Source of the DNA: Mayamaea pseudoterrestris
Taxonomy: Eukaryota
Reading direction: 5' to 3'
DNA length: 64,000 bases
NCBI GenBank assembly: GCA_027923505.1
Contig: BROI01000011.1
Coordinates: 310,001 to 374,000, forward strand
Each line of letters opens with the position of its first letter. The stretch's first letter is position 1. A program made the translations under genes and the position numbers. Shown here in pieces: positions 1 to 64,000 of the stretch. The notes under the pieces were generated by a model. It was not told the origin of the DNA and made no database searches. It was given only the letters and a program-made list of their open reading frames with translations.

Positions 1-479
1 CGCGGCACGTCGCTATTGCTTCGCATCGAGAGACCATTGTCACTATAGTTGGTGTCAATTAGTATGCGCTCCTTGAGTATTTTATAGTCGTCATCTTGAT
101 TCCTACATTCATTCGCTATATAGTCGAGCGACATGGATCGTTGCGGAAAATGTTGGCGCAGAAACGCGACGTTGTGCACGTAGTTTGGCGCGCCCCACTC
201 GTCGAGGGCACCCATGTGCGGGTGGTGCGAGTAGTTACCGGCGACGTGAACGTAGGTAATATTGGTCAAATTGGCTTGCCGAATAATCTCCAAACATTCC
301 GGACGAAGCGCCATGAAAGGTGGTCGCGTAACATTTCTAATGCCTGCATGATCATTTTTGTCAACGAGTCCGAGCATTTTCAACGTCTTGCCGTATTTTC
401 CTTCGCGAATCAAGCCGAGACTGACAAAGACTACAGTCACCAGCAGCAGCTGGTTTCGTTTCGCCTGTAGTAGCGACAT
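1..479 (-). CDS. Partial CDS running off the left edge; type II membrane protein, possibly a C1GALT1-like galactosyltransferase
   Basis: Hand translation from ATG at 479 (MSLLQAKRNQLLLVTVVFVSLGLIRE...HPHMGALDEWGAPNYVHNV...) is open to base 1 and is absent from the ORF track. It has an N-terminal signal-anchor and several N-x-T/S sites. The family guess rests only on recalled resemblance of the HPHMGALDxxG..YVH segment; the catalytic domain is outside the window. Confidence 0.5.
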   Translation of the reverse strand, partial: MSLLQAKRNQLLLVTVVFVSLGLIREGKYGKTLKMLGLVDKNDHAGIRNVTRPPFMALRPECLEIIRQANLTNITYVHVAGNYSHHPHMGALDEWGAPNYVHNVAFLRQHFPQRSMSLDYIANECRNQDDDYKILKERILIDTNYSDNGLSMRSNSDVP

Positions 480-482
480 GAT

Positions 483-550
483 GTTGCTGCTTGGATGCGT
501 TGCTGCTTGGATGCGTTGCTGCTTGGATGCTCTGGTGCTTGCTTGGATGC
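483..550. repeat. 16-bp tandem repeat (GTTGCTGCTTGGATGC x3 plus a partial copy)
   Basis: Three exact copies at 483-530 and a further TGCTTGGATGC ending at 550, directly upstream of the minus-strand ATG at 479 and next to TTTATAAA (551-558). Confidence 0.9.
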
Positions 551-1271
551 TTTATAAAGTAGTAATGGAGGTGCGAATGGCACGACGGAACAAAAGAGGG
601 AAAAGCGTTTGTGAAACGGCGTGACCGCAGCGCGCGCCGGCGCGCCATGTGACTGGGTCCGTTTCGTCCGACCGCATGACTGCTTGCGAGACGAGCCAAC
701 AAGCAGCAGCTACTTCCTTCCATGATCCAAGAGAGAGAAGCTTTGCTATTTGCAAAATAAATCTAGGAGAGGTCATTGATTCTACAATACACTTGATCGA
801 GTCGTTGGTAGCTTTCAAGTTTTGGAGCAGGTGAATTCTCTCGCCCGTTCGTCTCGACACGCACCTTTCAACGCCCGGACGCATCAAGTCTTCTTGTCGA
901 ATCGTTTTGAAACTGCAACTGCTTGCAATCTACAGATTGGCTTATTTGGACTTTGACTATAGTTTTCAGAGAAGAGGGTTCAGAGCTAGTGCATCACTTG
1001 CGGCGTAGCGACGGAGCGACGGAGCGATTGACGCTCGCAATCAGCACAAGCCAGCGAGCCCTTGATTAAAAACAAACAATCAGTCAAACGACAATCCATT
1101 ATAGGCTGAAACTGAAACAAGAAAGGTAGAAGTTACTGGTGGACTCATTTGAAAAAGTTTGTGACGACTATCGAAAATTTTGTTCCACGAGGAGAAGGAA
1201 GACGAGGTGTGTTGCAAATTAAATTTTGACATCGCTACGTACACCATTCATGCAAGGACCTTTCTACAACC

Positions 1272-3689
1272 ATGCCAGTCCGCATTTTCATTGAGATTTG
1301 CGGAAGCGTCGACTGTACCACTCCTACATTGCAGCAGGAGCCGGAGCAAAAGCGACGACAGCGCCGACCCACGGAGAGTGGCGCCGCAGCTGCCAATGGT
1401 GGCAACGAACACTCTAATACAACCATACTCGTCACGGTTCCAAGTCTAGTGGATGGACCGCAGTCCAACGTATTGGCCAACATTCTCATTACGCAAGTCG
1501 ATGCAATCATGGCGGAGAGCAGCAGTGTTAGTGACAACAGTCACTCTGCCGCAACAACTGCATTTGTAACGTCACTTACTTTGGAGCAACTCGTCATGAC
1601 GCCGGAAGGAACGCACGGCATTCTACTCTTTCTGGCCATTCACGCCCACTCTGTGACGCAAGTTTCCTTTCGCGACTTGATACAACTGCCATTAGTAGTT
1701 GATGGTGACGAATACGCTGCGAATAATGACAATGTTGCGTCAGACTTTGCGTTGCAAATGATTGACGCCGTCGCGCAAGCCTTGGTTGGCGCGCGACTGG
1801 AACGGTTGGAGTTGAGTCACATGACACTTTCGCCGCAAGTGTGGCAGTGTTGGAAGACGCAGAAGCAATTGACCATGCTCAAGCTTGACTACTGCATTGT
1901 GAATGACGCTTCGCTGCAAGCCTTGTTTGAGCAAATGTCGGATTGCTTCAAGTCACTGCAAGACTTGTATTTCGTCTTGAGCGAGACGCAGCTTTCGTCA
2001 CTGGGCTTGGATGCGGCGGATCGCATACTGACCGCGTGTCAGCAACTGTCGTCGTTGCGATGGGTGTACAAGTACTTTTCGACGCCGCCACTCGAGTTTG
2101 GAGCGCCAACCAACAAGTTTCCCATGGCCGGCTTGCGGCAACTCGTCACGCGAGACAATGCGGAAGCAGCCACGTTGCTGCAGCAACTCGTGTTGGAAGG
2201 CTGTCTACTGAACGACCATGACATTGGCCAATTGTGCAGCATCTTGTCGGAACTAACGTCGTTGCGCAACCTCAAGCTCCGCAATCTGCAGTTGACCAAT
2301 GCACACACGCAAACTATTGCGCGCGCCCTGTTTCATGCGCAGGCGCCTTTGAAAAACATGGACTGGAGCGGCAACAAGATTTCGCAACCAGGTTTGCAGA
2401 GTGTGTTGGACTTGGTGGCGAGTCTATCGACACCTATTCGGTCGTTGTTTCTGAACTCGAACCACATCAATCGCGAGTGCTTCAACATGCTGATTGACTT
2501 TTTGCAAGTCAATCACTTGGCGGATAGTATTGATTTACGGCTCTTGAACAATCCCTACGATGCCGAACGCATTGCTCCGTTGCTGGCGCTGGCACTCTGG
2601 GAGGCGGAGCGGGAGCGTGATGATGCACTCAGGGCGTTAAAGGATGTAAAGGAAAATCGCAGTAGCCGATCTTTGAAACTGGAACAAGAGAATGCGCAAC
2701 TAAAGGAACAACTTGAAACGATGTTCAAGGCGTTTGCTATAATAGGTGCGGCGCAGGGCGTCGAGGAGCACGTACGGCTGTTGGATCGTGTGACTCGATT
2801 GGAAGACAGTGTTTTGAGCCGGGGCCAGGTTTCGCGGCAGAGTAGCGGAAGATCTAGTCGTCAAGGAAGTAACCGAGATCTCGGAAGTCGCCAAGGCAGC
2901 AGTCGAGATCTTGGTGGGCGACAAGGTAGTAGCCGCGATCTCGGAGGTAGCTGGCAAGGAATATCTCACGATCATGTCTTGCAGACTCCACCAGGCAGTC
3001 GGCGCCCCATGGCACTGGCTCCCAATCTCATGGAAACCCCTCGTGAAGATCGACGACCAGCCTTGCCTGCCAAGACAAAGAGTCCCGACACTTTTATCAG
3101 CGGCATGAGTTCCACGACGGCTCGATCTCGCCGACCACCTTCCGCGGCCAAGAGTGCGGATGGAGGCGTTTTACACCGCATGCAGCAACACTCACGCAGT
3201 GGATCAAGTCGGCGCCTCGTCGACACCAACGTAAACGATGAATTTAATGTGGATCGCACGAGCCGATCGAATGCAGTTACTGCTACTGCAACCAGCAGCC
3301 GACAGCCACCGCCATCGCAGCAGCAGCAACGACCCATTGTGGCTCGGTCATTGTCGGCTAATATATCACGACCAGCACTGGAGGATGGTAGTCCACAGGC
3401 AGATGTTTTGACAAACATTTCTGGCCACGGCAGCAGCGGAGGAGGAGGTGGTGCACGTCGAATTCCCATTTCATTAGACCAAGCACCGAGCAGTGGCCAA
3501 CGTCGACTAGCGACTGCCAGTTCCACGTCTGCTGCCATTGCGGGAGCCAGAATGCATCAAAGCTACAGTGGATCCTCGACGCAGAGTGCATCTTGGGCAG
3601 CGGATAGTGAACGAGTCAATCAGAGTTACAATGGATTCTCTGGTAATTGGGATCTGGATGATGTAAAGGAGACTCCATACGAAGAGTAG
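1272..3689 (+). CDS. RNI-like leucine-rich-repeat protein with coiled coil and long disordered C-terminus
   Basis: 805-aa ORF with LxxLxLxxN/C repeats (LERLELSH, LRNLKLRNLQL, LKNMDWSGNKI, IRSLFLNSNHI), a coiled coil (ERERDDAL...LEQENAQLKEQLE) and an S/R-rich tail. The true start may be the downstream MAESSS. Confidence 0.75.
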   Translation: MPVRIFIEICGSVDCTTPTLQQEPEQKRRQRRPTESGAAAANGGNEHSNTTILVTVPSLVDGPQSNVLANILITQVDAIMAESSSVSDNSHSAATTAFVTSLTLEQLVMTPEGTHGILLFLAIHAHSVTQVSFRDLIQLPLVVDGDEYAANNDNVASDFALQMIDAVAQALVGARLERLELSHMTLSPQVWQCWKTQKQLTMLKLDYCIVNDASLQALFEQMSDCFKSLQDLYFVLSETQLSSLGLDAADRILTACQQLSSLRWVYKYFSTPPLEFGAPTNKFPMAGLRQLVTRDNAEAATLLQQLVLEGCLLNDHDIGQLCSILSELTSLRNLKLRNLQLTNAHTQTIARALFHAQAPLKNMDWSGNKISQPGLQSVLDLVASLSTPIRSLFLNSNHINRECFNMLIDFLQVNHLADSIDLRLLNNPYDAERIAPLLALALWEAERERDDALRALKDVKENRSSRSLKLEQENAQLKEQLETMFKAFAIIGAAQGVEEHVRLLDRVTRLEDSVLSRGQVSRQSSGRSSRQGSNRDLGSRQGSSRDLGGRQGSSRDLGGSWQGISHDHVLQTPPGSRRPMALAPNLMETPREDRRPALPAKTKSPDTFISGMSSTTARSRRPPSAAKSADGGVLHRMQQHSRSGSSRRLVDTNVNDEFNVDRTSRSNAVTATATSSRQPPPSQQQQRPIVARSLSANISRPALEDGSPQADVLTNISGHGSSGGGGGARRIPISLDQAPSSGQRRLATASSTSAAIAGARMHQSYSGSSTQSASWAADSERVNQSYNGFSGNWDLDDVKETPYEE

Positions 3690-4080
3690 GAATAGTGCAA
3701 CGCAAATTTGACTTGATAATTTAAACCTTGAAGACTCTCATAGGTTCCTTACTAGTTTCAGTGCATTGACAATGCGTCCTTGCTAAATTGACAGGTCAGA
3801 GTGGATGTTGCTAGTGTCGTACAGTAACGTTTCTTTCTCGGAGCCAAATTTCCATTGCCATACTCGTAGAGTCTCACTGCCGATTCAAGGCGGACTCCTC
3901 GTACCAAACACTTGCTCGACCTTCTGTTATTCTACTGCGTCGATGTCTGTCCAATTTTTGTCTTAGTAAGAGCGCACATACTCGATAGTTAGCCAACAGT
4001 AAGCACAAAAATTGCGTCGCACCGAAACACAATTTGCGTTTGTTCTTGGAAAATGGCCGCCGTCCATTATTTACTTGACC

Positions 4081-5463
4081 ATGGCAGCCTGCCGCGTTTC
4101 CGCCCAACGCATACTCAGACAATCAATATCACAGTACTGTCGACTAGTGAAGCATGAGAGACTCCTAGATTTTAGGTTGCATCAACGTGCTGCTGCCACT
4201 ACATGGCCGAGGACGCTTCCTCGCTTTCACTCCTCCATATCATTTACTCGAAACTATGAAGCAACGACGAGCAGCATACTCGATGCTGAAATTGTCCGAG
4301 AGACAAAGTCGGTCAATAAGAGTCAGCAGCGACGAATGGAGGAAGAAAGGCGGCGACAGGAGCTTGAAGATGAGCTCGCAGCAGCCTTGCAACGCCACGA
4401 GGAATTGCTTGCACAAGCGAATGCAGAAAGCAATGAGCAATCGCAATCGCAATCGCAGCAGCAGCAGCAGCTCAAAGACTCTCTTTTACAATTACGAATC
4501 ATTTACGAGTCATTGGAATACTGGGACCAGGCGCTACGTTTAGAGGAAATTTATTTTGAAAGGCATCAACACGATATGACGCTAGCGGAACGAGCCGATG
4601 CAGTCTATCGGCAGGGCAAACTAAGCATGCGCATGAATGATCTTTCGCAAGCCAATCGACACTATCAGCAAGCCTTGAAAATGTTACAGCAAGATTTTAA
4701 TGCTGAAGATGACAGTGCTGTGTCTCCCTTGATTGGCAATATCATAATTTCAATGTCTGGCATTCACTACCATCGTGGACGGCTGGAGGATTCCTTGCAA
4801 ACCTTGCTAAAAGCAGAGCCATACTTTACACCAAGCAATTCGCCTCCACATGTTGATCTTGTCAAGTGCATTCAACATCAAGGGTTGCTGCATCGAAGCA
4901 TGCAGCAGTTTCAAGAAGCGAGTGACAAGTATCGACAAGCTCTTGGAGTGTTGAATACCTTGCGTTTGACACTCGAGGAACCCGTCTTTTACGAGAAGCG
5001 GCAAAATGTCCAACTCGATCTTGCCGACGTATTGGCCGTTTTGGACGAGAATGAACAAGCTTGTGACTTGTACAAGGAGATTTTGCAGCAGAATCAAGCG
5101 AGGCAAACATCCAACGAAAACCACGAATTTACAATTTTGGACGGAGTCATTCTGCACAATCTTGGTCGCATTCACGCACAGTCCGAGCATTCCAGAGAAT
5201 TGGCCTTGGAGGAGTTGACGCAAGCACTTTCCATCAAGCAAGACTTGCTGGGCGACTCGCACCCCGAAGTGCTCAAAACACTTGTTGCGCTCGGCGCGCT
5301 CCATGCCGTCATGAAGACTACTTCAAAAGCTTTGCAGTGCTTTCAAAGGTCGCTATTGATTGCCCGCATACATGCCGAGGAAGATGATGAAAATGTCATG
5401 TTGATTCTAAGAAACATTGCCGTGTTAAAGGGAGAAAAGGTTGCAAAGTGGGGCGAGGAGTGA
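4081..5463 (+). CDS. TPR-repeat protein (kinesin-light-chain-like TPRs), possibly mitochondrial
   Basis: TPR motifs such as ILHNLGRIHAQ...ALEELTQALSIKQDLLGDSHPEVLKTLVALGALH; Arg-rich, acid-poor N-terminus from ATG 4081. Confidence 0.75.
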   Translation: MAACRVSAQRILRQSISQYCRLVKHERLLDFRLHQRAAATTWPRTLPRFHSSISFTRNYEATTSSILDAEIVRETKSVNKSQQRRMEEERRRQELEDELAAALQRHEELLAQANAESNEQSQSQSQQQQQLKDSLLQLRIIYESLEYWDQALRLEEIYFERHQHDMTLAERADAVYRQGKLSMRMNDLSQANRHYQQALKMLQQDFNAEDDSAVSPLIGNIIISMSGIHYHRGRLEDSLQTLLKAEPYFTPSNSPPHVDLVKCIQHQGLLHRSMQQFQEASDKYRQALGVLNTLRLTLEEPVFYEKRQNVQLDLADVLAVLDENEQACDLYKEILQQNQARQTSNENHEFTILDGVILHNLGRIHAQSEHSRELALEELTQALSIKQDLLGDSHPEVLKTLVALGALHAVMKTTSKALQCFQRSLLIARIHAEEDDENVMLILRNIAVLKGEKVAKWGEE

Positions 5464-5480
5464 CCATATTATAATCTATC

Positions 5481-5537
5481 GGCGCCTCGTAGATGCCTAC
5501 GTGGATTCATTGGCGCCTCGTAGATGCCTACGTGGAT
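5481..5537. repeat. 26-bp direct duplication between convergent gene ends
   Basis: GGCGCCTCGTAGATGCCTACGTGGAT at 5481-5506 and 5512-5537. Confidence 0.9.
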
Positions 5538-5629
5538 GACTTGCTAGCACTTTGTCCGTAATTGTTAACGCTTTAAAACTGATACTAATAGTGTACTTCG
5601 TAACTGCTGCTTGATGTCTGGCGATTTAT

Positions 5630-8600
5630 TTAATTTCTGCGTCCACGACCACCTCCGCCTCGTCCGCCGCTGCTGTAACGACCTCCACCATCGCCACCGC
5701 GTCCGCCTCTGCCACCTCCGCTTCGTCCGCCGCCGCTATAACGACCACCGCCATCGCCACTGCGGCCGCCTCTGCCACCTCCGCGACCACGGCCTCCTCC
5801 TTGGCCCCCGCCGCGATAGTTGCCGCCTCCCCGACCTCCACGGTCGCCTCGGCCCTGCCAACGATGCTCATCACCATCCTTCCAATCTTCCTTGAAGCCG
5901 TGGCTTCCCGACTGAGCATCCAACAAACGTTCGTTCGACTCGACCAAGTGAGCAGTCTTTTCAGCCAACTGGAGCGTAAGGATCTGCAATGGCGTAGGAT
6001 CAGATTTGCGCAAGACAACCGTCTCGGTAGGCTGATCCCATGTTGCGTGAAGCTCGCGGTTGATAATCATTTTAGAAACGATGCTGTGTACCTCGTTCTT
6101 CGTCATGTCAAACATTTCAGTCAAGACGTTCAGAGACAGCGACTCATACTGCTTGGAAAAGGCGAAAAGGTACGTTCGCAAGGCTTCCAACTTGATCTTG
6201 CCAACAAGCATATTTCCGATATCCTTAGCGGCATTCTCGCCCGGCACAAGCTGCCAAACATCAAGGTTCGTCAACTGCTCCACACAAGTCATCCAGTCAC
6301 CACGCATCAATGCCTTGGAAGCGCTCATGACAAAGTCGCGAGTCTGCTCCGGAGGACCAGTAAAGACCTGATGATTGTACTGATCAATTAGCTTGCGAAA
6401 GTTTCGTGAAACATGACGCTGGTACCTGCGCGAACTCGTTCCAGACTCTTGCTCGGCCATGTTAGGAACTTCAAGAAGCATGGCACTAATCAAATGGCAA
6501 GCCTCCAACAAGTCAAGATTGATATGCTGGTGGTAGGGAACCTGTCGACGCTTCTCCGCCTTTTCCTGCTCGGCACTCTTGTCGCCTCCGTGAAAGAATC
6601 GCTGAATGCCCTGAGCCAAAAGTTCACGAACTCGACCAGAGCAAAGGTCCGAGAGACACTGGTGCGCTTCGTAAATCCGGCCAACGCGAAAGGCGCTCAT
6701 ACCAACATTGGCGATCATGCGGTTGTAAAGAATCATGGTCGAGACGTCGTCGCTAGAGTAAATCGTATCCTGGATGTGCGACATGAGAAGGAGATCGCTG
6801 GCGTCGACGTATCGATCATGCAACGCATGATGATAAATCTGACAAATAGTGGCACGGTACTTGGCTTGCTCCGTTCCGTGCTTGTAGACGTACTGACAGA
6901 GTTCCGTCATCAATGCACCATAGTTAACCGTTGGTGGGTCTTCGACGACAGGTGGTCCAGTTGCAGCAGCTGGATGGACCTGCTTAAAGTCAGTTTGTCC
7001 CTTCGTCTTGTCGGCGTAAATGCATGCTGGGTGCAACATTGATACCTCTCCATGCTGCTTGTAGAAAAGCGAAGCCTTGTCGACCTGAGTGGCAATGCTA
7101 TCATGTCGGTAGTAAATGTGCTCAATACGAAGCTGAGCCAAGAGTGCCGCTTCAACGTGCGACCCTTGAGATGCGAAATACGTTTGACAACGTGCCAAGA
7201 GTTCCACGAGCTTGGACTCATCCCTCAACCGAACAATATACTCGGGCGAATGATGAGAAATCTTTTGCAAGCTCTTGTTGTATTCCTCCTCCAAGCGAGA
7301 TAAGTGCAAGGAGAGCGATCCAACCACGTAGATCACCTTCTTTTCATCATCCGACAACGTCGCTTCCTTATCCAAACGAAGACGCTCAGCGCGCTCATCC
7401 TCCGACTCGGCCTCTCCCGTATGCGGATTGATAAGCTTTTCATCGGCGGAAAATGCGGCCATGGCGCCGTCGGTCGCATTCGCCGTCGCCTTCATCTTAT
7501 CCGTTCCCAACGACTCTCCCTTGCCCGTCAAGAACAAACCCGCCTCATCAACAGTCTCGACGCCAAGTTTGTAACCCTCATCCAACACATCAGCAATCCG
7601 CTCCAAGTAAGCTGCACACGACTTCCACGTGGGCGTGTCCATAAAGTCGTCCATGGTCCGCAACAAGCCAAACTCGGCGGCAATTACCTGCATGAGAATG
7701 GGAATCTCCACGCGCGGACCAAACTCGAGCGAAAGACGCGAAAGTGCTTCCAACTGACGCAAAATTTGACGATTATCCTTGCCCTTGCGACCACGCTGGG
7801 CTGCCAGTTCTTTGACCTTGCGGTCCAATAGGCTTGGCGTGACGGCTTCCTCCGGAATGATACTCTTGGTAGCCGTGACTGCCTCCTTGGCCGCCAAAGC
7901 AAGCGCCGCCTTTTCCTTGGCTTCCGCTCTCTGCTTGGCGCGCTCATCCTTGTTCTTGACAACCTTTTCCTTGCCGACTGTATTCTTCTTGAGCCAGCGG
8001 GCTCGACCCTTGAGTTCAGCATAGGCGCCAGCTTCTTCGTCCGAGCTTGACGACGAGTCGCTTCCCGAAGCCCACTCGTCCTCGTCCTCCGAGCCGCTGT
8101 CAGACTGTTTGAAGTGTGAACAAGTATGTTGAGTGAGTAAACATGCGAGTCAAAATGTTTTAGGGAAAACACTCATATCACACTTCCTCTTTCAAATTAA
8201 TCACTCAGTCTATGAACATCTTGGTGTGGTCTCATGCACGCGCGACATCCCATCAAGTTTCGCTTTGTCAGCGACCCTGGGAGGCTGCGCGCGTACCATC
8301 GGAAACGAGGAATTCGTGTTCCAATAATGGAAACCGAAAAACATCCTTGTGATTTTGCAACAACAACAACAACAACAACAGACAGCAGGGCAAGCAAGCA
8401 AACACACGAGACAAGCCATCAACTAAATTATAGAAATATCAAGCAACGTACCCCTGAACCATCGTCATCGTCGTCACTCTTGCTCGACTCGCTGCTGCTA
8501 CTTGCATCGCTCGAAACAACGGCAGCCGCCTTTTTCTTGGTTGCCACCTTGCCCGAAGCACTGCTCCCGCTGCTGCTACTACTACTACTGCTCGAAGCCG

Positions 8601-9129
8601 AAGAATCATCATCGTCATCATCATGCGTCACAATAGGATTCTTCTTGTATTCCGCAATGACAACGGCATACGCCTTGTTGTGCTTCTTCAAGGTCAACTT
8701 CATGCGGTTCAAGGCGCGGCCCTGGCGCGCACTGAGCGTTTGAAACTGCGCCTTGTCGAGCAGTCGCTCGGCGACGTAGTCCTCCAAATCCACCAGCATT
8801 TTGACCAGTGGCTTTGGTACACCATCGGCTAGTATAGACTTGTATTTGATCATACTCTTGGCCAATTCATCAAACTGCGTTTGAATATTGTAGTAGTTGC
8901 GCTCGCGCATGCTTTTACGTAAACTCGCTATACTCGACTGAAAGGCCTCGAGGGCACGCTGCTGCATGGTTTTGACGACGCGGCCATGGTCGTCGCTCGA
9001 GTCGGAGCTTTCCGAAAGGGCGACCCAGCGATTGTCGCCCTTGGCCGATGCGACGGAGGATTCGTCGCTGCTGGCGTTGCTCGAGTTTTCCGATGCGCTC
9101 GAATCATCGCCAGCCCAGAATCGAGACAT
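5630..9129 (-). CDS. EIF3C: Eukaryotic translation initiation factor 3 subunit C; exons 9129-8452 and 8104-5630 (~1050 aa)
   Basis: N-terminal MSRFW plus SDSSDD acidic tracts; conserved EKRRQVPYHQHINLDLLE and FTGPPE motifs; C-terminal PCI domain (HSIVSKMIINRELHATWDQP) and RGG tail. Phase-0 intron 8451-8105 (GTACGT...AAACAG) joins the two ORFs in frame. Confidence 0.95.
8199..8354 (-). ncRNA. Candidate intronic box C/D snoRNA-like RNA (~156 nt)
   Basis: Terminal stem AATCAC/GTGATT; C-like box AGGATGT; D box CTGA next to the 3' stem; internal CTGA (D') and TTGATGG (C'); several GC-rich helices. Same sense as the host gene. Confidence 0.55.
8358..8380. repeat. (CAA)n microsatellite in the eIF3c intron
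   Basis: About 7 CAA units. Confidence 0.85.
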
Positions 9130-9594
9130 AATAATTGATTGATAGTAACACTGCTAGTGAAGGAGAATAGACAGTAAGCTGTTCGATTGTCTTGATAGTT
9201 TTCCTTGACAATGAATGCGACAAAGAAAGAGTTGCAGCGCTTGTTTCGTTTTGCGGTGCGGAAATGGGTTATGTTGAGCGGATATTGGGTCGTGCTCCGA
9301 CAATTTAGTTGCGCTGCGAGTTTTTGACATTAGTGTTTTCGCCCATGAATCCGAACCTTTCACGTTTTGAAAACGACTGATCGACAGACGGTTCCACGTA
9401 CGATTCGCACGTGCACTGGCGATCCACGCGCTGCAACCAACTCGAACCCATGAAGAACGAGCCGCTCATTCTCATCATCCACAAAAGAATACGTTCCAAA
9501 ACGAGAAGCAAAAGTGAAACGGAGAGGGTGAGAGCGGTAAAAGAAAGAAAAAACGACATTACAGCAACAAAACTACACGACTTTTACGATAACG

Positions 9595-11260
9595 ATGAAC
9601 CAGCAAGTCGTTCATCAGCGTCACGCTGCGGCAGGTTCAGCAGTAGCACCAGCACTACCCTTTCCGCCTCCTCCATCCGACGGAAGCAAGAAAACGACTC
9701 GTCGCAACCCTCGCGTCAAGGCGAAAATGATGAATGGTCGATTGCAACTAACAATCATGGGAATTGGAGCAGTCATTGCCATCATTGGAGTGTTTGGGTT
9801 GCTCTACAAAATGCTTTTTCATAGTCACGCGGTCGATCGCATGTTTCACCACCAAACCAAATTGGCGTTTCCAAAGAGTGACTCGAGCATGATGGACCAT
9901 AAGCACGAAATGCCACTGAACGCCATTTACTCGTCACCCGATAGCATGAGCATTGTCGGTGATCGATCCGATCGATACGCCAAGTTGCGCATGCAGGTGG
10001 ATCCCCTGCTTCCAGTCGACGAGCAACGGTCACTGCAGCGCGTGCAGGAATTGACTAGTCATGTCTTTACGCCAATGACCATGGTGGCAAGTGATTTGAT
10101 TCATAACAGTGATCAAGTGCAAGACGAGCAAGTTGCAGCTGCTGCCTCCAACAGCATGCCCTACGACATTTACAACTGTCCCGACGTTCCACCCACCAAC
10201 TATCCGTTCGAGTGGAACATGCTCGATATACTCAAGGCATGGCCACCCGACGATGTTTCGCCGCGGGCGCAGATTCACCAGGGACTCTGCGTCTTTGACT
10301 ACACCAAGGACTACGACAAGGCCATGGTGTATCGCGCGGCCGAACTGCCCTACGTCGTAGTCAATGATCCAAGCGTGCAACGCACCGTGGAGCGGTGGAA
10401 CGAGCCGGGTTACATGCAGGCGCTCATGGGGAACGAGTTGCATCGATGCGAATTTTCGTGAGTATGAAACAGTGATCATGGGAGGGAGCCTTGATCTGTC
10501 ATTGTCTATTCAGTCGGCTCACAATAGATATTCTACATTTTCTTTCATGACATTACACAAACAATACAGCGAAAACAACCACTTCATGTACTACGTTCCC
10601 GTTAGCAAGGTACGTCGCAAGAACAAGCAAATACCAGAGAATTGGAAGGAACCGACCAAGTTGCTGCGCATGACCTATCAAGACTGGTTGACCCATGCCA
10701 ATGTCACTGACGATTTGCTTGGGCCGGACCATCCACACTGGTACTTTCGATTGATTGGATGCGGATTAATGGGAAATGACGGAAGCTGCGATCGGGGATC
10801 TTCCGAATACTTGTACGATGAGCTTCCATTCTTTCAACCCAAACCATCGCTCTACATTGTTGATCCACATGAGCAAAAGGGCATTCACTGTCGGTTTGGA
10901 ATGAAGGGCGTTATCGCCGAAAACCATTTCGATGGGTCCCGCAACAGTATTGTCGTATTGGGAGGAAGTCGCCGGTATATTTTGTCACATCCCAACCAGT
11001 GCGAAAACCTGCATTTGTATAAAAAGGGCCATCCGTCGGCTCGTCACTCGGCCGTTGACTGGAACAATCCGGATTTGGAAGCTTTTCCGTTGTTCAAGCA
11101 AGCCAGGAGCAACGAAGTGGTGCTGCAGCCAGGGCAGGTGCTGTATCTACCAACCAATTGGTTTCACTTTATTGTTTCGCTCGAGCTCAACTTTCAATGT
11201 AACACGCGATCGGGAATAAGTCAAGACTACATGCCGCCCATTCATAAGTGTGGGTTTTAA
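9595..11260 (+). CDS. Membrane-anchored JmjC/cupin-like 2-oxoglutarate/Fe(II) oxygenase; exons 9595-10457 and 10570-11260
   Basis: HxD...H triad (AENHFDGSRN ... LYLPTNWFHFIVS) and VVLQPGQVLYLP; N-terminal TM helix. Intron 10458-10569 (GTGAGT...TACAG) restores the frame (EFSENNHFM). Confidence 0.85.
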
Positions 11261-11764
11261 CAAGTTATGATACAGTCACCCCTATATATATACCTACATT
11301 TTACAGTTATAGCAGCGTGTCTAAATTCATCGTATATATATTTGGAATCTAGTCGAACAGCCACTCCCAAACTTGAGTGATGCGGCCACGACTTGCTTTA
11401 CGTTCGTATGCTGAAGTGGTCTACATGGGCTACATGATTGAGAACGATTTTTGCGACTGGTTGTCGTTGACGGCAGGCCGAACGAGAGTGGGGCGGAGGC
11501 GGAAGCAAGAAAGACCGAGGACGGAGCGAAGGCTCGCCAAAATTGTGAGCGTCGCCGTGATCGCGTCCATCGAGCGCGTCGGGTTTCACAGTCAAGCGTT
11601 TTCCAGCCACAGTTGTCCTACCGGTACACATACGTCACAGCCTTTCGTCGGAATTCCGACGAAACCATGGCCAAGTCAAGCAAAGTCACGTTCCTTTCCA
11701 GATATCACCTCAACACGCCACTAACTGTCAGTCTTCTATCCACACACCAAAGTAAAAGCAAACC

Positions 11765-12274
11765 ATGGTGGCTGTAGGTATCGGAGCTGTAGCCACCTGG
11801 CTCGGTTACTCCTTGATGCAGCGCCACTATCTGAACAAGGGTGACTTTCTTGCCATGCAGCTGCTTGCCGAAACAAGGCAGCCGTACGGAAAACCAACCA
11901 ATGTCATTCCAAAACTATCGCGTCTGCCCACAGTCTCGGAACTTCCTGAGAACCTTCAGTTTCTGGCCGGAGACGAGTCGATAAACTGCGAAGGCGGCAC
12001 TATTTACAAGTGCGGAAACTCGCTCTACTGCCAACCGACGCGCAACCAGACTTCCTACTCTCTCTTTGGCGTCAAGCCACGCACTAGTCTATCACTTCGG
12101 CAACTTGCTCAGAAACACACCGGTCGTGTAACGATATATGAAGACATTGAAACACGCTATAGCTACATGCAGGGAATCCAGCGAGCGAAAGCGTTGGAAC
12201 CAACCGTGGTCAATGCATCGAGTGTCATTAAAGGAGCCTACACCTTTTGCTTTCGAGATTACGTTAGTGAGTAA
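11765..12274 (+). CDS. Hypothetical protein with hydrophobic N-terminus
   Basis: 169-aa ORF with plausible composition; no family recognised; an upstream exon is possible. Confidence 0.45.
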   Translation: MVAVGIGAVATWLGYSLMQRHYLNKGDFLAMQLLAETRQPYGKPTNVIPKLSRLPTVSELPENLQFLAGDESINCEGGTIYKCGNSLYCQPTRNQTSYSLFGVKPRTSLSLRQLAQKHTGRVTIYEDIETRYSYMQGIQRAKALEPTVVNASSVIKGAYTFCFRDYVSE

Positions 12275-12393
12275 TTGTATTAATGGTGGATTGCACATAA
12301 GCGAACAATGCCGAAGAAGGAGCGTTTGCAGATGCCGCATTTGTGACCGCGTCGGCAAACAACGCGCGCCTTGCTGATCAACTACTCACTTAT

Positions 12394-12822
12394 ATGCTGT
12401 CACTCTTCAACACAGATTTCGAGGAGATGCTTGGCATGATGATTCGTCGCAAGGGCATTGAAATAATGCTTCTGCAGCTGTTGGAAAGTGGCAAGCTCGT
12501 CATTGACCCCGACCAAGGTTGCACCATGAAGGAAAAGTCCAACTTTTTGCTTGGCGTTCCACTCGAGATTTGTTGGTACGGCAAGCTTGCCACGGATCGC
12601 ATCAACTGGACTCGCACCTCCATGCGACTGGGTTGGAGACGTTTTGGAAAAACCTTTCAGAATCCAAAGGCGGCGGAAAAGTTGCGGGTGGATCCGTGGG
12701 TTCTACGATTGCCAAAGGAAGACTATCCTCTTTGGGATGGAAGTGGTGACGTTGTGGTTATTGAACGACTTGGATCTGGAAACTTGGTGTTTTGCCGAGA
12801 CGAGTGTTTGACGCCAATCTAG
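12394..12822 (+). CDS. Hypothetical protein
   Basis: ~140-aa ORF; no motif recognised; start uncertain. Confidence 0.35.
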   Translation: MLSLFNTDFEEMLGMMIRRKGIEIMLLQLLESGKLVIDPDQGCTMKEKSNFLLGVPLEICWYGKLATDRINWTRTSMRLGWRRFGKTFQNPKAAEKLRVDPWVLRLPKEDYPLWDGSGDVVVIERLGSGNLVFCRDECLTPI

Positions 12823-13335
12823 CTGTCGGGGCAAGTGGATGTATGCGAATGTTGCTACTACAAACAATATGACTCGATGCTGTTATATGTAATGAAAGTG
12901 TTAATACCTGTGATGAGTGGCTTTCGTGTACTGAACATAGCATGATGCCAACATAGATCGCGATTCGCTGAATTGTTGAGCTGACTTGGTCGCATGACCG
13001 CACGACAGATGGCAGCATCAGCACGGCACCCGACTAAACTTGCTACGACTGACATGAACGCGGCTCCCACGCAAGCTCGTATGTATCTATATAGGTTGCA
13101 CCGGTGAGCGAGCGGGAAGTGAGCACATGATGATAGGAGAATGCTAAACTAGATCGACCGAGCCTAAAATTTCGTGACGAATTACGCGATCAAATGAAAT
13201 AATGTGAGCATCGCGGCAACGAGCCAACCGCGCCATTCTGCGTCACAATCACCCAATCAAAAGGTCTGGTTCTTTCACATAAAACTCTTACCGGTACTCA
13301 ACGTGACAACCACGAAAAGAAATAAATCCGCAACC

Positions 13336-14943
13336 ATGGCGGCAAGTCCTTCATCGCCGACGGACAAAACCATGATACTCGCACTGAGTCAAAGAGCCAA
13401 CCAATGGCTCGGCAAATTTCTGTTGAAGCAAGGCATCAAAGCTCGCTTCGCCTTGGAGCGTGGCGGCATTGTGCGTCATCGGCCATGGCTCGATCAGCTA
13501 TGCTTGCTGCCGATTGCCATGCGACTCGTGTCGCTCGAGTCGTACGAGCAGGGCCAGCAAGCCGTGAACGATGCCATGCAAAAGCAACAAAAAACGCAGC
13601 ATACACCAGAGTCACTTGGAGCAATTCGACTAAAGGTACTCGAGTCTTATGTTAGACCAGCACTCTTGCCGAATGAGCAATGGAACGACGTTTCCAAATG
13701 GCGCTTCCACCCACAAGTTGTCCAATGGTTACGACGAGAGTTCCTCTTGGCCAAGCACCGGGATCATGTACGAGCTGCGTTGGATGCATTCACGTCGCTT
13801 CGTCAATCTCCGCAACTGTCGAAATCGTCCTCCTTGTTTTCGTCATCGTCATTGCTGACGCGCATTGCATCCGGCAAGTTACCATTCGACAAGTCCAATA
13901 CAAAAGACAATGGGCCACAAGAGTCCAGTAAACAATCCAAACTTCCTTCGTCAGAGCTTATTCGCCAAGCCTTTGACATGCGTAACTGGAACGACGGCAA
14001 GGATCACTCGGCGACTGGTTTCCACATGCGCCACGTTGCCCAGCGACTCGGCGGCAACGTCGTTGACTGCGAGCGCGGCTCTGGTTTGCGGATCGCCGAT
14101 ATACCGCCGCACGTGGACTTGACGAAGGTGTCTCTTGGCGACGTGTTGGAGGTGGCGGGTGGTCACGTACATTACCTCGGATCCTTCAACGCCTTGTGCG
14201 TGCAAATACACGTTTACCAACTATGGACGCGCGAGTACATTGACGCGCTCGGAACGTATTTACTAAACCGCACCGCCACGTTTGACGGAGACACGCTTTT
14301 GCTGGAGGTGGGTGCGGGTGACGGCGTCCTGTCGGCCAGCTTGGCGGAATACTTTGACGCAACAAACCGGCCGACCAAGGCGGCGAAAGCAGACAGGAAG
14401 AAACTTAAAAAGTGGCAAACACAAGCACGGCCGTCACAAATCAAGACTACAAAACGAAAGCTACCACTCGTCGTTGCCACGGACGACCAGAGCTGGGGAT
14501 TGGCGCCGCACAAGTCTGATTTTGTGAAAACCATGTCGGTGGAGCAAGCTTTGGAAACCTTTGTCGTCACTAATCAACGACAAGTCATTGTCTTGTGCTC
14601 GTGGATGCCCATGAACGAGGACTGGACGGCAACCTTTCGCAAGTATGGCGTGGATGAATACATTTTGATTGGTGAATGTGACAATGGTCAATGTGGCGAC
14701 AATTGGTTAACTTGGGGCAATCCGGCGTTTCAACCGATCGACTCTCCTGCTGATGTAGATGAGCCTAGTGATGCGGCCGTATCATCAATGAAACGCTCCA
14801 TACCAACGATGATGAAACCATACGAGAGCCAAGGCTACACGCGCCACAACATGAACGCGCTGGCTGCCTTCCAGTATAGCCGGTTCGACTGCAGCGTCAG
14901 CAAGCAGGGTCGGACGGCAAGCTTTCGCAAAAGCAGGCGGTAA
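13336..14943 (+). CDS. Class I SAM-dependent methyltransferase-like protein
   Basis: Motif I LLLEVGAGDG, then VVATDD, VIVLCSWMP and EYILIGE strands of a Rossmann-type MTase fold. Substrate unknown. Confidence 0.65.
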   Translation: MAASPSSPTDKTMILALSQRANQWLGKFLLKQGIKARFALERGGIVRHRPWLDQLCLLPIAMRLVSLESYEQGQQAVNDAMQKQQKTQHTPESLGAIRLKVLESYVRPALLPNEQWNDVSKWRFHPQVVQWLRREFLLAKHRDHVRAALDAFTSLRQSPQLSKSSSLFSSSSLLTRIASGKLPFDKSNTKDNGPQESSKQSKLPSSELIRQAFDMRNWNDGKDHSATGFHMRHVAQRLGGNVVDCERGSGLRIADIPPHVDLTKVSLGDVLEVAGGHVHYLGSFNALCVQIHVYQLWTREYIDALGTYLLNRTATFDGDTLLLEVGAGDGVLSASLAEYFDATNRPTKAAKADRKKLKKWQTQARPSQIKTTKRKLPLVVATDDQSWGLAPHKSDFVKTMSVEQALETFVVTNQRQVIVLCSWMPMNEDWTATFRKYGVDEYILIGECDNGQCGDNWLTWGNPAFQPIDSPADVDEPSDAAVSSMKRSIPTMMKPYESQGYTRHNMNALAAFQYSRFDCSVSKQGRTASFRKSRR

Positions 14944-15324
14944 TAGCTAAATAATGTTAAAAGAGCGAAGAGTTACGTACCATTTAGAAGTTCCGATGTA
15001 CTATAGGGACCGCTGCGGTAGCAAAGCCAATGTTGGATCATTCAAAACCGCTCCGACAACACAATTTATCATGTCACTCGACCAGCCAGACTCGCTCGCG
15101 CGCACGCGTTCCGAACCGACGGTTTCCAAAATTTCGCAAGACCGTTGGTCACCATGATGAATGTGGATCGATATCGAAGCCTTCTTGACCTCTCCGCTCC
15201 TCGGAAGCGTACAGTAGGAGCGGTTGACTGCGATACCGTATAGACGACGAGAAAGGCTACAGCTATTGTATCAACTAGAGAGAAGTACCCAATCTACCTC
15301 TACAAGTACTTTTACATACAATTA

Positions 15325-16387
15325 TATGAAAGCCAGCAACTACTTTGCCACTCGCATGGCCAATTCGGAGCGCGTCCAACAGCGCCTCCACGAGATTGCC
15401 GACACGATGCGTCTCTCCAGCCAACTGCCGGCTGATAATGATGGCGACTATGATGCCGACGACGACGCTCATTCACTGCTGTCAAACCAGGCAGCGTTGG
15501 ACGCGGCGCGGACCTCCATGACGTCGCGGCGACGCTCCAACAGCAGCAGCGTGCAAGTGGTTGGCATGACCATACTTGATCGACAAGCTGAAGTCGACGA
15601 CGACAAGCAATACTCGTTACATGCAGAGACCAAGAAAACAAAGAGACGAACGAGTAGCATCAAGCGTGACGCGGCCACTGAAAACAAGCTTTCAGCAGCA
15701 TCGCCCGCGTCGTCTCCGACCAACTCCAGCAAGTCGAGCGTCAGGCTGCAATTACCGGTGAATCGACCCCGACTCCTTTCCACGACGAGTCTGCGATCGC
15801 TCTCCAGCAGCCAAGTATCGTCGTCTAATGCATCGTCGTCGCAGTCGAGTAATAACAAATCGAATGCAAGACATCACGAGCAGCAGCACAACAATCCACT
15901 ACTCCAACGACTATATCGCTACCTTTGTTTACTACCAACTCTGTTGAGCATGCTGACTATGCTGACGGTAACAATTGTTTCCTTGGCGCGAACATTGGTG
16001 TGGAGCGTTTGGACGCCGTGGACCTTTGTGCGACTCGTCAGTGTGTGGACGCTCGGCGGAGCAGTCATTCACTACAATCAACTATTTTGGCATACGCGCA
16101 GGAAAGAAACAGTCGTGCCCGAGTCACATCATATTGGTGCAGTTGCAGCTAATAGTAATGATGCTGCAACAGCACCACCCAATGTTTCAGCAGCAACCGC
16201 GAGACGGCCATCCACCAAGAGCAAGCCGCACCCGCGCGGCAACTTGCAACGCATGGCGTCGTCCACATCCATGCGCAGTTACTCGACCAACAAGTCGGCA
16301 AGCAGTGTCAATGACAAGAAGAAGACTGGTTCGTGGAAGTTTTGGAAGCGAAAACCAAAGAGTAAAAGTGTCACAGTGACGCCGTAG
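15325..16387 (+). CDS. Hypothetical Ser-rich protein with central hydrophobic segments
   Basis: Long ORF with low-complexity ends and 1-2 apparent TM segments (YLCLLPTLLSMLTMLTVTIVSL; FVRLVSVWTLGGAVI). Confidence 0.6.
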
Positions 16388-17176
16388 GGTAACGTGGGCG
16401 ACCTTGGCGAGGTAAACAACAAGAACTACCGGCACAGCAGCTGGTGCTACGTCTGATGCAGCAAGGTGTACATGCTAACGAAGCTAAAACAGTGCTACCG
16501 GTACCTTCATTGTAGCAGCCACCGTCGCCTTGGCCGGGTGAGTGGCGGATTGCGAGCGCGGTACACTTTTTGGAAAAGTACGCGACAACGCGAATGGTCT
16601 ATATGAACGATACCAAGTTCCTACCGGTACATATCTACAAAACATGTTAGTTGAATAATTATTCAGAAGCTTTTGTATTCACAGTCCCCCATCATTTATT
16701 CTGACACTCATCGTGCACCGAGCCAACATCTTCCAATGCGTCGGCTTTGCTCTCATCAGTGTCGCTGTCTGGCATTGTCAAGATACCAATGAAACGAGAA
16801 GCACTTTTAATCCTCATCGCAAGGTGATAATTGTAGGGAAGGTAGGTAGTTTTTTTAATACGAGGAGCCGAATGTCGCACTTTTTTGTTGCTGGTACGAC
16901 GGCAACGACCAATGACGCTGCGCGCAACACCAACTTTTGCGGCTCGGCGGGAGACTCGTGCCTCAAAGTTCAAACGCAATCGAATGCTTGAAAAAGAGTA
17001 CAGCACACCACAAGTGGCGCGCAAGCAAGCAATGAAGATTCTGTTCTCAGTGTCGATTGGATTGTACAAAATGAACCAGATTTTGCGAGAGTGCATTGCA
17101 AGCGCATCAATTAGCGACTCTCACAAGGTTGATTGCATCGGCTGCCAACATTTATTATAGCTGTTACTCTCTCATC

Positions 17177-17749
17177 ATGCCTCCGCAGCGTAATATCTAT
17201 GGGTACGGAAGAGACGAAGCACGTGGTGTAGTGAGTGAGGCCGTGTCGAATCGCATTGCCCACGATACAACGTCCTTTATCAACTGGTCGCCGATTTGCG
17301 TGCACACTGTCTACAAAGACCGAACTTATGGCCGCAAGATGTGCGTGTATGCTGTTTGTCTTCCTGGTGGGTCTTTGAAGGCCGACACAACACGTGGTCT
17401 CCGACTTCAAGTCACTGACGATAACCGGCTCATGGTACAGGTTCCGACACCCGATGCCTTTCAGTCCACCGACCTTTTACAGCCGTTTCAAAACTATACA
17501 GAAATGGAGGATTATCTCATCAAGTACAATTTGAGCGTCGCACTGAATGACTTTAAGACGCAGTCCACTTCGATAATCCACGCGATTGCATACCTTCCAT
17601 TGCCGTTTGAGTGCACCAAGGAGGTGGAGTTGATTCACGCCTACGGAGACGCACATGGTAGTCGCATCGTGTACATCAAATTGCAGGCAACTCCCACTGG
17701 TTTCAAGTCGCCGGATCATGCGGAAATCACCATGGCTGGCTGCAAATGA
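17177..17749 (+). CDS. Hypothetical beta-rich protein
   Basis: 190-aa ORF from ATG 17177 with globular composition (YAVCLPGG, YLPLPFEC, IVYIKLQA); no family assigned. Confidence 0.55.
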   Translation: MPPQRNIYGYGRDEARGVVSEAVSNRIAHDTTSFINWSPICVHTVYKDRTYGRKMCVYAVCLPGGSLKADTTRGLRLQVTDDNRLMVQVPTPDAFQSTDLLQPFQNYTEMEDYLIKYNLSVALNDFKTQSTSIIHAIAYLPLPFECTKEVELIHAYGDAHGSRIVYIKLQATPTGFKSPDHAEITMAGCK

Positions 17750-18896
17750 TTGATTAAGGATGGTGGGGGTTCTTAAGTCTGATGACGCAAACTATGATCT
17801 GGTATATTCCCAAGTAGGTTACCAATCCCAGTATCTCAGTATTGGTATAGATTTCTCCGTCTTACTCGATATGAATCCTATATCGCGGTGTTAAATTGGG
17901 TGTTATACATGTGCCGGTATGTGAAAGTGCTTTGCATCGCCAAGCCGAATATAGCATGCATACCGATACGACTAGCAGCGCTGTGTACCTTTACTCCTTC
18001 GCTCGCTTTAAAGTTGTCCCGCGTGTTACAAACGCTCATAGCATCACGACTCCACGGTTGACGAAAACGGACCAGCTTTTGTAACGACTGCAGTCTTCAT
18101 TGTTAATAAGCTTCGATATTGCTTGCCACTGCATTCTCAAACGGAAACGATGTCATCATTCAAAGTTCTCTTGCGTCGCCAACGGCTCGGTCGTCGACGA
18201 AGCAACCTGCGTGTGCCGGAATCGAACTTTCTCAAGACAACTCGCGCCTTGGACAACCAGTTATCCTATTCGTTGAATCGCATGTCGACTGGATTTTGGC
18301 GTTCTCCTGTACTTTGGTCGTGGTCTATTGGATGCTCACGGCTGATATGGCTAGAATATCGAAATAACTTGGAGATTGAGTTATCTAAGGAGTTAAACAA
18401 AGCAAAGTCTTAAGCGGCGCTGCATGACGACGCGATGTTTGTGGTGTTGGAGCAACAACGCCTCATAGCTGTTCTTCTCCAACTATACTACATGCTGTCC
18501 TGATTCTGAATTCATGTTTATGCCATTAAATAAACATTTTTAGACAAATATTAACGTAATTTGTGTCTCTCTAGTGTTCCTTTCGTTGTTCTCGTTTACA
18601 TCGATAGATACAATTTGTATCTGCGCTGCATGAGCGCCAATGTTTCTGAGCGCATCGTCATTGTCGTTGAGGCGACGACCTGAAACAGAAAGCAAAGGTT
18701 CTGTATGTATGTCCAGCGAGGCTACATCAAATTTGCGCAGCAGGATGCTCCTTTCCAAAAAGCTCGTTGAAGTTCTGTATAGGTGCTCCATTGAATCCGT
18801 CACGAACGACTTGGGCACAAGGTCTCCGCGTGTATACAGGCGTTTGCAGGCCCCGCAAAGTCTTGTACTTTGCGCCAAGTCTGTTCCCTCCTTCCG

Positions 18897-20261
18897 TCAG
18901 GGGATTACTTCATTTGCCACCTTTTGAAACTTGCCGTTCAGCACCGATCGATCCAATGCCAGCCGCAGTCCTCTCCAAATGGGCACCCATAGAAACGGCG
19001 ACGAACAGTAGTGCGAACAGTCAGGATACCCCGCATGAAGATTGTGAAGCGGCAGGGTGTACTGCCGAAAGGGTATCATGACGATTTCGTGTCGGTCGGC
19101 ATCAATTGGCGAGTTTGTAAAATTGGGTGCCAACGCATCAACCAGCGTCCAGTTCATGTCATGCACCATGTGACACACACTAGCAAGGTGGTAGGAGGTG
19201 GAGTTTCGTTCCAAATCATCTGCGGCGGAGCATTCCGTCTGATTCGGCAGACTTTCCGTATAGTACCCACCGGGGGTGGCGTAGTGCTGCGTCGACGTTT
19301 CCCGCCACAACACAAGGGAGACGTTTCGAAACAGCACCTGCAGAGTAGCAGCGTACTCTGGTCTTATTTTGTGCTTTTCTCTCTCCAAGTAATGAAGTCC
19401 GTGGTCAAACATGACAATATTTGACGGATGCTGCGCCAAGAACTCCTTCACCACGCCTGCATGGGGACGAAACAAGTTGCAAAAGCTCATCGTTGTGGTT
19501 TGCGCACCGCGCGTGACGGTCACGTAGTACGTGGACAGCCAGCGATGTCGCCACTCGAATCCGGGAGCGCTGTCGCGCGGCACAATGCTGGATGTGACGT
19601 TGTAGTTATTTCGGCGCAGTTCGCACTCCCAACCGGAAGCAACCTGCCGCATCACGGAATCACCTATGAAGGAAAGACTCAAGTTGTGCTGCAGAAGCAT
19701 TTGTATAATTTGGCATGAGTCGCACTGTCGAATAGTATTCACTGGAAGTGGGTGATCATTCAGCCACTGAATCGACATGTTTTGTAATGTTTGGTATGGG
19801 AGGAGCTACAGGGATTGGCGGTCACAGTCAGTGTGAGTGACATGTTTTTCTCTACAAACTTTGTAACTCGGCACTATATATACACTCACCAAATTCTCTG
19901 GATTGTTGAAACACCTGTCACTTGCATACGCTACTTGACCAAAGAGTGCAATGCTGCCAAGGCAGCAGTACTCTGGCGTTCCAGCTGGCGGAAGGCAGTT
20001 TCGCTCCGGTCCGGCACTGGTCATCTCCCAGTCCTGCAGCGGCAAGTAATTTAAACGAGTCGAATGGTAGCTGACTTCTTCTATTGTCAGTGGCGGGTTG
20101 ATTGAATCGTTTGTTTCGTCTTTTAGAGAAACATAATAGCTGTAGTAATCAGCAAAGTAGGTTGGTTTGTGCAACGAGCGAATGATATAAATGGCGGCAA
20201 GACTGGCCAGTAGTCTCTTCTTGCTTCGATTGGAGACACCATCAAGAACATTCTCAAACAT
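18897..20261 (-). CDS. TBL/PC-esterase (SGNH-like) O-acyltransferase/esterase; exons 20261-19890 and 19805-18897
   Basis: GDS motif (LSFIGDSVMRQ) and DxxH motif (PDCSHYC); N-terminal signal-anchor. 84-bp intron 19889-19806 (GTGAGT...TGTAG) joins the ORFs in frame. Confidence 0.8.
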
Positions 20262-20508
20262 GTTAGATACATGAATGCAAGAGAAGAGTGCTGGATGCAT
20301 GAGGGTGATACTGCTTGATGGGCCGACGGCTGCCACGAGCCAATGTTGCTGGTCCCATGTGCCTTGGAGTATGTTTAGGTGTTCCGTTGATATTTTGGAT
20401 GTACTATTGCCATCAGTCGTGGATGACTTTTAGAAATGACTTTGTATTATATCCCACCGGTACTACCATTGGCGATGACGAGACGGCGGAGTCGGTTCGA
20501 CCATGGCA

Positions 20509-20777
20509 GCTGAGAATCGGTGATTAAACAGGTGATCCTCAGTACTATGGCCTACATCCCAGGGCATTGGTAAAGATGCGGGATCGACTGGCTGCGTTGC
20601 AATGAACAGGACAGTTAGCTATAGAGACTCGGAGACACTCTTGGAGAGGTCAAGATTCCAAGAGTTACGGCGGTCGCTTAGGATAGAATAAGCTCACTCT
20701 TTTATAGCGGATCTTTTGCAAGCGAATAGGAGAGGTTTATATCGTAAATTACAAGTACATTTGGAGCAATCTCAGCA
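20509..20777 (+). repeat. 5' LTR
   Basis: GCTGAGAATC...AATCTCAGCA; matches the 3' LTR by eye except that the first T is missing. Confidence 0.95.
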
Positions 20778-20812
20778 TACCTTAAGGTAGCCTCGGAGAT
20801 ACCCGAGTCAGC

Positions 20813-21890
20813 ATGGCTGAACCAGCCCAAGGAATCGTTCCTGCAAGGACTGACGAGGAGCGATGGAAAGATGAGCGCTGGAACAAGAAGCCTGCGGCGA
20901 TCCCCAAGTTGGATAAAGACAAGAAGTTTTGGACTTGGAAGATGGAGATCGAGGCGTGGCAAGTTGCGCATGACTTGGACAAGGTAATGGATCCAAGCGG
21001 ATGGGCGGACCTGCCGACGCGAGAAGAACAGCCAAATCAATCGTACGCCAACAGGCGAGCCGTCAAGATGAACAAGGTAGCCATGGCGCAGTTAATCATG
21101 GCGCATGGCGACGGAGACAAGGGAGCGGAGTTCCTCTTGATCATTACGGAATCAAGGACGGAAGCGTGGCCGACGGGCAAGGCAAGTGACGTCATGAAGA
21201 AGCTGATCGAACAATATCAGCCGACCGATCAAGTTGCCCAATTAAAGTTGATGGATGACCTTAGCAGTCTCTCGATGCGAGACAGCCAAAATCCAACCAA
21301 GTTGTTCCTAAAGGTAGCAGAGCTGGAGAGTCAGTTTCTAGCGTCAGGAGCAAAGCTCGAGGAGCGTCAAGTCGTTCCTCATATCATCAAGGCCTTACCG
21401 GAGCGGTACAGCGGACGAGTGTCGGCCATGTTTGAAAAGCACAAGGAGCTAACCAAAGCAATGATACGCGAAGGCGTAGAGGCAGAATATCGCCTCCAAG
21501 TGGCGAAAGGCGCCATCAAGGAAGACGACGATGAAGATGAAGATGAACAAGCTCTCTTTACTCAATCGTCGATCGGAAACCCCAAGGGCTGCTGGCTTTG
21601 CGGCAGCACGGAACACAAGAAGAAGGACTGCCCAAAGTATAAAGGGAACGGCGGCGGCGGCGGAGGCAACAGAAGCAGGTCGAAGAAAAGATTCCAAGGA
21701 ACGTGCGACGAATGCGGAAAGCAAGGGCACAAGAAAGAAGACTGCTTTCATCTTGAGAAGAACGCCTCCAAGCGCCCCGCTTGGTTCAAGAAGATCTTGG
21801 AGAAGAAGAATGAGTCGGCAAATGTCACTTGTGACGACGAATTCTTCATCATGGCAACCAAGGGCGTCGCGGAGGTCGACGACGAAGTTG
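20813..21890 (+). CDS. gag: Copia Gag
   Basis: FWTWKMEIEAW; capsid-like IIKALPERY; two CCHC knuckles (CWLCGSTEHKKKDC, CDECGKQGHKKEDC). Confidence 0.9.
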
Positions 21891-24800
21891 TGGTTTGCCG
21901 ACAACGGGTGCACCGAGCGCCATAACGAAGTCAAAAGAAGCAATGTATGAGACAAGGGCAGCAACAAGCGTCGATAAGATCAAAGTCGGGAACAGTGAAT
22001 ACGTACATCCCGAGCTTGTTGGAAAGTTGCGAGGCACAATCGTGGATAAGGACGGCAAGAAGGTTGGAAACTTGTCGTTGGATCGAGTCAGTTACTCGGA
22101 GTCAGCCGTCGGCAACCTCATTCCAGTCGGAAAGATGATAAAGGAAGGTTGACGCGCTGAAGCAGTCAATAGATGGACTGGAGTTAAGCAAAGGAAAGCG
22201 CAAGTTAGTCTTCGATGTGACGGTACAAGTCGGCAGCGGAGTCTTCCACGCTATGCGAGTCAAAAGGACGCCGACGACGGCAGAACAAGCAACAGTCGCG
22301 GCAAACGCAAACAGAGTCGTTTCTTACCAACAAGTGCATGAAGAGTTTGGCCACATGGGCAAAGCAGCGACTCGAGCGACAGCGAAGCACTTAGGATGGA
22401 CGCTAACTGGAAAGATGAATCCATGCGTCTCTTGCGGCGTAGCGAAGGCGCGCCAGAAGGATATCGCTCGAAAGGAGCCAGCCGAGAAGGCAAAGACACC
22501 AGGACGACGCATCTACTTGGACTTGACGACGCCAAAGGATAAAGAAGGCAAGAATCTGCCAGGCAAGTTGAACGGTCGATGCATCGTGGACGAGGCGACA
22601 GGATTCAAAGTTGTCGACTTCTTCGCAACCAAGAACGCAATGGTGGAACCAACCTTGAACCTGCTTAGAGAATGGAAGCACAAAGGAAGGGAGGTTGAGT
22701 TTCTCAAGGATGGATAACGCTGGCAGAACAAGAGTCTTGCGAGGCAAGCCAAGGCAGAGGGACTCGTCAAGCGCATTGAATGGACAGCGGCAAACACGCC
22801 GCAACAGAACCACAAGGCAGAAACCTGCTGGCGCACACTCAAAGGGCGTTCAAGAGCTATAGCATACAGAGCAAACGTACCAGAGAAGCAGAGGCAGAAG
22901 TTCTTTGCAAGGCTAGTAAAGCATGCTAGCAAGTTGGATGGACTCACCATGGTCGAGTTGAATGGGGAAATGAAAACACGCTATGAGCACTTTGGCGAAA
23001 AGATTCCACGCTTTGTTAAGTACATGAGGTGTTGGGGCGAGGCGTGCGTGCTGACGAAAGGTGTCAAGAAACCGGGAATGGAATTTGACAAAGGCGCAGT
23101 CGGCATGTTGGTAGGCTTTCCGGATGACCATGAGGGAGACGTCTATCAAGTTTGGAATCCCAAGACGAATAGAGTTGCAGAGGTTAGAGATGTAACGTTC
23201 CTAAACAAGTGGTATTTCCAAGAAACGATCAAGGAGATAGCCGACTTAAAGGAGAAGGAAGGCATCGATTGGGATCTTGACACCCCAAGAGGTGCGACTC
23301 ACGACGCGCAAGCCAGCGACAGTGAGGAAGAGGAGAGTGTCAACGGTGACGTTGACAACGTGGCATCAGCAAACGAGCGAGCTGTCACAAAGATTGACCA
23401 TGGGGAAGGAAGAACAATAACTTCGATCCGGGCGCGTTGTAATACCAAGGCAACGATTGATCGAGCAAGTAACGCTGGCGTATCAGCTGGCGACCCAAGA
23501 ATGCGCGTTGGCGATGCTGGACTGTGAGCTTACGCTCAACGCGGCAATCATCGAGGAGATGGAGGAAGGCGAGTGCTACACGCCGGCGCGCGACGAGTTA
23601 GCGCTCGTTGGCGCAGGGATTGGCGATGGCATTGCGCATACATCAGAGCTACAAGTAATGAAGTTCAGCGAGGCAATGGCGAAGGGACCAGTCGCTGAAT
23701 GGCAGAAGGCGGTTGACGACGAGCATGATCGAATGCTCAAGTACAAATGCTTCAAAGAAATCCCACGCTCGCAGCTTCCTGAAGGAACGAAGCTGATCGA
23801 CACGACATGGGCAATGAAGCAAAAGGCAAACGGAACAAAGCGAGCAAGAATGGCGGTCAGGGGATTCCAGCAGATCGAAGGAGTCCATTACGATCCCAAG
23901 TCGGTGTCGGCGCCTGTCGTGAATCTATCGACGACGCGCATCATGTTGGTATTGATGTTGATGGCACGCTGGGACGCGCACATTGTCGACGTGCGAGGAG
24001 CATTCTTGCAAGGCAAGTTCGAAAACGACGAAAAGATTTACATTAAGATACCACAAGGATTCGAAAAGCATTATAAAGCAGACAGCGTGTTGCAGCTGTT
24101 GGCGCCAGTGTACGGATTGATACAAGCGGCGTACTGTTTCTATTTGGTGTTGGTCAGAGCGTTCGACAACCAAGGATACGGAAGGAGCAAGGCCGATCCA
24201 TGCCTCTATTATCAATGGGGCGAACAAGGATTACATCTTTGGTCGAGTCATACGGATGACTGCTTGTCGGCCGGAAAGGATATCATCACAGCGAAGAACA
24301 AATTCATGAGCGAACTCGACTGCGAGGACATTGGCGAGTTGAAAGAGCACATCGGCTGCAAGATCGATATCAACAAGGAAGAAGGATGGTTGAAGATAAC
24401 TCAACCAGTCGCAATTCAAAGACTCAAAGACGAGTTCAATATACCCGACGAGCTCGATGAGGAGAGGCTTCCGGCGTCACCGGGAAGCAAGTTAAAGAGC
24501 GGCGAAACAATCGTTGGAGCGCAGGAGCATCACGAGTTTCGCAGCGGCGTTGGCATTGTTCAATGGATTAAAAGAGGCTCGAGACCAGAGATAAGCAACG
24601 CTGTTAGAGACGTTGCAAGGCGTCTACAAGGACCAACGGAAGCGCATGTGAAAGCGAACCATCGAATCATGCGCTACTTAACGAGGACTCCGGAGCGTGG
24701 ACTCGTCCTCAAGCCATCGAGGCAATGGGATGGCACACCAAGCTTTAAGTTCAGATTGAAAGTGATTACGGACTCATCATACGCGTCGGATCCAGACACA

Positions 24801-25235
24801 AGAAGGAGTCCAGGAGGCTACAGCACGTTTCTAGAGGACGCGCCAATCGTTCAATGCTCAAAGATGCAAGACTTTGTCACGCTGTCGCCCACGGAGGCGG
24901 AGTTAGTGGAGATGACGAACGGAGCGCGCGAGCTGTTGAGCCACAAGCGATTACTGGAGTCGATTGGATTACAAGTCGAGCTCCCAATGAAAGTTATAGG
25001 AGACAACAAGGGCGCGTTTGATCTAACGAACAATTGGTCGACGGCCGGCAAGACGCGTCATATTGACGTGCGATATTATTTCCTTCGAGAGTTGAAGGAG
25101 AAAAAGATTATAGACATTGAATGGATTGGAACCGACGACAATTGCGCCGATATCTTTACAAAGAATCTGGGCGTGAAGGCGTTTAACAAGCACGCAAAGG
25201 TGTTCGTCGGCGACGATGAGTACTTTGAAGATTAA
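21887..25235 (+). pseudogene. pol: Copia Pol (protease, integrase, RT, RNase H) broken by about six single-base indels as assembled
   Basis: Reconstructed LWFAD-TGA protease; HEEFGH...CVSC zinc site; integrase YLD, MDNAG and TPQQNHKAE; RT RARMAVRGFQQ, VDVRGAFL, VYGLIQA, HTDD; RNase H DSSYASD, SPTEAE, DNKGA, HIDVRYYFLRE, ADIFTK. Confidence 0.92.
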
Positions 25236-25256
25236 GTACATCGGATCAGAGGAGAG

Positions 25257-25526
25257 TGCTGAGAATCGGTGATTAAACAGGTGATCCTCAGTACTATGGC
25301 CTACATCCCAGGGCATTGGTAAAGATGCGGGATCGACTGGCTGCGTTGCAATGAACAGGACAGTTAGCTATAGAGACTCGGAGACACTCTTGGAGAGGTC
25401 AAGATTCCAAGAGTTACGGCGGTCGCTTAGGATAGAATAAGCTCACTCTTTTATAGCGGATCTTTTGCAAGCGAATAGGAGAGGTTTATATCGTAAATTA
25501 CAAGTACATTTGGAGCAATCTCAGCA
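25257..25526 (+). repeat. 3' LTR (270 bp)
   Basis: TG...CA ends with perfect 8-bp inverted termini TGCTGAGA/TCTCAGCA, preceded by the polypurine tract. Confidence 0.95.
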
Positions 25527-25577
25527 GGCACATCATCCAATGCAAGTTGCGACCAAAAATCTCAATATTGGACTCTC

Positions 25578-26714
25578 ATGTTTCCATTCCGAAGCAAGTC
25601 GCACGATTCGAGTGAGCAGACACCACTGCTTGTTGATATACATGCACGAACGGAACCACTGCTGCAGCAATTGGCACTCGAGCAAAGGTGCAAGCAGCAT
25701 TTTCTGACGAGCGTCGCCTGTCTGAGTTTCGTCTGCTCCCTGGCGAGTCTCGTAATGATGCTATATTATGGATCGAAACGAAATGATTACAATGAAAATG
25801 TTCCGTCTTCCTCGTCTTTTTGGCAATCGTCATCCAACAACAACACTACTCGTTACTCACACTGGTCAATGTGGACGAGCGCATTGACCAGCTGCCTCAT
25901 GGTGAGTCCACTCTTGGCGCTGCTGCAGCCAAAGCTGGTGCAACTCGAAGTGTGGAAACAAGGCGTTGCGGTGTATGCAAACGAGGTGAATCATTTGCAG
26001 CGCGACAACAAGATTCTCGCCAAGCAGGTGCAGCAGCGTCAGGATGCATTGACGCCGTGAGTAAAGAAACGCAATGAGTGATGTTGACATTTCTTGTGAG
26101 TGTTTATTAATAACGTTTTCTTACATCTACCATCTTGCTGACTCTTTTGCAGTTTGTCGGCCGTCGAGGAAGCTGTGGAAATACTGCAGTCGCTCGACGG
26201 CAACGAATCCATGGCAACGCTCGAGCAACGATTGTCAAACATGGAACGCTACTGGCGAGTATACAATGAAGGAAACGATGATGCTGTATCGTCTGACAAG
26301 GACAAGGACGACGATAATCATAGTTGTTACCACAAGGCAACCACGGAGCTCATGCAAACGTTGATTCAAGTGCTGGTTTCGGCTGCAAATACCACAGCAA
26401 CACGCGGCGGCGTCACGCGCTCAAATCGTGGCTACGACGACGACGATGACGACGTCTATTGCTTGCTGCTGAGCGACGCGGAACTGGATCAACTGGTGGC
26501 ATCGCTGTCCAGCATACGAAACGTTTGCGTGAATGGCGACGCACTCAAGCGACTCGTGGTGCAACATGGCCGCGGCGTTGCATCCGTCATGGAACTAATC
26601 AAGCAAGTCTTGCTGTACAATGAACATGATCCGCCCCATGAACATGCATTCTTCTACTTTGTGACGGAAAAAGAGGAGCAACAACGACACGTGAACGTTG
26701 CGAGGAGAAAATGA
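25578..26714 (+). CDS. Hypothetical two-TM coiled-coil protein; exons 25578-26056 and 26153-26714
   Basis: Intron 26057-26152 (GTGAGT...TTTTGCAG) joins the 160-aa and 186-aa ORFs in frame. Has an EQTPLL dileucine-like motif, two hydrophobic helices and a coiled coil. Confidence 0.7.
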
Positions 26715-26926
26715 TGGCGTAAATTGTACGTGCTGGATCAATGAGACGCAAAAGGGCGGCAAGCTGTGACTCGTTGTTGACGTTATTGAACGACGACCGA
26801 CAGTTAGTGAAATTACACAAACGTTTGCCAAAACTTCTTACAAATTGTAAACAACAAAAATCGTTAATATCTGTACAACTCTAAATTAGTGCTGCTCCGT
26901 CTCACTACACGTATCGTAGCAGCATC

Positions 26927-28531
26927 CTACTGTTCCGGCCCCTCCAGAAAGCCTTGAGCGACGCAGTACGGTTGCTGTCCCAGATTGGCAGCATCCGGAT
27001 GCATAATGGCTCCCACAATTCCTCCCGCCAGTATACACAGTGGCGCCGGAACGTTGAAGGCAACCGCCAGTGTCCCCGCAATGGCAAACACCATGGCGTC
27101 CGCCGCCGTGGATATTGCCGCCTCCCACAGCGTCACGCAGGCGGCTCCCACCAAACCAATCGCCGTCGCGTTGAGTCCCTTCAAAATCGCTCGAAACGTC
27201 ATGTTGTGCCGCAGCTTGCTCCAAAACGGCGTCACGGCGAAAATGAGCAACACGCCCGGCGCAAACAATCCGACAAACGCCAACAGCGCACCGGGAACGC
27301 CTTTATAGACGGCGCCAAGGTAGGCGGAAAAGTTGAAGAGTGGACCCGGCATGCTTTGCGCCAATCCGAGACCTTGAAAGAACTGTCCCTTGGTCATCCA
27401 TGACGGAACGACCTCGTTCTGCAGCATTGGTAGCACCACTTGTCCGCCACCGAATATAATGCTTCCGATGCGATACATGGTGGAGAAAATGTCCAAGTAG
27501 GCGTTATTGTCCGTTCCACCGCGATTCTCCAAAACAATGGAAACAATTAAAACGGCAATCCACAGTAATATCAACACTGCTCCCACCCAGAGTGGAATGC
27601 CAATGCGTCTAAAGGTATCATCCGACTCCTTTTCCCAGCCCGGCAGCGGCTTGTCGTAGGTGCCCGTCGGCTTGGTTCGCTTCGAGTCGATCAACGTGAC
27701 GAGCGCACCAATGGCCAGCGTCGTGGGAAAGACCCACTGACTGCTCGACGAGTCAATGTGTTCGTCATTGTTCAACAGCACGGCCACGAGGCAGCTAAAC
27801 AGCGCCAGCACTACGCCAATGGGAACATCCAGTTTCAGCGCGAACCCATAGAAAGCCTTGAACACGAGCGACACTGCCGCCGGCGGCAGTCCAATCAACC
27901 ACCACGGCGGTGAATTGGGATCGACAAAGGTGGCAATGAGCGTTCCACAAACAGTCAATACAATGAGTCCGGGCAATGACCACAGGCAAAACGCCAAGAC
28001 TCCCCCGAGCGGCCCCGCCCTCGCCAGTGCCGTCGAAACGACCAATTGCGTCGACGTTGCGCCCGGCAAGCCCTGGCCAATGGCAAAGAGTTCCAAGAAA
28101 GCTTCCTCGTCGAGCCACTCTTGACGCAACACTAAATGGTCGCGCAGTAAGGCCACGTGCGCCTGCGGACCGCCAAAGGCGACGAAACCGAGAATGAAAA
28201 ATGTGCGCGTGATTTCGTACATGCGGGTCGACCAGGGAGCGTCAATGGGAATGATGTTATAGGATGATATCTTCTTGTCGTCGTCTTCGTCTTCTTCTTC
28301 CTTGCTGCTCTCGTCGTCGTTCTCGACAACGGCAGCTTCCACGTCACCAGTGGCAGTCTCTGGTGAGATTCTGGTGTCTACCAAAGCCTGCTCCTCCTGC
28401 TTTTCCTCCTCGTCTTCTCCTCGTCGTCGTCGTCCTCTATCAGCATTTGCAGATTCAGTTACTTGTGGAGGCTCATTCGTTGAAAGGTCATCGTTGGCAT
28501 TGTCTCGTCGGTCGTCGTTTCCAAACGTCAT
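26927..28531 (-). CDS. chrA: Chromate ion transporter (CHR family, two-domain form)
   Basis: Two CHR repeats: LGFVAFGG...GQGLPG and IGSIIFGGG...AQSMPGP; many TM helices; acidic N-terminal extension. Confidence 0.92.
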   Translation of the reverse strand: MTFGNDDRRDNANDDLSTNEPPQVTESANADRGRRRRGEDEEEKQEEQALVDTRISPETATGDVEAAVVENDDESSKEEEDEDDDKKISSYNIIPIDAPWSTRMYEITRTFFILGFVAFGGPQAHVALLRDHLVLRQEWLDEEAFLELFAIGQGLPGATSTQLVVSTALARAGPLGGVLAFCLWSLPGLIVLTVCGTLIATFVDPNSPPWWLIGLPPAAVSLVFKAFYGFALKLDVPIGVVLALFSCLVAVLLNNDEHIDSSSSQWVFPTTLAIGALVTLIDSKRTKPTGTYDKPLPGWEKESDDTFRRIGIPLWVGAVLILLWIAVLIVSIVLENRGGTDNNAYLDIFSTMYRIGSIIFGGGQVVLPMLQNEVVPSWMTKGQFFQGLGLAQSMPGPLFNFSAYLGAVYKGVPGALLAFVGLFAPGVLLIFAVTPFWSKLRHNMTFRAILKGLNATAIGLVGAACVTLWEAAISTAADAMVFAIAGTLAVAFNVPAPLCILAGGIVGAIMHPDAANLGQQPYCVAQGFLEGPEQ

Positions 28532-29107
28532 TGCAGAATATCTTCTATCTCCGATATCCTTAACGCTGCGCTGTCCTAGGTAGTAGATCAGGAGAACAAG
28601 AGGTCTTGGACGAATCTTCCTTGATGCAGTGTCCAAAGCAGTGATGATTGTCTGTAAGTCGTGGCTCGGGCAGTGATGGTTTCGACGCTTTCCAGCGTGA
28701 CGGACCGGCGCGCAATTTTCATGATCGCAAAGAGAATCTGAAGATTCGTCATTGTGTACCGCTAAGACATGATGAGGAAATTGCTTCAAATGGCTATTAA
28801 AAGCGTGTACTCACAGTCAGTAGTGATCTGGTCTATGTGATACAAGATGAATAGGGGTAAAATATAAATGCAATTTGCTGTGGCATGTGTTACGAGTGAA
28901 GCTACAGATTGCTTTTCACAGGTACTGGCTCAGTAGCTAGCTTACGTATAGTGCATGCCCGTTGCGGATCAAGTCCCAGTCCGACATGAGAAACTGGATG
29001 AGCGGCATCGCTGATTGCATCACCATGGCGAAATTGCAGCAGCGGACGGAAACGCATTGACCCTTTTCTCGCCATCGTTTGCTGCAGCATTCAATTTTAC
29101 AAAAACC

Positions 29108-30718
29108 ATGAAGCAAGAAAACAAAGAAGAAGTCAAGTTGTATGACGGCGACTACTCATCACTCTTAAATCGCAGTTGCAGTCCTCCTCCACCAGATTGC
29201 GTGCTCAGCAGCAGCAGCATTGTCCTTCCACCGCCAGCTGCAGCGACACCTTCCACTCCAGTCGCAGCAATCAAGACTACGACAATGACGACTCCAAGCT
29301 CCGCCGTGGTTGCTGATTCCTATATTTCGTTTCAAGACTTGTTTCGACTCGCCTCCTTGACGCAAAATTCACTCGTTTTGACTGGAGCGCAAATCGTTGC
29401 ATCGGCGCGTCCTGGCTGCGCGACGCAGCTTCCAAGCATTTCGCAAGTTGCGTTAATGCAGAGTATTGGCAAGGCAAATCATGAGCAAGTCAATCAGGCG
29501 CTGGTGCAGCGGTTTCTCACAATGCGCGGCCGACATGGTGATTTTGCCGGCAGCTCGTCATTCTCCTTGTCTTTGTTGAGTCCAGTCAAGCTTGTCTCCA
29601 GCGCCGCGTCCGTCGTTGGAAGTATGTTTCACAATCATGCGCCAGAAGAGGCATCAGACGAGACGGACCGCAAAGTCAGCATGGACGATTGCTTGTTGAA
29701 TGTATCGCTCACCATTCAGTGCGTCGATTTGTTGGCGCGCATCATCCAGAAACACACGCACGAGGCGCAAGCTTTGTACGTTGTGGGGTCGCATGAGCAT
29801 TCGTGGAAGAAGTGGCTGCACTTAACGTTGGAGCAGCATCATGGTTCGGCGCAGCAGAAGGAGCTCATGGCGTTGATGCAACATTTGCCGCTGTCGCAGC
29901 TTGACGTTTTGTTTCGCATTTTGGAGCATGACAACGTATTGGAGCGAGTTGTGACTGCGTCTGATCAACACCCACACATTATTGTATTTGCGGACGCGAC
30001 TGGCAAGGCGGACAAGGATTTTTGCGTCACGCAGCTCAAGCTACAGTCGGCACTGTCGGATTTGGAGACTGCCATTGTCAAGACTCAACAGAGTCACGAC
30101 GAGTGTACCATGGATGCCAAACTCTGCAAGCACAAGCATCAAGACGACCAAGCCAAGCAGCACTTGCGACGCCGCAAGCTTTATGCGAATCGTTTGACTG
30201 ATTTGAAGAATCAGCAGCATACCGTCATTTCGTTGCTGCACAATTTGGAGAATGCGCGCCACACACCAGCAATTATGCAAGCCTTTGCGGCCACGACCAA
30301 GACGCTGCAGCAACTTCGCCTCAAGCCGTTCGGCGAAACGACCGCCAGTAACGAATCGGCGGAGGATATTTTGGATGATTGGGCGGATGAGATGGATCAC
30401 ATGAAGAATATCGACGAGGCGTTTGCTGCCGCGGCGGCGATTGGTTCTGGTATAGAGGCGTTGAATGATGACGACTTGCTGGCGGAATTGGAAGCCATGC
30501 CTGATCCAAGTGGAGGCGACAATAATGGTGGTACCGTGCTGGTGGAGGAGGAGCCAATGACGAGCGACGTGGCCCTGCCGGATGCGCCAAAGGAGGCGGA
30601 GGAGAGTGCCAAATTAAATGAGCTGGAAGAACAGCTGGCTAGTCTACAAGTCGTCGACGATGCGGCGAGTCAAAAGCCCGTTACTGAAACGGAGGAGTCC
30701 ACTCCGGTTGTCGCGTAG
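29108..30718 (+). CDS. CHMP7-like ESCRT-III protein (C-terminal Snf7 domain)
   Basis: Snf7-type coiled coil (AKQHLRRRKLY...LLHNLENA...IMQAF) and acidic DDDLLAELEAM tail, preceded by a long N-terminal region as in CHMP7. Confidence 0.7.
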   Translation: MKQENKEEVKLYDGDYSSLLNRSCSPPPPDCVLSSSSIVLPPPAAATPSTPVAAIKTTTMTTPSSAVVADSYISFQDLFRLASLTQNSLVLTGAQIVASARPGCATQLPSISQVALMQSIGKANHEQVNQALVQRFLTMRGRHGDFAGSSSFSLSLLSPVKLVSSAASVVGSMFHNHAPEEASDETDRKVSMDDCLLNVSLTIQCVDLLARIIQKHTHEAQALYVVGSHEHSWKKWLHLTLEQHHGSAQQKELMALMQHLPLSQLDVLFRILEHDNVLERVVTASDQHPHIIVFADATGKADKDFCVTQLKLQSALSDLETAIVKTQQSHDECTMDAKLCKHKHQDDQAKQHLRRRKLYANRLTDLKNQQHTVISLLHNLENARHTPAIMQAFAATTKTLQQLRLKPFGETTASNESAEDILDDWADEMDHMKNIDEAFAAAAAIGSGIEALNDDDLLAELEAMPDPSGGDNNGGTVLVEEEPMTSDVALPDAPKEAEESAKLNELEEQLASLQVVDDAASQKPVTETEESTPVVA

Positions 30719-30892
30719 TCGTCGTCGGTTCGAAGACGCCCGGTTGGCTTCCATTTTATGTCGGCATGAAGAATGTAGCTGACAATGTATATTCAAATAA
30801 TTTGCATATGTTTAAAAAGCTTCTTGTACCGTAGAAGTAGAACACTAACTACAAGTATACTGTTAACACATCGCACCAATATCGCTTACAAT

Positions 30893-32419
30893 CTAAACTT
30901 CCGCTTCGTCGACCCCAACATCAAGCGCACTCGCGGCTCCATACAAGTGTTCCGCCTCGGCCAGTTTAGCCGCCGTCGCAGCCGCATCATCCAGCGCCAA
31001 CGGATCGTGCACCAAATGATGATGATGGTGACTCGTTCCAGCATCTTCACTCATGACATGCATCTCCAAGTCGTCATGGTCGTCGTCGTCATGATGAAAC
31101 AGATTCTGTTGCTGCTGCTGCGACTTGCCAAACGACTCACCGGCCGCCACCGCCGCCGCAATGGCGTCTGGATCCGTCAAGCAAGCGTCTGCCGCATCCA
31201 GCATGCCAGCCTGCGAGTGACCATCCATGACGCTGGCGGCAAGGGCAGCCGCTGTTTCACTCGTCACGTGAGCTGGCAGTGGCGTAGGCCCTGCAATGTT
31301 TCCGTCATTTGACGAATGGTGAAAGCCGTCATCTGTGTTGTTACTCATATACTGTCCCATTTCCGACTCGCTTCCACCGGCGGAATCCAAACTCGTCTTG
31401 TGCGGCCTTTGCGAAACATAGTCATTCAAAGCGTTTCCGCCGCTCGCGACAAGTGGCGAAAAGGCAGCCGCCGCCGCCATGGAGGAACCATGCTGATTAT
31501 TTTGACGTTCGCTGCTATTTATGCGTCGTCGCTTGTTATTGCCGCTGCCGGCATCCAAACCATTTTCGTGATTATCACCACCACTATTACTCTTGATGCG
31601 CAACGTTTGCACCAGTTTCTTATTTTCCCGTCGATAACGCATGCGCCGCCAAATATTTTTGCGCAGCAACCAGTCGTGACCCTCCTTGCCCTTGCTGTAT
31701 TTTTGATTGTAGCAAAACTCTTGGCCGGGCTGTAGAGCCATCCACGTTTTGTAGGAGCGCGTGGCTTCCACGGCGCGTACGTCCATTTCGGCTTCGACCT
31801 GCGCGTCCGTGAGTGCGAGTGCGGATGCAAGCGTGGTAGTAGATGGAGCAGCGGCGGAAGCAGCTGCAGCAGCAGTTTTTCGCTTGATGGCAGACGCATT
31901 GTTGTTGCTGCCGGTAATCATGGCGGCATGCTGCAAGAGCAGCGGATTCAAGGGATTGCTGCTACTCGTGTCGCTCACATCACCGGAACTGTCATAGGTG
32001 CCTGTAGCAGCCGCAGTAGCGACTGTGTCATGGTTCGTTCCTGCGGCATCTTGTGGCTCGCTCTTGATGTTTGTAAGCGGCAAGTCGGAAGGCGCTGACG
32101 CTGCTTCTGCTGCAGCCTTTGGCACTTGCTGCTGCGCCACTGTATCATCATTACTATTACTACTATTAGCATTCTGCACTTTCTGTTGCTTGCGCGCCTG
32201 CTTTAACAGTTCATGGTCTCTAATATTGTTGCGCCGCGCAATCATGATGCGCCGCATGAGTCGCTCCTCGTCGTCGCCGTGCCCCTTGCAAAAGGTGCGG
32301 CAGGCGTACCGTAACGTTTCACCCACCTGCAGCTTGAGCCAGCGCGTGAAGGTGGGGGACTGACGAACAATGGTTTCGTCAAAGTCAAAAGGACGGGGTC
32401 CCATCTTGGGGCCAGGCAT
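30893..32419 (-). CDS. Hypothetical protein with two copies of a ~55-aa basic domain
   Basis: TFTRWLKLQVGETLRY...LMRRIMIARRNN aligns by eye with SYKTWMALQPGQEFCY...LRKNIWRRMRYRREN; NLS-like KRRR; Ala/His/acidic linkers. Confidence 0.75.
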   Translation of the reverse strand: MPGPKMGPRPFDFDETIVRQSPTFTRWLKLQVGETLRYACRTFCKGHGDDEERLMRRIMIARRNNIRDHELLKQARKQQKVQNANSSNSNDDTVAQQQVPKAAAEAASAPSDLPLTNIKSEPQDAAGTNHDTVATAAATGTYDSSGDVSDTSSSNPLNPLLLQHAAMITGSNNNASAIKRKTAAAAASAAAPSTTTLASALALTDAQVEAEMDVRAVEATRSYKTWMALQPGQEFCYNQKYSKGKEGHDWLLRKNIWRRMRYRRENKKLVQTLRIKSNSGGDNHENGLDAGSGNNKRRRINSSERQNNQHGSSMAAAAAFSPLVASGGNALNDYVSQRPHKTSLDSAGGSESEMGQYMSNNTDDGFHHSSNDGNIAGPTPLPAHVTSETAAALAASVMDGHSQAGMLDAADACLTDPDAIAAAVAAGESFGKSQQQQQNLFHHDDDDHDDLEMHVMSEDAGTSHHHHHLVHDPLALDDAAATAAKLAEAEHLYGAASALDVGVDEAEV

Positions 32420-33198
32420 TCTCGGAATGGTTAAATGTGAATGAAAAAAAGAGTATTTGGAGTGAAAATGTAGAGAGACAAGGAGATGCTAGTTTCGAGC
32501 TGTCTGGCTGGATGATTCTTGCGCAATACTGTCTACAGGACAAGGCAAGAAGCAAGCAATGAAATGACGAGATTCAAATGAGTTGAACATATCGTATGAT
32601 GTCACGAGAAGATTCGAGGCGGATTCGATTCTTCAATGCGAAGAAACGCCGCGACTGCAACGGAGCGGGTGAAAGGCTCACTCGCGCAGCATCTTTCGCA
32701 ACGCAACGTTTCTCGCCATGATCAATTTGTCATATTATGTTTTAGCGAGCGAACAAGTTTGCAATAGGTTTTGGTCCCTCCCAGACTACAACAGGTTCTT
32801 TCTTACCTCTTGGCCTTTTTGGATGCGCTTGTGTTGAAATGGAACAAGGAGGTGATGCGCGGGTGGCTCGGAACGAGTCGAAGCGTTTCGGCAAGGCTGG
32901 CGTGCGATTTTGTCGTAGATGACGTCATGAGATGGCTGGCGCGCAGTTATTACTGGTGCGACACACGAAAGATCCGTTTCTATGAATCGACTTCGGCATG
33001 GCAACTACCGTACACGCTACAACACATGCATAATAATGAGTAGGCGAACGATCCAATTTGACTATGCGCAAGCCACAGCTGACATACAGCGTCGTTAAAA
33101 ACGCCTGGACGCTCAGCGTCACGTTTAGAAAGCATTAAGTTGCTACGAAAACCACTACCGTACTACCGTCACGAATGATCCTAATCGTTAAAGTCGTG

Positions 33199-36100
33199 CT
33201 ACTTGTTTTTGCCCTTCTTCTTGTTCTTCTTCTTATTCTTCTTGCTGATTCCGTTACCATTTCCATTAGCCGGAGCCTTTGCAGCGCTGAATGTGCCTTC
33301 GCTGGGAGTGAACACGGGTGCCTTTGGATTCATGGCTGCGACTTTTTCGTCACTCTTTCCCTTGCCCTTGCCCTTTTGTGCCTTGGCCTTTGGCTTGCCC
33401 TTTGTTATGTTAGCCTTTCCGGTGGCTGGCAAATCGGTTTCCGCAACAAAATGCTTAGCTAGCACTGAGCGGAGCTGTCCGTGAAATTCCACCGAGCGCT
33501 GCAGGGTGGCTGCAAAGGCAGCCGTCGCAACACCAAGGCGCATGCACCTTGCAATCGCTGGCCCGTAGTTGAATATGAGGAACAAGGAGGGGTGCACGTC
33601 CTTCGCGAGCGGATTCAGCACGACTAGTGTCTCCGCGAGCGATTGCTCCGTATAGTCCGGGCCGAACGTATTCTTTCGCAAGTCTTCCGTTGCATAGTTG
33701 CTCCAGAGCTCCAGTACAGCGGGTAGGTTCGCTTCAGCACTGCTGTGAGATCTGATTGTCCTCCATGTAAAGTCGAGAGCGAGGTCGGCAAGCTCCAAAG
33801 CAAGTGACTGACGAAGAAAGCTCATCGCCTTGGTCACTGGAATAAAATCAAAGCGATAGTGCTCATGGAGAGCAACAGCGAGATCCGGCAGCCTGTTGTC
33901 AAAGGCAAGCCGCATGAGAGACAGATACTTTTCCGGAGAGATGGCGTGATACGCGCCTTGGCGCCCTAGGCGAGTGACAAGCTCGTGTAAATGGCACGTT
34001 TTTGTATTGTCGCTGGTTTGTACCCAAACAGGAAGCTCAATAACGCCCGCGTCGAGTGAGACTTCCAACAGCTCGAGCGAAACATCATTCGGCACATGCA
34101 GCGCAATCTGGTAGGAAAGGAATGCACGGAGAAGCCATTTACTCCCAGCTGTTTCTGAATTAGTGGCGCCGATAATAAGACGACAACCAAGTCGGCGACG
34201 ATTCGATTCCTCAAAAAGGCCACGAAATGCGGGGCGCGGCTCGCCATTGTTAAACGACGGCTCCGCTAATTCAATTATGTCGGTGAACAGACGCATCTGA
34301 ATCAAAATACTCTCAAGGTTGTTATCACTTAAGCTTTCCAGGTGACACATTATCGCCGCATTATTCTGGCCGTCTTGTTTTAAAGTGTGCTGAAGGAAAG
34401 TCTTGCACCAGTTGTCAAGACGCGTAAATGGAGCGTTCGCGTCAACCTTCCCTTTCCTCTTGCTTTTTTGCATCGCAGCAGAGCCAAGCGTAATTGCTTT
34501 CGCGCGACGTTCTAGCCCTTTCATAAAATTGGTTTTGTTTGCCGGATTCCATTTCTGCGACCCAGTGACAATCAACAAGCACCATGTTGTCAGACGGGTT
34601 GTGTAAATTTTGTCAAACAGCCATTCCCAACCGTCGGTTAATGAAGGCTTTAGCATAAGGACAAGTGCAAGCGTCTCACTCTTTGTCCATTCCTCAAGCC
34701 GCTTCCGCGCAAATTGAGCAGCATGTGGTGCATCTCCATGTGACAAGAACCACCGTACCGCTTCTATCAACTGGCCCGCAAACCGTGTCACCAGCACACC
34801 TGTTACTTCAAGCAAGAATTGCTCATTACCAAAATGATATAGCAACAATCGATCAGCTTTGGCAAAATCGAATGACCAAAGTATAACAGAACGACTGAGA
34901 TGCTTCGCACTTTCTGGAGCAAAGTTGAGTAATTCTTCGCTCGGAGAACCTTTAACTTGTGATTCTTGGAGCAGCTTCACGATGCGCAGAAAGCTCCTAA
35001 TTTTATCGTGTTTTGTTGGAATCGCTTGAGCAAGGCACATGTTGACACAGCGTTCAAGAACTGTGGCTGACTTTTTTGTTAGTACTCCTCGCTGTTCCAA
35101 CTCAGCAAGCTGCGACCATAAAATGGAAGTGGCACAATCAAAGTCATGGGCTCTTAAATAACAGTCCACGGCCTTATCAAGGCATTTTGCATCACGGTGG
35201 TAATCGCCAACAATTGCAGGCAATACAAATGTAACGTCTTCAAGATCTTTGGTGGACGAACCCTTTAAAATGCAGCGCAGCTTTACATTGTCCCTCTCTT
35301 TCGACCAAATGTCGCTCATGGATGGGCTCTTGACGTCTTCTATAGTCAAATTTGTCCAATGTCCGCACTTGAGCGCGAGAATGATATACATCCTTCGGTC
35401 CATAACGCTCGCTTGATTGTCTAATGACTTGATGATCACGTCAGCTTTGCTCGAGGGCCAACACGAGTGGCGCTGGGCCAGCTGCGCCAGGTTGACAACT
35501 TGCTCAAACTCTCGACGAGAACAAAATTCGTCCATGGCATATCCGCATGCAGATTCAGCTCCGTCTCTTCCTTGAGAAATCAAAAGCCGAAATAGTGCAT
35601 ATTGCGCCCAACCCAAATCGCCAGAAGTTTCAAAACAGCGATGAGCGAGTTCATACTGCCCATCTTCAAACATATCCAATCCTTGTTGCTTCCATTCCTC
35701 GGGATGTGTATCTGTATCAAACCCTCGAAGTATAGTGTCAGCGCCTGTCGTCTGGAACTTGTATTCCAGGCTATCAAAAAAGGTTCTCATGGCAGAATCT
35801 CGACTTGGAACAAGTATAACAACTCTTCTTCGTCCACGTGTAATTGCAACATAGAGCTCGCGTAGCATCCTCAGTGATTGTGCGTGACCTGCACTCGTAT
35901 TCCATGCCTTGCGATCTAAATCAAAGACTACAATGACATCGTCAAACTCCAAGCCTTTGGAGTCAAGGCTTGACAGGACGAACGGATGATTTCCAGTCCA
36001 ATCCCTCGCTCGCTGCTCCAACAAATCGCTCCCAGAAAAAATTAGCGCTTGCTGGGCCCCCAACTTTATGGGCTCTAAGAAAGCCGACTCCATACAGCAA

Positions 36101-39100
36101 AGAAGGACTTTATAGTGAAGGTCCTTTTGCGCCACCTCTGGCTGTGCAAAGCCAATCGCCCCAGGAAAGTCGCGTTTGGCGACCTTCAAAATGGCATTCG
36201 CAAGTTCCAAAACGTCCTTGGTGGTTCGATAATTGACCAACAGATGCGCTACATTTTTCAGCTTGACATCAGGTCGGATAGTGCCGAGGACTTCCTTCAG
36301 TCCCTCAAAACTAAATGAACAGCCGGGTGTAATCATCTGAGCCGGATCGCCTGCACAAACCCAGTGAGGAGCAGTCGACGTCCTTCCGGCCAAACTGCAT
36401 AGGAGATAAATGGATGCGTATGACAAATCTTGCACCTCATCAAGATAAGCTGCAATTTATGAGAATGTCAGCATTATAAGAAGCAAAAGTGCTGAAGCTA
36501 TAATAATAAACGACGCACCTGATGAAAACAGCTCGAAGTTGTTATCCACGGTAAGTTTCGATCGTAGCCAAACCAGTAGCCTCAGTACGAGATCATGATT
36601 GTCAAAAAAACCATTGTCTCGCTTCCAAATTTTGTAACGAAGAAATATATCGTAAACAGAGTTGCGTCGGGACCGACCATCGCTTGACTTGCTCTCAATG
36701 TTACTCCGCTTTGTCAAACTATACTGTTCTCGCGTGAGCGGCATCAACTGTACTACCGAGTCGAGAGACCCCATAATCACCCCTCCAATCTCATTTTCGA
36801 CAAGCTGCATCTCCACGGGCAATGCGTCATGGGATGTTCTCGTGTTGACAAATCTTACAAACGTGCACAGGTTACTGGGGTGCAAGTCTTTCGCATACTG
36901 CCTCGAGAGAAAATCGAGCACGTCGTGGTACGTGAGAAAGCAAACGTCTGGAAGACTTTGATTGCTTGCGTTCTGCATGTCTCGATACTCTTGCGTAAGG
37001 CGTTTGCACAGTCGCGGCGACACGGTGATGAAGCACGGCGATCGTTCATCGACAGTGTCCAAATTCGAGTGATACGCAACATGTTGTAATAGGACCAACG
37101 TTTTTCCAGTACCTGAACGCGACTCAACGAGAAGGGGAGGACTCGATAAAGATACTCTTTCTTGAAGAGCATCCAATTGCACAGCGCCCGCAGGAAGAAT
37201 CGCATTAGAGCATATTGCCTTTTGTGTCTCATTATTAAGGGGCCAGGAGGAAAGCGGGTGGCTCAAAATGGGGCTCTCTGTCACATCGCTCAAATCAACT
37301 CGACTGGTCATAAGCAGTCCACTCAAATTTTGACGCACCATACATGCAAAGACGGCTGCAGGAATTTCAGGATGGCGTTGAATAAATTGGCGACACTCAT
37401 CAGGTGAGCCCACAAAATGAGCCTCAATAATAGGTTTATCCTGGCCTTCTTTTGCAAGCCAAACAACGTTCAAAGAACGTCGATATTTCGTCAAATACGA
37501 AATGTACCAATTCGGACCAGTCCGTGACGGAATGGTTGACCCCAATGCACCACAATCAGGAACTGAAATCGCCAGTACCGTATTAAGGGCAATATTTTTG
37601 TCGCACTCGCGCATTTTCTGAACGCAATCACAAAAGCGGGCGTTCATAACAGGCTTCCAAATTGTTACTTGGTCCCAATTAGGCGCGCTCCATGGCTGGG
37701 CACGAACTTTCGAAACATGTAAGAGTCCCTCGCCCTCGACAAACTCACAAAGCTTTCGCAGCGTCGACCTTGGTCCGAGCGATAAGAAAAAGCGACGCTC
37801 TCCAACAACTCTAACTAGCAGTTTCCCTCTCGTAAGACCAACGCACAATCGTTGCTCGCTGTCAACAAATCCAATTTGCCGAGTCCTGACGGTTGACAAA
37901 ATTACAATCTCGCCTTCTTGGCCCTGAAATGAATCTACAGTTGCTACTTCAATAGGCAGTCCAAGCCCTTCAAGTGATTCTTTCAACAATTTCACTTGTG
38001 AGCGGTAGGGCGCAATGACGATAATCCGGGGGTTGATATGACTATCGAGTATTCGAAGAATGTCTGGGTCAGTTTTTATAAGTGACTTGATTACCACCGC
38101 TTCGTACGGATTTCTATGAGAGTAAAAATCTCGTTCTTCTTTCCCGCGGCGCTGAGTGTCGACAAAGAGGAATGGCTGATCAACGCGAGGTTCCCGACCA
38201 AAAACATTGTCGCCTGATTGGATCCGATTCTTATAAAATGCGCGATTTGGAAATTTGAGAATTAGCGGATCCATTCTGTATTGAGTATCCAGCAGGTGGA
38301 CTGATTCGGGATAAAGGCGTTGCACCTTCTCTAACCAAGATATGCCGAATCCGGCAGTGGCACAGTCTGGGCTAATGACAGTCGCCGGCAGTTGGCACGG
38401 GTCACCGATGACGATAATTCGTTTGACGCCCGGAAAACTCGTCGCTATGTAAAAGTCAGACTCAGGCGTCTGGCCAGCCTCGTCCAGCATCAACGTCGCG
38501 GCTTCGTAATACTTTCGTAACAACCCAGATCCGGCTTGGTTAAGTGTGCAAAACGCGACTGACGCTGCTCCGAGGCAAGCTGCCATGAGACGACCATAAT
38601 TGTCTCCGTCGCTTATTGGACAGAGGGAGCGCAATTCTTCCATCGAGAAATGACTTCCAACCAAACGAAGCCACTCAATAAATTCCAGTCGGGCTTTCTC
38701 TTTGCGTGCTTCCAATGTCGCCTTTTGATTCTCAGCTTCAGTCTTAGCAATTAAATCGTTGATCATATCCAAATCACATAATAGGTTCCTGAATTTTTCT
38801 CCGCGGAGTTTGGGATTGAGAAACTGTACCGACGAATCGCAATTCTCCCCGTAAACCACAAGATTCTTTGAGTCGTATACGCCAGTCGCAAAGACTTTTA
38901 ACGCGATGTTTGCAACCGCGGCATTAGACGGCGCCGTAACAAGAACACGGTCTTCTTTAGCCGCTGCACAAATCATCGAAACAGCGGCTGTTGTCTTGCC
39001 AGTCCCAGGGGGGCCTTGAATGCAAAAGAAACCTTCAGTAAAGTTCCGTGAAGCAACGGTTGCCACCGCTTGACGCTGCGAAACATTCAAATGCTGAATG

Positions 39101-39648
39101 CTGTCCTCGTTAACGCTTTTGAGCACCTGCAGATTTCTTTCGACCGGTTGCAACATTTCCCTACGCATGGCCCAATGCGAGAGTGCGTCAACAGGCGCCT
39201 TTAATGCTTCAAGCACACGGACGGTCCCGGAGAGTGAAGCTACTTTCCATTTCGGAAACAGCGCATCGAGTTCAAACAAGTCTTTCCCACCGTCATACCA
39301 TATGAGTTTCCTTGTGTTCTTCCGTGGCAGAACCACTGCTATATTTTTCCGTGGCTGGTTTATTGTCGCGCACATAAGACAGACGTCATAAGGCCTTAAA
39401 TCGTCTACGTCAATTGTGGTCGTATCTGAACCTGTCTTTTCTTTTTCAAGTGATTCGGCAAACTCAAGTTGGACCATGTAGTAAAGCCGATCCATGTCTC
39501 CGGCGTCCAAATGATCGTTCAGTGGCTGGACATACCTTGGATTGGGCTTTACGTTCCCAAAACAAATTTGAAGTAGCAGCAGGTGCTGGTTCGAAAATGA
39601 GTGCGGCAGATATGGTCGAACTATGCGTTCAAACGCTTCGACGTCCAT
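33199..39648 (-). CDS. Double SF1 helicase: Upf1/DNA2/NAM7-like plus TRANK1/UvrD-like, with TPR-like helical tail; exons 39648-36519 and 36449-33199 (~2126 aa)
   Basis: Helicase 1: LNVSQRQAV, QGPPGTGKT, LDEAGQ, IGDPCQLP, LLDTQYRM, IAPYRSQ, TVDSFQGQE, VGLTRGK. Helicase 2: SRSGTGKT, YLDEVQD (restored by the 69-bp intron 36518-36450, GTGCGT...TTGCAG), AGDPAQ, NYRT, SKGLEFDDV, ELYVAITR. Confidence 0.9.
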
Positions 39649-39990
39649 GATCGGCTACCGCAATCCTCTACCACCGATATCAAAAATTAAAAGGAATAAA
39701 GTGTTTATCCAGATGTAACCCAAACTAATTCCAGCGACCGCTTCAGCGACCGAATACGGGTCAAGCGAATGTCTGGTGACGTCTGTAATGTGTTGCGCAG
39801 CGCTCACAGATGACGGAACGCCGACCACTACTACTGCAACCAATTCGAGTTCATGTGCACCTTGCAAACGAGCCAATCGGCCGGATGGATGAATTCCTAG
39901 CAGCCGTTTATCGCGTCAACGGAAATCTTCAGGTTTTACTGTAAACTGGCGACAACTTAATGATGCGCAGTCTCTCCTCAACAGTACGTA

Positions 39991-42321
39991 TCAAGTCCGA
40001 AACAGTCGCATTGCTAAAACATCATGGCAAGGTTGAACGGCCTCTAACGTTGGTGAACTCGCCGATCCTGCCCAATCCGCATCATCAGCCAGTGATTGAC
40101 CCACTTTAACGCCAAGCTGCGCCGCCGCCTGCGCTTGCGACAAGACCTTGACACTCGCCAAGGGTCCCAACAAGTTGAGCCTGACTGCGGCCGAAACCAT
40201 GTCTCGCGCGACACAAAAGCCAACTAGTTCGCACGCCTCCTGCTCTGGTACTTGCAGCAAGGCTGTCGCGGTGCCAAACACGGTCGACAAATGCCCCACC
40301 GTATCGGATGCATCAATTTCACACTGGAGTTGTTGCAACACAATATGATCATTGGTACCGCCTCCGCTGGTTTCATTGCCGTTGCTCGACGTTATCAACT
40401 GGCTCACAACTCGCAGCAGACTTCGTCCCTGATCCAAGGACGCGCGACAAGCTGGCCCATTGCCGGCGAGAAACACGTGCGCGTTGCGGTCCATGCTGCG
40501 CCAGGCGGACGCAAAGTCACGATTGGAATCACTATTCGCCACAACATTCCTCGCCAGTCGATGCGACTGAACGACAAACGGCACTGCGCCTTGCACCATG
40601 GATTGCGTCGAAGATTTGATAAAGGTGAACAGATTGTGTTCGAGCGCATCACCTCCGTCACCATCTTGCAGTAAACCAAGCTGACTGGCAGCTTCGAGCC
40701 CGGCCGAATGCGCAAAACTGCCAACCGGCAAGGCCGAGTCTGCCAAAATGTAAGCAATCCAAGAGCGTGGAGCGGTGGATGCCGAGTTTAATTCCGATTT
40801 TAATGTCGTATTGCTTGCACTTGTAATAGAATCAAGACTTGCCTTTCTACCATTTTCATTCGTATAAATGCTGCTGCTCGTGGCCACTTTCGTCACTGGC
40901 ATTGTCGCCGACTTTGTCGCTCGTATGCGATCCTTGTAAAACTCCATTCCAAAGTCGTTTGCCAGCGGACGCAGACTGTAGTGCAAACATCGATACAAGT
41001 CCTGGTTGGACTGGGCGGCCCACTTCATCAAGTATATGGCATGATGGTCGTCGTTAATTGTATCATCATTATTGTTACTGCCATGACTTGAATCATCATG
41101 GAATGCATTTGTTGGTATCCGCGTCATGCCCAGAATGACTCGACCAGCCAGTGATTCCATAATTAAATCGTTGGACACTGCCGAAGGCAACCTGCCGCCG
41201 TGATGATTGCCATCATGTTGTTGCTGCTGCGGCGTTTCGTCATGTTGCTGTCGATGATTGCCGACTCTGACGCGCGCATGCGGCTGCATCAGTTGCGTTT
41301 GCAAGCGGCGACACTGCTCCACCACCATGCGCGTCCGTGGTCCAGTGACGAGCATGGAAACTGAACTAGCGAGTGAATCGAAAAGTCCAAGATGCAATGG
41401 CATTGAGTGTGATTGCATTACCAACGCATCCACGAGTAGCGATTGTTGACTTGCATCGTAGCAGCGCAGCTGCGTCTGGAGCAGCGAGTCGCTAATCGTC
41501 GTCGTTGTTGCATCACTAGCATTTGCACTTGCTCTTGCACTTATCCAGTCAATCACGACGCACGAGGCCGAAAAGTCGTTGATGTGGACACTCGTCACTT
41601 GCTCCAAGCGCGATCCAACCATGGTCACTAATGGATCGGGCGCCACGACGAGCAGCGCGTCGGCCTCCAACTCGTAGGTGGAGCGCATGCGAGTCATGGA
41701 TAATGGTAATTTTGTTGCTACTGCATTTTGATGTTGTTGCTCATTGTTACTGCGACGCATGGGATAGACGCGCGTATGTCCCTGCGTTAACAGTCCCAGC
41801 GTGGCTTGTCGTTTCACATGCACATTGACGTCCAAGTCGTCGCCACTCACCAAGCCGCCGCCGTAGGACGCTTGGTAGCAGATTGCGGCGCCTGCGTGAA
41901 TGACACTTAATGATTGGCATGGCACCAATCGCAGTGGTGATTGGTGCGAGAGTTTCGTCAAGTGAGTCTGTGGTCGAGACGTCTTGCTGTCATGGGGGCT
42001 GCCAAGTCGCTGCTCCACCGAAGCTTCCAACATTGCGATTCCATGCTGCTGATGGCGCCGCTGCTCCCCGTGTGCTTCCAAAATGACGACTCCATGCTGC
42101 TGATGACGTCTGTGCCGACCATGTGATGGGTGAGGGGTAGGACGAGGAGTTTTGGAATCATCATCATGACGTTGCTGCCGTACTGTCGCATGCAACGTTT
42201 CATCTCTTGTGGCTGTGTAATGAAGCAGAGACTTGGAGACGCGTGACTGTCGTGACGCTGGCTGCTGCCGTAGGAATGGTTGTCTCGATGACAATCGCTG
42301 GCCAAGCAGCGGTATCCTCAT
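39991..42321 (-). CDS. ureD-ureF: Fused urease accessory protein UreD-UreF
   Basis: UreD motifs SPLRL, YGGGLVSGD, LLTQGHTRVY, PDP, VIDW; UreF motifs LADSALPVGSFAHSAGLEAA, RASLDQGRSLL, GH, SAAVRLNLLGP and terminal RLFRT, all in one ORF. Start could be 42369. Confidence 0.9.
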   Translation of the reverse strand: MRIPLLGQRLSSRQPFLRQQPASRQSRVSKSLLHYTATRDETLHATVRQQRHDDDSKTPRPTPHPSHGRHRRHQQHGVVILEAHGEQRRHQQHGIAMLEASVEQRLGSPHDSKTSRPQTHLTKLSHQSPLRLVPCQSLSVIHAGAAICYQASYGGGLVSGDDLDVNVHVKRQATLGLLTQGHTRVYPMRRSNNEQQHQNAVATKLPLSMTRMRSTYELEADALLVVAPDPLVTMVGSRLEQVTSVHINDFSASCVVIDWISARASANASDATTTTISDSLLQTQLRCYDASQQSLLVDALVMQSHSMPLHLGLFDSLASSVSMLVTGPRTRMVVEQCRRLQTQLMQPHARVRVGNHRQQHDETPQQQQHDGNHHGGRLPSAVSNDLIMESLAGRVILGMTRIPTNAFHDDSSHGSNNNDDTINDDHHAIYLMKWAAQSNQDLYRCLHYSLRPLANDFGMEFYKDRIRATKSATMPVTKVATSSSIYTNENGRKASLDSITSASNTTLKSELNSASTAPRSWIAYILADSALPVGSFAHSAGLEAASQLGLLQDGDGGDALEHNLFTFIKSSTQSMVQGAVPFVVQSHRLARNVVANSDSNRDFASAWRSMDRNAHVFLAGNGPACRASLDQGRSLLRVVSQLITSSNGNETSGGGTNDHIVLQQLQCEIDASDTVGHLSTVFGTATALLQVPEQEACELVGFCVARDMVSAAVRLNLLGPLASVKVLSQAQAAAQLGVKVGQSLADDADWAGSASSPTLEAVQPCHDVLAMRLFRT

Positions 42322-42902
42322 GGTGGATCTGTGTGCGACGGAACGGAATTCACAGTGCCAGTGCGACATTTGTGATCGCCGATGGAGACGACCATGGTGG
42401 AACGAACGTTAGCAAGTGTTGTTTCACGTCTTCTTTTATTATTTAGCCGACTTGATGAACATGAATAGTAGATTGTCGTGACTTTAATCTAAAAGCATGC
42501 CATAGACCAATTGCTATACCAAACAGTATGCCTATAAAGCTGTCAGCTTCATACCCATTTGAAAAATAAGCGGGAACGCGGATATCAACCGGCGTGTATC
42601 CCGTGGTTTTACCGACCCATTGGCCACTCATCAGACTGTTGCGACTGCTGCATGATCGACCGGAGACGGACAAACTGACTGGGAACATTCACTTATTCTT
42701 CAGTGAGTACAGCTTACCTACCAAATTACCCAGTAAAGTCGATGTATTAGGCGCGCCATCCTTTAACCTGAACAGCACCTGCAAACAGATTCATCGAGTA
42801 GCTTCAGTGCCGCTTGTAATGCGGATGAGGGTTCCCCGTTACTCTTCAAAAGTAGCCTTAAAGAGTCTTAAAGTTTGCCGACGACGTTTTGACCGTGGCT
42901 GC

Positions 42903-44074
42903 TCATCGACGCTTCATCCCTCGCTTGGCGTTCCTGCGAGCACTCTTTGGAGTATTGGCGTGGCTCTTGTTGGATCCTTGCTTGTTGGTGTCGATGCCTT
43001 GATGGCCGCCTCGTCCGTTGGCTACAATGTACTCATCTGGACGAATGTCTCGTCCTTCATTGTTCCATACTGTCCTCCATTTCAACAGAGTCTTGCGCAC
43101 GTGATCTGGTTTAATGGCATTCAGTATGTAATTTGGAATAAATGGAATATCTGGTCTCAGACCATGGTTGGTCGCGCACGAGTGTGCGTCCCTGTAGCGT
43201 TTGCCTTGTCGACAAGGTCCTGCTCGCGACCTCTAATAGCGTTAACAGCATCATCCAAGGTCAATCCTGATTGGCGCTCTATAATTTGAACGGTGATGTC
43301 GTAGTCTTTGTTTGCAATACCATTGAGGAAATCTAGCAGCTTGATAGTGTCCGGCAGACCGGCATTCAACTGCTCCAATTTATGACAGCTTACCAAGAAC
43401 GTATTGATATAGCTGCTTGCCGTATGGTTCTCATCCAATCTTGCCTCTCGCAATCTCTGGCAATGGTACTGAATGAGGGAGCGTCGCGTTGGAGACGGCG
43501 TGTACCATTCGACTAACTTTTGCCACGCCTCGTATCCGTTTCGATTCTCAACGCCATCGACAATGTGATACGCATCACCATTAACGACGGCTAAAAATAG
43601 CATCAAGTAGAACGCTCTGTTTAGCGTCTGCGCGTTTACATCATTTGCGGCAGGCTCCGTTGTCAAGAGTGTTGCGTATAACGATTGATGGATCGTCCGC
43701 CTTGCCTTGATCTCCCAATTTTCCCAATCCAAATCGGCGCCCGTAAACGAGTCCAATGGAATCGTTGTAATCCAGAGATCGTTTTCTGGTGCAGCTGCTG
43801 GCGCTCCAGCAGGTTGCTGTGGGTTGCCTTGGTGTGACAGGTATTCACGAATCGTTGCCATTGTAGTCTCCGCCGTGAGCGCCTGACCCTTGGACACGAA
43901 TTCTCTAATGAGCTCAAGCTTTCGGTGCACCATGACAGTAGCTCCAGGCAAAGCATTCTCGAGGTCTCTACGTGATACTAGTCTTAGGTCATCGATTGAT
44001 AAAATCCCTGCTGCAGCCAAAGCAGCAATGTGCTCCGCCGTTAGATTCGCCAAGGCGATGACGACGGCGTCCAT
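42903..44074 (-). mobile_element. Stand-alone copia gag-like gene or relic (305-aa ORF 44074-43157 plus frameshifted tail)
   Basis: DWENWEIK, NGYEAWQKLVEWY, YINTF, FLNGI..YD are copia gag capsid-like motifs; SAM-like N-terminus. No pol or LTR pair seen. Confidence 0.65.
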
Positions 44075-44579
44075 ATTGATTCTCTTTTACTCGTCTCAGT
44101 AGTGCATTGATGCGTATTCTATCTTATAGACTGTAATGGCCTGTTAGCGCCCAGGACGGAAGATAGCAACAACCCGAGACGTCCTTTCGAACAACAACAA
44201 AGGAAAGTCCTCCGCCGTGTTTTCCATCAACCCGTGTATCGGCCTCTTGTGTTCTCGGCCAGTACCGTTGCGTCATTTGCAGCTATCACACCTTTCTTCA
44301 CCGAAAGTATAGCATAATCACTATTATCATACTTTCACTCTTTGATCAAATATGTCTGTCACAGAGTCTCAAGAAGCATGTCGCCTTGATGACAGTCGCC
44401 TCGCAAGGTGAGGCTGTCTGCTAGACTCGAGAATGAGCATGCCACTTCTACAACCGCTACAGATTTCGAAGCCCAACCATGTTGAGCATGAAGATGATTG
44501 GTCTGCTAAGAAAATACATATGCATAAGAAGAGTTAACTAATTCCCATAATAGATGATGAGATGCAGACTAACACAATA

Positions 44580-45773
44580 CTACAAGCCAACAAACATGGG
44601 GCGCTTGGGCTGCAGCATGTTTTCGGGCAGTCCATCACTCATTTTGGCCATTTGCAGCGCCTCCACATCGGGCAGTTCCCTTGGAATTTCCTCATGGTAG
44701 ACTCTCAAGTTGTCCTTGTCGGCCTCGTGGAAGCGATCCTGCACCACGGGCAGCATGGCCAAGCACTCGCGCAACGTATAGGAAGCAACCCCGTCCGATG
44801 GCAAGCTGCGCAAAAAGTCGCGACATGACTCTAATTTTTGCAGCGCCGCGCGCAGTCGACATATTTCATTTCCCCACTGCGCACATCGTCGACACTCTAA
44901 AGCGACGTAATACATTGCCTTGGCCGCACACAGCATGCTGTTGGCCTTGCAGTAGCTGCCCCATTCAATGGCGGACGCATGCAGCTCCGACTGCAGTCGC
45001 GCATCCTGCGTCGCTTGCAAGGCGTCATTGTACAGCTCGTGCGCGGACTGCGCCAGTTTGGATAGCAAATGATGCTTGGTGGAAACGTCTGCGCCGAGAG
45101 AGACCATGCGAAATATGTAGTCCTGCGCCGACGCCGTTAAAAACTTGATCCAAAACTGTAGGTGACTCGGGCTGACATCCACCGTCACGTAAACGTCTTG
45201 CTGCGATGACACGAGTTGCTGGAGCGTGTGCAGTAGGCGCGCTGCGTCCTGCAGTTGCTTGACCGCCTGCTTGCACGCATCGCGGTTGGTCTTGTCGACA
45301 GAGGCAACGCAATGCGTGAGGAGGGCCGCCACGTTGTAGCAGACGCAGGTTCGCTCCCACAGTAGCGACGAGTGCGATTCAACTGCATGAGGTGGATACG
45401 CTCCCTTCCAACGCAGTGTGATGCTGTTACATTCATTGTTGTTATTGCTGTTATTTTCACTCGTTGGAAAACCGCGTTGCTCAAACTGCAGCAAGCAGGC
45501 GTGGTATTCCTGCAAATCCTCGAGACCGCCTTCCTCCGTGGCATGCTGATGCGAGTTGGACTTGGTCAAGACTTCCGTCGCAGCGTTTCGCAAGGCTTGC
45601 AGTCGCAGCAGTTCGTTGCGGCAATCACTAGAAGTAAAGCTTGGCTTTGGCAATACGAACTCCAATGGGTTGGACGAGTCGAACGTGACCTGCTGATTGG
45701 GGTCGTCGAGCCAGTCGGAGAGGGCTTTGGAAAGTTCGTAGTGACTGCAAGCTTTTAATGGGAGAGTAAGCAT
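44580..45773 (-). CDS. BRO1-domain protein
   Basis: MLTLPLK start, LQALRN, WERTCVCYNVAAL, AVKQLQDAA, GNEICRL and ADKDNLRVYHEEIP match the BRO1 pattern; no V or proline-rich domain. Confidence 0.88.
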   Translation of the reverse strand: MLTLPLKACSHYELSKALSDWLDDPNQQVTFDSSNPLEFVLPKPSFTSSDCRNELLRLQALRNAATEVLTKSNSHQHATEEGGLEDLQEYHACLLQFEQRGFPTSENNSNNNNECNSITLRWKGAYPPHAVESHSSLLWERTCVCYNVAALLTHCVASVDKTNRDACKQAVKQLQDAARLLHTLQQLVSSQQDVYVTVDVSPSHLQFWIKFLTASAQDYIFRMVSLGADVSTKHHLLSKLAQSAHELYNDALQATQDARLQSELHASAIEWGSYCKANSMLCAAKAMYYVALECRRCAQWGNEICRLRAALQKLESCRDFLRSLPSDGVASYTLRECLAMLPVVQDRFHEADKDNLRVYHEEIPRELPDVEALQMAKMSDGLPENMLQPKRPMFVGL

Positions 45774-46158
45774 GATGCGAGTAATAAAGTTGAGTTAACT
45801 TCTCTACTGTATATCAAAGGAGTCGGCTCAATTTTTATGCGAAACGTCTGCTTGCGGTTGAGAAAGGTGTGTCACGCGTTACGACATGAGTTTTCACAGT
45901 AAGATTTCATGAATATGAGTCATATTCAAACATAAGTCTTTTGAGTCAGTGCGACATCATCGAATTGCCGATGACGCCGATGACCATGACGAAGAAGATG
46001 AGGGCAGCATCAACAAGTTTCTCCCTGTTCGTCATGCCGACCTACTGAACAGCAATTCAAACTCAAGTTGAAGAGTACTGTTGTATTAAGTAGACTGCAG
46101 CTGCGACATTCTTCGGATTGACGTGTCTGGAACGTTTTCTGCTTTTCGGCCATTCGCC

Positions 46159-47649
46159 ATGACGACCATGTCCCAACAGTCTCTCTCTCAATCGTCATCA
46201 CTCACCATGAATCACGTATGGCGGAAATCCGTTACAGCAACGACATACTCGGTCGTGGCAGTTGGAATAGTCTTGACAGTGACGCCATTGGTCTTGGCCG
46301 GAGTGGCCACGGCGAGGCGAGCCGTCATGCAAGCCAAGAGACGACGACGACGAAGGCAAACACCAGATCGACTGCTACTAGCAGCAGCAAGCGAAGATGC
46401 TATTACGAAGCTAGACAATAACGACGACAGTAAAAGCAACAATGAAGCTATCACGTCGACTACTACATTTGGATACAGCGGATTGTACGCTGGCCGCGTG
46501 TGGCACGCTCGCGTTCGTCCAGCCAAGCACTCGTTTTCCTATCCCATGCTCATGTTTGCGCTCGACTTGGAGGAGCTAGACGTAGTATTGGATCGTCTTT
46601 GGCCTCTGGCTCCAGTTTGCATGCGTTGGAAGGAGGAGAATCACTTGAAGAATGGGGAAGGAATGCTGGAGCAAATCGATGCTGATGCGGATGCTGCACC
46701 AGTGGACAATACCATATTCGCTCGCGTCTTGCGCCTCGTCGCCCAGCGCACAGACAACACTTTTGTTCCCACGCGTGAAACACATCGCGTCGTGCTACTG
46801 ACCAACCTATGTTACTTTGGCTACGGTTTCAACCCCGTCTCCTTTTACTACGTCATGAGCAAGCGGACGCAATCGCTGGACGCTGTCGTTGCCGAAGTTT
46901 CCAACACGCCGTGGCTGGAGATGCAGTGCTACGTGCTGCATCCGGCGTCTGTGGATAATGTCAAGGTGATGGAGGAAGCAGTGACGGCGACGAGTGTTTC
47001 GTTGGGAGCCGAAATTGGCCTTGACAATGACGAAACAAAAGTCAATGCAACGACTCGAAGTAGCGTCATTCGCTACCTCTTTCCCAAAACCTTTCACGTC
47101 AGTCCATTCATGGAGATGCAGTATTGGTATGACTGGACATTTTCGCAGCCGTCGCAGGGAGTGAATGCAAGTAACGACGCATCTGCTGTTGCCACTGGTA
47201 GCCTGAAGAAGATTCAAATTACAACGGCAATGCGAGTCAAACAGCCGGATGTTGAGACTGGTACAAAGACTGCTGCCAACGCGACTTTGGACGACGAACA
47301 TGACGAGAACGCCGCAGCAACGATTGGTCCGCTCCATTTCACTGCGAACTTGCGCCTGACGCAACGCTGCTCGCTGTCACGCGACGCATCCTGCTACACA
47401 CCTCTCACCGTCATTGCTCCGACGCTAATGACGCTTCCCATCTTTGGAATACTGACCCAAGTCTGGATCCACTACCAGGCCGCCTTGCTGTATTTTTGGA
47501 AGCAAGTGCCCTTTGTCCCGCATCCAAACGAGAGTGGCGACGGTGAAACCAATGGGGCAACGCGAGCGATTGCTGCCATGGTCGAAGCAATGGATCTAAT
47601 GGCAAATGCGTGGCAGCGAGTAACCACAAACTTTGCGATGCAAAAGTAA
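46159..47649 (+). CDS. DUF1365-family protein
   Basis: GRVWHARVRPAKHSFSY, GYGFNPVSFYY, AEVSNTPW, KTFHVSPFM, WIHYQA..L..K; N-terminal TM segment. Confidence 0.88.
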   Translation: MTTMSQQSLSQSSSLTMNHVWRKSVTATTYSVVAVGIVLTVTPLVLAGVATARRAVMQAKRRRRRRQTPDRLLLAAASEDAITKLDNNDDSKSNNEAITSTTTFGYSGLYAGRVWHARVRPAKHSFSYPMLMFALDLEELDVVLDRLWPLAPVCMRWKEENHLKNGEGMLEQIDADADAAPVDNTIFARVLRLVAQRTDNTFVPTRETHRVVLLTNLCYFGYGFNPVSFYYVMSKRTQSLDAVVAEVSNTPWLEMQCYVLHPASVDNVKVMEEAVTATSVSLGAEIGLDNDETKVNATTRSSVIRYLFPKTFHVSPFMEMQYWYDWTFSQPSQGVNASNDASAVATGSLKKIQITTAMRVKQPDVETGTKTAANATLDDEHDENAAATIGPLHFTANLRLTQRCSLSRDASCYTPLTVIAPTLMTLPIFGILTQVWIHYQAALLYFWKQVPFVPHPNESGDGETNGATRAIAAMVEAMDLMANAWQRVTTNFAMQK

Positions 47650-48780
47650 ATTTTTAATAGAGTGTTAATACTGTGCGGAACCTGGGTCTCATTATGAGCC
47701 GCGACGCTATCCGTGCAGTTTCGTTTCGGCTCCAAAACCCGGAGCTGTGATTGAAAATAGCGACCTCGCTCCGTCCCCACGAGAGACGGATGCGGATGCT
47801 GGGAGATCGACGCTGCGGCTACACGACCAAGCAGGCGATTGACTATAGTAATAGGACAAGAAAACGTTGTACTTGATGGTCTATATATAGAATTTAGTGC
47901 TTTAACATGTAGAAAAAGTGCCATGCAAAAGTCAGTCGCAGCATGCACGCACGCAAGTTTGCGTCATGACTCAAGGCAAGCTCCCTCCCCCCACTCTACT
48001 TAATGCGGATGAAACTTTCTCACAAAGTAGAATTGAGGAGGTACAAATGAAGTCGATCGTTTGGAAGATTGCTTTGGTGCATCATCAGGTTTCAAATATC
48101 CTTGGCGATGCGACGAGAGCTCCTTTTGGCGCTGCCATTGCTGGCGCTCCTTCATCTCGCGCTTTTCTCTGATTAATCCACAGGCTCCGTGCATGATGAT
48201 TGATATTGGTTTTCTCGCTTTGGTTCAACTCAATATAGTAGACGACTGTCAAACGAGCCAGTTTGGTTTTTGTGACAAGCGCAATCGTCGATCCTCCATC
48301 GACGCTTGTGGGTTCGCGAGTGTCAAGCTGGGTGTTTCGTGTCCGATCGAAAGTACGACTCCCATTGCGTTCGCGTGAACACTTTGCAGGCGTGCACGAG
48401 CCATTGTGACGTCATTTAAAAACGAAGAAGAGTGACGCAGGATGCGACGGTGCACTTGCGTGTGGGGTCATCCGATAGCTAGCACGTTCGTCAAGCAAAA
48501 TGCGCCGGGATTAGCAGAGCTTTGCAAAAAGTAACTGTCAAGGCTATGATTGTATTATTATACCAAACGAATGGCTTGAGGTAAATGTTATTTCGTTTCA
48601 TATTTGGAGCTTGTGGTATGTCTGTCGCGAGCCAGGAAGAGTCGTGTAGCTAACGCTGCGATGCCCTAACCTTTGATTCAATGTAGTATTCAGTTCTATA
48701 TGCCATTTAGCTCGCGATTAAGTGTCACAACTGGGATATGTAGTCATAACTTACAGGAAGGCAGCGCGATTCACACAAAT

Positions 48781-49632
48781 CTACCGCTTTTTTGGCTTGG
48801 TCTTTGACGCTGCCAGAGGATTCGTCGCCTTGATCTTGAGGCCCGGCACTGACATGGTGACACCGCCAGCGGAATCCTTCTTAACGTACCACTTGCTAAA
48901 GACGCGCTTCGTCATTTCCATGGTGCGATCCTGATGAATCTGAAAGCCAGCCAATGCACCTACCATGCCGCCAACCAAATGCGCATGATGCGACACCGTG
49001 TCACCTGAAAAAAAGAATCGCCACAACTCATCACCAATATACATGACAAACGTAATGACGAAACTCATGGGAATCTTCCCGGCCGATGCCGCCACCAGAG
49101 AATTGAGCAGAATGCAGGCAAACACCACGCCCGACGCTCCCAGTTGGTGCGAGTAGGTGCGGCCCACGAAAATGTGCGCCAGCGCCGAGCTGATTGCCAC
49201 AACGACTATGATCTTAATCAGATTCTTGGATCCAAACTCGTGCTCCACGGAAGGTCCAACGAGTAATAAATTCATCATGTTGCCTCGCAAGTGATTGTAG
49301 TCCGAGTGAGCCAAGACATGAGTGAACAAGGAAGTGATTTGCAAGAGCGATAGTCGCCAAACGTCGTAGACGCCAAGCAGCCTCCCAATACGGTCAATCC
49401 CAAATATGACTTGAACGAAGTAAATGATGCAGCAGGTGAAGCAAAAGCCAAGCATGACGGGTGCGTCGACTAGCACGTGACGAAGCAAATGGTTTGCCAC
49501 AAAATTTCCAGGAGCACCAAGCGACTCGACCCAGTCACAAAACTCGTCCCATGGTCTACTCCAATCAATGATCTCCTCAATAATGGCAGGGTTCTTGGCT
49601 AGGTTGAGTTGCACCATGCTGTTAAATGACAA
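48781..49632 (-). CDS. Rhomboid-family intramembrane serine protease
   Basis: HVLAH...HLRGNM, catalytic GASG and AHLVG; about six TM helices. Confidence 0.9.
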   Translation of the reverse strand: MSFNSMVQLNLAKNPAIIEEIIDWSRPWDEFCDWVESLGAPGNFVANHLLRHVLVDAPVMLGFCFTCCIIYFVQVIFGIDRIGRLLGVYDVWRLSLLQITSLFTHVLAHSDYNHLRGNMMNLLLVGPSVEHEFGSKNLIKIIVVVAISSALAHIFVGRTYSHQLGASGVVFACILLNSLVAASAGKIPMSFVITFVMYIGDELWRFFFSGDTVSHHAHLVGGMVGALAGFQIHQDRTMEMTKRVFSKWYVKKDSAGGVTMSVPGLKIKATNPLAASKTKPKKR

Positions 49633-49870
49633 TGGATGTGCTTGTAAAAGGCTTCGATTGTGATGCTATGATGCAAAATCTCGGGTCGAGTCATCCGGTC
49701 ATTCATGCATCTTGAAAACTGAATGCACGACTGACGCTTTCGCCGCCGCGACATTGTATCGCTCCGGCACTCAACTTCCGTCACGCTCGACCATGGCCTC
49801 GCAAACGAAAACGACCACTTGTTGTATGAACATATGAACTTATGAGATAATTGATAAAGTCAAAAAACTT

Positions 49871-52800
49871 ATGAGTTCATGTCAGTGCTTTAAAGACATT
49901 GAGCAAGTAGCAAAGGCTCTTGAAAACACAGAAGATACTCGTCGTCTGATCGACTGGTTGGCAGGCAACGATGATGCCGACGGTGATGCAAACAGTCCCT
50001 CATCATGCCAATGCACATCGCGGCGAAACACGTCACTCTTGATCTTGAACGCAGTGAGAGATGCATGTCGGCCGTTCTTGGAGTCAAGCGCTCCAGCTGT
50101 AACGAAGCAGCATGCATCTTTGACTACTGCATCATCAGCACCAGTCGCAGTCGTCACAGCTCCAACCAAAAAGTCGTATACCGACGAGTTTCCTCCACTA
50201 GGTTTGACTACACCTGGAAAGAAGCAAAGCAAGACGGAGCCAATTCAAATAATTAGAAAAAGTAAAGGAATGCAAAAGAAGCGAGTTCGTCCCCAAATGA
50301 TTCAGTCAACGCTAACTGCACCAAGTGCCACCATGCCCCGACGAGGCAATCTGGTTGACGTCGAGTCGTCCTCCGAGCCTCTCTTGCCATCCCGGTCAAG
50401 TACGACACCGACCAAAATTTCCAGTAGACAATCACCCGCAGTAATCGCCAGCGTCACGACTCCTCCGCCAAAGTCTAGCCAAAGTGGAGATCCACCTTTA
50501 CAGAAGACTTTACCACCACCATCATCACCGTCTGCGTGCACGACGGAATCAACGAAAGATTTGGAAGAAAATCAACAACTCGCCAATTTGATTGACGTGT
50601 ACATTTCACTACTCAAGAACTGTCTTGTTCCCTCAACGTTTCGGGAGCTTTACCTGTTGATTTCGGCGCTCAACGCATCCACATCACCAAGCCAACCACC
50701 ACCATTGCCCGCATCGGCACTTTCCAGTATTCTCTCATCGCCGACGCGATGCAGCTACTTTGGCGCGCAGTCACTCTCCAAGCTTGCGTTTGTCATGAAA
50801 GGCATTGGTCCATTGCTGTTGCAGCATTTGGTTCAGAGCTCGGCCTTTCGACTCCAGCTCCCACAACTGACTGCCGAATTTGAAACCATGTTGAGCCAAA
50901 GAAGCGATAAAAGCATTTTACTAGAAATTGCTCCCATGCATCAAACTGCCTTGTTCAGTCTACCGTTTGACGAACAGACAGACTCGCGACACAATTTCAA
51001 GACAACCATGCAACAAGCAGCCTATAAGAATCGCGAAGAAACCCGCGACAGGTTCCTGTATAATTTACGCGCCTTTTTGAGCGTTCGAAACAAGGAGTTC
51101 GACAACAAGCTTGTGGACGCGGCGCGGGAACGAGTCAAGGCGGAAGCTCGAACCACCATTGATCTCTTGCTGGACTCGAATCTCGACTGGTTTTGCAACT
51201 TCTTTTGTCAGTTTCTGCTGCAAATTGGACTTGTGCCGTTGGAAGAATCAGATCAAGATATTCAAAATTTGACATCCCAAGCCAAGCTATCCAAGCTGCA
51301 CCAGCGCTTCTCGGACGCCAAACACCAAGGCCGCAGCGTTGGGCACAAGGTGTTTCGCGTGGAAGCAACACCAAAGCGACCTTCGTCGACGCCAGAGGAG
51401 GAAGCGCGCCTGTGCTTTCCCGGTCATCAGGAATTCTTCTTCATGTTTATTCAGTATGCGGATTCGTACAAGATTGGAAGGAGGCTGCTTGGCATGCTAG
51501 TGGAGCGTGTGAAGGAACATTATGAGCGACTTGCCGTACCAAGCGATGTCAATCTGCGCCGCAGCATTGACGAACTAAAGCTGCTGGCAAAATTCACTGG
51601 ACTGCTCGCGTTCTCGCCCAATTGGGGCACTGACTCATCATCACCATCAACCGACGGCATCATACAGCTATATAGTGTTGGGCTGCGCCTAGAAGAAATC
51701 ATTCAACACGCCACTAAGGACGGCCGTATTGTGGTGACTGTGCCGTGGCTCGTGGAGTGTATACTTATGGCGAAATGGGATGAGACAATACTGAACTCTT
51801 CTAAATTCATTCGAATATTGGCATTGTTGCAGCGTCTACAGCGCCGCTTGTGGCGTGTGGACTCGGAAACGCCTTGCACTAAGGTGTTTGTCGCCACTTG
51901 TGTTGAGCAACTGGTTAGCGACCTTTCTTTGGATTCGCATTTGCGTTTATCGAATGATGAATCAGGATTTGACATGATCCAGTGCGATAATCCAGCATGT
52001 TGGGATCGGACTGAACACTCAGAGCTCCTTGCGGGCAGCAAAGACATCGAAGAGCTTCTTGCTTTTGTGTCCAGAATTAATCCCACGAGCTTTTCGCCTT
52101 TGAAAAGCCCGGGCGCATCTAGAAAAGTCAGGCCTTCAAGGATAAGCCAACCATCGAGTGGTGCAAAGTCCAACTCGGCGGATGATTTTGCGGTGGCATC
52201 CGCTGATTCCATCCAGAAGAAACTTGTCGAGGCATTCTTCCATAAGCATCACGACATGAAACCGGTTTGCGAGCTTCTGCAGAAGCAAATTTTGGCGGAT
52301 TCATTGCGAAACATAAGTCGCGACTGCATCCGTCCCTCCATGGTGGAGCATGACTTGGGGGTTGAAGACCAATCGACGCTGGTTGACAACCTTCGAAGTG
52401 CTTGTCAAGCACACATCCGTACTAACATGACTGACAGAGCTACTAATATATTCCGTTTGCTTCTCCCGGCAAAGGATGAAACCGTTGTCCGCATCGCTGT
52501 ATCCTTGCTTGTTGACCGTTGCGCGGAATGCCTGGCACCAAAGCTTGACGCAATCATCGTGAACGAGCTGGAGCAAGCGCAAACTTCATCGAAGCAGCTC
52601 TTTCCAACTCAGTCGGTTTCAAATGACAACGATCGTTCATTACACTGGAGGCAAGCTACCAATGCGATTGTTCAAATCACTGAACATTGCGCTGTTCTGA
52701 ATGACAAAACTGAGAATATTGACAAGCTGACACAGCTGCTCAGCACTGCTATTGACGCGCTTGAAGCGTTATCCAAACTTATGAAGTCCGTACCGTCAGA

Positions 52801-53272
52801 TGTTGAGTTGCGGCCGTTCTTTGAATCAATCTTAAATCTTGATTATTACTTCTCAACGAATCTTGTTCATTGGTGCTTTGAGGCAAACGTCAATGTCACC
52901 CATCGGTGGAAACTTTTCTCGCACTTTATGGAATTGGCGGTAGCTATCAACATGTATTCGCAGCGCGGACTCTGGTCACTAACTGAGTTCTTGAATTGCA
53001 GCGAGCAAATGGTTACAACTATTAGCCTTGGGCTATCGGCCGAGGAAGAACTGGAAAAGATAGCCAGTCTGCTGTGTATCTTGGTCCAGGCAAGGATAGT
53101 CAAAGTATCAGTCATTGAAAATGCTCTACTGAAGCTTGTACACGACCACACACAAGGTGATGCATTGGTGAAGACATTCATGTCGATGGACACCAAGCAA
53201 CGACCGGGTGGTGCGGTTGTCGATAAGCTTTTTGCTGCGCTTGATTCTCAATTTTCCGCGCTCAAGGAGTGA
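49871..53272 (+). CDS. CDAN1: Codanin-1-like protein
   Basis: 1133-aa helical protein with recalled codanin-type blocks (DEFPPLG, NREETRDRF, LLAKFTGLL, VTVPWLVE, LVEAFFHKH). Confidence 0.7.
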   Translation: MSSCQCFKDIEQVAKALENTEDTRRLIDWLAGNDDADGDANSPSSCQCTSRRNTSLLILNAVRDACRPFLESSAPAVTKQHASLTTASSAPVAVVTAPTKKSYTDEFPPLGLTTPGKKQSKTEPIQIIRKSKGMQKKRVRPQMIQSTLTAPSATMPRRGNLVDVESSSEPLLPSRSSTTPTKISSRQSPAVIASVTTPPPKSSQSGDPPLQKTLPPPSSPSACTTESTKDLEENQQLANLIDVYISLLKNCLVPSTFRELYLLISALNASTSPSQPPPLPASALSSILSSPTRCSYFGAQSLSKLAFVMKGIGPLLLQHLVQSSAFRLQLPQLTAEFETMLSQRSDKSILLEIAPMHQTALFSLPFDEQTDSRHNFKTTMQQAAYKNREETRDRFLYNLRAFLSVRNKEFDNKLVDAARERVKAEARTTIDLLLDSNLDWFCNFFCQFLLQIGLVPLEESDQDIQNLTSQAKLSKLHQRFSDAKHQGRSVGHKVFRVEATPKRPSSTPEEEARLCFPGHQEFFFMFIQYADSYKIGRRLLGMLVERVKEHYERLAVPSDVNLRRSIDELKLLAKFTGLLAFSPNWGTDSSSPSTDGIIQLYSVGLRLEEIIQHATKDGRIVVTVPWLVECILMAKWDETILNSSKFIRILALLQRLQRRLWRVDSETPCTKVFVATCVEQLVSDLSLDSHLRLSNDESGFDMIQCDNPACWDRTEHSELLAGSKDIEELLAFVSRINPTSFSPLKSPGASRKVRPSRISQPSSGAKSNSADDFAVASADSIQKKLVEAFFHKHHDMKPVCELLQKQILADSLRNISRDCIRPSMVEHDLGVEDQSTLVDNLRSACQAHIRTNMTDRATNIFRLLLPAKDETVVRIAVSLLVDRCAECLAPKLDAIIVNELEQAQTSSKQLFPTQSVSNDNDRSLHWRQATNAIVQITEHCAVLNDKTENIDKLTQLLSTAIDALEALSKLMKSVPSDVELRPFFESILNLDYYFSTNLVHWCFEANVNVTHRWKLFSHFMELAVAINMYSQRGLWSLTEFLNCSEQMVTTISLGLSAEEELEKIASLLCILVQARIVKVSVIENALLKLVHDHTQGDALVKTFMSMDTKQRPGGAVVDKLFAALDSQFSALKE

Positions 53273-53413
53273 AGCGAAGATCGTTAGCACCTATTCTGCG
53301 AGCGACGAGACCTTGCACAAAAGCGACGGCCGACATCGGTTTAAAATAAAAACTGTACAAGAAATGATTCATATTCAATATTAAAATTAACTTTCTTTTG
53401 CCACCAACCCTCA

Positions 53414-54445
53414 TTATGACTCATGTTTCTTTCGTAGCGGCTTCAACACACCGCTCTTGGAGTCGCGTCGACCATGCTTGTGTCCAGTTGACGTGCGTGT
53501 ATCGCCAACGACTTCCACCACGTCATCGTCGTCACTTTCGATATGAATCGGCGTCGTCATGCGACGGAGACTACGACGATCGCCACTTCCATGCTCCAGT
53601 TGCTGTCGACTACTGTCTCCATCATTCAGCACTTGGCGCGTGACACTTCCATCCGGCTGGCGTACAATGCGCTCCGTGACGGTTTCCTCGCGTCCATTGA
53701 CCACCTTTCTCGTCGTTTGCGTCGTCACCGACTCACCGCGGGGTCCGGTGGTATTGGTGGTGGTGGACGACGAAATGGAGACGGACGACGTGAATCCGGG
53801 ATTGCCGCTGTTATTACGATTGTTCATGCCACCGCCACCACCCATGTTTCCAAACGGATCCATCATCATCATGTTTCCAAACATGCTTCCACCTCGATTC
53901 CCAAACGGATCCATCATGCTGGCGCCGCCGCCGCCGCGACTGAAAAATGGATCCGCGCCAAACGGATCCATCATACCGCCGCCAAAGAATGGATCCCCAA
54001 ACATGCCTCCAGGTCGTCTAGCATTATTACTATTGCGTCTACCACCAAACTCTTCTCCAAAGACTTGCTCAAAGATGGAGAATGGATCATGAAAGGAATG
54101 GCGCTGGAAAAAGCTGGACGCGGCGAATGGATCATGCTGCGACTGCCAGTTTCCACCAGTCGATGATTGCTGCGGCGCATGAAACGGATCATGACCAAAC
54201 GGCATGTTGTTTCCACCACGACTCGCCGACACATCATATTCCCGCCGCTGCTGCTCGTCGCTCAGCACTTCGTAGGCGTTGGAAATGCGCGTAAAGATCA
54301 CACTGGCTTGCGCCTGCTGCGAAGGTTCCGATATACGATCCGGGTGGTGCAAAAGCGCCAGCTTGCGGTAGGCCGTTTTGATTTCGGCGAGTGTCGCGTT
54401 GCGGGAGACTCCCAGTATCTGGTAGGGATCGTCCGAATCGTTCAT
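53414..54445 (-). CDS. DnaJ/Hsp40 class B co-chaperone (DNAJB6-like)
   Basis: J domain with HPD motif, G/F/M-rich region and S/T-rich C-terminal TTRKVVNG segment. Confidence 0.92.
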
Positions 54446-55225
54446 GATTAAATAGTTTGGAGAGGAGTTGATTGCGAAAAAGGCCTTTTCTGGAACGTTT
54501 CAAAACCAATGGAGTTGGAGGGAAAGGATTTGACTCAATCTTTCCGTGGCTTCCTCGCACAGTATTAAACGTTAGCTAGCAATATCAGCGTCGCACTAAA
54601 CAATGCGTTAGTCCATGTATATATTGTGTCGCCTTGCAAGACGAGAGATGCAAGTAAAACACCCAAGACCACAACAATTGAATTGGATACCTTTCGTCGT
54701 TCGTTCGCAACGCGATTCCCACGTGGCGCTGGGAATGAGTCACGAAACGACAAATTCTTGGCCCGGGCAATTAGTCGTGGTACGACACATAGACTCGTGG
54801 CGCGACGGCGCGGCGGCGGAGTCACGGTACGATAGAAAGTGACGACGCTAGCGAAGTGACTCACTATAAACGAAAGAGTACAATCATCGTGAAAAGCAGC
54901 TGACTTGAACGATGAACGTCTGACTCGGTTCCCGCCACACGTATGCGCGCGCTGTCACCATGATCAAGCACACCTTGTTCTTCTTGCTACAAGCAGCCCT
55001 TCTGACTCGTTCATTCGCCGTACCTCTCTTCCGCATACAACAAGTGCAACTATTATAAAACAGAACTGCTCAGCGCGAGACGAATAAAATTGACAAACAA
55101 CGCACTCCCCATTGACCGAGACCTTTTTGCCTGGATTCCTTTGCTGCTGCCGACAAACAAGGACAAACCTTACGACGAGCAACATGACGGCATTCACATC
55201 AACCATTTCCAGTCAAACCTACAGA

Positions 55226-56914
55226 ATGGACTGTTTCAATCGATCACTGACATTGCGATGGACGTTTCTTTCGCTTCTGCTTCTATGTTCAGCATCAGCA
55301 TTCGCCTTTGCTCCGCACGATCGAACTCGAGTTACTCCGCAGAATGCCAACTCCTTTCACATACACCAGCTATCCGCCACGCCCATGGAACGAACCGTCA
55401 ATGGCAATATCAACAAGAGTATAGACAAGAATGCGAACAAGAAGGAAGCTGCCGCATACCACCAGCATACTCCCATTGTCGTGTCACCGCAAGCCGAGGC
55501 CCTGAGTCACTCCAAAACCACCATGAAGCTAACGCCCAGCTACGAACTCTTTCAGCTACTGAGTGAGGAGGAGGGAGGAAGGTTGCCCCGGAAAACGAGC
55601 GGCAACGCGCTGCGCGAATCCAGTGTCATACACAGTGACAAGATTGATTCACTTTGCAACGTGCAACTCGTCGATTTCAAAGGCTTGGCCGGCACTCGCC
55701 ACATTGAAGAATTACCGGATCCATTCAAAATGGTCGAGCAGGAGCTGCAGCCGTTTGCGGATTCCATCAAGGAGCTCGTCAGTTCGGATCAACCGATTCT
55801 GAGCATGGCGGCCAAGCACTTTTTCGAAAAGCGGCACGGCAAGCGGTTTCGGCCCACCATTGTGCAGCTGCTGGCCAAGGCAGTCGCGGAAGCGACACCA
55901 GAGAAACAACAAAGGAGTAGTACAACTAGTACTAATAGTGAACATGTGAAGCATTCCGTCGATGCGAACGACAGTCACGCCAGCAGAAGCACCAGCATGC
56001 ACAGCGTTAGCGACGAAACACTCGAACACATGTCAAGAGCCGGCGGCGCCGCCGCCTGGCAGTGGAGCGGCGCGAGCCAGATTGACGGCGACGGCGTCGT
56101 GACGCCGCAGAACCACCAAGGCTCGGACGTTTGGCGCAAGCAGGCGCAGCTGGGTCAAATTGTCGAAATGATTCACGTGGCGTCGCTCATTCACGACGAT
56201 GTGTTGGACGAAGCCTCCACCCGCCGCGGCGGCCAAGCCGTGCACAAGCTTTACTCCAATAAAGTGGCTGTACTGGCGGGTGACTACTTGCTGGCGCGCG
56301 CGTCGGTGCTACTGGCGCGGCTGGAGAATACGGCCGTGGTGCAAATCATGGCCACGGCGCTCGAGTCGCTCGTGGCGGGGGAAATCATGCAGCTCAAGAG
56401 TGTTCCGGAGAGTTTGCTGGAGATGGAAACGTACTTGCGCAAGTCGTACTACAAGACGGCGTCGCTCATTTGCTACGCGTGTCGGTCGACGGCGCTGCTG
56501 GGGGGACATGCGTACGAGAGTACAGTGGCGACGGCGTGTGAAGAGTTTGGCTTTCACTTGGGACTGGCGTATCAGATTCAGGACGATATTTTGGATTTCA
56601 CGGCGGCAGCGACGGTGCTTGGCAAGCCAGCGCTGGCGGACATGGACCTTGGATTGAGTACGGCGCCCATTCTATACGCGGCTCAAGAGTTTCCGAAGCT
56701 GCGGCCAATGATTATGCGACGATTCAAAAACAAGGGTGACAAGCAAGCCGCACTCGAAGCGCTATACAAGAGCAAGACGGCCATGGACAAGGCCAAGGCA
56801 CTTGCTATTTTCCATGCACAAAAGGCAGTCGATGCGGTCCTGCGACTGCCGCAGTCACAGTCGCGCGATGCGCTCATCAGATTGACGCATGCCGTGATTA
56901 CAAGAAAAAAGTAA
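55226..56914 (+). CDS. SPS: Plastid-targeted trans-long-chain prenyl (solanesyl) diphosphate synthase
   Basis: GKRFRP, EMIHVASLIHDDVLD...RRG, YYKTASL, YQIQDDILD; signal peptide ending SASA-FAFAP (ASAFAP-type) from ATG 55226. Confidence 0.9.
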   Translation: MDCFNRSLTLRWTFLSLLLLCSASAFAFAPHDRTRVTPQNANSFHIHQLSATPMERTVNGNINKSIDKNANKKEAAAYHQHTPIVVSPQAEALSHSKTTMKLTPSYELFQLLSEEEGGRLPRKTSGNALRESSVIHSDKIDSLCNVQLVDFKGLAGTRHIEELPDPFKMVEQELQPFADSIKELVSSDQPILSMAAKHFFEKRHGKRFRPTIVQLLAKAVAEATPEKQQRSSTTSTNSEHVKHSVDANDSHASRSTSMHSVSDETLEHMSRAGGAAAWQWSGASQIDGDGVVTPQNHQGSDVWRKQAQLGQIVEMIHVASLIHDDVLDEASTRRGGQAVHKLYSNKVAVLAGDYLLARASVLLARLENTAVVQIMATALESLVAGEIMQLKSVPESLLEMETYLRKSYYKTASLICYACRSTALLGGHAYESTVATACEEFGFHLGLAYQIQDDILDFTAAATVLGKPALADMDLGLSTAPILYAAQEFPKLRPMIMRRFKNKGDKQAALEALYKSKTAMDKAKALAIFHAQKAVDAVLRLPQSQSRDALIRLTHAVITRKK

Positions 56915-57462
56915 TTTCGAACAGTCCCAAGGACAGCTGAAACACTTGCCTGCTCGAGCCACGAATGTCGTGGCAGATTGAGCTTTCTCATCGCACACAC
57001 CAAGTCAATAAAATAGTTGGATGTAAATGCAACATAGATACTTCACTCTGTATTCTCCATATTCTCAGAACCTATGTTGAAGTGCTCCTAGCCTTATAAA
57101 GCGTAGCGGTACATGTAGTGCCGATCCACTTTCGGTTCACCAAACCGTAGCCGCCACATTGACAACTGCTCCTGATAAATTCTTTACTACTGCAATCTTG
57201 TCGACATGTTTCCTAGCGAATCAATATCGATAATGCAAAGGGTCTTGCGGATAAATAACGTAGCATGCCTTAACGGAGCCTATGTCTTCCTCGGCCGACG
57301 CCATGCGCCGGCAGAGAACACAGCACTACACAAACACAAAATATAGTAAACGAGCTTACAGTTACCTTCATATTTGCTACGGTCGTTACGGTACCATATG
57401 TTTTGTCTTTTGCGTCACATCACTTTTTTCTCAATCAACCATCCAATACCCTCTCTTACAAT

Positions 57463-58746
57463 CTACTCTGACTCGACATTATCCTTGGCGCGCAGCGCCG
57501 CATACGTCTTGAGGCGCACCGCGTTGATGCGAATGAATCCATTGGCATCCGCCGGATTGTAGTCAAAGGCGTCACCGCCCCCTTCAATATCCATGCTCGC
57601 CAAGTCGGCATTGTACAAGGCCTTGGGGCTGGAGCGACCAGTAATAGTCACATTACCCTTGTACAGTTCCAACTCGACAATCCCCGACACATCCTTTTGC
57701 GAGTAGTGAATCGCGTGACGCACCAAGTCCATTTCCGGCGCAAACCAAAAGCCATTGTAGCACAGGCGCGAAAACTCCGACGCCAAGTGTTCCGTGATGC
57801 GCTTGACCTCGCGGTCCATGGTCATGCCCTCCAAGTCCAAGTGGGCGGCCCGCAGCAAGGTGCCGCCGGGCGTTTCGTACACGCCGCGACTTTTAATGCC
57901 CACAAAGCGGTTTTCGATTATGTCAATGCGGCCAATGCCGTGCTTGCCGGCAATCTTGTTGCACTCCAAAAATAGTTGCAGCGAGTCCGTCACACTCGTA
58001 TTGTCTTGCAAGTTGGTCAACTTGACTGGCACGCCCTGTTTGAATTCAATGCGAAACTTTTCGGCTTGATCGGGCGCACGCTGGGGCGACACGGTCATTT
58101 TGAACATGCTTTCATCCGGCGCCACCATGGCGTCTTCCAGCATGCCACTCTCGTAGGACGTATGATACAAGTTTTCATCAATCGAGTAATTGGCCTTTGG
58201 TTTCGCATCCACCGGAATATTATGCTTGGTGCAATACTCAAGTAAATCGGAGCGCCCCTTGAAGCTTTCAATGAACTCCGCGTCCCGCCACGGCGCCACA
58301 CACTGAATCGTGGGACTGAGCGCCTGGCAGCACATTTCGAAGCGCACCTGGTCGTTGCCCTTGCCCGTGGCGCCGTGCGCAATGTACGTACAGTTTTCGG
58401 CGGAGGCGATGCGGACCATTTCCTTGGCAATGCAGGGGCGGGCAATGGATGTCCCCAGCAAGTAGCGGCCCTCGTAAATGGCGTCGCACTTGATTGCCTC
58501 GTACACATATTGCTCGACGAACTCTTGGCGCAAGTCACTGACAATGCATTTGGACGCGCCGCAACTCAGTGCCTTGCTCTTGACAGCGTCAAAATCCTCC
58601 TCGTGCTGACCCACGTTGGCGCAAAAGGCAATAATGTCAAAGCCCTTGGTGGAGAGCCACTTTAAAATGACGGACGTGTCGAGACCACCAGAGTAGGCCA
58701 ACAAGAGTTTCGGTTTGCTTGATGAGGAAGAGTCGGTGGTTGACAT
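57463..58746 (-). CDS. ASS1: Argininosuccinate synthase
   Basis: LAYSGGLDTS, YLLGTSIARP, HGATGKGNDQVRFE, ENRFVGIKSRGVYETPGG. Likely start MSTTDSS at 58746. Confidence 0.97.
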   Translation of the reverse strand: MSTTDSSSSSKPKLLLAYSGGLDTSVILKWLSTKGFDIIAFCANVGQHEEDFDAVKSKALSCGASKCIVSDLRQEFVEQYVYEAIKCDAIYEGRYLLGTSIARPCIAKEMVRIASAENCTYIAHGATGKGNDQVRFEMCCQALSPTIQCVAPWRDAEFIESFKGRSDLLEYCTKHNIPVDAKPKANYSIDENLYHTSYESGMLEDAMVAPDESMFKMTVSPQRAPDQAEKFRIEFKQGVPVKLTNLQDNTSVTDSLQLFLECNKIAGKHGIGRIDIIENRFVGIKSRGVYETPGGTLLRAAHLDLEGMTMDREVKRITEHLASEFSRLCYNGFWFAPEMDLVRHAIHYSQKDVSGIVELELYKGNVTITGRSSPKALYNADLASMDIEGGGDAFDYNPADANGFIRINAVRLKTYAALRAKDNVESE

Positions 58747-59370
58747 GGTAGAATTGTTATATATAAATGGGATGGCTTTCAAATAATATAATGAATGGAC
58801 CAAGGCGAGAGTGAGAGCAAAGCACCGGAAGCTGAATGGCAATTGCAGTTGCGGCGCTTCGGGTGCGCACGAGGAAGATGGCGAAACGGACGAAAGATCC
58901 GTGGGAGCTTGGAGCGCAACGAATTGATGGTGATGCGTCGTGGATGACGTGTTCATCGTGGTCTGACCCTATTATTTGAAACTGCGTCATTCATTCGTTG
59001 TGATAAACGACGCACCGGTACTGAATCCTTTTTGGCGATGATCAAACGAACTACGTAGTACGATACTTGTACAAGTAGTAGTTTGTAGCGATGTAGCGAT
59101 TGACGCTTACAGTTTGTTTGTGCTCATATGACTACATTCTTTGGATCGACCACCGAGAGGCGAACGCGGCGGATCAAGCTTGGATGAGGAACATTGGTTG
59201 CAGCTTTGGCAGGGATGAAACATACAGTGGAGAGAAACATGACAATTCGCACGCAAGATTTGAATTTATATTTCCCTGACAATATAACTTGTTATAACAG
59301 ACAATATATTGTTTATACATGCTGCGGTTATTCACAGTCAACCATGTTTTCGTTCGGCCTACTGTTTCGC

Positions 59371-59823
59371 TCACATTTGACGCACGTCGCGCATAATCTC
59401 GTCCACTTGACGGTGAAACGCTTGGTCGGCCGCTTGGAGAAAGTCAATGCTAATTTCGGGCGTTTCAAGTATGCTGTTTGGCACCAACACCATTCGCTTC
59501 TTTTTGTGCAGTCGCTGGCGCTTCAAGAAACGCTTGCTCAGCATTGGAGCAGAAAATGGCGGCGTAGTTTCGACACGAATTTCAGGCGTTTCATCTCGTT
59601 CGTCCTCGTCGATACCGCCGGGGTTTGTATCTTGACGCTCCGCTGAGTCAGTAGCACAGCAATCACGTGAAAACGTCGGACTAGCATGCGTGCTAGGGTC
59701 AATGACATTTGGAGAAAAGGATTGCGTGCGCCACTGCAGACTCTGCTGCTGGTGCTCGAGCAAACGCAGCTTGGACTGCAAGTCGTCAACGGAAAGAGTT
59801 GATCCGACGCTTGCCGACGACAT
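59371..59823 (-). CDS. Hypothetical small protein
   Basis: ~150-aa ORF with a short coiled coil and a basic NLS-like cluster (KRQRLHKKKR); start uncertain. Confidence 0.45.
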   Translation of the reverse strand: MSSASVGSTLSVDDLQSKLRLLEHQQQSLQWRTQSFSPNVIDPSTHASPTFSRDCCATDSAERQDTNPGGIDEDERDETPEIRVETTPPFSAPMLSKRFLKRQRLHKKKRMVLVPNSILETPEISIDFLQAADQAFHRQVDEIMRDVRQM

Positions 59824-60466
59824 GACTTGACGGAGTCGTTCTCGCACTTGGATCGTTTTATGGACTTGTTTGGTGTACGGGAAACAGCAAACGTCGGAGG
59901 TTGGGCTAGTACGATTTGGATTGGCCGCACCCACCACTTGCCACTGATTCTCTCGGTAATGCATGGCGACTTGACAGTGAATCCATTAATGCATCAATGG
60001 TAACAGCCAATTGCGTCGCATTTGGTGTTTTTGCTTGCTCGGAGCAACAATGCTGCCTCCTTGTACAATACTTTCCCGTGGGAATCAACGAGAGGAGTCG
60101 AGTCGTTGCTACTCGTACGCAGGACCTAGCTTTAGTACCGGTACGATGTACAATCTTCCGGCACAATGCACACCATGCATTTGGGTGACTCATTCGATAG
60201 CCAATCAAAATAGTAATGCCGTCTGCAAAAGATGTTTCCATAAGTGACAACGTCACGACTGACATATGGAAGGGTTCCTTGGAGCGTCCTTGGACGGCCA
60301 TTCCTTTTTCGGAAGGCAGCGGAAGAGTCTCGACGCAATCACAATCCGTGACACCGTTCGGGATCAACGAAGGTTGCTGACGGAGCTCGAGGAGTTCAAT
60401 CACATTCACATTCACAACAAACGTACAACTCAATACAGTATCATCTAACAATATTAACAATAAATC

Positions 60467-61003
60467 ATGCCTCCGAATCGACGCGCCGTCTCCTGTCCCG
60501 ACCTGTTCGCCTTGGACGAGCCAAGCCACCACTGGTTCGCCACCGCCGCCGAAGCCTCTGGATCCAAAGGTTTCTCATCGCAAGAGCAGGACGAATCTTC
60601 CAACGACGCACTAGTGAATTACTGGGACTGGCACTTGGACGACGAGCAGTTGCGCATGGAGGAGGAGCGACTCGAAGTCGCCGAGCATCGTGGCGCCATT
60701 AACATTGCCGGCCGCAGCAGTCACCACTTGGCGAAGCAGCGCGTCATGGTGGACTTGGCGACCGGCAACGCGGAAGACGCGCACCACCATCCACACTACT
60801 GGACGTGGGTGCATTGGGTCGAAAAGGAGACGGAAGCGTCGCAGGATTTCGCGCATTCGTTTTGGGAGTGGCGCGACGAAACGGAGCATCATCATGCGAT
60901 CAAGCATGTCTATAGGTCGAACAACTTTCGTCGGGCGGTTGAAAATGATAACGCCATGGAGACGAATAGTGATCATGGAGTGGACTACTGGCATGGTTTT
61001 TAA
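60467..61003 (+). CDS. Small His/acidic protein with recurring [YF]WxW motifs
   Basis: 178-aa ORF with AT-rich flanks; motifs NYWDW, HYWTW, SFWEW, DYWHGF. Confidence 0.7.
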   Translation: MPPNRRAVSCPDLFALDEPSHHWFATAAEASGSKGFSSQEQDESSNDALVNYWDWHLDDEQLRMEEERLEVAEHRGAINIAGRSSHHLAKQRVMVDLATGNAEDAHHHPHYWTWVHWVEKETEASQDFAHSFWEWRDETEHHHAIKHVYRSNNFRRAVENDNAMETNSDHGVDYWHGF

Positions 61004-61524
61004 CATGTAATGGTTGATTGCATGCTTGCTACGTACAACGAGTGCATGTGTTGACTTTCGAGGGACTGCGTTGCTACGGCTCTTGGAAATGGCCATGCTT
61101 TGCATCTTTAAATTAAATAACATACAAATATAATTGCGTGCTAATCTTTTCTTTTACATTTTGTGCATAGATACAAAGTGCCATGTACTCGTGTGAGCAA
61201 GATACTGCTGGAAGGTGAAAGATACATGCGAGTACTTGCGATCTACGGTAGTTCGAATTTTTTTAGTGTTGAAATAGTCCATTCATTTCATGTGACGGCT
61301 TGCATTAGTAGGCCATTCTCTAAGGTTCTCTAATGCTTATACCGTAGACATAAACGAGGCATGGCTAAATGAACTTGAAGCATACAATGGCGGTGTCTGC
61401 ACCAAGGAATGCAGATGGATCTTTCAAAAACGATCGGCTTGCAATCAACACTAATTAGACATTAAATTATCCATGCGTGGCCAGTACCACGTTAAAGCAT
61501 GGTAATGTTGATTGGTCCAGCGCT

Positions 61525-61962
61525 CTATTCCTTCTTCGACTCGGCAAGTTCCACTTGCTCTGAAGCAATCTCCTCCATATTCTTGGCCTTGGTCGCTCTC
61601 GCTTGGATTTCTCCCTCCTCGAGTCCTTTCTGAAACTCCTTTGGAACATCCTTGAGTTCGCCTGCCATTTTTCCAGCGTCACGACCCATTTCGGCAATCT
61701 TTTGCGGTCCCAGCAAAAACGCGGCGGCAACGGCAATGATGGCAATTTCCGGAGCGCCTAAACCAAAGAGACCCTGCATTTGAATGGTAGCTACTGATTT
61801 GCGCTGGCGCTGTAGTGATGGAAGCATTGTGGGATGATTCATGAACGGGGAGTTGCTGAGTGTCGACAGATGCTGATGGCTGGTGGTTGAAATTGGAGCG
61901 AATGCTCTAGTGCTGGTGACAAGCAGCGCTAGAAGCATACATGACTTGAATAGCGTCATCAT
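61525..61962 (-). CDS. tatA: Plastid twin-arginine translocase subunit TatA/B (Tha4/Hcf106-like)
   Basis: GLFGLGAPEIAIIAVAAAFLLGPQKI plus amphipathic helix; bipartite presequence with TRA-FAP. Confidence 0.88.
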   Translation of the reverse strand: MMTLFKSCMLLALLVTSTRAFAPISTTSHQHLSTLSNSPFMNHPTMLPSLQRQRKSVATIQMQGLFGLGAPEIAIIAVAAAFLLGPQKIAEMGRDAGKMAGELKDVPKEFQKGLEEGEIQARATKAKNMEEIASEQVELAESKKE

Positions 61963-62403
61963 TGTATTTGCTCTTACAGCCAGGTTCAAGATGGTTTTAG
62001 AGTCAACGACGCCAGATTGTTTCGATGAGGATGGCCATCATGGTGAAGCGCGAGGATCGCGTGATGACCTCAGCAGAGCTTGGCGCCAAAATTGAAGTTG
62101 CACGGATCGCAGCAACGCGGACTTCGCTAGCTGGATGCTTGGCCATGAAACGAGAGTACCTTATTAGCGGACTTATTGATTAGAGAAATCCATTAACATT
62201 GCATGGGTGAACACTTTGACGCGAAACTGGGTAAATGCGTCTCAAGAACTGCGCTCCGTCCCTTTGCTTGCGAACGGCGGCAATGCGAACCTTGCATGGC
62301 TGTTCGCGTTTCGTCGCCGAGCACATCATAAACACACGACCATTAGCATCATCATCACTTGCATCCAGCCTTTTGTTCCATCAAAGCACTAAATATAAGC
62401 AAA

Positions 62404-62952
62404 ATGAACTCGTTACATCAAACACTCAAGTGCAGCTGCGGCAAGGTGCAATTTGCAGTCGACTCTCCGTCGGTGCTTCGTCTCGTTTGCTACTGCAAGG
62501 ATTGTCGCGGATACGTCAAGACGCTCAACGACAAGGCTGCCAACGTCACAACTCCGCTCGATGATTGGGGCGGCGCTGACTGGAGTAGCATATACCCAAG
62601 CGAAATTACAGTCACTCAGGGCAAGGAGTACCTTGCCGTATGCAAAATTCGAGAGAAGAGTGGCATCCGTCGCGTATATGCAAGTTGCTGCCACACGCCC
62701 CTCTTTAGCATTGGAGAGATTAGTTGCCTTCTCAACACGCATCTCATAGAAAACGACAAGAAGGCTGACGTTCGCTTTCGTATCATGGGACGACAGGCTC
62801 TCACAGGCCAGGGTAAACGACCACCCATTAGCTGGTCGGTCCCACTCAGCTGGTTTTGGACAATGCCGGGGCGCGTTAATAAGGACAAGATGAAGCCGAC
62901 ACCGATTGACATCAACGAGCCAAAGATTCTGGAAGGCTTTACGCAGGGATAA
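62404..62952 (+). CDS. GFA/CENP-V-like Zn-binding protein (DUF6151-like)
   Basis: CSCGKV, CYCKDC, RRVYASCCHTP. Confidence 0.8.
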   Translation: MNSLHQTLKCSCGKVQFAVDSPSVLRLVCYCKDCRGYVKTLNDKAANVTTPLDDWGGADWSSIYPSEITVTQGKEYLAVCKIREKSGIRRVYASCCHTPLFSIGEISCLLNTHLIENDKKADVRFRIMGRQALTGQGKRPPISWSVPLSWFWTMPGRVNKDKMKPTPIDINEPKILEGFTQG

Positions 62953-63787
62953 GTTGGAGACAAGTCACGCAGCAGCTCATTTTATTTTCCCTTATGCACA
63001 TTTGCATAGTTTTTGTCCATTTGGCTATGATGGAACAAAAGCAGCCACTGTTATTATTGCACGCGTGGCCTTTTTAGTCCTGCCGCCATACCATGCATAG
63101 CGCTTTAGTTTTACTGGAACCTTGTCAGTTCGCATAAATAAATGGCCGTTGCCATTGCACAATTACTCGATTGACTTCGGAAAGGCATCGACGAAGCCAA
63201 TTGAGAGTTAGTTTGATGAGTGGAGAATAGTTGTCTCATTTACAGTTAGCTGATAGCATCTACGTAGACCTACTGATGGCTAGCTCCGCTGCGATTGTGA
63301 TAGCGCAAAGAAACTGATGCTAATGAACCGCTTTAATTGCATTGCCAAAGTCGGCAGTTTCTAGCCCAGTTTAGTCCGAGGGTTTATGATTGACAGCAAT
63401 TCAGTCAATACAAAGCATACGTTGGAGTAGCTTGCAACCTTCAATGCACATTATTGGATTCTGCATACCGGAATGCATCCTGTAGTCGTGGTAGGAGAAG
63501 GCAGCAACTGTGACTGAAAAACAAACCAGTAGCTAATCCAGGACTACGTACTATTCCCTACGTGCGGTGAGTACGCTCACCGATTGGTGATCGTCAACGT
63601 GACTTGACTGTGAATCTCACGTTTCCATTGACGAATACAACTATTGCCCTTTAGTTACACGACTCACGTTTCTGGCGCCACGCATTGACATTTTGAAATT
63701 TCGGTTTCTACGGTGTCCTTGCGATTTGTCGAGACAGGCCACAAGTTACTCCACTTGCAAAACCACTTCGAAGCATTTGTCATAGCT

Positions 63788-64000
63788 ATGAACAGCACGA
63801 CAGAAATGGAAAGGTTTGTTACAACCATTTTGGCTCCTAGTAGGCGATGGCTGAGTGAGCGATTAAGCGATGAAAGCTCTCGTCCGACGGACAATGGCAC
63901 TTTCAGTATCCAAGATCAAAATTCATCGCCATCCATGCTTCGCATTTCCGTCGGCGAGAACGAGCGGCACTACCAGTGCGCAAAGGCAGAGGATGGCACA
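63788..64000 (+). CDS. Possible 5' end of a gene running off the right edge
   Basis: Frame from ATG 63788 (MNSTTEMERFVTTILAP...) stays open for 71 codons to the window end; no motif. Confidence 0.3.
   Translation, partial: MNSTTEMERFVTTILAPSRRWLSERLSDESSRPTDNGTFSIQDQNSSPSMLRISVGENERHYQCAKAEDGT

What the first reader, a model, noticed from the sequence alone, without database searches (positions are those of the whole stretch)
33199..39648. Giant double-helicase protein (Upf1-like plus TRANK1/UvrD-like plus TPR-like tail): candidate nucleic-acid-sensing defence factor
Seen: the 1063-aa and 1078-aa ORFs are one gene. A 69-bp intron containing an in-frame stop splits Walker B of the second helicase (SAYLDEVQD), giving ~2126 aa with two complete SF1 motif sets. 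Known: Upf1-like helicases (MOV10, ZNFX1, SDE3) are RNA surveillance or antiviral factors, and the second motif set matches the TRANK1/LBA1 type. Similar tandem architectures occur in plants and fungi, so the architecture may not be new, but I know of no characterised diatom example. Inference: two motors of typically opposite polarity plus a helical tail suggest a one-protein sensor/effector against viral or transposon nucleic acid.
Basis: partly seen in the sequence, partly recalled or inferred. Interest (0 to 1): 0.72.

Follow-up and report, generated by a model that had tools for sequence, protein, structure and literature searches.

The report
Twin helicase with hidden RelE-like domain
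A real, spliced diatom gene joins two different helicase-type motors, a hidden domain shaped like bacterial RNA-cutting toxins and a helical tail, and some of its relatives are fused to an RNA-silencing polymerase, which points to RNA surveillance or defence but does not prove it.

Summary
In detail: one gene (39648-33199, minus strand), one 69-nt intron, 2126 aa. Contigs of 3 of 4 public runs skip exactly this intron, and the spliced protein equals a database protein. (1) The linker between the helicases folds like RelE/ParE (pLDDT 88; best Z 7.8, all 18 rows with Z>=5 are RelE/ParE-type), so the back half is a RelE-like + UvrD-like + helical-repeat module, also found in plants, fungi and stand-alone bacterial proteins. 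(2) Four of the 22 closest relatives carry an N-terminal RNA-silencing RdRP with an intact DxDGD motif. They form a paralogous clade; this gene is in the RdRP-free clade. Helicase 1 is nearer Sen1/Upf1 than ZNFX1. Helicase 2 lacks room for a full 2B domain, so 'two motors of opposite polarity' is unshown. Best reading (0.45): an RNA-surveillance factor that feeds target RNA to small-RNA silencing. Rivals: RelE-type antiviral effector (0.25), housekeeping RNA helicase (0.2). The gene is single-copy, shows no defence context, and lacks two basic residues common in the family's RelE-like domain. The twin-helicase layout is common in plants; the RelE-like domain and RdRP link were not found in print. 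New variant of a known kind.

The parts
36519..39648 (-). Exon 1 (ATG at 39648; aa 1-1043 plus one base)
36450..36518 (-). 69-nt phase-1 intron, GT...AG, with in-frame TAA, just before Walker B of helicase 2; site shared with many relatives
33199..36449 (-). Exon 2 (to TAG at 33199-33201)
39094..39648 (-). N-terminal region aa 1-185; conserved in the family (mean 32% identity); in RdRP-fused relatives it follows the RdRP. Probably a stalk/1B-like part of helicase 1 (inference from position and recalled Sen1 layout; not folded)
37729..39093 (-). Helicase 1, Upf1-like SF1B (AAA_11 + AAA_12), aa 186-640, motifs intact; nearest solved relatives Sen1 and Upf1
37348..37668 (-). [quoted passage not shown]
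35794..37188 (-). Helicase 2, UvrD-like SF1 ATPase of the TRANK1-like group, aa 821-1262, motifs intact, 2B region short; spans the intron
34483..35715 (-). Helical solenoid, TPR-like, aa about 1289-1699; confident model, mean 22% identity to relatives
33430..34482 (-). Distal helical tail aa 1700-2050; low-confidence model, barely alignable to relatives
33202..33429 (-). Lysine-rich, low-complexity C-terminus aa 2051-2126

Best explanation
An RNA-surveillance factor tied to small-RNA silencing. Helicase 1 (Sen1/Upf1-like; 5'-3' on RNA by family, inferred) loads on and remodels a target RNA-protein complex. The RelE-fold domain binds that RNA or the ribosome on it and may or may not cut. The 2B-less UvrD-like ATPase and the fast-changing helical tail act as a switch and a recognition or scaffold arm. 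The product is handed to an RdRP, which is fused in one paralogous clade and would have to act in trans for this RdRP-free gene. Shown: gene structure, splicing, domain order, fold of the linker, existence and monophyly of RdRP-fused relatives, an RNAi tool kit in the genome. Inferred: substrate, polarity, any cutting, the RdRP partnership, and the target (transposon, virus or aberrant RNA).
For: RdRP (PF05183) fused in 4 of the 22 closest relatives, E 1e-80, 6e-79, 2e-68 and 4e-16 (partial), each with GGD[LY]DGDE. They group together (SH-aLRT 93, quick tree; 98/90 for the three included) and span Seminavis, Amphora and a CCRYP (recalled as Cyclotella) protein, so the fusion is old and kept. 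RelE-fold linker is an RNA-directed fold. The genome holds two Piwi matches, an adjacent pair of RNase III domains and one RdRP. Precedents: S. pombe Hrr1 works with an RdRP and C. elegans ZNFX-1 co-purifies with EGO-1 (PMC9276528, passages); Fusarium FgRdRP5 is an RdRP fused to AAA_12 (PMC11237814, passages). Helicases conserved at about 50% while the tail falls to 22% and less.
Against: This gene has no RdRP and sits in the RdRP-free clade. The fused clade looks nested among free forms (83/55, weak), so RdRP linkage may be a later specialisation of the paralogue. The fused RdRPs are only 23-25% identical to this genome's stand-alone RdRP and no fused-type RdRP was found here. No RdRP lies beside any of 19 metagenome loci, though only 3 have 8 kb upstream. 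Helicase 1 is not ZNFX1/Hrr1-like. Plant relatives have the same layout and none of those listed carries PF05183. No functional data.
Confidence: 0.45

Rival explanations
1. One-protein antiviral sensor-effector independent of RNAi: the variable helical tail senses a viral cue, the UvrD-like ATPase releases the RelE-like domain, which cuts mRNA on ribosomes and shuts translation; helicase 1 delivers it to RNA.
For: Best structural match of the linker is the RelE domain of Cami1 (Z 7.8, rmsd 3.2, 103 aligned). RelE-like + UvrD is the layout of ArmD in the tested anti-phage system ARMADA II, whose Walker A is needed for defence (10.1101/2025.09.15.676423, passages). E. coli RelE can cut on eukaryotic ribosomes (PMC11980606, passages). 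Stand-alone bacterial RelE-like-UvrD-TPR proteins keep invariant K, K, E, R, R, H in that domain. The tail diverges fast. Chicken TRANK1 is induced by influenza infection (PMC8517014, passages).
Against: The diatom domain is far diverged from the bacterial one (profile probability 0.1%; only 6.8% to plants). This protein has T720 and P749 where 17 and 16 of 22 family members have K/R. Single copy, 5 of 6 coding differences in reads are synonymous, no family expansion here. Neighbours of the bacterial relatives show no consistent defence context (33 ORFs scanned).
Confidence: 0.25
2. Housekeeping RNA helicase: a Sen1-related enzyme in transcription termination, R-loop removal or ribosome/mRNA quality control, with a dead RelE fold as an RNA- or ribosome-binding surface.
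For: Helicase 1 is closest to Sen1 among solved structures and groups with Sen1-like paralogues and plant tandem helicases (96/90). Single copy, apparently transcribed in 3 runs, mostly synonymous variation. Conserved intron site and motifs across relatives. ParE proteins share the fold without RNase residues (PMC11980606, passages).
Against: The genome has 16 AAA_12 matches including a true UPF1 (L004) and closer candidates for Sen1, so core roles are filled. The family sits on long branches (0.9 and 1.87 changes per site). The RdRP fusion is not explained.
Confidence: 0.2
3. DNA-directed role: helicase 2 acts like UvrD/PcrA or GajB on DNA (repair, or sensing foreign DNA) with the RelE/ParE fold as a protein-binding module.
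For: UvrD-helicase Pfam match; weak GajB, UvrD, Rep and PcrA profile matches; several ParE toxins among the fold matches.
Against: No full 2B domain; all matches far below family cut-offs; the flanking modules (Upf1-like helicase, RdRP in paralogues) point to RNA.
Confidence: 0.1

Closest known systems
Plant DUF6469-AAA_11/AAA_12-UvrD-like proteins (annotated 'UvrD-like helicase ATP-binding domain-containing' or 'TPR and ankyrin repeat-containing protein 1-like')
   Same: Same order: Upf1-like helicase, RelE-like linker (profile link fungi-plants 69%), UvrD-like helicase, helical tail; 22-28% identity; same short motif IV-V spacing.
   Different: No DUF6469 match here; about 600 aa shorter; separate clades in both helicase trees; one origin of the tandem is neither shown nor rejected (AU p 0.34). 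No RdRP fusion among the plant rows listed.
TRANK1/LBA1-like proteins (fungal members seen here; animal TRANK1 recalled, not retrieved)
   Same: Helicase 2 motifs and downstream helical repeats; fungal members have the same upstream domain, linked to the bacterial RelE-like domain at 94% probability.
   Different: No ankyrin or N-terminal TPR match here; an extra Upf1-like helicase. No animal TRANK1 was among the listed hits.
ArmD of ARMADA type II (RelE-like RNase domain + GajB-like UvrD helicase)
   Same: RelE-like domain directly N-terminal to a UvrD-family helicase.
   Different: ArmD is one of four required bacterial proteins with a methyltransferase; no direct sequence comparison was made; here the module is embedded between a second helicase and a long tail in a eukaryote.
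RdRP-helicase partnerships: S. pombe RDRC (Rdp1-Hrr1-Cid12), C. elegans EGO-1/ZNFX-1, Fusarium FgRdRP5
   Same: Upf1-like helicase linked to an RNA-silencing RdRP; fused in 4 relatives of this gene.
   Different: Helicase 1 is Sen1/Upf1-like rather than ZNFX1-like; no NF-X1 zinc fingers; extra RelE-UvrD-TPR module; this gene itself has no RdRP.
Cami1 (CARF-RelE) and RelE/YoeB/YafQ/HigB/ParE toxins
   Same: Fold and topology of aa 661-767.
   Different: 5-14% identity; catalytic residues could not be mapped; no antitoxin or CARF sensor; embedded in a 2126-aa protein.

Membership tests
Upf1-like SF1B helicases | AAA_11 + AAA_12 core with Walker A/B and motifs III-VI | tested here: met
   Above Pfam cut-offs, E 4e-34 and 6e-42; motifs intact
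UPF1 orthologue | UPF1_Zn_bind and UPF1_1B domains; grouping with UPF1 | tested here: not met
   Neither domain matched; the genome's UPF1 is L004 and lies in another part of the tree
ZNFX1/Hrr1, MOV10/SDE3 silencing helicases | Helicase nearest to ZNFX1 or MOV10; NF-X1 fingers or MOV10 barrel | tested here: not met
   ZNFX1 E 4e-16 against Sen1/Upf1 1e-37 to 1e-34; no such Pfam domains. No named MOV10/SDE3 sequence was in the tree
Senataxin/Sen1 orthologue | One-to-one grouping with Sen1; Sen1 N-terminal domain | tested here: inconclusive
   Sen1 is the best solved match but no SEN1_N match; own L005 scores higher on AAA_11; tree had no named Sen1
UvrD/PcrA/Rep SF1A helicases | Seven SF1A motifs | tested here: met
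   All found; Walker A starts with S instead of G, invariant in 23 of 23 aligned
UvrD/PcrA/Rep SF1A helicases | Full 2B domain and family-level score | tested here: not met
   92 aa between motifs IV and V; UvrD_C matches only profile positions 295-346 of 350; 25-26 bits against cut-offs over 900
UvrD/PcrA/Rep SF1A helicases | 3'-5' DNA unwinding | not testable with these tools
   Needs biochemistry
TRANK1/LBA1 | UvrD-like helicase of this subgroup followed by helical repeats | tested here: met
   Next-best hits after the close family are proteins so named in plants and fungi; tail model
TRANK1/LBA1 | N-terminal TPR and ankyrin repeats (recalled from the gene's name); orthology to animal TRANK1 | tested here: not met
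   No ankyrin match; animal TRANK1 not retrieved, so orthology itself was not tested
RelE/ParE superfamily | [quoted passage not shown] | tested here: met
   Model pLDDT 88; 18 of 18 rows with Z>=5 are RelE/ParE-type by title or recall, best Z 7.8; Foldseek best E 6e-3, none at 1e-3; topology as stated in PMC11980606
RelE-type RNases | Catalytic basic/acidic/His residues | tested here: inconclusive
   Family keeps R671, K684, K733, E742, H744; this protein lacks the common K/R at 720 and 749; no residue-level alignment to a solved RelE was available
TPR proteins | Tandem helical hairpins / TPR profile match | tested here: inconclusive
   Confident helical solenoid; Ctr9, Ski3, Naa15 matches have TM about 0.1 and rmsd over 27; TPR_2 below cut-off
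Named anti-phage systems (Mokosh, Gabija, Prometheus, Hhe) | Full-length match or family cut-off | tested here: not met
   Only helicase-domain matches: MkoA 143-637, GajB E 1e-11; no NCBIfam cut-off reached
RdRP-fused paralogue clade | N-terminal PF05183 with DxDGD | tested here: not met
   None in the protein or upstream (a UreD-UreF gene lies 340 bp upstream); none of this type in the genome

The most novel reading that the evidence does not exclude
TRANK1-like proteins of plants, fungi and diatoms (and perhaps animal TRANK1, not tested) are unrecognised RelE-UvrD-TPR machines related to stand-alone bacterial proteins and to ArmD of ARMADA: a eukaryotic branch of RelE-type RNase defence. 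In diatoms the module gained a Sen1/Upf1-like helicase and, in one clade, an RdRP, giving a pathway in which RelE-type cutting of translated RNA supplies templates for small-RNA amplification.
Probability: 0.25. Interest if true: 0.85.

Novelty: new variant of a known kind. Interest (0 to 1): 0.56.

Why it matters
Nothing found in the searched literature gives TRANK1-like helicases a mechanism (0 papers for TRANK1 + UvrD + helicase; 0 for TRANK1 + RelE as whole words). A RelE-fold domain in front of their helicase, traceable to bacterial proteins, and a natural RdRP fusion in diatoms give two direct tests: RNase or translation assays on a 110-aa domain, and small-RNA sequencing of a knockout. 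It would also add a component to the sparsely described diatom silencing pathway (PMC2724275 lists only Dicer-like, Argonaute and RdRP candidates; passages).

Tried and rejected
Alternative GT-AG pairs that remove the stop exist (15 in all); only 36518-36450 is seen in contigs. No RNA holder is listed as such. Pfam and PDB sequence searches do not name the linker; the Atlas gave only unnamed leads under 0.9. A linker profile over 1.84 billion representatives found 87 proteins, 85 of which align to this family, and no RelE. Direct profile comparison of the diatom and bacterial domains fails; the link runs bacteria-fungi-plants-diatoms and its last step is weak (6.8%, E 0.005). The bacterial domain itself is RelE-like only by weak leads (Gp49 E 0.06 in 3 of 12; ParE_like 0.85; no PDB sequence match); it was not folded. 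No relative in viral contigs (0 of 80 pattern matches). No shared neighbours with 19 metagenome loci. No listed row (120 of 292 shown) or 86 (120 of 128) names Phaeodactylum or Thalassiosira pseudonana, but most rows are unnamed, so patchy distribution is not shown. The careful core tree did not finish (quick tree); the helicase 1 bootstrap had not settled; P0023 was left out of the helicase 2 tree because its gene model lacks Walker A. Whether this protein binds the genome's RdRP was not modelled and stays open. Anantharaman and Aravind 2003, which I recall describing RelE/ParE domains fused to SF-I helicases in prokaryotes, could not be read. The multidomain RelE review has no mention of 'helicase' in its main text; its Table S2 was not opened and may bear on novelty, as may the closed supplements of the two preprints. 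Nearby copia elements were judged unrelated.
Full report
Observation. The two minus-strand ORFs are in frame and separated by a single TAA. Removing 36518-36450 (69 nt, GT...AG, branch-point-like CTGAC) gives a 2126-aa protein with two full helicase motif sets. Contigs of runs X2, X3 and X4 skip exactly these 69 bases; X1 covers the intergenic DNA and is unspliced (3 of 4 runs, one study, kind not on record). The spliced protein equals database protein P0002, which its source names a hypothetical protein of the diatom Mayamaea pseudoterrestris. Relatives share the intron site: 34 of 49 gene-caller fragments that cover it break there, 14 read through, 1 ends earlier (five rows re-sorted by eye); in DNA, 7 of 17 loci with the Walker B motif show an AG acceptor in the same phase after non-homologous sequence, about 4 distinct sequences. 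The gene is single-copy; the only other match in the genome is a 25% relative on contig C21. Five of six coding differences in the reads are synonymous.

Anatomy. Aa 186-640 is an Upf1-like SF1B helicase. Its best solved relatives are Sen1-type (E 3e-37, 4e-35) and Upf1 (2e-34), then IGHMBP2 (5e-30); ZNFX1 is far behind (4e-16). The genome has 16 AAA_12 matches, among them a true UPF1. In a tree, helicase 1 of this family is its own clade (100/100), weakly beside two own paralogues (82/82), within a group that holds the plant tandem helicases and excludes UPF1 (96/90; bootstrap not settled; no named references). One origin with the plant tandem is neither shown nor rejected (AU p 0.34). Aa 821-1262 is a UvrD-like ATPase with all motifs. 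Only 92 aa lie between motifs IV and V (91-108 in the 35 of 37 proteins measured) and UvrD_C matches only the last 50 of 350 profile positions, so a full 2B domain is missing. The top helicase match of the model was HelD, which I recall as an SF1-like ATPase that recycles RNA polymerase rather than unwinding. Aa 1289-1699 models as a confident helical solenoid; the rest of the tail does not; matches to Ctr9, Ski3 and Naa15 are generic. Mean identity to relatives is 50% and 49% for the helicases, 38% for the linker domain, 22% for the solenoid, and the distal tail is alignable in 1 of 22.

Pfam and PDB sequence searches are blank. [quoted passage not shown] Against 48,161 chains, all 18 rows with Z>=5 are RelE, YoeB, YafQ, HigB, ParE or relatives (by title; Cami1 and four others by recall), best Cami1 at Z 7.8, rmsd 3.2, 103 aligned. 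Foldseek agrees in rank but has no match at E<=0.001 (best 6e-3). Z under 8 alone can mean a common arrangement; the agreement of all top rows is the evidence. The same position upstream of helicase 2 holds a related domain in other hits: bacteria-fungi 94%, fungi-plants 69%, plants-diatoms only 6.8%, diatoms-bacteria none. Stand-alone bacterial proteins of about 1410 aa begin with this domain, followed by the UvrD-like ATPase and TPRs (25 loci, mostly Spirochaetota; Pfam); they keep invariant K, K, E, R, R and H, have weak RelE/ParE leads, belong to no named system and have varied neighbours (33 ORFs). RelE-like + UvrD is the layout of ArmD in the tested system ARMADA II (10.1101/2025.09.15.676423, passages) and of a helicase beside some Tiamat genes (10.64898/2026.09.30.754977, passages). 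Whether the diatom domain cuts is open: the family keeps R671, K684, K733, E742 and H744, but this protein has T720 and P749 where 17 and 16 of 22 have K or R.

The first search gave 292 hits; the top 23 (this protein and 22 at 35-52% identity) form the close family, and the 7 with organism names are all diatoms; the rest are unnamed and are called diatom here by inference. Coscinodiscus adds a further centric diatom. Four of the 22 carry an N-terminal PF05183 RdRP with GGD[LY]DGDE. They form one clade (quick tree, SH-aLRT 93, 98/90 for three). This gene is in an RdRP-free clade with Epithemia and a second Seminavis protein (100/100), so Seminavis has both forms. Rooted on bacteria, the fused clade is nested among free forms, weakly (83/55), which suggests one gain of the RdRP. 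The fused RdRPs are only 23-25% identical to the genome's one stand-alone RdRP, and no fused type was found here. The genome has two Piwi matches and an adjacent RNase III pair. No RdRP neighbours 19 metagenome loci, of which 3 have long upstream flanks. Helicase-RdRP teams are known: Hrr1 and ZNFX-1 (PMC9276528, passages) and the fused FgRdRP5 (PMC11237814, passages). An earlier AI note of this scan (e1-7691100) describes the fused form in another genome; I saw it after finding the fusion and the fold, and it is not independent support.

How it most likely works. Best reading (0.45): an RNA-surveillance factor whose Sen1/Upf1-like motor engages a target RNA-protein complex, whose RelE-fold domain binds or cuts RNA or ribosome, whose short UvrD-like ATPase and variable tail switch and aim it, and which feeds small-RNA silencing, in trans for this gene and in cis for the paralogue. 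Rivals: an RNAi-independent RelE-type antiviral effector (0.25), a housekeeping RNA helicase with a dead RelE fold (0.2), a DNA-directed role (0.1). The first two together make a surveillance or defence role about 0.7 likely; no experiment or expression data bear on it.

Novelty. The RelE-like domain in these proteins and the diatom RdRP fusion were not found in ten literature searches (open-licence library only; one search was swamped by words beginning 'rele'), and one likely relevant paper could not be read. PMC3710099 (passages) did not bear on it. Verdict: real gene, new variant of a known kind, interest 0.56; the most striking member of the family is the RdRP-fused paralogue, not this one.

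Noticed in passing
window 39991-42408 (-): One 805-aa ORF holds both UreD and UreF urease accessory domains; it ends 340 bp upstream of the helicase gene, and contigs of X2 and X4 bridge the gap.
   Followed up: no
G000:C21 about 22000-26600 (L052:3018-7565, L002): A second, distant TRANK1-like multi-exon gene: MYND, RING, TPR, a RelE-like stretch by eye (20% profile probability to the fungal domain), UvrD-like ATPase, helical tail.
   Followed up: partly
L022-L046 (for example L023:8001-12242): Stand-alone bacterial RelE-like-UvrD-TPR proteins of about 1410 aa, mostly in Spirochaetota, in no PADLOC or NCBIfam family; two sit beside a metallophosphoesterase + AAA_27 pair, one beside an integrase, one beside a transposase.
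   Followed up: partly
proteins P0171 and P0193: The N-terminal part of the fused-type RdRP is joined straight to the RelE-like domain, skipping the polymerase core and helicase 1: deleted or rearranged forms.
   Followed up: no
proteins P0011, P0013, P0023, P0171: A Cys/His-rich, MYND-like motif lies between the RdRP and helicase 1, seen by eye; Pfam did not call it.
   Followed up: partly
G000:C5 105655-117299, 664089-665924, 833328-834276: Two equal-scoring Piwi matches 10.7 kb apart, the RdRP and the Dicer-like RNase III pair all lie on contig C5.
   Followed up: no
L018 (G000:C21:50375-53917); L014 and L015 (C6): An Upf1-like helicase with a weak MTES_1575 nuclease match about 27 kb from the C21 gene; and a near-identical pair of Upf1-like helicases 25 kb apart on C6.
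   Followed up: no
window 20786-25235 (+) and 43157-44086 (-): A copia-type LTR retrotransposon (gag, zinc knuckle, RVT_2) in several ORFs, and a separate copia gag ORF.
   Followed up: no
L056:7959-14390: An intronless 2144-codon member of the family in a metagenome contig.
   Followed up: no
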